Counted from the first letter of the stretch, positions 1-48,509 are shown. The stretch is DNA of 48,509 nucleotides from Chiloscyllium plagiosum (GCF_004010195.1 NC_057752.1:5583754-5632262), one strand, 5' to 3'. Made by a program: numbers and translations. Notes: generated from the letters alone by a model not told the origin.

Positions 1-1825
1 GATGAACAAGCTCATCAGTTTTTGGGTCTAAACCAATAGTGATGCGATTGATGAATAATTGTAAATGTTTTCAAGTTCCATTCAGTGTGGAGTCCGAAGG
101 GACAGCAAGAGAGTACCAAAGTTGAGCAGAAGAGTCCATTTAACATGTTTTGAGTATTGGCAGGGGGAGGAAAATCTTTTTCTTAATATGCGAAGGAAAC
201 TCCCTCCCATCCTTGTAACATCTGTTTCCTGAAATAAACTTGCCAATTCTGTGCCACTTATGCATTGCTTTGTAGATTGTCTGAATTCTGTTTTTAAACC
301 GTTCTGTGTTTTGTTAAATGGTTTCATATTTTGCTGAATGTGGTTTGTTCATTAATGTAATACAACTGAGTTGCATTTTAAAAAAGATAATTGCAATGGA
401 ATCAGTGTGAACTTAAAGTGCCGTGGTTATTTCTTCATGGAGTCTAAATGGTATTTATCCCGATCATAGTCCACACACCTCTCTAGTAGAATAGTCTTTG
501 CACTCTTTTTGCATTTCCTTGTGAAGATTTGAAATCTCACTGAAAGAAGTATTGATTGTATCATCAGCAAAACTAAAATAAAATGCTTCAAAACATGGGT
601 CACTTATTTTCAGGATTTTAATTTACCCACATTCCCTTCATTTCATGATGTGGTTCATTTTGCTTGATGTCTTTGTTATGATAGAGATACCAATGCAAGT
701 TAATTAAAACAATATCATTCTTAAGATTGCTATCTGAAATTTGGAGGAAATTGAAGCATCTTTTATTTTGTTTATTTCTGAATGCCATAAATGTGTGACT
801 GATTCTTGAATGGTGTGTGTGGTGGTAGTTGGGGGGGTTGTATTATGAATGTGTAATGTTCTTTCAAGTGCTGCATTGGGTTGAACTGTTAAACTGCACT
901 CAACGTTGTGCTAAGTATCTTCCTTGTTATTGTTTCTGCACTCGGGTTTGACAATTCCACCTCCAACTAACACAGTGCTGTAGAAACTCCTCAGATCTGG
1001 CAGTATTGATGGAGAGAGAAACTGGGTTAATGTTTGAATCTAGTATGACTCTTCCACTCCGAGGAAGTATTTTACCGGACTCAATCTTAACTTCGCCTCC
1101 CCCTCTCCCTCCACAGATGCTGCCAGATCTCAGTTTTTTCCAGCGCTTTTTTTTTGATTCCCAGCATCATCAATATCTTTTTATTAAAAATGGAATGCAA
1201 TCTAATACCAAAATCATGCTATAGCATGATTTTACATGAAACAGCAAATAAACATAGGTCATGGTACAGCCGGAGTATTTTTGTGCTCTCAGTGAAGTAC
1301 TGTCGACACAGTTTTCATACCAGATGTCTTGTCTTGTTTAAATTCCAATGCACTCTGGGCTGACCCTTCCACATTCTAGCTTCTGTAAACTCTACATAAT
1401 TTAATGCTCTGCAGCCCCTATCCTAATCTCTCAGCAAATCTTATTTACCCACTGCCTCAGTGCTTGTTGGCTGACATTGGCTCCAAGTTAAGCGGTTCTT
1501 CAAATCCTTCCACAGCTTTGCCCTTCCCATCGCTACTGTCTTCCAACCCTTCAGTTCTCCAAGATCTCTGCAATCCTCCCATTCTGGCCTCTTGAACATC
1601 CCTGATTGGGATCATTCCTTCGATTGCCTAGGCCTCAAGCTCTGAGATACTGTCCCTACACCTCTCTGCTTCTACCTCCCTTTCTTCCTTTAAGACACTT
1701 CTTAAAACCTACTTTGACTAAACTTTAATTATCTAACCTAATAGCTTCCTTCTGTGAAGCATCTTGAGGTATCATATTAAATGTGCTTTTTACATAATAT
1801 ATTAACTAGGAGCCAGAAGTAGGCC

Positions 1826-2310
1826 ATTTGGAGTATTGTGTGCAGTTTTAGGGCCTCATATTTCAGGAATGAAGTACTGGCCCTGGAGCACGCTCACAGG
1901 AGGCTCATGTGAATGGTCCCAGGAATGAGAAGTTTAACAAATGAGGAACGTTTGAGGACTCTGGGTTTATACTGTATGGAGTTTAGGAGGATGAGGAGGT
2001 ATCTAATTGAAACATACAGAATACTGAATGGCCTGGACAGAGTAGATGTCTTTTAGAACAGAGATATGGAGAAACCTCTTCAGCCAGAGAGTGGTGAATA
2101 CAGTATATGGAATTCATTGCCACAGAAGGCTGTAGAGGCCAGGTCATTGAGTATATTTAAGACAGAGCTAGATAGTTTCTTGATTGCCAAGGGAATCCAG
2201 GGTTACAGGGAGAATGGGGTTGAGAAACGTATCAGCCATGATTGAATGGCAGAGCAGACTCTATGGGCTGAATGGCCTGATTTCTGCTCCGATGTCTTAC
2301 GGTCTTATTT
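1826..2310 (+). mobile_element. CR1/HER1 LINE 3' fragment
   Basis: Degenerate EYCVQF...RLRTLGLY...DLIETYRIL RT C-terminus and a typical CR1 3' UTR. Confidence 0.8.
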
Positions 2311-2921
2311 GGCCCTTCAAGTCTTGTCTGCCATTCAGTAACATTGGCTACTGTTTGTGTTCCAGATTTCACTGTCCCACCAATCCCCAATAACCTTAAA
2401 TTCTTGTTCGGCAGTAGAATCAACCACCATCTTAAAAATATTCAATGACCCTTGCAGCATTTTCCAAAGCGGAGTTCCAAAATGTCTCAACCCTCAGAAA
2501 TTTTCAAGTTCCCTGATCTCTGTCCCAATAGGGTGGCTCCTAATTTTCCCGAGAGGGAAAATCCTTTCCAAATCCACCTTGTCAAGACCATTCAGGACTT
2601 TTTAAACTTCAATCAAATAACCCCCCACCCACCCGCACGCACACACACAAGCGCAGCCTGTCAATATATCCTTAAGGCAATCTGCTCATTCCACATATCA
2701 ACCTAGTAGTTCTCCCTCTGAACTACCTCTAACTTGTTTACATCACCTTGAAATTAGGTGACCAACACAGCGCACTATTCCAAATGTGATCTCATCAATG
2801 CCCTATATACTGAAGCATAACATCCTTATTTTTATATCCAATTCCATATTTCAGGAATGAAGTCCTGGCCCTGGAGCACGCTCACAGGAGGCTCATGTGA
2901 ATGGTCCCAGGAATGAGAAGT

Positions 2922-3240
2922 GGGCGGCATGGTGGCACAGTGGTTAGCACTGCTGCCTCACAGCGCCAGAGACCCGGGTTCAATTCCCGCCTCAGGCGAC
3001 TGACTGTGTGGAGTTTGCACGTTCTCCCCGTGTCTGCGTGGGTTTCCTCCGAGTGCTCCGGTTTCCTCCCACAGTCCAAAGATGTGCAGGTTAGGTGAAT
3101 TGGCCATGCTAAATTGCCTGTAGTGTTAGGTAAGGGGTAAATGTAGGGGTATGGGTGGGTTGCGCTTCGGCGGGGCGGTGTGGACTTGTTGGGCCGAAGG
3201 GCCTGTTTCCACACTGTAAGTAATCTAATCTAATCTAATC
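2922..3240 (+). mobile_element. HE1-type tRNA-derived SINE, young copy
   Basis: A box GGTGGCACAGTGG, B box GGTTCAATTCC, conserved body, CR1-like tail, (TAATC)n end. Confidence 0.92.
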
Positions 3241-4455
3241 CTCTCAATAATAGTTAGCAAGCCATTTCGCTGCGTATTCACTTGCTGTACTTGCAGTACA
3301 TCTTTTAGTGACTCATGCACTAGATTCCAATGTATTTCAGAATTCTGCAGTTCTCTCCTTAAATAAATCTACTTTTTTTCTATATAGTGTGTGGTGTTGC
3401 ATTCTTCCAACTTGGTGTGAATAATGTCAGACAGGGTCTGCTAATTTCATATATGATTGTTTAATTTAAAGATCTCATCAATTCGGCCTTGTTGCACTTC
3501 CTGGGCCACGTTTTCTTGTTGGTCATTAAAGACAAATCAAGGGGCGTATGAGTAAATGCTGATCAAATGGAAAATGATTGTTCCGTGTGTTCAAACAAGT
3601 GTTTAAAAGAAAAACTAACTGGAGTGTCTTTTATGACTTCAGGACACTCTAAACTGCTTAATAGCTAATTACAGCAGTGAACAAATTTCAGAAATACTTG
3701 ATGCAGGCAAGATGGCTGTTAGTTTGGCAAGACAAGGTCCCATAAGCAGCAGTACGATCAATGAGCAGGTAATCTGTTTTTAGCAATATTGACTTAAGGA
3801 TAAATGTCAATCAGGACATTTGAAAAAAAACTTCCAAGATCTCTCTTTCAAAAATGCTGTAAGAGTTTTAACATATATCTGGTTGGCATGGATGGGTTGG
3901 ACCGAAGGGTCTGTTTCCATGCTGTATATCTCTATGACTATTTATTTTTAACTTATTCACTCATGGGATGTAGGCATCACTAGTTGGGCCAACATTTATT
4001 ACCCATCCCGAATTGCTTCTTGAGAAGATGGTGGTGAGCTTCCACCTTGAACAGTTGCACTCCGTGTGGTGTTGGTGATGTTAGAGTGTAAACCAGCAAT
4101 GATGAAGGAACAAGACTTCCAAGTCACAATAGAGTGTGACCTGTATTCCATTCTCACATTGAAGATGACAGCTTTGAAAGTGTAAATTTTCAAAAAACCG
4201 TTCATGGGATGTGATTGCTGTTGCTAAGGCTAGCCTTTACTGTCCATCCTTTATTGCCCTGGAACACTATCTTCTTGAACCACTTCAGGCCAGATGTCCA
4301 AAGTTGCACTGGAAACTAACTTGGTTTTTGTTGCATATAAGTTCTCACTTAATATCAATGTTTTGAAATTTGTTTTTCTGTGTACCCACATCAATTGCAG
4401 CAGTAACTGGTAGATTGCCTAATTTTTTAATAACTTGTGTCTCAATTTGTGGGGG

Positions 4456-4760
4456 AGTGGCACGGTGGCTCAGTGGTTAGCATGCTGCCTCAGCACCAGG
4501 GACCCGGGTTCGATTCCAGCTTCGGGCGACTGTGTGGAGTTTGCACATTCTCCCTGTTTGAGTGGGTTTCCTCCGGGTACTCCGGTTTCCTCCCACAGTC
4601 CAAAGATCTGCAAGTCAGGTGAATTGACCATGCTAAATTGTCCATAGTGTTAGGTGCATTAGTCGGGGGTAAATATATGGTAGGGGAATGGTTCTGGGTG
4701 GGTTGCTTTTCGGAGGGTTGAAGGGCTTATTTCCATACTGTGGGTAATCTAGTCTAATCA
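4456..4760 (+). mobile_element. HE1-type SINE
   Basis: Homologous along its length to 2922-3240. Confidence 0.88.
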
Positions 4761-7539
4761 TTTAGATCTTACTGTAACTTCATGTCCTATGCTAAAGGTT
4801 ATGTTTAATGCCTTCTTCAAAATATCAGAATGCATTGCAATGGAAGACAAAAATTGAGCAGCCTTGCACTACTTCTGCAGTTTAATTTAAGCATTTTTTC
4901 CCTGTTTGTGAATAGAGACTCTGGTTTGCAGGCTAGGCATTCCTGATGACAATGCTGATTTAATAACAAGCCTTAACTGGGTTTAGATTGTTCCACTGGC
5001 GCTTCACTAACTCTCGTGAATAAACTAAAATTCTCATTGTCTGTAAATTGTTACATCTGATAAATCTGACAGCCGATGAGATAAAAATGCTGTGTTTATT
5101 TCTAATGGTCTGGCACTCCTATTTTGTATATAGTCCTAGTGCCTGTGCGGGTAGGCCAGTTTTCCCCAGCAAGATGTTTATGATCCTCATGTTGGACCTG
5201 TCAGTAGCAACCAGCTGGAGAAAAGTCTGCAGCCTCTGTACAAGTATTGGTTTGATTACATGGGCAATTTTAAAACCTGTAAAAGGCCTATCTGGGATTT
5301 ATTTTATTTGTTCCTTCATCATGGCGCTGACTTTCCAAAGCATCTTGTAGGATACGTTGACAAATGCTCTTTAGACCAGTGACCAAATGTACAAGGCCAA
5401 GTAATACAGACAGAAATGGAACATCTGTCACACAAGAATAGGCTATTCTCTGCATGTTGCTTCTCCCACAGTCTCATTCATCAGCATTCCATGCCTTCCT
5501 TCTTCTAATTCATCTTTCTCCCTGTCCTTGTTTTTGAGGGTTGGGGCCATGAACTTCTATAGTCCATTTTTTATAAGCAAAGTACTGCAATGGTTTGTCA
5601 TTGCTGACCAGGAAATTGTTCTCATCATCTACCATCAGGAGTATTGGAAGGATTTTCAGGCTGGTGATCTTCCCATGTGGCCATGTTGTGAACATAGCTT
5701 CTACAGCCAACAAATCCCCCTAGTGTGGGCCTCAAACCCAGCTTTTGGTCCAGAGGTAAGGATGCTACCCCTCCTCCATGTACTAATCTAATTTCCTGTT
5801 TAATGCATCTATGGTGTGGGGCATGCACTTCTTTTATGATCACATATTGCTTCAGTTGTTACAGGGGTTTACTGGTTTGGCTCTTCTGTAGCCTTCTAAT
5901 GGATTAGTCATATTAGCTTTGACAAATTCAGAGTAGGTCTGTGATCGCTGCATCTTGTTATTCATGTTTAATTTGAGTTATGGAATGTTATCTGGTACCA
6001 TTCAAGTCAGAACTGTAACATGTTTTGTATGGTGTAGAGGTTGATTGAGCTATTCTCTGCTATCTGCTAGGGTCATATTAATTCTTTGTGTCATCCTCTC
6101 ACCAAAACACACTACTCCAGTGGTATAACTTGGGTTTGTTCAACATGTTTAATGTTTTAGGTTAAAATTAATTGAACACGGCTGAAGCTTTTTGTCAGCA
6201 TGTCCATGCAAATGCAAGAATGGCCAAATCTCTAATGCCTTAGCCAGTCAGAGTTGACCTGCCAATTAACCAGAGCCCATTTTTCCCCGCAGTATAAGTT
6301 GTGATTATTTGAAATTTGGCATTCTTGCATTTATCCTGATGAATGGAAAAGAAAACTTCAGCAATATCATCTCTTTTCAGCAAGATTCAACCTCTATACT
6401 GCAAAGCAAGTGTTTAAAATTAATTGTTGTGAGCTATTTGTTATCTATATCAGATTTTAAACAAAGATCTATCAACTGGGTTATGTAATAATTAATTGAA
6501 TTATTGTCAAAACGCAATGTATTGAATAAAGATGCAATAACAGGTGAATACAAACAGTAATATAGACTTAAATATCACTAAATGTCTGACAAAGGCATGC
6601 ATGTACGCCCATGCAAGAACTAACTCTCATAAGGAGAAAAGGAAAAAAACATTATCTGCAGAGATTGGCTTTCTGAAGAACAAAAGATTGGCTAATGGGT
6701 TATTCGTGAAGGCAAAATGATAGAGCAAAGGATGTCCTGGAGACTATTCTTCTGATGTTCTGCAACTTGTGGTCAAGTCCCTAATCATGCATAGTTGTTT
6801 CTGAAGACTTGCAGGCTCAGCAAATGCAAACTGGAGATGTTATTCAATCACTTTCAAAAGACCAACTAGATTTCACACTGAACTCCATAGAAGGATGGTC
6901 TGCTCAGAAATGAGAGAGAGAAAAACTAGGTAGCTTGTTCTTAACAAGCTTCCCTGAAACTAGGCCAGATAAATCAAGCCATTCACTTCAAGAAAGTCCA
7001 ACAGGTGGCTACAAGAAAGCAAGCAGTTATTAGTAGTCATGTAATTTGCAGGAAGTCTTTTTAAAATATCACTGAAAATATCTACTGTGAACTTTCAGTT
7101 ACTTCTGAGAGAAACTACTCCAGGTATTTTTAATATTAACATTAATACTTGAAATGAATTGTTTTTCCACAATCCTTAAGTCCTCCAAGCAATATTAAAC
7201 TCCTGAGGCAGCTTGCCACCTTGGTGGGTTGGGAGGAGGTGGCATTCCCTTGATCACAATCACTGCCTGACTAAGGAACTAGACATCAGACAAGAGGAAG
7301 TCACTTAGCTTCTCTTCCAACTCTTCTGTTTGAGGGTTCAGTGCAGGGATATATACTAAAAAGGCAATTTGCCTGGCCATGCTATCTCCTTCCCAAATGC
7401 CAGTCATGCAGTAAGGAGTTCCAAGTTGTAAGAGATTGTAGAGTAAGAAGGTTGTATCTTGGACCGTTGGGCAAAATGCAGAGCAATTTTGATTTTGAGC
7501 AAAGTAAGCTAGCCCATCTAATAATGAATCAACGTTGCA

Positions 7540-8942
7540 TAGAACATTACAGCGCAGTACAGGCCCTTCAGCCCTTGATGTTGCACTGACCTGTGGAACC
7601 AATCTGAAGCCCATCCAACCTACACTATTCCATTATCATCCATATGTTTATCCAATGACCATTTAAATGCCCTTAAAGTTGGTGAGTTCCATGCCCCTAC
7701 TACTCTGAGTAAAGAAACTACCTCTGACATCTGTCCTATATCTGTCACCCCTCAATTTAAAGCTATGTCCCCTCGTGCAAGCCATCACCAGCCATGCAAG
7801 AGTTAGTTCTTGCATGGGCGTACATGCATGCCTTTGTCAGACATTTAGTGATATTTAAGTCTATATTACTGTTTGTATTCACCTGTTATTGCATCTTTAT
7901 TCAATACATTGCGTTTTGACAATAATTCAATTAATTATTACATAACCCAGTTGATAGGTCTCACTATCCATCCTATCTAATCCTCTGATCTTGTATGTCT
8001 CTATTAAGTCACCTCTCAACCACCTCCTCTCTAACAAAAACAGCCTCAAGTCTCTCAGCCTTTCATCATAAGACCTTCCCTCCAAAACAGACAACATCCT
8101 GGTAAATCTCCTCTGCACCCTTTCCAAAGCTTCCTCATCCTTCCTATAATGCAGCAACGAGAACTGTATGCAATACTCCAAGAGCGGCCGCACCAGAGAT
8201 TTGTACAGCTGCAGTATGACCTCATGGCTCTGAAACTCAATCCCTGCACCAATAAAAGCTAACACGGTGTATGCCTTCTTAACCACCCTATCAACCTGGG
8301 TGGCAATTTTCAGGGATCTATGTACGTGGACACCGAGATCTCGCTGCTCATCCACACTACAAAGAATCTTAGCATGAGCCCAGTATTCTGTATTCCTGTT
8401 ACTCCTTCCAAAGTTAATCACCTCTCACTTTTCTGCATTAAACTCCATTTGCCACCTCTCAGCCCAGCTCTGCAGCTTATCTATGTCCCTCTGTAACCTG
8501 CAAGAGCCTTCTGCACTGTCCACAACTCCACTGACTTCAGTGTTGTTCACAAATTTACTAACTGCTCCTTCTCCGCCCTCATCCAGGTCATTTATAAAAA
8601 TGACAAACAGTAGTGGCCCCAAAACAGATCCTTGTGGTACACCACGAGTAACTGAACTCCAGGATGAGCATTTCCCATCAACCACCACCCTGTCTTCTTT
8701 CAGCTAGCCAATTTCTGATCCGAACTGTGAAATGATCTTCAATCCCATGCCTCTGTATTTTCTGCAATAGCCTACCATGGGGAACCTTATCAAGCGCCTT
8801 ACTGAAATCCATATAGACCACATCAACCACTTTACCTTCATCCACCTGTTTGGTCAACTTCTCAAAGAACTCAATAAGGTTTGTGAGGCATGACTTACCT
8901 TTCACAAAACTGTGTTGACTATCCCTAATCAAATTATTCCTT
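7540..8942 (-). mobile_element. CR1/HER1 LINE, 5'-truncated RT region
   Basis: ORFs with YMDFSKALDKVPH, GVPQGSVLGPLLF, LERVQRRFTRML; frameshifted. Confidence 0.93.
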
Positions 8943-10632
8943 ACTGGGAACGAAAGTCATTTTAATGATTCAGACAAGACTTGCCTTATCTGGTGTTAAC
9001 TGTGTTTGAAGTGTGTCCAGACCAGCTCATTACCGTTTCAATTGTACTCTTTCAATTGCAAGGAGAGAAAGAGCTGTTTGAGGTAACTCAATAAAATTAA
9101 GGCACTTGGGCATTTAGGGCAGTGACTAACATGGCTAAATCTGAGAATGTACCTGCAGCAGACTTGTACAGGTATGCACAAATTTACAGGTTCAGAATGA
9201 CATGCTTGGAACACTAGTTACAATGTGATGAGATTTTTATCTACATACTCAGCACATGCTTTCCACAGGACCCCTCAAAAATAACTATTCTCTCAGGGTG
9301 TGGAAGATACAATTCATTGGAAGAGGAAAGCTGACTCTCACAGACATAATCCATTATTTGATATTGCATAAATGAACATTTTGACAGTTTAACGTTGCTC
9401 TGTTTAGTGAGAATTAATACTGTTGTGGAATTAATCCTTGTATTGGGCTGATCGACCTGCCAGCTCACTTTGTGCTGAGCTGGTGTCTGCTAATCTCTGT
9501 AAAATACCACTCAGCCTCAGTGCAGTTTTTGGACAGCCTGTAAGGGAAAAAAAAAGAATTGTTTGTCTGTCTAATCATTAATGCTGCATTCAGGAATTTT
9601 ATTTTGCCTCTGGCTGGTTTCAGCATCTCTGGTACCAAGAGGTTCTGCCTGCAGTTCAAGTGAATGTGCTCACTTTCTAAAATAAAATGTTTTGTAAGAA
9701 TAATAAAATTCAGCAGGCTTAGCTTTTGTTTTCACAGGGAACATATTGCATGTAGTCCTTTACTTTCTGGTCAAAGCTAACCATTAAGAGTTGGGAAACT
9801 AATCACGCTGTGCTATAACTTTTATGTAGAGACAAATATGGCCATGATTCTAAAATTGAATGAAGTTCCAGGTCAGAGTCATAAAGTTGAAAAGAATGTA
9901 AGGTGAGTTGTTGTTAGTTCTGACTAGGATTTTGGAACACACCAACAATCGTGGCCAAATTTAAAGGAATAAAAGACTTGTATTTTGTGTACAGTCATAG
10001 AGATGTACAGCACAGAAGCAGACCCTTCTGTCTAACCTGTCCATGCAGGCCAGATATCCTAAATAATTTGAGTCCCATTGTCATGTCTTTCACAACTCCC
10101 AGGTGTCCTATATTCATTGCTAAAGAAGTTTGTTTCTTGAAGTTGTCACTGTTATAATGTAGAAATCTTGGCAGTCAATTTGTGCATAGCAAGATCTCAC
10201 AAATATTAATATGTTAAATGGTCAGATCATGGTTTTTTTTAAAGTGATGACGACTGTTCCTATTTTTATTATTTACACTGTCTTTGCCCTAGATATATTT
10301 TGCTTTATTTTTAAGAATTCCTTTTTCTTTTAAGGTTTATGGATTTTAGTCCATCTGTTCTGAAGTTTACATAAGCAGTGAAAGGTCTCTCTGCGTAGGA
10401 CACACATTGTCTTTAAGGGCCTAGCTTTAAAATCTAGGCCCAAATGAGAGCAATCAAGTCGAAGGAGGCGAAACAGTTTTGACAAATATGTCGTCGTATG
10501 TAATTCTACAGCACAACACTGGTCTTCCAATTAAGACAAATTAAGCAATAATGACCCTCCCTTTACAGTCCTGCGAGGGGTCAGCTCTGCTAACAAACTC
10601 TCTACCTTCCAAACATGCATGCTTTGCATTTT

Positions 10633-11505
10633 CATAGAATCCCTACAGGGTAGATAGAGGCATTTGACCCATCAAGTCTGCACCAACTCTCCAAGCATTC
10701 CCACCCCCTCACCCCCCAAATTCCTGTAACCTTGTATTTCCTGTGGCTAATCCACCTAGCCTACACATCCCTGGACACTACTGGGCAATGTAGTGTGACC
10801 AATCCACCTAACCTGCATATCTTTGGACTGTGGGATTGTGATAATACTATGACATTTAAGAGGTGCGTTTTGGAACAATAAAAGCAGCCTGGATGGGTAG
10901 GGTTAGGCTCCCACAGAACCAGGATTTTTAGTTTTAGCTTTCTGCAGGTGCTAGGGTCTTGAAGCTGGGTGTGAAAGCTCGTATTCCTCTCTCTGTTACA
11001 GCTAAAATCTGGCATTCTCTTCCTGCTGCTCGAATTGCAAGTGAGACAACCTGTTTTACTGAATTTGCCTTTGCCAAGTGTGTGTTTATGTGATGTTATT
11101 ATACTGGAACAGTTAAATAGCAGTAGTTAATAGATATATGAATTTGTTAAGCATTTTGACAGTTACAATTAAGCCAGTTGTTTTCTTTTATTTCTATTTT
11201 GTCTGTATTTTAACTGTAGTGTAAAAATAAAGTGTGTTTTGTTTCAAATCCGGTAGTTTGACCAATCAAATTGCACTCAGAACACAATGCTTTTACACTT
11301 GTAAAATAAGAAAAAGGTGGAGTCTAGACTACCTTTGTAATGTATTTTGAGTGGGTTTGGTCTGGTCCATAACAGGATAAACTGGAGCAATTGGCAAAAA
11401 CCCATGCAGACCCAGGGAGAATATGCAATTCTACAGAGATAGTCACCTGAGGCTGGAATCAAACCCATGCTGTTGGCACTGTGAGGCAGTAGTGCTAACC
11501 ATTGC
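10633..11505 (-). mobile_element. HE1-type SINE split by the solo LTR
   Basis: SINE sequence is continuous across the GGAT TSD. Confidence 0.82.
10837..11374 (+). mobile_element. Solo LTR (538 bp) inserted in an HE1-type SINE
   Basis: TGTGATA...CCATAACA, perfect GGAT TSD (10833-36, 11375-78), AATAAA ~11226. The 3' end ggtctggtccataaca resembles the Gmr1-like LTR end. Confidence 0.88.
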
Positions 11506-11901
11506 TTCTGTTGATTGAAACTCCCTTTAGGCCTTCCTCTTCTGGATTTCAGAGAAGCCTCAACCACCTAAAATGCGGTCTGTCAACGCAAAGATTGCCC
11601 TGCTCCAAATTGAGCATAACCCGAAATGGGGTAAGCAGTGAGAATTGCCATTGCTGTTGTGGTCATTGATAGAGGCTCAGCTCCTCAGTGACATCACTCA
11701 AACTATACACTAGCAATTGTGTCTCTCCAGTGGAGTGAGATGTCTGGTCCTTTGTGGATATTTTCTAATCAACCTGTTTAAAAATGTCATTACATATCTT
11801 TGGAACAGGTGGGACTTGAACCCTGGCCTTCAGGTAAGGACATTACCACTGCACCACAAGCTCAGGTGGTCTTTTGTCGAGTATGACGAATTATTTACTT
11901 A

Positions 11902-12118
11902 AGAGTGTGGTGCTGGAAGAGCACAGCAGGTCAGGCAGCATCCGAGGAGCAGGCAAATCGCCATTTCGGGCAAAAGGCCTTCATCATGAATTCTGGTGCA
12001 GGGCTTTTGTCCGAAACATCAATTTTCCTGCTCCTTGGATGCTGCCTGACCTGCTGTGCTCTTCCAGCACTACACTCTCTTCTCTAATCTCCAGCATCTG
12101 CAGTCCTCACTTTCGCCT
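11902..12118. mobile_element. Penelope-derived short element, palindromic (inverted pLTR pair)
   Basis: Inverted arms meeting at ~11990; 13-bp TSD aattatttactta (11889-11901, 12119-12131). Confidence 0.82.
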
Positions 12119-12904
12119 AATTATTTACTTACCTGAGTCAGCCACAAATTTGGAGTTAGGGAGGAACTTGTGGTTTTAATTTCAAGTTTTCGCATGCATG
12201 TTTGAAACTGCAGCAGAGATTCCCAGCGACAGCAGGATAATATCTCAATTGAATTACCCCATCAGTTAGACTTGTATATATGGTATAGAAAGCGATTTAT
12301 AAGCAGTGCATCATCAACACTGCACAGAGTAGATTAATTCCATAAAGATTTAACATCACTAACAAAATGATTTATGTTTAATTGGCATCCTAGGATCCTT
12401 GTGCAGTAGCAATGTCCCTATCTCTGAGCCAGGAGGCCCAGATTCAACCCCCACCTACTCCAGAGGTATGTAATCACATCTCTGAAGCACTTGATTATAA
12501 AATATATTAACTAGCAGTCCTGTGTATCACGACCCTTGTTTATGTAACACAGTTTGCAACAGCCTTAATATATCTCTTTATTTTTGCATTGAGTTGAGAG
12601 TCAAGGCCACGAGAAACCAATAACGTCGAATTTCAGAAATGGCATTGTTGGTTTCTGGAGTGTCATTATTGGTGGTGTGAGCTATATTACAGTAAAAAGG
12701 GTGTTGAGACTTTGCGGTAATTAAACACAAATCCCAACAGTATGTTGTGTGAACATGGGTTTTATTTCCTCGGTGTACTGTTGTTGGGCACCAGTTGAAG
12801 TACTTGCAAAATTGCTGCATGAGCACAATGAAATATTTGGCTCCCTGGAGTTGCAGAAAGGGTACCTTTCTCTTTAATCTCAATTTTACAGTGTAATCGG
12901 CAAT

Positions 12905-13107
12905 CAGGCTCAGTTGGTTTGCAATGCAGAGTGACACCAGCAATGTGGGTTCAAATTCTGCACTGGCTGAGGTTACCATGAATGACTCTTCTTCTCAACC
13001 TCACCCCTCACCTGAGGTGTGGTGACCCTCATGTTATACCATCACCAGTTGTCTCTTTAATGGGAGAGCAGCCCTAAAGTCTGGTAAGACTATAGTCACT
13101 TTACCTG
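12905..13107 (+). mobile_element. tRNA-derived SINE (second family)
   Basis: A/B-box-like gctcagttgg ... gggttcaaattc; a related copy lies on the - strand at ~11650-11870. Confidence 0.55.
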
Positions 13108-13277
13108 CAGATGCAGAGACATATCTGACTTTGATCTTGCTGCACAAAAATGTCTTATGTGGGAGAATGAGTCAGAGAACCTGTAGAAATTAAAATATTT
13201 GAGAATAAAACACAGTGACAGTCTCAACAAGAGAGAACCTGGGGCCAGGGCTTTTGTTCAAGGGAGGATGTGAGTAT

Positions 13278-14211
13278 AAAGTACAGTTAGCAAGTTTGCA
13301 GATGACACCAAAATTGGAGGTGTAGTGGACAGCGAAGAAGGTTGCCTCAGATTACAATGGGATCTTGATCAGATGGGCCAATGGGCCGAGGAGTGGCCGA
13401 TGGAGTTTAATTCAGATAAATGTGAGGTGCTGCATTTTGGGAAGGCAAATCAGGGCAGGACTTATACACTTAATGATAAGGTCCGAGGGAGTGTTGCTGA
13501 ACGAAGAGACCTTGGAGTACAGGTTCATAGCTCCTTGCAAGTGGAGTCGCAGGTAGATAGGATAGTGAAGAAGGCATTTGGTATGCTTTCCTTTATTGGT
13601 CAGAGTATTGAGTACAGAAGTTGGGAGGTCATGTTGCGGCTGTACAGGACATTGGTTAGGCCACTGTTGGAATATTGCGTGCAATTCTGGTCTCCTTCCT
13701 ATTGGAAAGATGTCGTGAAACTTGAAAGGGTTCAGAAAAGATTTACAAGGATGTTGCCAGGGTTGGAGGATTTGAGCTATAGAGCGAGGTTGAATAGGCT
13801 GGGGCTGTTTTCCTTGGAGGTCGGAGGCTGAGGGATGACCTTATAGAGGTTTGCAAAATCATAAGGGGCATGGATAGGATAAATAGACAAGGTCTTTTCC
13901 CCAGAGTAGGGTAGTCCAAAACTAGAGGGCATAGGTTTAGGGTGAGAGGGGAAAGATATAAAAGGGACCTAAGGGGCAACTTTTACACGCAGAGGGTGGT
14001 ACATTTATGGAATGAGCTGCCAGAGGATGTGATGGAGGCTGGTACAATTATAGCATTTAAAAGGCATTCGGATGGGTATATGAATAGGAAGGGTTTGGAG
14101 GGATATGGGCCGGGTGCTGGCAGGTGGGACTAGATTGGTTTGGGATATCTGGCCGACATGGACAAGTTGGACCGAAGGGTCTGTTTCCATGCTGTACATC
14201 TCTATGACTCT
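13278..14211 (+). mobile_element. CR1/HER1 LINE 3' part
   Basis: KFADDTK motif, RPLLEYCVQFWSP, tail ctctatgactcta. Confidence 0.93.
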
Positions 14212-14406
14212 ATTAGCAGATGTCCACTTCCAGAAGGAAGTCTAATTATTTTGTTCAAGTCATATTTGATTGATTGCAGTCAGCAATCTCCCAGCATGGC
14301 TCTTAGGCCAATGTAGTAGCTTGAAATTGCTTGCAATGAGCTTCAATCAGAGAGATGGCTAGTTCGCAGTCAGGCTGTGACCTTAACTAAGGTGGGACTA
14401 ATTCTT

Positions 14407-14633
14407 CGTTGAAGAGTGTGGTGCTGGAAAAGCACAGCCAGTCAGGCAGCATCCGAGGAGCAGGAGAATTAAAGTTTTGAGTGTAAGCCCTTCAGGAACC
14501 ATTCCTAATAAAGGGCTTATGCCCAAAACATCGATTCTCCTGCTCCTCGGATGCTGACTGGCTGGCTGTGCTTTTCCAGCACCACACTCTTTGACTCTGA
14601 TCTCCAGCATCTGCAGTCCTCACTTTCTCCTGA
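14407..14633. mobile_element. Penelope-derived palindromic short element
   Basis: Same family as 11902; TSD gactaattctt (14396-14406, 14634-14644). Confidence 0.8.
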
Positions 14634-15654
14634 GACTAATTCTTGTCTCACTTGGAGCAAGCTCACCGAAACACATCTGAATTTCGGCTGAAAAAAACTG
14701 AGAATGCTGGAGAAAGTCGGGCATAACCGCATATGTGGTGAGAGAAGTGGTTAATTTTTCATTCAAAGATTTGGTTCAGTTCGAATGAAAAGTCATATTG
14801 AACTTGAAACATTAATTCTGATTTCTCTCTCCATAGACCTACTGAGTTTCTCCAGCATTCCCTATGTTTGTTTCAGATTTCCAGTAACCACCATATTTTG
14901 CTTTTATCAACATTTCATTTCCTCTACCTTCCAAAACCTTGTGTTCCTATATTGAGAGAGAGAAAGAGAAACAGTGACCATCACTGTTTTTGCTGTCAAC
15001 ACAAAACGTTGATGAAGTGCTGATGTTAGCAAGCTGCTTTCACCTCATTATTTCCACATGAGGAGGAATTTGTGCAGAATTTGGTGGGAGTGTTGGTGCT
15101 GGAGAGTCCTTTGACATTAGTCTGTATAGTTTACGGCAATTGAGGTTTAGCAATAAATTACAAATATTGTCAATCGCATTCAGGGAGTTGAATTCTACAT
15201 TACACGAGAAGCAGAACAAACACAGGACTTTATTAAGTATCCTTTCAAAAACAAACTGTCATTTAAAAACCAGCCAGGCAGCAAGGTGAAGATTAAGCTG
15301 AGACAGAGTGTGGGAAGGTGATACAGCAAGGGAGTTGGGGAAGACAGCACCATACGTTGAACAGTTGGTGAGTAAGTTTTTATATATAATGTCTTGGTTT
15401 TCAAGTGTGTTAATCAATGTCCCCATTGTCATGCAGTACGGTATAAACCTTGTTTTCTCTAGAGCAACTCCGTGAACATTGTGTCAAATTTATGCTCCCT
15501 CACTTTTAGTGGAAGTCTTAGACAAGGGATGAACTTCATCTTTATGGAGACAGTTTTGGTAAATTCCCTTCTCTCACTTCTTTGCTCCTGGACATCCCTC
15601 AGAGTTTCAAACCTTCTCCATATCAAGTAAGTTAGCACTTGGTAGAAGCAAGAC

Positions 15655-16095
15655 TTGCATTTCTATAGCGCCTTTCAGTGCTTGAGAACATTCCACTGCA
15701 TTTTATAGCACAAGGACTGCTTTCTGAAGCAATGTCGCTGTTGTAAAGCAGGAAACGTGTCAACCAATTTGTGCACAGCAAGATTCCACAAACTCTACTG
15801 TGATCAAGTGGCTGGTCCATTTTCTTTTAAAGTGGTGTTGAGTGAGGGATGAATATCATTCAGCACACCAGGCAGGATATCCTGCTCTTCTTTGAAACAC
15901 CGGCCATGGAATCTTTATTATGTCCATGTGAGGGTGGCTGGGGCCTCTGTTTAATGGGTCCTCCAAAAGCAATCCCCCATCCTGGTACTGCGCTGGGAGC
16001 GTAAGCTTCGTTTATGTGCTCATGTCTCTGAGGTGAAGCTAGAACCATGAACTTCTGTCTTCAGTGGGAGTGCTCCCCACTCTGTCACAGCTGTA
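15655..16095 (-). mobile_element. Ancient DeuSINE-like (SacSINE1/AmnSINE-type) element
   Basis: Motifs tgcacagcaagattccacaaac, gccatggaatcttt and gggcctctgtttaa resemble the Deu domain. Related decayed copies at ~3625-3870, ~10060-10240 and ~44010-44115. Confidence 0.55.
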
Positions 16096-16337
16096 ATGTG
16101 TTGTACAAACCTGGAGTTTATTTAGCTCATGCTTCCTGCTTCCACTCCTGAATCCTGTCCTTTGTATTTGGAGAACCCACTCCTCTGAAGCTTTGAGGAT
16201 TGGAATTGCTGTTGGATAAAAATGAACTTCAGTAAATGTGGAGTAAATGTAGAAAGCAATATGCTATTAGGCAAATGTTTCTCTCTTTGCTATTGATGCA
16301 TTTTTCTTCCCTTTGAAGGTGAAAATTAAAAGAGTAA

Positions 16338-16411
16338 ATGAACTCTGAAATGAGGAATTATGGCAACTATGACTCTCTGGGTAAATATGGAACCTTTCAT
16401 GGGAGATCCAC
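16338..16411 (+). CDS. ddn: Candidate first coding exon of ddn (exon 16319-16411, ATG at 16338: MNSEMRNYGNYDSLGKYGTFHGRS)
   Basis: Acceptor tttttcttccctttgaag|16319 and donor AC|GTAAGC at 16411/16412. The donor is phase 2, which joins in frame to the 24774 exon (AC+T=Thr, then YRGNPVIPP). No homology support seen. Confidence 0.5.
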
Positions 16412-16641
16412 GTAAGCACCAATTAATCATTTTGTCCATCTTGTAAAGGATGAGCACAAGGGATATGCCTGATTGATGTTGTTTCTCTAATCAGTGCCAT
16501 TTCCTTAAAGTTAGCATTTAAGTTCCAGTTTTGTCATGAGGCTAGAACAATAATTTTAGAAGGGAGATTTGCATTAACGTGTTGGAGACAGCTCCATATA
16601 TCATGCAAGTGGCATATTTTTAGTTCTGACTGAATCTGAAC

Positions 16642-16771
16642 CGACGTCATCTGTCCTTGGTTCGCCAACCTTCATGCTAGCTATATATAGGACTCTTGGA
16701 GGTCACACAATAGTCATTCACCTGGCAGACCCAGCTAAAGCTGTCCTTGTTGTATGTACCCACTATATAAA
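16642..16771 (+). promoter_or_regulatory. Candidate promoter: CRE-like, MEF2 and TATA motifs
   Basis: CGACGTCA 16642-16649, CTATATATAG 16681-16690 (fits CTA(A/T)4TAG), TATAAA 16766-16771. Unique sequence ~200 bp upstream of the dendrin-N-terminus-like segment. Confidence 0.35.
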
Positions 16772-16970
16772 TAGCAAATTCATTTGCTCCCTGAATGGTT
16801 TACATACGTACCATGAAGATAAACGGAAAATTAGATTGGATATGAAGCCATGACTGTCAAAATAAAGGGGCAAATTAAACAACTAATTAATTTGATGTGG
16901 TGTGGCATCAATAAAATTGAAATTTGAACGCCTGAGCAATGCAGACCAGTCTGTCTTTCTCGACCACAGA

Positions 16971-17190
16971 ATGTTCTGTGGAGTTACATGTCACAACATT
17001 AATAATAGAAATCCAGTATCAAAGTTTAATTTGCACAGAATATGCAGCAACAGCATCTTACAAAGCAGAGATTCTCCTCGTGACCTGGATATTGTGATAG
17101 AAATGGCCAGCATTCACTGCCATTGCTCCACTTGAGCTGATGACAACTTGTGGAATCCACACACACAAATCGAAAGTTGCTGTTGGTCTG
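16971..17190 (+). pseudogene. Segment resembling the mammalian dendrin N-terminal exon, interrupted by an in-frame TGA
   Basis: RDSPRDLDIVIEMASIHCHCST*A resembles human DSPREL...LLVIEVKTISCHYSRRA (from memory). TGA at 17133-17135 falls at an Arg position. GTGAGC donor at 17191. Confidence 0.45.
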
Positions 17191-17989
17191 GTGAGCTTCG
17201 GCACAGATTGTGCTGTGCAAGTTCCCTCCAGACCACAGTCTCCATTGCAAACATGATTTGACAACAAGATCAGTGGTATTCACCTCAGTGTAAGAACTTG
17301 TTTCAAAGTTTCAGACTGATTTTTTAAAGGATACATATCATTTACTACAAAATACCGTCACTAGCCCTAAAAAAAAGCTGATTTTACATTTTTTGAGGAA
17401 TGTCAAGTTTATACATCATATAAAGATCCATCCATTTAAAGATAGCTTGTCTTTATTTTAGCCTCCATTTGTTCCAATCACCATTTATTTTATGCAAAAA
17501 TTTAAATTAAGTGTGAAGGAATTCGGAACAAATATATAAGTCTTAGTGGCTCCTTGCTGCTTGCTGGCATCACTGCTGCGGTACACCAAGAAGGAAATAT
17601 TTTCCCTCCGCTTTTCTCCCTTCTCCTTCCCAGGAGCTCTTCAAGTGGGACCCTGAGTAATAAAGGGCAGGGTTATCTGGTACCTGCTGTCAGTGTACTG
17701 CTCTTGTCAGCAATAGAATCCACTCTTAGCAAGCTTCTCTCACAGGGGAAGGCAGAATCCCAACTTCCCAAAAGAGGGGATTACATGGGTGATATGTGTC
17801 TCCTGGTAAATGGAGCCACTGAGGCCATTTTACACATAGAAACATGGAAAATAGGAGCAGGAATAGGCCTTTCGGCCCTTTAACTCTGCTTCCCCATTCA
17901 ATATGATCATAGCTGATCATCCAACTCAGTCCCCTGTTCCTGCTTTCTTCCCCACAGCTCACCACTCTCTGGGTAAATATATTTGTCCT

Positions 17990-18310
17990 CATAGAATCCC
18001 GACAGTGTGGAAGCAGGCCATTTGGCCCATCAAATCCACACCAACCCTCTGGAGAGCACCCCACCCAGACCCACCCCCTCCCCTGTTTTCCCATGGCTAA
18101 CCCACCTAACCTGCACAGCCCTGGACACTATGATCAATTTAGCATGGCCAAACTGTCCTAACCTGTGGACTGTGGGACGTAACCAGAGCACCCAGCAGAA
18201 ACCCATGCAGACATGAGAATGTGCAAACTGCACACAGACAGTCGCCCAAGGCTGGAATTGAACCTGGGTCCTGGTGCTGTCAGGCAGCAGTGCTAACCGC
18301 AGAGCCCCAT
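17990..18310 (-). mobile_element. HE1-type SINE
   Basis: Reverse complement matches 2922-3240. Confidence 0.88.
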
Positions 18311-19328
18311 CTCAATCCTAAATGGTCTATTCTGTATCCTTACACTGTGGCCCCTTGTTCTGGACTCTCCAGTCATGAGGAACCTCCTTCGTGTTCACTC
18401 TGTCTAGTCCTGTTCGAATATTATACTCTTCTATGAGATTCCCACCGTGCAATTTTTCTAAATGCCAGTGAATATAATCCTAACTGATCCAGTCTCTCTT
18501 CATACATCAGTCCTGCCATCCCAGGAATCACTCTGGTAAAACTTTTTTTTTACAGGTGTGGTCTCACCAAAGCCCTGTATAATTGCAGCAAGACACCCCA
18601 ACTCCTGCACTCGAATCCTCTTGCTATGAAGGCCAACATACATTTGCCGCCTTCACCACCTGTTGTACCTACATGCTTACCTTCAGCGACTGGTGTACAA
18701 GGATATTCAGATCTTGATGCATCTCCCCCTTTCCCAATCTTATCACCATTTGGATAATAATCTGCCTTCCTGATTTTGCGACCAAAGTGGATAACCTCAT
18801 ATTTATCCACATTATACTTCATTTACCTTGCATTTACCCACTCAACTTGTCCAAGTCACACTGAAGCATCTCTGCATCCTCCTCACAGCTCACCCTCCCA
18901 CTCAACTTTGTGTCATCTGCAAACTTGCAGATATTACATTTACATTCATGATTTAGATGAAGGAATTATGTTATAACTAGCTAGAGTCCCAGCACTGAAC
19001 CCTGCGGTACCCCATTAGTCACTGGCTGCCACTCAGAACAACATCTGTTTATTCCTATTCTTTGTTTCTGACTGCCAACCAGTTCCCTATCCACGTCAGT
19101 AGACGACCCCCAATTCCATGTACTTTAATTTTACACGCTGACCTCCAATGTAGGACCACATCGAAAGCCTTCTGAAACTCTAAGTAAAACACATCCACTG
19201 GTTCCCCTTATCAACTCCAATAGATCCATTCTTAAAAAACAAATTCTGCAGATTTGTCATGATTTCCCTTTCATAATTCTATGTTGACTCTGTCTGATCC
19301 TGTCACTATTTTCCAAGTGCTCTGCTAT

Positions 19329-19548
19329 TGTTATGAAGTTGAAGGTGTGTACTGTACCTTTAAGAGAGAATGAAAGCTGGCAAACACCTGTCATGCCATT
19401 CGGTTTAAATTATGCATCATGATAATAAAACCCAACTGAATTTGAATCTTACTGTTTTGACAACATCGAACCGATGAGGCGATCCTATGTTTGGGGTATA
19501 AAAGTCAGACATTTTGTACAGTTAGCCAGAAAAGAGCACCACCTGCCA
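19329..19548 (+). mobile_element. Partial LTR (U3 to start of R) with TATA box, left arm of the composite insertion
   Basis: Aligns to the reverse complement of 22540-22831 with a ~75-bp gap. GGGTATAAAAG at 19494-19504. Fuses to KMT2D at cacctgcca. Confidence 0.85.
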
Positions 19549-22103
19549 AAGGTGGATCCATGCAGACTGTGGTCCTTCTTTTCTCCATTTATCAGAGCAA
19601 CAGTGCACATGTACAATATGTAAAAACCCATCACAAAACTCAGGCCTTTCGCCTTCTGATCATGTTGTTGAGAGGCAGTTGAAGCTTGGGTCAGTGGAAT
19701 CAGAGAAAGTAAAAGAAACTGAATTGTCTGAAAAGCAGAGAAAGGATGTTGAACCAGAAAAACAATGGAATGAGAGTGTCACTGGAGAGCCATTTCAGAA
19801 ACAGGAGTGTTTCATTGAAGCTACTAGTAGTAGTGTGGAAACAGCAATTCAAAGACGACAAACGTCTGATGTTGGCACCAAGGAGCAGGTGGAATCTCAA
19901 TCTCTTATTTCTTCAGAGGAAGGTGGGGTTGAAGACTTAACTACAGTGAAAGAGTTTGAACATGAGAAACCTGATGAAGGATTCCATTCTTCTCCAAATA
20001 GAGATGTTTGTCAGACTTCTGAAACTGGAGGAGGTGCACAACCTTCTGAGAGCATTAAAAGTGGAGTAATCACTTCAGTGGAACCTTTGTCTGCAGGAAA
20101 AGAATTGCCAGAACATTTCAGTTTGGATCCAGCAGACCAGTTGGAAGATTTTATACAGGAGAAGGAAGTAAAAATGGAGAGCTCGGTTTCTCTGTTAGAC
20201 CAGGTAGAGCCAGGTCTTCCTGCAGAGATGGGTGTCAGTCCCACTGGTTCCATCCCAGAAGAATTGAAACCCCACCGCCTTATCTCACACCCTGACCTGA
20301 TGGACTCTGCTAGTAACTCTGCCGAAGCACAATTAGACTCTGCCACCTCTGTTTCGATCAAGCAGGAGACTAACCAAATCCAAACAGACAAAACTGAGCT
20401 CTGTGACATTCCTGCTGATTCAAGCTGTAGCTTCGTGGAGAGGGGTGAAGTTTCTGATATAGTCTCGGATGGAATGGAGACCAGGGATAATCCTGTTGAA
20501 ATGGAAGTTAATGATATTGTGACCCCTATGGAGGTTGTACCTGCAGTAAATAAGCTAAAGACTGAGCAAGATGCTCAAATGGAGGTGCAGGATATTGGGA
20601 GCACAGACCCTGTCAGTAACATGTTCATTAAAGCCGAGATAGTAGAGGAAATATCGAATCAAAGTCAAACGGACTCGAACAGCACCTGCTTGGAACCAGA
20701 TTATCCAGTTACTTTGGACCGTGATCCCAGTCTGGCTACTATGGATGTTTGCATGACCGTAGCAGATGATGTTTCTCCAAGGGTGGAAGAAGAAGCTGAA
20801 AAGTCCAATTCAGACCTCCGGTTAACAGAAACTGAAGATTCCCTCCCAGCTGACTCTGGAATGAAGAAGAGTGAATCTGGCAAGCCTGCTATAATGAAGA
20901 GGCGCTTTTCACCAGGTCACCCTCGAGTCAAGTAGGTAAACAAGGAAGAAAGGCGTATTTTTTTTGTTTTTGGACGAGGGCAATCACATTTGAAGTCTGT
21001 GTCTGGAATCTTGGAGTCTCTGGGATCTACAGGAGTGGATACATCTGCAAGTAAAGATGATGATGACAAAACACAGTGGTTCTCTTCTCTTCACTGAAGA
21101 CAAATTTATTCTCCAACAGGATATGTGTGTGGTCTGTGGGAGTTTTGGACGAGAGGTAGGGGGACAGCTGTTGGTTGTTCAGTGTGGGCAGTGCTACCAC
21201 CTATACTGTGTCAATTGTAAAATGACAAAAGTTATGTTGAGCAAAGGGTAGCGTTGCTTGGAATGTATCGTATGTGGTGCATGTGGAAAAGCTTCTGAAC
21301 CTGCTCGTTTATTGTTATGAGATGACTGTGAAGTAAGTTCCCACACGTATTACCTGGATCCACCATTGCAAACTGTTCCAAAGGGTGGGCGGAAATGCAG
21401 GTGGTGTGTTTGCAGTGTGGTGCCACAACACCTGGTTTTCACTGTGAGTGGCAGAATAACTACATTCACTGTGCACTTTGTGACAGCCTTGTTACTTGTC
21501 CTAGCTGCAATGAAGACTATGAAGAAGATCTTCTCATACAGTGTCACGACTGTGATCAGTGGGTCCACGCCATCTGTGAAAATCTCTTCATAGAAGATGA
21601 AGTGGAACAAGCGGCAGATGAGGGCTTTGATTGTACTGCATATGAGCCCTTTATTCATCCAGTTATTCGAAGTGAGTCCTCCGTCATTGCACCTGTCCTC
21701 AAAGTCAAAGATCCAGAGCCACGGTTTTATAATCACGACGGCGTATGGTTGACAGTCGGGCATGTCACAGTTCCGAAGTCTTATACTTTCTCCGCCGCAC
21801 AAAAAAGGACCAAAGCCCAAACTAAAGAACAAACCTCCGACACCATGCAGTGAGCCAATGATGGTTAGTATGGATGGCTCATCTATAGAAATAAAGAAAG
21901 GAGGAGGTGAAGGGGACGAGGAAAAGGTTGCCATGGAACCAGGAGAATGTGATGTAAAATTCGATGCACCTGTCAGCCAGGAGCAAGAGGTGTGCCCAGT
22001 GAATAATCGTGTAAAAGCAAGTGAAGAAACTGAGGAAGGGAAGAGGGTGCCACACAGACTCTGAAGAGGTGGATTTATGGTCCATCTGAGGCAATCCCGG
22101 ACG
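19541..22103 (+). pseudogene. kmt2d: Processed (intron-less) KMT2D/MLL4 fragment: end of a PHD-like finger, acidic linker, PHD4-PHD6 and downstream region
   Basis: TCQRWIHADC; QDMCVVCGSFG; DPPLQTVPKGG; PGFHCEWQNNY; SLVTCP; EDEVEQAADEGFDC; DGVWLT; EETEEGKR; GGFMV. Diagnostic residues favour KMT2D over KMT2C. No introns across the PHD cluster. Stops at 20933, 21249, 21318, 22062 and several frameshifts. Confidence 0.88.
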
Positions 22104-22111
22104 AGTCCCCA
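22094..22111 (-). other. Primer-binding site complementary to tRNA-Pro 3' end
   Basis: The - strand reads TGGGGACTCGTCCGGGAT vs canonical TGGGGGCTCGTCCGGGAT (17/18), 3 nt from the LTR end. Confidence 0.88.
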
Positions 22112-22114
22112 AAC

Positions 22115-22831
22115 TGTTCTGACACAGCGGTGAACCCTTCTAATTAAATCAAACACCAGAGAAAGGCTCACCTTGCCTTGTAATCTGTTAAAGTATGAGT
22201 GTCAGAGAACTACCTAAATTCCACTATTTAACAAAAAAAATCAATTTTATTCCTTAACTCTAAAAGTGAACATTAAACAACAACTATTTACAACTCTAAG
22301 CCTTCTTTCTCTTAAAGGTTCATTATCTACCTCCCACTCTATAATAATATACTGAACCAATAAAGCCCTTATTAAATTTACAGCAACTCAATTTTCAAAA
22401 GCCAGACAGTGGCTGTCATCTCCGGTGTTGATCTTCCTCTGTTTGTACATCTCCCTGGGTCATCTTCAGGGATAAAGATTTTTCATACGAAAAAGGTACC
22501 TTTGACAGTGTGTGTTTTCGGGCAGTCTATCTGACAATGGCAAGTGCTGCTCATTTCTGGCTAACTGTCCAAAATGCCTGCTTTTTATACCCTAAACATC
22601 AGATCATCTCATTAGTTTGATGTCATCAAAACAGTAAAATTCAAATTTGATTGGGTTTTGGTATACTGGGGCATAATTTAAACTGATTGGTTAAATTTAA
22701 ACTGCTGTGAAAACAACTGGTATCTAAAATGTTACATCTTTCAATTTTCCAGCACACTCTGTGACATGACAGGTGTTTGCCAGCTTTCTCTCTCTCTTCA
22801 AGGTACAGTACACACCTTCAACTTCATAACA
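22115..22831 (-). mobile_element. Full LTR (~717 bp), right arm of the composite insertion
   Basis: TG...CA termini. On the - strand, a GGGTATAAAA box (~22584-22593) and AATAAA (~22246-22251). Followed after 3 nt by a PBS. Confidence 0.85.
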
Positions 22832-23757
22832 CCATTAAATCTTTTATAATTGACTCTAGCATTTTCCTCACCACCAATATCAGAGCAACCAATCTATAAT
22901 TCTGTTTTCTCTCCACCTCCTTTTTGAAGTAGTGAGTTTTCATGAACTACCCTCCAATCATACAAACTAATTCAGAGTCTATAGAATCTTGAGAGGTGAC
23001 CACCAATACATTCACTATTTCTAGAGTCTTCCAGTACGCTGGATATAGATTATCAAATCCTGCGGATTCATCTGCCTTTAATCCCATCGATTTCCTCAAC
23101 ACCATTTCCCAACTAATACTGATTTCCTTCACTTCCTCTCTCACTACACCCTGTGTTCCCCAACACTTTTTAGGATGTTATTTGTGTCTTCCTTTGTGAA
23201 GACAGAGCCAAATTATGTATTTAATTGGTCTGCTATCTCTTTGTTCTCCACTATAAAACTTCCCCTGTTTCTGACTGTAAGGGACCTATATTTGTTTTAA
23301 CCAATCTCTTGCTTTACACATACCTTTAGAAACTTGTAGAATGAGTTCTTATATTCCCCACAAGCTTACTGTCACACTCCATTTCCCCCCTCTTAATCAA
23401 TCCTTTTCTCCTCCTTTGCTGAAATCTGTACTGCTCAGGTCTGTTACTTTATTGGCCAATTCATATACCATTTCCTTGGATCCAATACAATTCCCTAATT
23501 TCCCTTGTTAACTCTGGTTGGACCACCTTTCCCACTTTATTTTTGTGCCAGGCAGGAATGAACAATTGTTGCAGTTCCTCCATGCGCTCTTTAAGTGTTT
23601 GCCATTGCATATCCAGCTTGTTTCTAATTTCCTCTTTAACGTCTTCCCTACCATTGCCAATACAGTTTGTGCACCTAAATACAACCCCTTTAATTTTCTG
23701 CCCTTTGGTGTTTCTAAGCTCTACCCATACAGTTTCCATTTCACTGGAGCTAACATC

Positions 23758-24420
23758 TAGGGATATTCAGTTGTCAAGATGGACAGACAAAAAGAAAAGG
23801 AGATGGGGTAACATTGCTGGTTAAAGAGGAAAGTAACACAATAGTGAGGAAGGATGTTAGCTCCAGTGAAATGAAAACTGTATGGGTAGAGCTTAGAAAC
23901 ACCAAGGAGCAGAAAATAACAGGGGTTGTATATAGACGCACAAACTGTATTGGCAATGTTAGGGAAGACATTAAAGAGGAAATTAGAGACTAGCAATAAA
24001 AGTACAGCTGTAATTATGGGAGCCTTTAATTTGCATGTAGTTTGGGCAAATCAAGTCAGTAACAATGCCGTAGAGGATGATTTTCTGCACTGTGTATGAG
24101 ATGGTTTACTGGATTAATATGCTGCAAACCCAGCAAGAAAACAGGCCATCGTAGACAGGGTATTGTGTGATGAGAAAAAAATAATTGGCAATCTTCCCTT
24201 GGGGAAGAGTGATCATTACACGATAGATTTTTTCATTAAGATGCAGAGTGATGTAGTTAACTCTGAGACTCAGGTCCTGAATTGAAATAAAGGAGACTGC
24301 AATGGTTTAATGCATTAGCTGGCTCCAAAAACAATGGGAAATGTTACTTAAAGGGATGATGGTAGAAATACAATCGCAAACACTTAAAGTGCACACGGAG
24401 GAACTGCAACAATTATTCAT
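23758..24420 (+). mobile_element. CR1 LINE endonuclease region, inverted relative to the adjacent RT part
   Basis: Degenerate VWVELRN, GVVYR, VIMG-FN, LGKSDH apurinic-endonuclease motifs. Confidence 0.8.
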
Positions 24421-24773
24421 GTATTCATCCTTTTGTTCAAGGCAATGGTGACTTATTCTTTAAATGTATTTAAAGCTGAGATTGATAGTTTTTTTTTTAT
24501 TTTCATCAATGTCAAGTGATTATGGGGGCGGACAGAAAAGTGGAGCTGAGACTACAACCAGATCAGCCATGATTTATTAAGTGATGGAGCAGGTTCAAAT
24601 GGCTGAATAATCCAAGGTCCTCTGTTCCTTGGCCCCATCACATGTAGAGACTTGTGATAAACAATGAAGACACTGTCAGCCTTAGGAATCTTTGTCTTGA
24701 AGCATCTATTTAATAAATTTGCATTTTATTTACTTCACCAAAAGGAAAAATATTGATTTATTCTCACTTACAG

Positions 24774-27700
24774 TTATCGGGGGAATCCTGTGATACCACC
24801 TGCAGCCTCAGCGAGAGACGTCAACTCCAGGAGACCGAAGGAGCCAAGGCCACATATTTTGCAGGATTCCACCAACCGTGGGGCAGTGCAGCCCAGAGGT
24901 GAATATGGGGAGACACGGACTCACTGGTGGGAAGCAGCGCCAGTCAGAGAGGCAAAGGCTTCCAAGCAAGAGGGGCACTGGGACAGAGAAGACTGGGAAA
25001 TGTGGGAGTCAAAGGATCATCTGGAGATGCGCCATAAGAGGAAGCAAGAACGTAGAAACCTGGGCAGAGAGTGGAACTCCCCAGAGCAAGTCAAAAGGTC
25101 ACTAGGACATCAGCCAAAGCCATCCAGATGTCCTCTGCCTCTGCTCTATGACACAATCTATGAGGAATGGGAGCCCCTCTATAGAAGGGGTTTGCCACAA
25201 TGGCCTTCTGTCAACCAACCCGCTGATGACAGACAAGTCGAAATATATCAATTTTATAAAGAGCAGTCTACAAGAGACCTCTCATCACACAAAGAGGCTT
25301 TCAAAGTATCGAACCACAAACTGAGAGATCCATCAGAAATGGCAATGTCACTTGCCCCCAGTAGATTGGGAGAGAAAGGTTACAAAGACCGTCCCCTGAA
25401 ACCTCCAAGTTATGAGATGTACTTGCAGATGAAAGTACAAGCACAACAAGAAAGGAAGAGTGCAGAGTTTGAGAAGAGCCAGAGAGGCCAGGTGATTGAT
25501 CGACAGGTAAACAGCTTTGCAGAGCAGAAAGAGCTGCCTCCCTCTATCTGCCAGCAGCTGTTCAGCAGAGAGAGAAGACATCAGGGCATAGGTAATGTTT
25601 GTGGGTCTAATGTGCCACCAACTTTTCAAGCCAGTAATTATCAGGAGTTTGATGGGGAAAAAGACAGAAGATATCCTCCAATTTCAGAAGTCGGATTTAA
25701 CCTCCCACTGGATTGCTTTTGGAGAGCAATTCCTGATGGACAGAATTGGTTGGAAGTTGGTAGAAATGAGAAAATGGGCCAAGTGAATCAACAGAGAAAA
25801 TGTATTGATGCTGAATGCTTTGGAGAACAGCTGCTTGCTCGCACCAGTCCTGCCAGTTGGTATGCTGCAGAGAAGGATGTATGTTCTGGAGTGGTACCAC
25901 ACTTCAGAGAGATTGACCTCCCATTATATCCCACCCCCACAGAAAGCACCAAAGAAAAATATAAGCAATCTAGTTTGAAACATGAAGGAATCAAAGTGCA
26001 AACTCCACAGGTTGAATTGGAAACTTGGCCCAGAGAAAAGGATGTGGGGAACAGAATGAAGGGTGAAGTTCTCAGAAGCAAAAGGGGTGAAGTTGTCTTC
26101 TGTCTCGTCTCCAGAGCCAATAGTTGTCAGTCAGCTCAAGACACTCAATCACATACACTCCCCAAAGTTGGCAAGGATTCTAATGTTCCAAGTTGGATCA
26201 ATGAGCTTGAACCAACTCTCCTGACCCGGCAGGATGGGAACTTTTACAAAGGGGGGAGTAAACATGAAGTTTCAAAGTCTGCCAATGTGGAGGTAGTAAA
26301 AGCTCTGGATGCTGTGCAAGGTTATGTCAACCCAATCAGACTGCAGGCTTGCCTGGATGGGCCAAAATATACAAGCATCTACTGTGATAGTGAGAATCCC
26401 AGAGCCCTGAACATGACTTGTGATCCAAGGGATGGCCTCCATTTCACAACCAGACACAGGCAGAGGCCTTTGTCCCCAAGGCAGCTGCTGTCTTTTGATG
26501 CTGGAGAGGAGCTTAGGAGTTACAGAAACCCTGATATCTCGTCAAGCAGAGAGGCCTGGGGGTTTCAGCACAGTGGAGCTGACAATTCCTTAAATCACCT
26601 GCAGGTGACCGGGCAAGAAGCTGGTATACAGTGGCACAGAGCGCACCTGAGAAATGAAGTGGGGCAAATTGCTCTGTCTCCCAATAGGAGGAACAGACTG
26701 GACCGCTCAACTGCCTGGCACCTCATGCAACATGTTGAGGCACCTAGAAGGAGAGTAGCCTGGGCCAATAGAGAGGATGTACAGAGAGAGAGAAAACTTC
26801 CTGAATGGAAAGAGCCAATGGGCTCTGCTCTGAAGACAGGACAGCTGATCAGACAGAGAGCAGAGAGAGAGGGCCCGGATCAGAATGGGCTATTTCTTAT
26901 TGATGCCAGCTCTGCCATTGTTAAGGTGCAATATATTTCTTCGCCAGAGCCAGAACGAGTGAGATTTTCATCACCCATTCAAGTTGAAGATTCATTTAAA
27001 CGTGCTACACTCCCTGATAGCAGCAAGGGCAGGAATTTAAATGCAGAGGGGCAAGAATTCAGTCACACTGTGACATCCCCACTTAAAAATATTGTAAGCA
27101 CCAGTAACCATTCCTTTGGGGCTCATGTATCAGATTCTATTAGTAGCAGCGATTGGCAACATAGTAAAAATATTCCAGAGGAAAGTGGAGACCTGTTCCC
27201 ACCTCCCAGGATGAAGGAGAGCATAAAGGAAAGGAGCATCCGGATATTGGGTCTGCCCAGGATGGAGCCAGATTCAGTGGAAGTACAGGCCAGGGAGAGT
27301 GAGCCAGAGGCCAAGGAGAACGGGGCAGTTGCCAATGAAGTGAGTGAGCAGAATGAGCCTCAGACAGAGAGCAAACCAGAGCCACGGTCTGGTGATGACA
27401 CGGTGGATCATTCCGAGATAGTACAGGATTGTATTGGATCGGAAACTGTGGAACCAGCAACTGCTGAGAGGCTGCAGCTTCCCACTGCTGCTCACGCTTC
27501 ATCGCTGCTTGAGGTTATGTGCAGTGTGCCTCAGACAGGGGCCAGTGAGGAGAAATCCAGCCAGCTCGAAATCCCACATGAACCCCCATCCCTGTTCCCT
27601 GAGGGTCACGGCTCCAGCAGCGGAATTGAGGGCGATTCCGGGCACGCAGCTCCTCGGGAGCTTGGCAATCCGAATCCAGCAGTCGAGGAGTTGCAGGGTA

Positions 27701-28134
27701 AGGTGCTGCGATCAATTTTGAAGCTCCGCCGCCACATGGCTCCTGACTCGGAGTCGGATGATGAAGAACAGGAACGCCTCCTAGCGTCCGCAGTAATAAC
27801 TGGCGGCAGGGCAGCAGCGAGCCAGCCGCTTGCAGAGGGAGGGGCTGGCGATAGTGTTGGCAGAGAGCGAACCTCTTCCGGAGTCGCGAGTCGACAGCGG
27901 AGCAGTGAGCCGCAGGGAGTGGCGAACATAGCGTCGGCGACTCACTGCTGGCGAGACGCCAACGAGGCGCTATCTCTGTCGGAGAGCGTTGTGTCGGAAC
28001 GGTTGGAGGACCGAGCTGAAAGTCAACCGGGAGCTGACGATGCCACAAATACCGCCCTCCGAGAGCCGCCTCGTGGCGCGGGAAGCCCGGAACGTGAAAG
28101 CACCGCACCGTGTGGTACTCTGGTTTTAGGGTAG
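24774..28134 (+). CDS. ddn: Dendrin-like protein, large main coding exon (~1120 codons)
   Basis: 1114-aa ORF preceded by an acceptor (ttctcacttacag|, exon starts 24774, phase 2). Four motifs match human dendrin in the same order: HILQDSTN (~RVLQEATN), PPSYEMYL (~PPSYEAHL), LFLIDASSAIVKVQYI (~LFxIDATCVVIRSQYV), LRRHMAPDSESDDEE (~IRRHTAPDSDTDEAEE). Human motifs recalled from memory. Confidence 0.88.
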
Positions 28135-28689
28135 TTCACTGCCACCAATTCTCCTTTCTCCAGATATTTTCTACCTGTTCAGACATTTTATTACACAACT
28201 CTGGCTCAGTTGGGACTTGAACCGAGGCCTCTTGGCTCAGAGTTAGAGACACTACCACTGCACCATAAGAGCCTGTAAAATCATTAGCCTGCGTCTCTAG
28301 ATTTCTAGTCCAGTGATGTTACCAGTACACCACTATTCCCCCCACCTACTTTTTCTGCTCAGTCTGGGGCTTGTTTAATTTTCAGTGAAAGAGGATAGAC
28401 CATTAGTTATTCAAAACAGAATCGCATGATAACAATAGGCACAATTTACATTACCTTAGTAGAACAGAATTACCAAGGACTCTTGAGAACTGTGGCGAAG
28501 ACATCTGCTCCCTTCCGCAACTATGCAGATCTAAGCTGTCTCCTCCTAAAGACCATGTAACATTATCAGATTGGATGGAGCTCAATGTAACGTGAACAAT
28601 AATTCCTTCATAAGCAGTATTGTATACAGCTCAAATATTGAACGAAGGGGTCTTGAAGTTACTTTTAAAAACCTACAGTTATGCGATTG

Positions 28690-29385
28690 AATGATGTTCA
28701 TACCATGCAGGTGACAAACAATGACTACTTCCAAAAGGAGATAACCTAACCGTTGCATTTTGCCCTCAATGGCATTACTTCACTTAATAGCCCCACCACC
28801 AACATTCTGGGAGTTATCACTGACCAGAAATTGAACTGGACTCGCCATATAAATGCTGTAGCTGCAAGAACAGGTCAGGGGTTAGGAAGCCTGCAGTGAG
28901 TAATTCACCTGGCTCCCCAAAGCCTGTCCACAATCTACAAGGCACAAGTCAGAAGTGTGATGGAATACTCCCACTTGTCTCAATGAATGCAGCTCCAACA
29001 ATACTCAAGATGCTTGACACCATCTAGGACAAAGCAGCACATTTGATTGGCACCACATCCATAAATATCAAGTTCCTCCACCATCAACACTCACTAACAG
29101 CAGTATGTACCATCTACAAGATGCACTGCAAAAATTCACCAAAGATCCTTACACAGTACCTTCCAAACCCATGATCACTTCCATCTAGGAGGACAAGGGC
29201 AGCAGGTACTTGAGAACACCACCACCTGTATGTTCCCTTCCAAGCCACTCACCATCCCGACTTAGAAATATATCACTGTTCCTTTACCATTGTTGGATCA
29301 AAATCGTTCCCAATGGCATTATAGATCTGCTTGCAGCACATGGACTGCAGTGATTCAAGAAGGCAAGCTCAGCACCAATTTCGCA
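28690..29385 (+). mobile_element. Old non-LTR retrotransposon (CR1/L2-like) RT C-terminal fragment
   Basis: Degenerate NILGVI-DQKLNW, IYKAQVRSVMEYS motifs. Confidence 0.7.
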
Positions 29386-30023
29386 GCAGCAGGATTGACA
29401 GGCTGAGAATCTTATCTGTCCTCAGCCTAACAGGGATTTGGGTGAGGGGGAGTGTGCACATTTCTAACTCATTAATAGCAATTGTTAATGTTGTGGTTAA
29501 TTGTTGAACAGGTAAAAATGATGCAAAAAGCAGTGGCTACATTCACTCAGAGATGCAGAAGAATTGGAAATTCAAGTACAGTATCAGTACCAGAGCTGAA
29601 AAAAACAGGCCACTTGTTTATTGAGACAAAGGATGAGTTAAAGTACTGCAAGTGTAAGTTTTGTTTCACTGGCTGAACATGTACATTCACAGAATGAAGC
29701 TGCTCTGAAGTTAAATGTATGTCAGTCTATACAGTGACTCCCATTGTAAATAATTCTGTACAATGCATTTTTGGGAAACATGATTCAAAGTATTGATGCA
29801 CATTAATCATTTTGAGTCTCATTTGTTACATAATTTCACATACGATATATATACACATTTAGAAGCTCTCATTCACTGTACAATGATGGTCATTGAAATA
29901 TATAGTTTCGGTAACAAAATAGATGTGCATTGAATATTTCAGTATGAATTGCATGAGTTCAAGTCAGTGTAAATTAAATCACAGTAATTATGGTAAGAAA
30001 CACACAATGTTGCATTGTGTAGT

Positions 30024-30150
30024 ATCTCTCTCGCTCTTTCTTTCACATATGGGAACACAATCTCATTCCCACGCACACTCACATGCACACACACACTCAC
30101 CCTCTCTCCCACTCCTTCCCTCTGACACAGTCTTTCTCACTTCCATACAC
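30024..30150. repeat. CT/CA-rich low-complexity microsatellite
   Basis: (CT)n and (CA)n runs. Confidence 0.7.
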
Positions 30151-30398
30151 AATAATGAAGCGTACATTATGTACTGAATTACACACATTAAGTTTACATG
30201 GTGTATATGGAAACAGTAATTTTAACAGAGGCAAATTGCAACTTCTATAAGTTTAGATGAGCTGGGGCAAAACCATCTTTCCTTTTATAATGTCTCGGGG
30301 GTTGGTGTAGCACCTGTACAGAGTTTGTTGTTAATAAGTAATTCAGTTGACGAAAGTTCCTGGGCTCTGGTGAACAATAGCACACTTTTAAAAAAGAT

Positions 30399-30640
30399 AA
30401 AAAATCACACAACACCAGGTTATAGTCCAACAGAAGAGAAAATGAGGTCTGCAGATGCTGGAGATCGGAGATGGAAATGTGTTGCTGGAGAAGCGCAGCA
30501 GGTCAGGCAGCATTCTAGGGAACAGGAGAATCGACGTTTCGGGCATTAGCCCTTCTTCAGGAAGTCCTTCTTCTCTATAGTCCAACAGGTTTAATTGGAA
30601 GCACACTAGCTTTCGGAGCAACGCTCCTTCATCAGGTGAT
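30399..30640 (-). mobile_element. Nested Penelope-derived short elements: family A (30434-30575) inside family B
   Basis: 13-bp TSD tatagtccaacag (30421-33, 30576-88). Uninterrupted family B copies at 39125-39214 and 46224-46304. Confidence 0.82.
30607..30635 (-). ncRNA. Minimal hammerhead-ribozyme-like motif (family B)
   Basis: CUGAUGA-A-GGAGC-GUU-GCUCC-GAAA-GC-UA: catalytic core boxes flank a perfect stem II. Confidence 0.55.
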
Positions 30641-32293
30641 CTCCAGCATCTCCGAATCATTTTAAAAAGAGAAATTGTAAGATTTAAACTTTATGACAAC
30701 TGAAATCAAGGTACATTTTTCCCCAATAAAGCACATTATTCTGAAGTGCCTGCTACATTCCTGCAGTCTGGTGATCGTTTGAGATCCTGCATGCTCAGAG
30801 TTAATAGGCCAAGTGCAATGTGTGCTTTCTGTTCACTAAAGGCAGCTACTGGTTTTGGTTCCTGTGCTGAGTGCATACTGCTAAAAACAAGAGATGTAAC
30901 AAAATAAAGATATTAATATAACATTTGCAGAAGCATGATTAACCAATTTATCCAATTGCAGTTTTGCTTTTTAAACTTTCGGTAACAATGACTCCAGCAC
31001 AGAATATGTGAGAAGCCTCCAGAGTAAAATGATCATGTTTTCTAAGTCCCATCACTGGTACCCAAGAAGATTGAAACTAGTCGGCTATGATTCTTGGTAT
31101 GCACATCTGAAGACAACACTTGAATCAGTTTTTGCCAGCAACCTAAACTCAGAGTTTAGATTCACTATTTTTAAGCCTCTCTCTTTCTGAATTTTGATAC
31201 ATCGTTGGAAAGTTGCTAAGACTGAGAATGCACCAGAAAAACAGTTTTAGGAGAAAGTAACCAGAACTTGCTTCATTTAAAACATTGAAAATTAGGCATG
31301 ATCTCTTCAAAATTTTCCAAGTAATATTTCAGAAAGAAAGACACGTTAAAAGATATTACTTACATGTGACAATGTAAGCTTTAAACAATCTCAAACTTCC
31401 AATGTTATCTTTATAGTTTGTAACATATTATAAATGCTTACATCTCTTTTAGCTTATGCTTGCTCAAGTCCTGTTCTAGAGTACAGGTTTGGAGTGCAAG
31501 TCTGGCACTTAGCATAGTTAAGCAGAACTGTCAGGTAAGTACAGTTGGCAAAGAGGCAGACAAGAAAATACTAACTGGAATGTAAAGTCACATACTAAAC
31601 AAGTGGGCATTAAAGGTGAAAAAAAAAGCTGTACTCCATTTTACATGCAGAGATTTATTTAAGCGAGGAGCATCATTTTATGTATCTATTAAGCTGTCAT
31701 TAGTAAGGACCACTGACAAATATATCTCCAGATTCTTGGTAATAGTAACACCCATTCTGATAATTAACAGTTTGTGAAGCATTTACTGTGAGGAATCTGT
31801 ATGAAGCAATTCAAACCACTTGAGCTTTGAGCTCCATTTGAAGATACTAGCTGAAACCTCGAAATAATTAAAACTGATAAGGATAGAGAGACTGCATATT
31901 TTTGTTATTGTCAATCAATTATTTTTGAGGCTATAGTAGTAATGTGAGATTTTGCATGCTATAAAGCTAAGTCTGAAATTGACTTGTGTCTTAAATTTTC
32001 TTGATTATTAACACAATCTTTCCTGAAGCATTTCAAATTCATGTAGACTAAATTTCTGGATTACCACACTGATGTGATATTTCAGCATATGTAAAGCAGA
32101 GCAAGTTAAAGGGCTGTATAGATTTAAATGGGGCTGAGTGTTTGTGTTGATAAAATGGTTCACTCACACCTGATGAGGAAGGTTAAAGAGACAACTAGTG
32201 TTTTTCCCATGACTCAATGGGTAAATGTTTCATTTGGTACAATAACTGAAGATGCTGGGTTTCATTCTCTATCCGTATCACATTAGTTGCCCT

Positions 32294-32952
32294 TGTTAGG
32301 GACCAGGCCAGACCCCCTCAAAACAGTTCAAGAAAGTAGCTCAGATTCTAACTTGGCTACTTATTTTAAGCAAGTATAATGTGGATATTCCAGGAGGGAT
32401 GCAGCTGGACAAACCACTTAGCTTTAAACAAAACAGGATTTATTTATAAGATTACCAAATGAAACACAAACAAAAGACAACAGAATACAGAATAACTTAA
32501 CCTGTCTGAAAAACCAACAGATTATCCCAACTTAGTGATGCTGTTCCAAATACTTGCAACAATCCCTATAAATCCCTTGGCACAAAAGGTAACATCAAAC
32601 ACAGGGTCTTACAGGAGAGAAGTCAGAGAGAGAGAGAGGGTCAGCCTGGACCTGCTTTTCATGGGTCCAGCAGCTTCACATCTGCCTGACTGCTTTCAGT
32701 GAATAGCCAGACCAGACCAAACCAAACCAAACCAGAGAAAAGCTGAGTGGGAGAGCTGGCCACTCCCCTTTCATTGTACAAGTGTTTTTTAAAACTTAAA
32801 AGCCTTTTGCCTGAGGCAGTATCTATTAACTACAATCAAACTAGCCCTAAAACCCTTCAAACTTAGACTTTTTGGAGACTGTGTCTTTTATGACCTCTTG
32901 AATAAAAAAACCAAGGACGACATAATCTTGTTAAAGGAGCAACAACATCACA
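32294..32952 (-). repeat. 3' LTR of the Gmr1-like element (659 bp)
   Basis: TG...CA ends; both ends match 37436-37648; adjacent polypurine tract on the - strand. Confidence 0.9.
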
Positions 32953-35900
32953 CCTCCCCCCTTTAAAAAAAACCCATCAATATCCAAAGATGGTTTCATT
33001 TTAAAACCCCTTAATCTTAAATTGTTAGTACCCTACAACACACATATACATTACATTAGCTATAAACATGCAAACTACATTCTATTTCGGTCTGTTTTAC
33101 TCCTGCCACTGAACACCTCCGTTTCTCATTCACATCTCGACAATGTATCGATAATCACGTTTTCACACCCTGCCACGTTCACAATTTTCAAATTGAATGG
33201 CTGTAACAACAAGCTCCATTTAAAGACTGTGGAATACTTGTCGTTAAATTTCTCCACAAACCTCGATGGGTTATGCTCAGTGTATATGATTGTCTCAGAT
33301 ATGTTACAGGTAACAGAAACATCGAAATGTAACGCCAACACCAAGCTCAAAGTCTCCTCAACTGTCAAATATTTCCACTGATGAATGTTCCATTTCCTGG
33401 AGAAATACCCAATAGGTCTTTCAATCTTCTCGTCATTTCCCTGTAAGAGCACAGCACCGACACCCCACATCACTTGCATCGATAGCCACCTTGAATGGCT
33501 TTGTGTAATTAGGTTTGGCTAATACTGGGGCAGTGGTGAACACAGCTTTCAGTCTGTCAAATACATTCTGACAGTCCGCTGTCCACTGAAACCTCTTGCC
33601 TTTCTTTAGTAATTCAGTGAGTGGAGCAGCCACACTGCTAAAATTTGGTAGGAATTTTTGATAAAATCCACTCAGTCCCAGGAACCATAATACTGCTCTT
33701 TTTGTCGATGGTACAGGAAACTCCCCAATTGCCTTTGTTTTTACATCCCCTGGGGCCATTTGTCCATGTCCAATAACATGGCCCACAAAAGGGACTTGGG
33801 CTTTGGCAAATTCACTTTTAGCCAGGTTTATCACCAAGCCTGCCTTCCAAAGTTGATTGAACAAGTCTGATAAATGTTACAAATGTTCTTTCCCCGTGTG
33901 ACCAAAAATCACCAGGTCGTCTATATTTACATACACGACACAATTGGATAATCTGGCAATTATCTTATTGGTTGGTCTCTGTGATATCACTGGTGCATTT
34001 TTCATACGAAATAGCATGACTTTAAACTGATACAGTCCATTAGGTGTTACGAAAGCCAACATTGCCTTTGCTCTTTCGGACAAAGGTACCTGCCAGTATC
34101 CTTCGAGCAAGTCCAACTTAGAAATATAAGTTCCTTGTCCCACCTTCTCAACACAATCTTCCAAAGGCAGAATCAGATATACATCAGTCTTTGTAACTGC
34201 ATTGACTTTGCAATTGTCCACACATAACCATTGGGTACCATTTGGTTTTGGCACCATTACTATGGGCAAGCTCCAGTCACCATAACTCGCTTGGATTATG
34301 TTGTCTTGGAACATACGTTCAATCTCCTTGTGAACCTGTGCCAACTTTAGAGTGTTATACCTATAAGGATGTTGCTTAATTGGAACAGCATCTCCTATTT
34401 CTACACCGTCCATAATTAGGTTAGTACTTCACAGCTTATTTCCACATATGTCCCCTTGTGATAGTAATTACTCTGTCAGGTAATTTTGACTTTCCTCCAG
34501 AAGGTAACTCAATAATTTATTCTAATTTTTAACAACTTCCTCATTGTCCAATTTAATTTGAGGAATGTCCAATTCAGAATCCTCTGAATTTAGTTCTTTC
34601 CTCTGTGTTGTAACAAACAACACAATCTCCTTTGGCTTTCCTTCCCTGTCAAAATACCTTTTGAGCATATTCACATGACGCACTCTGTGAGACTTCTTTC
34701 TGTCTGGAGTCCTTATCAAATAGTTCGCCTCACTCAATTTCCTTTCAACTTGATAAATCCACTAAACCTTGCTTTTAAATGTTCACCTATGACTGGAAGT
34801 AACACTAACGCCTTATCCCTGATAGCAAAATTGCGAGTTTTTGATTTCTTGTCTGCTTCCTGTTTCATTGTATGTGGTGATACTTTTAAATGCTGTCTAG
34901 CCAACTCCCTCATGCTATGTAATCGTTCCTTCAAATTTGATATCTAGTCCAAATATGTGGTCTCTGAATTCTGACTGACCAATTTCTCCTTAATCAAGTT
35001 TAGCAGTCCTCTCACTTCATGCCCAAAAACTAATTCAAATGGGCTAAGTTTGGTCGATTCATTTGGTACATCTCTGATTGCAAAAAGCACAAATAGAATT
35101 CTCTTATCCCAATCATCTGGATAGTCTTAACTATAAGCCCTCAATATGGTCTTTAATGTCTGATGTCACCTACCTAGCAATCCTGTGACTCTAGATGGTA
35201 CGCAGTAGATTTGAATTGTTTTATTTCTAAGCTACCCTTAACTTCCTTGAACAATTTCAATGTGACATTTGACCCTTGATCTGATTGTATCTCTATGGGT
35301 AATCCGTATCTAGTGAAAAATGTGAGTAATTCCTCTACAATCCTTTTAGCTGTGATATTGTGTAATGGTACGGCCTCTGGAAATCTAGTCAATACATCCA
35401 TTACTGTTAACAAATACTGATTCCCACTTTTTGTTTTAAGAGGGGTCCTACGCAATCAATTAAGACGCTTGCAAAAGGTTCCTAAAATGCAGGAATAGGT
35501 ATTAAATGTGCGGGTTTTATTACTGCCTGTGTGTTTCCAATTACCTGAAATGTATGACATGTCTGGTAAAATTCAATTACATCCTTATGCAGTCCAGGCA
35601 AGTAAAAATGTTTTTGTATTTTAACTTGAGTTTTTCTCACTCTTAAATGATCTCCTAGTAGTAGTTCATGCGCCACCTGCAACATCTTCGTTCTATAACC
35701 CACTAACAATATGACTTGATGAACTTCTCATCTGTCTGAATATGGGATGATCTCCATTTTCTCATTAAGACATTATTTTTAAGATAATAACATTCAGGGA
35801 TACATTTGGATTCTTTTTCTGTGTATGCCTTTTGCTACAATTGCTTTAAATTTTCATCTTTCTGCTGTAACTCAGTTAATTTATCAGAGTTAAAGATGTC

Positions 35901-37435
35901 TGCTTTATCATCTATCTGCTCCTGGTTGTCTCAACCACCTGATCAGACAGGGTCTCTGATAATGTCACTGCAACTTTCTTATCTGTACTCTTTGATTTCT
36001 CCTGTTTCAACTGGTGAATTTGTGACCTTGTTACCACACAGTCAGGAAAAATCCCAGGATATACTTCCTGTAATAGTTAATTTGCCTGAGTTTTCAACAC
36101 AATAGGCAGCACTCCTACCTGTGAACCAGCTATATCATTAACAAGGACAAATTGTATTCCTGGAGTTGAGAGTTTGTCCAGTACTTCTACCATGACTTTT
36201 CCACTCTTCACTGGACACTCTAACCTCACTTTACATAACTGAGCGCTTCTTGTCTCACCATGAATTCCCATTACTAGCACTCTTTCTGGAAATAGTCCTT
36301 CAGAGGGACATATCTCCTCATCTTTCAACATCACAGATTGAGAGGATCCTGTAATATTGTAACCTCTTTACCTGTTGTTCCTGGCCTATGCGAGCAAACT
36401 GTACCTTTGCAGGTATAGTATATGGTTTAAGAAGATCCAGCACTTCCTCCTTAACCAACCCCCCAACCAGGTCGTACGTTCTGATTCAGCTTTCTAGCCT
36501 ACACTGTGCTTTCTGTTACCACTCCAACAAAGTTCACTGGCTTATCCTGTTTCCTACATCTGGCTTCTTGGGTTTTTCCTGATCCACCAACACTGTGATT
36601 TCATGTGGCCGACTTCATTGCTGTGAAAACACCGGAGCTTTTTAACTTTTCTTTCCCCTTCAAGGGTTTCCTTTTTACCCTGTGGTAAGTTATCCTTATA
36701 ATCTTCATCAAGATCTACCTTTCCCTTTCCACGTGAGGATTTCTCTTTTCCCTAATTTCTATCCCTCACGGACTGAAATTGATTTTGGAAGCCAAACTTT
36801 GATTTATGGACCAACTCATAATCATCAGCCATTTCAGTTGCCAGTCTTGTCATTTTAACTCTCTGCTCTTCCACATGAGTTCTCACTACTTCAGAAAGTG
36901 ATTTTTTGAACTCCTGTCGAAGTGCCAATTTCAGAAGTACAAACTCCCTCTCTTTCTTCCTTTCCTCTCTCTCCTTTTCTCTCTCTTCTCTCTTTGTTCT
37001 GCTAAACAATTCATTCTTTTTCTCCGTCCTCTGCTTTTAATCGTAATTCAAACTGTTTCACTTGTGTTGCCCTTTCCTTGTCTTTTGGCTGTTACCCAAG
37101 CTGCTTCATTTTCAATTGAATTTTAGCCATCTCTAATGGTGTTTCCAGCAAATTTAAATGCTGAGCTATTGTGGTAATGATCTCTCCTTTCCTCACAGAA
37201 GGAGGCAGCTCCAGCTTGTCTGCTAATTCCAGCAGCTTGGCCTTAATCACTTTTTGTAAAACCCCCAACGTCACTTCTTCCATCCCAGAAAACACTTGGT
37301 GACTGAAAGAGCCACTGTTATCCCAAGCACCAACTGAATTCAACATCCGGAACAAACCGCTTGCTGCCTTCGAGTCCAACAACCCGAATCCCAATTTGGA
37401 ACTACAGAACAAATCCTGCAAAGGAGCCCTCAATC

Positions 37436-37648
37436 TGTTATGGACCAGGCCAGACCCCCTCGAAACATTTCAAGAAAGTAGCGCAGACTCTAACTTTGCT
37501 CGATGTTTTAAGCAGGTGTAGCATGGAATCAAATTGGCCCTTAAAACCCTTCAAACTTAGACTTTTCAGAGTCTGTGTCTTTTATGACCTCTTGAATAAA
37601 AAAAAAACAAGGACAACGTAACCTTATTAAAGGAGTACCATCATCACA
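37436..37648 (-). repeat. 5' LTR of the Gmr1-like element, internally deleted (213 bp)
   Basis: Matches ~32294-32383 joined directly to ~32834-32952. Confidence 0.9.
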
Positions 37649-37997
37649 CCCTGAATCAGGGTTGCAGTAAAGACTGTACAATTGATGTACTCTGTTTGAA
37701 CTAGACAGGTGACAAATCATTCTAGATCCGGGTAACTATCCATTGACTATTGTTGGGAACTGTACACATGAACATGAAGGGAATATGAGGATCCCACTGC
37801 TTTCTAGCACCCTCTCAGTGACCATTCGTTTCTTTGACTTGGTTGTGTGTAGTTGACACTCCATCCTACAAACTTTGTACTCCACTGAACTACTCCCAAA
37901 GTGGGGGGTGAGAGTGGGGGCAGCTCCATGAGACGTTGTGAGCTGATGTTTTGGGGTTTCAGACTCCAAGGCAGCACCCTGGAGCTTTGAGTGAGTT

Positions 37998-38242
37998 TGA
38001 TTAGATTAGACTCCCTACATAATGGAAACAGGCCCTTCTAATGCACTAATACACCATGGGCAATTTAGCATGGACAATTCATCTGACCTGCACATCTTTG
38101 GATAGTGGGAGGAAATTGGAGCACCCAGAGGAAACCCACGCAGACATGTGGAATGTGCAAACTCTAAACAGACAGTCACCCGAGGCTGGAATCGAACCTG
38201 GGTCCCTGGTGCTGTGAGGCAGCAGTGCTAACCACTGAGCAA
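37998..38242 (-). mobile_element. HE1-type SINE with internal deletion
   Basis: (GATTA)n tail plus body homology. Confidence 0.85.
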
Positions 38243-39124
38243 CTACATTCCCATTCTCACAGATAGACCTCAGTTCTCACACACCTCTGCCCTCACGGTT
38301 TTCACATCAAAGGTCATGACATATTTTAAGCATCAAATCAGAGTCACGGGGAAAGGTTTGTGAACTACTCATACATGTAAAGATAATTTCATATAACAAT
38401 ACATTTTCTCCCCAAAATATCTCGTAGTGTCCATTTGTTGATATCACCAATCGGATGGTAATAGAATTCCTGGGGCTGAAAGATTAGAAAACATTGGAAA
38501 GCAATCATTTCATATTCTAACCTAGAACTGGCAATTTATAAGCAGTTGAAGCACTTTGGAATATCCTGAGGTAATGAAAGGGGCCATCTGTATGCAAGTG
38601 TTGTTGAAAGAGTCAGGATAACTCGACAAGAAGGGGGAATGGGACATCCAATTCAACAGAATGTAGCTTCTTAAAAATAATTTTACTCAAAAGAATGATG
38701 GAGACAGGTCTGGGCCTTCTAGTTAGAATTAGCTGTAACAAGTCGTTGCTGACATAATTAGTGCTAAAATTTAAATTCAATGAATTTGATTTTATTGAAC
38801 AGCATTCACAGTATCATAGTGTAATAAAGCACAAAAAGCAATTCAGCTTGCTGTGCAGGCTCTTTGGTGGAGCTATACAATTAGTCCTATTCTGTTCTTT
38901 CATCATAAGTCTTCAAGTACCTGTGTGTATTTCGTTCCTTTTAAGTCTCCCATTGAATTTGTTTTCCTTTCAGCCAGTGCATTCCAGATCACAAAATACT
39001 GTGTTTAAATACTGTGTTCCCCTCTGCAACTTTTGCCAACTGACTTCAATCTGTGTTCTCTGGCTATTGATCCTTCTGGGACTGGAAACAGTTTCTCCTC
39101 ATTTACACTATCCAAACCTTTCAT

Positions 39125-39214
39125 AGTTAAAAATCACACAACACCAGGTTATAGTCCAACAGGTTTATTTGGAAGCACTAGTGTTCGGACCGCTGCTCCT
39201 TCATCAGGTGGCGA
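39125..39214 (-). mobile_element. Penelope-derived short element, family B
   Basis: 12-bp TSD caaacctttcat (39113-24, 39215-26); degenerate hammerhead core. Confidence 0.78.
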
Positions 39215-39293
39215 CAAACCTTTCATGATTTTGAACATTTCTGACATTTCTTTTTCCACTCCGAGGAGAACAGTTCCAATCTTGCAGACAGAA

Positions 39294-39612
39294 GGGGTGG
39301 CACAGTAACTTAGTGGTTAGCACTGCTGCCTCATAGTGCCAGGGACCTGGGTTTGATTCCACCCTCAGATGACTGTCTGTGTGGTGTTTGCACGTTCTCC
39401 CTGTGTCTGCGTGGGTTTCCTCTGGGTGCTCTGATTTCCTCTCACAGTCCAAAGACGTGTAGGTGAGGTGAATTGGCCATGCTAAATTGCCCATAGCGTT
39501 AGGTGCATTAGTCAGGGGCAAAATGTAGGGGAATGGGTCTGGGTGGGTTACTCTTCGGAGGGTTGGTGTGGACTTGTTGGGCCGAAGGGCCTGTTTCCAT
39601 ACTGTAGGGATT
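39294..39612 (+). mobile_element. HE1-type SINE
   Basis: Full-length homology to 2922-3240. Confidence 0.9.
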
Positions 39613-39920
39613 TTTTAAAAAGACAGCATTTGAGGTAGTTGCCATCCTGGAGGCATTTTTCTGGTTGGGAGGAAGAGGTGATTGAAAGCACCTAGGCTCC
39701 CGAATAAGTTGTCGGAAAGGGTTTAATGTTGTAAGAGTTCCAACAGATGGCGGTGTTGCACTGTTCAGCCACAAGCAGCAAAGAATTGATTTCTATTGCC
39801 ATGTCGTGGTAGAATGAGAACTAGTCATTGCTAGATTTGTGGGTGTGTTGTTATTGCTAATTGAGTAAAGCAGAAGAATTAATTTTGTAAATAATAAAAT
39901 TACTAAAAAGTAATTTTTTT

Positions 39921-40303
39921 TGCGGAACGTTTCAGAGAACACCTCTGGGACACCCGCACCAACCAACCCAAACACCCCGTGGCTGAACACTTTAACTCCC
40001 CCTCCCACTCCGCCAAGGACATGCAGGTCCTTGGCCTCCTCCATCGCCAGACCATGGCAACACGACGCCTGGAGGAAGAGCGCCTCATCTTCCGCCTAGG
40101 AACCCTCCAACCAACGCCCCTCCCCCAAGTCCCTCCTCCCTACCTTTTATCTTAGCCTGCTTGGCACACCCTCCTCATTCCTGAAGAAGGGCTTATGCCC
40201 GAAACGTTGATTCTCCTCCTTTGATGCTGCCTGACCTGCTGCGCTTTTCCAGCAACACATTTTTAAGCTCTGATCTCCAGCATCTGCAGTCCTCACTTTC
40301 TTC
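39921..40303 (+). mobile_element. Penelope-like element 3' fragment: GIY-YIG endonuclease C-terminus plus pLTR
   Basis: Frame reads ERFREHLWD...PVAEHFNSPSHS...RRLEEERLIFRLGTLQP, followed by the family A terminal repeat with a hammerhead core at 40181-40208. Confidence 0.85.
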
Positions 40304-40560
40304 TGTTGAGAAGTAGACTTTTGAATTAGGCTACAGGTCTTGAATTAAATGAATGAGAACAGGCCCTTGAGGATGATTGGCTTCCATCTGTTCTCATGAT
40401 CCCTTCCTGGGATCTGATTCCTCAGGAGAGACTTTATGGCACCGTGGTAGTGTCCCTACCTCTGAGCTAGAAGGTCCAGGTTCAAGTTCTACCTCCTTCA
40501 GAGGTGTGGCACAACACACGAAATCCCTACATGTGGTAGCAGGTCATTTGGCTCATCGAG

Positions 40561-40758
40561 GTCAGGCAGCATCCAAGGAACAGGAGAATCGACGTTTCGG
40601 GCATAAGCCCTTCTTCAGGAAGAAGGGCTTCTTCCTGAAGAAGGGCTTATGTCCAAAACGTCGATTCTCCTGTTCCTTGAATGCTGCCTGACCTGCTGCG
40701 CTTTTCCAGCAACACATTTTCAGCTCTGATCTCCAGCATCTGCAGCCCTCACTTTCTC
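40561..40758. mobile_element. Penelope-derived palindromic short element in a SINE
   Basis: 16-bp TSD catttggctcatcgag (40545-60, 40759-74). A further family A piece follows at ~40781-40884. Confidence 0.85.
40591..40618 (-). ncRNA. Minimal hammerhead-ribozyme-like motif (family A)
   Basis: CUGAAGA-A-GGGC-UUAU-GCCC-GAAA-CG-UC. Confidence 0.55.
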
Positions 40759-40884
40759 CATTTGGCTCATCGAGTCCACTAGCAGAAAGTGAGTCCTGAA
40801 GGGCTTATGTCCGAAACGTCGACTCTCCTGCTCCTCGGATGCTGCCTAACCTGCTGTGCTTTTCCAGCACCACACTCTCGACTC

Positions 40885-41175
40885 GCCGATTCCACACCAA
40901 TCCTCCGAAGAGCATCCCACCCAGAACCACACTCCTACTCTATTCCTGTAATTCTGCATTTCCTATGGCTAATCCACCTAGCCTACACATCCCTGGACAT
41001 TATCGGCAATTTAACATGGCCAATCCACCTAAACTGCGCATCTTTGGACTGTGGGAGGAAACCCATGAAGACACAGGGAGAATGTGAAAACTCCTATCAC
41101 AGTCACCCGAGGGTGGAATCAAACCTGAGTCCCTGGCATTGTGAGGCAGTGCTGACCACTGAGCTACTGTGTCAT
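40885..41175 (-). mobile_element. HE1-type SINE (tail at ~40520-40560, separated by Penelope-derived insertions)
   Basis: Body homology on the - strand. Confidence 0.82.
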
Positions 41176-41293
41176 TTAGTGCCTCCAGATAGAAATAGGT
41201 GATTCCTTAGGTAAGTCCTCCTGAAACTCATGCAAGAAGCTGTCCTTCCTGCATGTGTTTACACCTGAAAGGTCAGATTCCAGAATTGTGCTG

Positions 41294-41590
41294 GATTAGA
41301 TTAGATTAGATTACATTACAGTGTGGAAACAGGCCCTTCGGCCCAACAAGTCCACACCGACCCGCCGAAGCGCAACCCACCCATACCCCTACATTTACCC
41401 CTTACCTAACACTACAGACAATTTAGCATGGCCAATCCACCTGACCTGCGCATCTTTGGACTGTGGGAGGAAACCCACGCAGACACGGGGAGAATGTGCA
41501 AACTCCACACAGTCAGTCGCCTGAGGCGGGAATTGAACCCGGGTCTCAGGCGCTGTGAGGCAGCAGTGCTAACCACTGTGCCACCGTGCC
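41294..41590 (-). mobile_element. HE1-type SINE, young copy
   Basis: Near-identical to the reverse complement of 2922-3240; (GATTA)n tail. Confidence 0.92.
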
Positions 41591-43696
41591 AGAAGCTTCA
41601 ATCAATAGGAGCACATTCTAGGAGTTTGGGATCATCCAATGGCAGGACTTTGATGCAGTGTGGGACTATGGCCATACCTGCTTTGTCAAGCAGGATGCAA
41701 TATTCAGAACAACGTTTGTCTGTCTGCTTCACATCTCAGTCTCATGTCCAGACTAATTATCGGAGCCTTGGTTCTTTGTAAATGCAAACCAACTGTTCCT
41801 GCTGGTTCGGAAATCTGGGACGAGGGGTCAGAGTCTTTAAAACTTAGAGCCAGACCTATCAGAAGTGGAATTAGGAAACATTTCCACACTCCAATCAAAA
41901 GTGGTTGCAGTTTGGAACTCTTACACAAATAGTGATTGATGCTGGATCAATTGTCGGTTTTAAACCTGAGATTTTTGCTGACTAAATGTATGAACAGACA
42001 TGGGATGGAGATGAGTTTGTGGAGTCAGGTTGCAGATGGGCCACAATCTCCCTGAACAGTGAAACAGGCATGGGTTAAATGACTGCCTCCTGTTCCTTGG
42101 CTGCCCATTTAGTTAAAGGATGTTAGATGATAACATTACATTAAATTATTACAAAAAAAACAGAAAAAAAGCTGGAGAAACTCAGCAGGTCTGGCAGCAT
42201 CTGTGAAGAGAAAGCAGAGTCAAAGTTTCAGGTCCAGTGACCTTTCTTCAGAATAGAAGAGCTTCTCTAAATTTTTCCAGCTATTTCTGTTTACATTTCA
42301 GATTTCCTGCATCTGCAGTTATTTGTTTTTGTTTTTGTTTTGCATTATTCTCTGACTTAAGCTGAGTATTCACAGCATTCAGGCTTTTGAATAGTTTGAT
42401 GAGCTTGATTTAGAAGCTATTAAGGAACAGTTCTCTCAGTATTTCCTCTGCAGTATTTTTAGAAAGCACACAAATACATTTAGTATAGGGCAATGGAGTA
42501 CATTGGGGTGGTCATTGCCTTACATAGGTGGGTTACTTAGTAACTTTAGCTTCACTATTAATGAGCTGCCACAGCTAGCTCCTATTCATGGGATTCTTTT
42601 CAACACTCCTGCTGTTAGGGTCACTCCACTTGACTGATCTAATGAAAGTAAATTGTAGCCAGCAGTGCTCTTGGGTAGAGTTTTTAGACCCATGGTGCAC
42701 ACGTTAGAAGCAAATGACTCTGAAAATTGTCGGGTGCCATGTTTAAAGAGCAATGCTCAGGGAAAGGATGCAAGAAAGGAATCGACGCCGTGTTAATGAA
42801 CCCACTGACATCTGTATTTTTCTTGTGTTGTGTAGAGCTTTTAACAAACACTTCTTGCACAATAATAAGGATTTTAAAGCTGAGATCAGAACTATTCAGG
42901 CCACAGTAACCACAAGCATCTTCTGACCTTAAGTGATGTCCAAATAGTCTGCCAGACAGAGCCCTGTAGACTTGTTGAACTGAGATGTAGCAATTGTTAA
43001 TTTGTACTTTAAAGGTAATTCATTTTCATACTTGATAAATATGTGGTCCAAATTACAGCTTTTTATACTCCGTCATCTTGGCTCTCCTTCTCCTCTTGGC
43101 TCTCTCTCTCCTCAGCCCGGTCAAAATAGAGTAACAGTTTTCCAATGCACCCTTTTCCCCTCGGTGGTTAAGTGACAGATGCTGCGGAATATTTGCTCAT
43201 TGCTCTATGCTTGGTCGAGCTGCCAAACCTTCATCTTCTGGAACCGGAATAGTTTCCGTCTGCAAAAGGGGCGTAGAGTGAATTATTCAGAAGAAGCAAG
43301 CAAACGACCTGGGCCAGCCACTCATTCCTCTTTCAAAATGGGTTTTGCCTCTTCTGCTGGAAGTGCTGCCATCTGCTGGGATGCAGCCCATAGGCGAGCG
43401 ATGAGACCAACTACTGTACACCATCCCTACCACCACAGCTAACTTGTCCAATACATGGTCAATTCTTGGGTACAGTTCACCAGTTTGACCTCTCCATTGA
43501 GAGAGAGGGCAGGTATTTTGAAAAGCAGAATTAGAATGCAAACAAGTTAATACTTCAGGAACCACTGCATCTTTCATAGAACATTCCATTCGTCATAATG
43601 TTTTAAAAGAAGTGCGAGGAAAATGAGTAGGCTATTGAGTCCCTTGCTTATACATTATTCAATATGACTGTGGCTGACCTATTCACCTTATCGATT

Positions 43697-44010
43697 GAAT
43701 TCCTACAGTGTGGAAACAGGCCATTCAGCTGAATGAGTCCACATCGACCCTCCGAACAGCATCCCACCCAGACCCATCCTCCTACCTTATCCCTGCAACT
43801 CCCATGGCCAACACACCCAACCGACACATCCCTGAACACTATGGATATTTAACATGGTCAATCCACCTAACGTGCACATCTTTAGACTATGGAAGGAAAC
43901 CAGAGCATCCGAAGGAAACCCACGCAGACACGGGGAGAATGTGCTAACTCCATACAGATAGTCGCCTGAGTGTGGAATCGAACCTGGTCCTTGGCAGCAG
44001 TGCTAACAGC
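43697..44010 (-). mobile_element. HE1-type SINE
   Basis: Body homology on the - strand. Confidence 0.85.
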
Positions 44011-44404
44011 ATAGCTATTTGTGGGAGCTTCCTGTGCATAGATTGCTGCTGTGGTTTCTACACTATAATAGTAAATTTAAAAGTACTTCACTGGCTGTAG
44101 TGTACTTTGGGCAATTATAATCGCAATACTTTTCCCCAGCTTAGTCTGATTGCATTTACACTCGATAGACACAGAGTTGTACTTCCCACCAGGGTGGGGG
44201 AGGGGCTGACCAGATAAGCCATAAAAAGCTACGTCGCTTTTGTTCTTCCCATCCTTCTATACCTCTGAACCTCTGAGGTCAACTGACAGTCTACAATTGC
44301 CCTGGCTGAGTAACAGCTTGGTGCAGCCTTAAGTGCATTCTAGCTAATCTAGGAAATATTGCACATGTAAGGCAGCTATAGGTCAACTAACACAAAGAGC
44401 TATT

Positions 44405-44862
44405 ATGGTGATGGCCTAATGGTATTATTGCTGGACTGTTAATCCAGAGATTAAAAATGTGTTGCTGGAAAAGCGCAGCAGGTCAGGCAGCATCAAAGGA
44501 ACAGGAGAATCGACGTTTTGGGCATAAGCCCTTCTTCAGGAATGTTAATCCAGAGACCCAGGTAATGTTCTGGGGATCCAGGTTCGAATCCTGCCACGGC
44601 AGATGGGTGGAATTTAAATTCAATACAAATCTGGAATTCAAATTCTAATGATAACTGTCAATCCGTTGCTAATTGTTGGAAAAATCCATCTGGTTCACTA
44701 ATGTCCTTTATGCAAGGAAACTGCATCCTTATCTGGTCTGGACTACATGTGACTCCGGACCCACAGCAATGTGGTTTACCCTTAACTGCCCTCTGGGCAA
44801 TTAAGGGCAGGCATTAAATGCTGGCCCAGCCAGAGAACCCTCATCCTGTGAATCAATATAAA
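44405..44862 (+). mobile_element. tRNA-derived SINE (third family) carrying a Penelope-derived insert at 44451-44542
   Basis: tggcctaatgg A box and ggttcgaatcc B box; insert flanked by 14-bp TSD tgttaatccagaga (44437-50, 44543-56). Confidence 0.75.
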
Positions 44863-45717
44863 AAAAAGACATATAACCACAAGGGTAGGCTGATCTCTTA
44901 CACTGAATTCTGTGGGTTGAATGTTTACCAGAATATAAATTCCTGTGGCTGAAACTCCCTGAAATTTAAGCACCTCCCCACCCCTGCCCACTTAGTAGAA
45001 AAATTATGAATTTTTTTTTTCCCAAAAATATACTTCGCTCAAAGCTGACTTGGACATAAGATGCAAATAACATCAGTTTCTTCCAATACTGTATGTTAAT
45101 ACAATGACAATTCGTATTGATGAGTTTTTATATATCAACTACACAATTCCAAGGGTTTCACCCAGTTACTAGCCCCATGGTGCACTTTGGCTAAAAGGCC
45201 TTAGTCAGTGTCCTTTCCCCAGTGCGCCTTTGCAGTTGCTGCCTGAGTCCTGCACCTGGAACATGCCAGAAAAATGAGGAAATAGCTCTAAGAAAGCATG
45301 AGCTGAGAAATTAGAATTCTTCCCCTCTTGGACTTACTATCTTCTTTGGTCTGACAGGAATGGATGGACTGAATGGTCTTTGTCTATGCTGGATCATTCT
45401 ACAATTTTTCTGTTACAAATGAAACATTCAGTGACCTGTTTGAACAAATGCTTCCAGAAGTCAGCAATAAAGGAATGGCACCATGGCTAAGTGATTGCTG
45501 CCATTAGAAGGTTGTGGGTTTAAATCCTATTCCATTCCACCAGTTGTAGTGTTACGACAAGCTTTTTTTTAACTCAAGCAAACCTCTCGTGACTTTATTT
45601 GTGGTAAGAGGGACAATCTATTGTTCTCAGGTAAGGTTTAATACAGCAAGATAAGTTAATCTGCTAAACTACAACTGTGGACACCCAGAAGGCTATGGGC
45701 TGAATTGCTGTGTCTGC

Positions 45718-45957
45718 CTGATGTCAATTAGAGGTAAATTGCTCTGAAACAGATCTGAGGTCAGCTAAAGACAAATTGCTCCAAAACACATCCTGAGGTC
45801 AGTCAGAGACAAATGGCTCTGAAATACATTCTGAGGTCAGTTAGAGGCAAATTGTTCTGAAACAGATATTATTCAGGTCAGTTAGAAGCAAATTGCTCCA
45901 AAACTGATCTGAAGACAGTTTGAGGTAAATTGCTCCAAAACATGTCATGAGGTCAGA
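45718..45957. repeat. Minisatellite, ~6.3 copies of a 37-41 bp unit
   Basis: Consensus CTGAGGTCAGTTAGAGGCAAATTGCTCYRAAACAGAT; units start at 45718, 45755, 45793, 45831, 45872, 45909, 45947. Confidence 0.88.
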
Positions 45958-46223
45958 GGAGAGGCTTATGATTTCAACTGGAACTTTAAGACAACCCTGT
46001 GGTGTTGCTCTGAAGGCACATGCAACCAATCCTGTAAAGATGGCAGAATTCCTTCCCTTAAGGGATATTAGTGAAGCAAATGGGTTTTTCCAATGGTTTT
46101 TTTAAAGCTAGTTTTTAATTCTAGTGTTGGGACATAATCCCACATCCCCAGAGCACTTGCCAGGGCCTACTGGATTATTAAGATAGTAATAGTGCCACTA
46201 GTCCTTCACCTTTGGGACAGCTT

Positions 46224-46304
46224 CCTGATGAAGGAGCAGTGGTCTGAAAGCTAGTGCTTCCAAATAAACCTGTTGGATTATAACCTGTTATGTGATTTTT
46301 AACT
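46224..46304 (+). mobile_element. Penelope-derived short element, family B
   Basis: cctgatgaaggagc...gaaagctagtgcttccaaataaacctgttgg matches the 30399 and 39125 copies. Confidence 0.75.
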
Positions 46305-46749
46305 TTCCCCACATAGGTTAGATAAGATTATTTTCTTATGAACAAAGCTCCAATAACATTATTGAAGAACGACAAAGATTAATTGAGAGGAGTTCAAAAT
46401 AGTTTTACTTTCCAAATAGCAAATGACTTTTTGAATGCTTTTCCAGTACAGCTATATCCAAGAAGTAGTTAAATTAAAAGAAAGCTGCAGATGACAGAAG
46501 AGAATCGATTTTATACACAATGTTCCTCAATTCGTTCCCAGCAAAAATTAATGTTTATCCCTGCATCTACAAATTAATAACAAGTTTCAAATTGGATGCT
46601 TTCCAGTTGCTTACAGTGGCCAATATTTGTTGTGGAAATCTGTGTTTTATTTTAATTTCTCCCTTCACCAGAGCGCATGGTTCTCTTGAAGTTCATCTTA
46701 AACCTCTTCCACTGCTTAATCTCATAAAGGAACTGTTATAAGTGTACAA

Positions 46750-47160
46750 TAACATAAAAACTGGAGTAGGAGGAAGCCATTCAGCCCTTCAAGCCTGCTC
46801 CGCCATTCAATAAGATCATAGCTGATCTTCTTCTTCAACTCCATTTTCATTGCCTGTCTGAATATTCCTTGATTCCCTGAGAAAGAAAACATTTATTGAA
46901 TATGACTACAGCCACAATCCTGTAATACTGAGAATTTGAATGACTTCATAACTCTCTAAGTGAAGAAATTTCTCATCTCAGTCCAGAATCACCACCTTGT
47001 TATCCTGACACTGTGCCCTCGTGGTCTAGATTCCCCAGCTAGGTGGAAAACAATGTCTCATTCTTGAACTCATGAAGCTTCCTTCACTTTAAGTTTTAAT
47101 GAGATCCAGAGAATATAGGCTCATTTCACTTTATCACTCCTCAAAGGGCAACTCTCTCAA
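46750..47160 (-). mobile_element. Old CR1 LINE 3' end
   Basis: aacataaaaactggagtaggag...gccattcagcccttcaagcctgctccgccattcaataagatc, a typical CR1 3' UTR. Confidence 0.7.
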
Positions 47161-48261
47161 AGGTGAGTCACCCTTTATTGTTTTTAGGAAATTTTAATTG
47201 AAACTCCAGTCAATTTTTGTCATTTGCCTGTGTATTTTAGCCCATGTGTGACATCTTCAATTGACTTAACAGTCGGAATTCAATTATGAAAGTGCACTGT
47301 CAATTAAGTCTTAGTTTAGGACTTTTAAAGGAGGTGTTATTTGAATATGTTGCAGGATATATTTGAACATGAATGGAAGCGTTGTCTCAAAGGGTGAACA
47401 TACTCAGGATGATATGCTCCTAAGTCTCACAGGTGAAAAGGTCCCAAACCCAGTCTTTTACCTGTCTTGATTTCAGCTGATGTGGTGCTTGTTGTTATAC
47501 CTCAGGTGTCCTGGTTAGAGAGGGGAAAGCTGGAAAGTTGAATAGGGAAGATTTGGCTCCAGCTTTATGTTCCTGTTTGCAATGTGAGAAAGGCAGAAGT
47601 GCAGTGTTTTAACTGAGGATAGGATTGGGCTTGGCTCTCAGTTAATGCCCAATGATGAATGTCCACTGGATAAGGTTGTAAAGGTCAAAGGCCACCTGAC
47701 CTCAGCATCCGGAACTGCATTTGGAAGAGAAAAACCAAGGACGGTAATTAACTGAATGGGAGATAGACTTTCTTTTTGTGTGTTTAAAAAGGAGAAGAAT
47801 GTCATTGTTGGAAAAGGGACCAAATTTCAACTTTTACCAGTGAGTATTGCATATCTCCTAAAGCTCAAATGTTGTGGCTTTCACCCTAGCTCCAAGCTCG
47901 TTTCCTCCCCCCATGCCACCAGTGAGTTATTCAATTTTTCAGACAAAGCATCTTATTAGTATCCACGTTCAAGGAGACCGTGTTTTCAGTTAATACAGTC
48001 AGCACCATACCATCTTGGAATTGGAGATCACAATGTGTAAATAACTTAGCTGATTTGCTGCATTACCACCAGACCCTGGACGAGGTTCCCCAATTTGTTA
48101 CACTTTTGGACAGCATACCCCAAACTGTAAAACTCCTGGGTGAGGCACCCCTTCTTCAGTCACTCACCTCTCCCAACTTGGTTACAGTAAGGTTAATTCC
48201 AAAAGGATTCCTTTCCTTGTGGATACCTTTCTTCCAGACTCAAATGAACTTGTTTTAAATG

Positions 48262-48509
48262 AAGAGAAAGTGAGGACTGCAGATGCTGGAGATCAGAACT
48301 GAAAATGTGTTGCTGGAAAAGCGCAGCAGGTCAGGCAGCATCCAAGGAGCAGGAGAATCGACGTTTCTGGCATGAGCCCTTCTTCAGGAATGAGGAAAGT
48401 GTGTCCAGCAGGCTAAGATAAAAGGTAGGGAGGAGGGACTTGGGGGAGGGGCGTTGGAAATGCAATAGGTGGAAGGAGGTCAAGGTGAGGGCGATAGGCC
48501 GGAGTGGGG
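48262..48509 (-). mobile_element. Penelope-like element 3' end (family A), cut by the window edge
   Basis: Reverse complement of the 40115-40303 repeat, with a hammerhead core at ~48360-48387. Confidence 0.85.

Follow-up and report, generated by a model that had tools for sequence, protein, structure and literature searches.

A unit at positions 19329-22831 of the analysed window seems to be an LTR-mediated retrocopy of part of the host gene KMT2D, which carries the same LTR tip at both of its ends and was inserted as one piece. The window is the whole stretch of Chiloscyllium plagiosum DNA that was analysed (48,509 nt, GCF_004010195.1 NC_057752.1:5583754-5632262), and all positions are counted from its start. 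The unit was probably produced in one step, by aberrant reverse transcription of a Ty3/gypsy-type LTR retrotransposon with a tRNA-Pro primer.

When read on the minus strand, the unit is composed of a complete LTR of 717 nt (22831-22115), a GTT spacer between U5 and the PBS (22114-22112), a tRNA-Pro PBS of 18 nt (22111-22094), antisense spliced KMT2D cDNA and an inverted piece of the LTR, the same layout and coordinates as given in a preliminary description of this DNA. The complete LTR, of the TGT...ACA type, reads TGTTATGAAG...GTCAGAACA and contains a TATA-like box (22592-22582) and an AATAAA motif (22251-22246). The partial arm at the other end (19329-19548, plus strand) corresponds to the first ~294 nt of the LTR, from the U3 tip inward, minus a deletion of 74 nt, and has a TATA-like box of its own at 19497-19504. 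When this arm was aligned with 22538-22831 on the minus strand, 187 of the 220 aligned positions were identical (85%), with a single 74-nt gap that corresponds to the absence of LTR positions 22688-22761 from the left arm. The inverted matches between both arms within the window (BLAST, E = 1e-25 and 3e-36) are far beyond chance. The ends of the whole unit are TGT...ACA, and the unit is flanked by the 4-bp TSD CTAT (19325-19328) and CCAT (22832-22835), the latter with one change from CTAT, both as previously claimed.

The whole unit was inserted at once and bears a TSD. Ten of the 29 paralogous host-repeat copies have the two flanks side by side, overlapping by exactly 4 nt, CTAT, and read GCTAT|TAAATC, the motif being present there only once (...GCTCTGCTAT|TAAATC...). 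As these ten paralogs are uninterrupted at this point, 19329-22831 was inserted as one piece, with duplication of CTAT. A separate TSD for each arm, as expected from independent insertions, was not found, since one TSD brackets both arms, and no KMT2D or other foreign sequence lies between the unit and its host-repeat flanks. The assignment of the host repeat to CR1 was not confirmed, as no relevant Pfam match was obtained among eleven flanking ORFs. Short-read joints considered as a putative empty allele had sides of only 21-25 letters, did not fall at 19328/22836 and were taken as paralogous repeats.

The arm is the LTR of an abundant Ty3/gypsy-type family and not the TIR of a transposon. 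A first look at the genome gave 6924 LTR candidates, and the complete LTR of the unit has 79-86% identity with the 39 further copies, full or near-full, that were scored among them. The proposed BLAST check revealed solo LTRs with 4-bp TSDs and a direct LTR pair elsewhere in the genome, so that the arm is not always found as a TIR. The members of this pair, on contig C19, are 5.8 kb apart, with gypsy-type integrase, reverse transcriptase and RNase H domains in between (Integrase_H2C2 at ~3.1 kb, RVT_1 at ~4.7 kb and RT_RNaseH_2 at 5.1-5.6 kb), in a copy that is degenerate, has no matching TSD and is possibly composite. The location of the integrase upstream of the reverse transcriptase is a hallmark of Gmr1, according to PMC8220671. 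An internal 5' region was common to three loci (L004, L014 and L007) and an internal 3' region to two (L017 and L018), with PPT-like tracts before the 3' LTRs of L018 (AAGGGAGAGG) and L017 (AAGGGGGG). Among 29 loci of the family, solo LTRs included, 8 had perfect 4-bp TSDs and 5 had TSDs with 3 of 4 positions matching. The LTRs of the family end in TGTTATGA...TCATAACA, with the same 8 bp (TGTTATGA) at the U3 and the U5 tip. The spacer of the unit is also that of the family, with 62 genomic matches to ACA-GTT-PBS(Pro) versus 0 for a control pattern.

The interior of the unit (19549-22093) contains KMT2D in sense on the plus strand, antisense to the full LTR. This cDNA of ~2.55 kb comprises the last bases of one exon and 13 further exons, all 14 joined at the exon borders of the parent and matching along C43:5358378-5379726 without introns. 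It encodes PHD fingers (Pfam) and is broken by stops and frameshifts, and the copy is a dead, decayed pseudogene of part of KMT2D. The identity of the parent was confirmed with its N-terminal orthologue P0002, whose 49 best named matches were all KMT2D, with lower values for the shark KMT2C orthologues (proteins above 5000 aa were left out). A dendrin-like gene is located 2 kb from the unit, and in human DDN adjoins KMT2D. A 1125-aa ORF gave nothing usable from the protein atlas. Matches to the cDNA part were restricted to its own locus, the parent gene, one contig of 1.3 kb and a paralog (C5), with one occurrence outside the parent. No significant hypermutation was detected in the cDNA after correction for base composition (G>A 23/381 vs C>T 11/265, p=0.37), and the difference between A>G (20/414) and T>C (6/348) was marginal (p=0.026), these changes being scored without outgroup polarity.

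The PBS (TGGGGACTCGTCCGGGAT, minus strand) matches 17 of the 18 positions of the reverse complement of the 3' end, plus CCA, of the tRNA-Pro of the same genome, and both of its CpGs are intact. The tRNA-Pro genes were confirmed with ARAGORN, and Rfam gave no match for the 84-nt PBS loci. The right junction falls inside this PBS: the parent KMT2D reads GGCAATCCCGGAC|AAAAAATATG, with an A run (AAAAAA) after GGCAATCCCGGAC, and the window reads GGCAATCCCGGAC|GAGTCCCCA. At 22094-22102 (minus strand; ATCCCGGAC on the plus strand), the 3' half of the PBS, up to its 3' end, is complementary to the parental mRNA over 9 nt. By our own arithmetic, such a 9-mer is expected by chance at ~4e-6 per site, or ~0.07 times in a 17-kb mRNA. 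The earlier proposal that strong-stop DNA mis-annealed to KMT2D mRNA at the PBS is strengthened by this complementarity.

At the left junction, the motif CTGCCA (19543-19548, plus strand) is common to the LTR and to the end of the upstream KMT2D exon, which in the parent reads ...CATATCTGCCAAAG|gtaagt at C43:5358387. Thus, the suggested alignment of both junctions to the parental kmt2d sequence yielded microhomologies of 9 nt on the PBS side and 6 nt on the arm side. CTGCCA is the commonest state of the family at this place of the LTR (17 of 29 copies), and the last 12 nt of the left arm (CACCACCTGCCA) have an exact match in 7 of the 29. The pair cacctgcca/cacttgcca, put forward before as the microhomology of the switch, had compared the two arms with each other, and is replaced by CTGCCA. 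The three following bases (AAG, 19549-19551) can come only from KMT2D. A transcript that starts in the LTR and is spliced to a KMT2D exon was considered because of a BLAST match that begins at the exon border, but was rejected: the AAG of the window sequence CCAAAG|GTGG derives from the upstream exon's end, which excludes a splice at the left junction.

Plus-strand strong-stop DNA consists of U3-R-U5-GTT and the PBS, whose 18 nt are copied from the tRNA, and its normal annealing target is the minus strand. On the strand with LTR and PBS in sense, the cDNA runs antisense, so that first-strand cDNA is continuous with the 3' end of a plus-sense LTR-PBS. Such an end has the structure of plus-strand strong-stop DNA, and the joined exons show that the template was a mature sense mRNA. 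From the orientation, the splicing and the junction, we infer that the last 9 nt of strong-stop DNA (GTCCGGGAT-3') would have paired with AUCCCGGAC of a KMT2D mRNA in the particle. Extension by reverse transcriptase for ~2.55 kb along the spliced mRNA would then have generated the product that is now observed. The growing strand may have been joined at CTGCCA (6 nt) to a strand bearing the LTR's 5' part. The simplest candidate for this strand is a second plus-strand DNA, primed at the PPT, on which synthesis would have run off exactly at the U3 tip. The preliminary description had invoked a switch to element RNA; such a template would not make the DNA terminate at the U3 tip, and plus-strand DNA from the PPT cut appears more likely. 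In the last step, the duplex with a U3 tip at both ends would have been placed by the element integrase in an interspersed repeat, with the usual 4-bp duplication. The 4-bp TSD around the whole unit and the two U3 tips support the claim that a linear DNA with two U3 ends was inserted by integrase, and such an integration is plausible for this family because its tips are identical for 8 bp. According to PMC7240061, ~20 nt of LTR end are enough for integrase. Afterwards, the copy decayed to a pseudogene without amplification, its largest exon being apparently homogenised with the parent.

Related products were found within the family. Three of 20 sampled LTR-PBS sites contain another 20 nt of tRNA-Pro, followed in each by a different, unrelated sequence. 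As these three copies carry 38 and not 18 nt of tRNA-Pro, mis-extended plus-strand strong-stop DNA does integrate in this genome. Another locus (C22) is an LTR-GTT-PBS-AAC-LTR palindrome that ends at LTR position 609, where the RNA may start, in which case the left arm of the KMT2D unit may be U3 only. An inverted LTR piece within 1.5 kb was present at only 1 of 29 LTR loci examined, and no second host cDNA between inverted arms was found among 20 of the 62 PBS sites (60 nt each) and the 29 LTR loci with 1.5-kb flanks.

The event has been reconstructed and not observed, and microhomology is also a signature of host microhomology-mediated end joining, by which free strong-stop DNA, a KMT2D cDNA and a U3 fragment could have been stitched together before insertion by integrase. 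Such an origin would likewise leave a U3 tip at either end and a 4-bp TSD, and microhomologies of 6 and 9 nt suit template switching and alternative end joining equally. However, it requires an independently made KMT2D cDNA and two joins with both outer tips kept intact, whereas the right junction coincides exactly with the 3' end of the PBS of 18 nt, by which strong-stop DNA naturally anneals and which the read-through copies show to be often extended by reverse transcriptase itself. We consider this origin rather unlikely.

A stepwise history is less credible still, and we hold it to be very unlikely. In it, an LTR-flanked capture or an ordinary insertion would have been rearranged later by inversion and deletion, or two LTRs would have been inserted around a LINE-made KMT2D pseudogene. 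The unequal length of the arms and their identity of only 85% could be accommodated in this way, and rearranged copies exist in the family, with an internal deletion in L098 and an inverted duplication in L099. In contrast, the flanks are contiguous in the paralogous repeats, a single 4-bp TSD encloses the unit in its entirety, nothing of KMT2D lies outside the arms, and microhomology to the mRNA is present at both junctions. Moreover, to convert U3/U5 outer ends into U3/U3 the outer breakpoint has to be moved, which destroys the TSD. The copy also lacks what is expected of a LINE processed pseudogene (the mRNA 3' end, poly(A) and a TSD usually >6 bp), as it starts inside an exon, at a PBS-like site, has no poly(A) and is flanked by a TSD of 4 bp instead of a long one. 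Regarding the arms, their 85% identity and the 74-nt indel would fit age and two different source elements equally well, a point that also counts against aberrant reverse transcription in one step.

Support from reads was scored as short-read contigs, from four samples of two studies, with at least 31 letters on both sides of a junction. The arm/cDNA junction was bridged by two contigs (X2 record 11 and X5 record 17) and the cDNA/PBS/U5 junction by four (X1 record 8, X2 record 15, X5 record 21 and X7 record 32), whereas none of the listed contigs spanned the outer flank junctions at this threshold. The preliminary description had made the structure dependent on long reads that span it, and of this the two internal junctions hold in independent short-read contigs, whereas the outer ones lack a bridging contig among those listed. 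An assembly artefact in which LTR copies and KMT2D sequence were joined, for which the very high copy number of the LTR (6924 first-look candidates), the outer junctions and a large exon so close to the parent that it could be collapsed or over-polished might be invoked, is extremely unlikely, as it would explain neither internal junctions bridged in four samples, nor a 4-bp TSD at a site contiguous in ten paralogs, nor an intron-less KMT2D sequence that differs by 6.4% from the parent.

Some contigs deserve separate mention. The low-depth contig X1 record 2 matches 19550-19842, with 689 other letters upstream, and our guess is a graph chimera with the parent exon. The runs X5 and X7 are probably RNA runs, because they contain spliced parental KMT2D mRNA (a loose end at 19543). 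The contig with arm and cDNA, X5 record 17, could be of RNA or DNA origin.

The cDNA differs from the parent at 6.4% of positions outside the large exon (88/1377; 93.6% identity for the other exons), and the arms differ from each other at 15.0% (33/220), about twice as much; the two divergences agree in age. In contrast, the large exon (19809-20953, plus strand) is 99.5% identical to the parent, with 6 differences in 1145 positions and none at all in 19813-20632, and is a probable gene-conversion tract, homogenised later with the nearby parent. The parent gene lies 223 kb from the unit on the same strand, which by our own arithmetic has a chance of ~1.4e-4 under a uniform insertion model. This nearness, which random integration does not predict, is unexpected, and neither it nor the 99.5% identity of the exon is explained. 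It is possible, but unlikely, that mis-priming by plus-strand strong-stop DNA is a recurrent, unnamed route of gene-fragment duplication in LTR-rich genomes, with the 223 kb reflecting reverse transcription or integration near the RNA source. If so, an antisense host cDNA between two inward-facing LTR promoters would be a ready source of dsRNA against the parent gene.

Products with tRNA read-through of plus-strand strong-stop DNA are known from Ty1 and retroviruses. The three family copies described above likewise show an over-copied primer, and no priming on host mRNA. In the 5' inversion of L1 by twin priming, an inverted structure also arises in a single insertion event, when two strands begun at opposite ends come together on the same RNA-derived stretch. 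However, that process is the target-primed reverse transcription of a LINE, in which LTR, PBS and integrase have no part. Pack-MULE-like elements, Ginger and DIRS with inverted LTRs are superficially alike, with a host fragment between inverted repeats and a short TSD, whereas the arms of the KMT2D unit are gypsy-type LTRs, it is single-copy, and it shows no transposase, tyrosine recombinase or sign of later mobility. As it is single-copy, the unit is not a Pack-like family, and the likeness to a Ginger/Pack-type element drawn before finds no support, the cDNA part being found once outside the parent gene and the arms being LTRs.

A close relative is the LTR-mediated retroposition of host mRNAs, described for Drosophila and other animals by Tan et al. 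2016 (PMC5131818), where yeast Ty1 and maize Bs1 are also cited. According to that paper, the host mRNA is likewise copied by the element reverse transcriptase, joined at microsimilarity and inserted by integrase as a partial, intron-less copy with a short TSD. The model presented there places the switches in minus-strand synthesis, and its sense copy is enclosed by a 5' and a 3' LTR in direct orientation, both of which should coexist for integrase, whereas the KMT2D copy, antisense to a complete LTR, begins where the PBS has its 3' end and is bounded by two inverted U3 tips. Thus, the unit shows the intron-less partial fusion with microsimilarity (14 exons; 9 and 6 nt) of such retrocopies, but not their direct-LTR sense layout. 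The terms inverted, strong-stop and PBS are absent from PMC5131818. Plus-strand strong-stop transfer, as described in PMC6894440, shares with the KMT2D unit the U3-R-U5-PBS primer and its annealing by the PBS 3' end, with the difference that there the acceptor is the 18-nt PBS complement on minus-strand DNA, and here a host mRNA with 9 complementary nt. No description of such an inverted-LTR retrocopy or strong-stop structure was found in the literature searched, which scarcely covered older retrovirology, where a precedent is possible.

LTR elements are known to duplicate host genes, with the copy in sense between direct LTRs; this locus shows a failure at a different point of the same machinery, in which the second strand transfer probably went astray with a host mRNA as acceptor. 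Natural traces of such a replication error, by which host genes are duplicated, are rare, and here one is preserved with its junctions, a proxy of the empty site and read support, and it implies that integrase accepted in vivo a DNA with two U3 tips. For annotation, gene fragments beside a PBS and antisense to an LTR are worth seeking rather than discarding as mis-assemblies, and pipelines that demand direct LTRs overlook such retrocopies. The mechanism is also relevant to the pick-up of cellular sequences by retroviral vectors and endogenous elements. Finally, the nearness of the parent together with one near-identical exon makes this locus a small case in which ectopic gene conversion of a gene and its retrocopy can be tested.

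The window is G000:C43:5583754-5632262 in the 3.56-Gb shark assembly, C43 being the contig. The structure analysed here occupies 19329-22831 of it, equivalent to C43:5603082-5606584, and is 3503 nt long. When the sequence was re-read, the minus strand was found to carry a repeat of 717 nt (22831-22115; TGTTATGAAG...GTCAGAACA), followed by GTT and by an 18-mer PBS, TGGGGACTCGTCCGGGAT, at 22111-22094. KMT2D-type sequence abuts the PBS without any spacer and encodes PHD fingers on the plus strand (Pfam PHD); the PDB matches of this interior were KMT2D and KMT2C PHD modules. The unit is closed by an inverted arm (19329-19548), the reverse complement of 22538-22831, which aligned to the repeat with 187 of 220 positions identical and a single 74-nt gap. 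A search within the window revealed no second sequence resembling the unit. The order of parts given in the preliminary description was thus borne out, and its observation is confirmed. Nested inverted repeats were also seen at 23558-24420, with 142-nt arms (23616-23757 and 23853-23994, 92% complementary) inside outer arms of 56 nt (23558-23613 and 24365-24420, 88% complementary); these may represent a small foldback or MITE-like element.

With the left flank as query, 29 paralogs of the interspersed host repeat were retrieved, and the right flank was then aligned to each. In 10 of them, which read ...GCTCTGCTAT/TAAATC..., the left flank ends on the base that is fourth in the right flank; no same-strand match to the right flank was found in three copies, and in the remaining 16 the alignments ended before the junction or were offset. 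As the flanks overlap by four bases in these 10 paralogs, the insertion target was CTAT; its two copies enclose the 3503-nt unit as a whole, and the right one has changed from CTAT to CCAT. Therefore, the 4-bp TSD (CTAT/CCAT) proposed earlier marks one insertion. Two independent insertions are excluded by this single duplication around the whole unit, as is a rearrangement shifting an outer end.

A genome search with the LTR plus PBS as query yielded 6924 first-look candidates; scoring of 40 of them produced 42 matches, which were 79-86% identical except for the copy in the window itself and two short, partial ones. On contig C19, two LTR copies were found in direct orientation 5.8 kb apart, with Integrase_H2C2, RVT_1 and RT_RNaseH_2/RT_RNaseH between them in this order. 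An integrase ahead of the reverse transcriptase is the hallmark of Gmr1-type gypsy elements, according to PMC8220671. The C19 copy has this domain order and may belong to that clade, but it is degenerate and its flanks carry no TSD. Its 5' internal region is common to three other family copies and its 3' internal region to two, in which purine tracts precede the 3' LTR. Among 29 LTR loci, eight were solo LTRs flanked by a perfect TSD of 4 bp; in five more, three of the four positions matched. Family LTRs begin and end as TGTTATGA...TCATAACA, and their U3 and U5 tips are therefore identical over 8 bp. When CpG decay was allowed for, ACA-GTT-PBS was detected at 62 genomic sites versus none for a reversed control, and the PBS of the window, with both its CpGs intact, agreed with the 3' end of tRNA-Pro and its CCA in 17 of its 18 positions. 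The PBS followed by its read-through continuation was found at 27 clustered sites, two fetched loci of which were tRNA-Pro genes with anticodons TGG and AGG (ARAGORN). The repeat at 22831-22115, which recurs as a direct pair on C19, as solo LTRs and beside a Pro PBS, is the LTR of a genuine retrotransposon family.

The interior, 2545 nt long, corresponds to successive exons of C43:5359115-5379726 on the same strand, in 13 exon pieces without introns, and another 4-9 nt derive from the exon ending at C43:5358387. These exons belong to the parental KMT2D gene (G000:C43:5358195-5488481), on the same contig and strand as the unit. With the orthologous KMT2D N-terminal protein P0002 as query, the 49 best hits carrying a gene name, among proteins of up to 5000 aa, were all KMT2D, and shark KMT2C scored lower. 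The retrocopy lies ~115 kb downstream of the parental FYRC exon (C43:5488338) and 223 kb downstream of the last copied exon; under uniform integration, the chance of an insertion at most 245 kb from the parent is ~1.4e-4 by our arithmetic. The copy is interrupted by stops and frameshifts and is a pseudogene. Elsewhere in the genome the cDNA matched only the parent gene, a paralog on contig C5 and an unplaced 1.3-kb contig, which speaks against the earlier idea of a Pack-type element; the LTR/KMT2D chimera never amplified. In the unplaced contig (G000:C30961:1-1284), overlapping segments are 99-100% identical to the large KMT2D exon; it is probably a haplotig or assembly debris. At 2 kb from the unit, a 1125-codon open frame without a Pfam domain (24757-28134, plus strand) is 100% identical to a shark protein annotated as 'uncharacterized protein' and 41% identical to a relative with Pfam Dendrin (E 6e-8); such a dendrin-like neighbour agrees with human KMT2D synteny.

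The 1145-nt exon at 19809-20953 is 99.5% identical to G000:C43:5363813-5364957, with six differences and none within 19813-20632, versus 93.6% for the other 12 exon pieces (88 of 1377 positions, 6.4%, differ outside the large exon). A frame of 469 codons is still open, although the copy is broken elsewhere. Ectopic gene conversion between KMT2D and the retrocopy ~240 kb away, restricted to the sole exon of sufficient length, probably accounts for this near-identity and would also explain the open frame. Among the differences from the parent between 19550 and 22102, without 19809-20953, A>G changes on the mRNA-sense strand (20/414) exceeded T>C changes (6/348; p=0.026, without outgroup polarisation), a weak hint of RNA editing or transcription-linked bias. 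Divergence between the two arms is 15.0% (33 of 220 positions; standard error ~2.4%), about twice the 6.4% between cDNA and parent, as expected if the arms were alike at the time of copying.

At the right junction, the parental mRNA reads GGCAATCCCGGAC/AAAAAATATG versus GGCAATCCCGGAC/GAGTCCCCAAAC in the window. Nine bases (22094-22102) are common to KMT2D and the 3' half of the PBS, and the base preceding them also agrees with the tRNA. On the left, where the mRNA crosses an exon border as CATATCTGCCAAAG/GTGGATCC, the window has CACCTGCCAAAGGTGGATCC and the LTR CACCTGCCATTGTCAG; CTGCCA (19543-19548) is common to KMT2D and the LTR, and AAG is attributable to KMT2D only. A splice at this point, suggested by a BLAST match starting at the exon border, is ruled out by this AAG. 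The CTGCCA state is the commonest in the family at this position (17 of 29 copies) and was retained by the left arm; the right LTR of the window has since been altered to CTTGCCA.

Twenty sequencing runs contain part of the stretch, and assembled contigs from four of them (X1, X2, X5 and X7, from two studies) were examined, a bridge being counted with at least 31 letters on either side of a junction. The arm/cDNA junction was spanned in X2 and X5, and the cDNA/PBS/U5 junction in all four runs; X1 or X2 may come from the assembled sample, and hence would not be independent support. No contig from these four runs bridged the outer flank junctions at this threshold. A 982-letter contig of X1 (record 2, depth 3) matches 19550-19842 across two exon joins with 10 differences, and its 689 letters upstream of 19550 are unmatched; it may be a graph chimera with parental intron and exon.

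From the established structure, single insertion, TSD, microhomologies and family identity, a route can be proposed. The exon joins show that the template was mature sense mRNA, and therefore that the first-strand cDNA was the antisense strand, which in the window runs 5' to 3' out of U3-R-U5-GTT-PBS. This is exactly the composition of plus-strand strong-stop DNA, which has a free 3' end at the PBS and normally anneals through it (PMC6894440). Strong-stop DNA most likely annealed to AUCCCGGAC of the KMT2D mRNA and was then extended. The far end of the unit is an exact U3 tip. Such a tip is normally produced by run-off at the 5' end of the PPT-primed plus strand, and for this reason the simplest reading is that CTGCCA is the point at which the growing cDNA was linked to a second plus strand. 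The switch to element RNA put forward in the preliminary description fits less well, since at the RNA 3' end synthesis would continue into PPT and pol and extra trimming would be needed. After joining to a second plus strand, the finished duplex with two U3 tips would have been inserted by integrase, which requires only ~20 nt of LTR end (PMC7240061); in this family, moreover, 8 bp are common to both kinds of tip. Co-packaging, this sequence of steps and the kind of strand that served as second template are what we infer, and a one-step origin of the unit by reverse transcription appears likely. The earlier interpretation is supported with corrections, which concern, among other points, the less likely switch to element RNA and the label U3/R for the arm: the arm may be U3 only, depending on where in the LTR transcription starts.

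Among described processes, LTR-mediated retroposition (PMC5131818) comes closest; it has the enzyme, microsimilarity and TSD in common with the unit but expects direct 5' and 3' LTRs, whereas the arms here are inverted. Inverted arms, PBS and strong-stop DNA are not mentioned in that paper. A literature search, in which older retrovirology was thinly covered, yielded no description of host cDNA with priming from the end of the PBS and an inverted LTR tip on either side. With a close process known and such coverage, we rate the unit as a variation on known LTR-mediated retrocopying and not as categorically new.

Downstream continuations were sampled at 20 of the 62 PBS sites, and in 14 the family leader follows the PBS. 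In three (L079, C2:110999454; L083, C3:61494236; L088, C27:2548103), 20 more nt of tRNA-Pro follow (38 nt in total) and then three unrelated sequences. In all of them the tRNA part ends at one position, immediately 3' of the anticodon loop, and they are independent, integrated read-through strong-stop products. Of the other three, one runs into a sense-oriented LINE-like ORF, one into the RT/RNase H region of the element itself, likewise in sense, and one into an inverted duplication. At L081+L098 (G000:C2:128787500-128788177), LTR-GTT-PBS and ~60 nt precede the element's RT/RNase H region in sense, and this locus is a family copy with an internal deletion. At L094+L099 (G000:C4:53432198-53432880), LTR-GTT-PBS is followed by a ~220-nt inverted duplication, the far end of which adjoins a reversed 13-nt PBS fragment; some of the duplicated stretch is 73% identical to 35267-35499 of the window. 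On C22, a palindrome (L045 2134-2982; G000:C22:51287633-51288481) consists of a full LTR, GTT, the reversed 18-nt PBS, AAC and reversed U5 up to LTR position 609, ~23 nt after AATAAA. It may be strong-stop DNA extended along another LTR strand, and its end may correspond to either the start of the RNA or its poly(A) site. Therefore, as the read-through copies and the C22 palindrome indicate, mis-extended plus strands do integrate in this genome.
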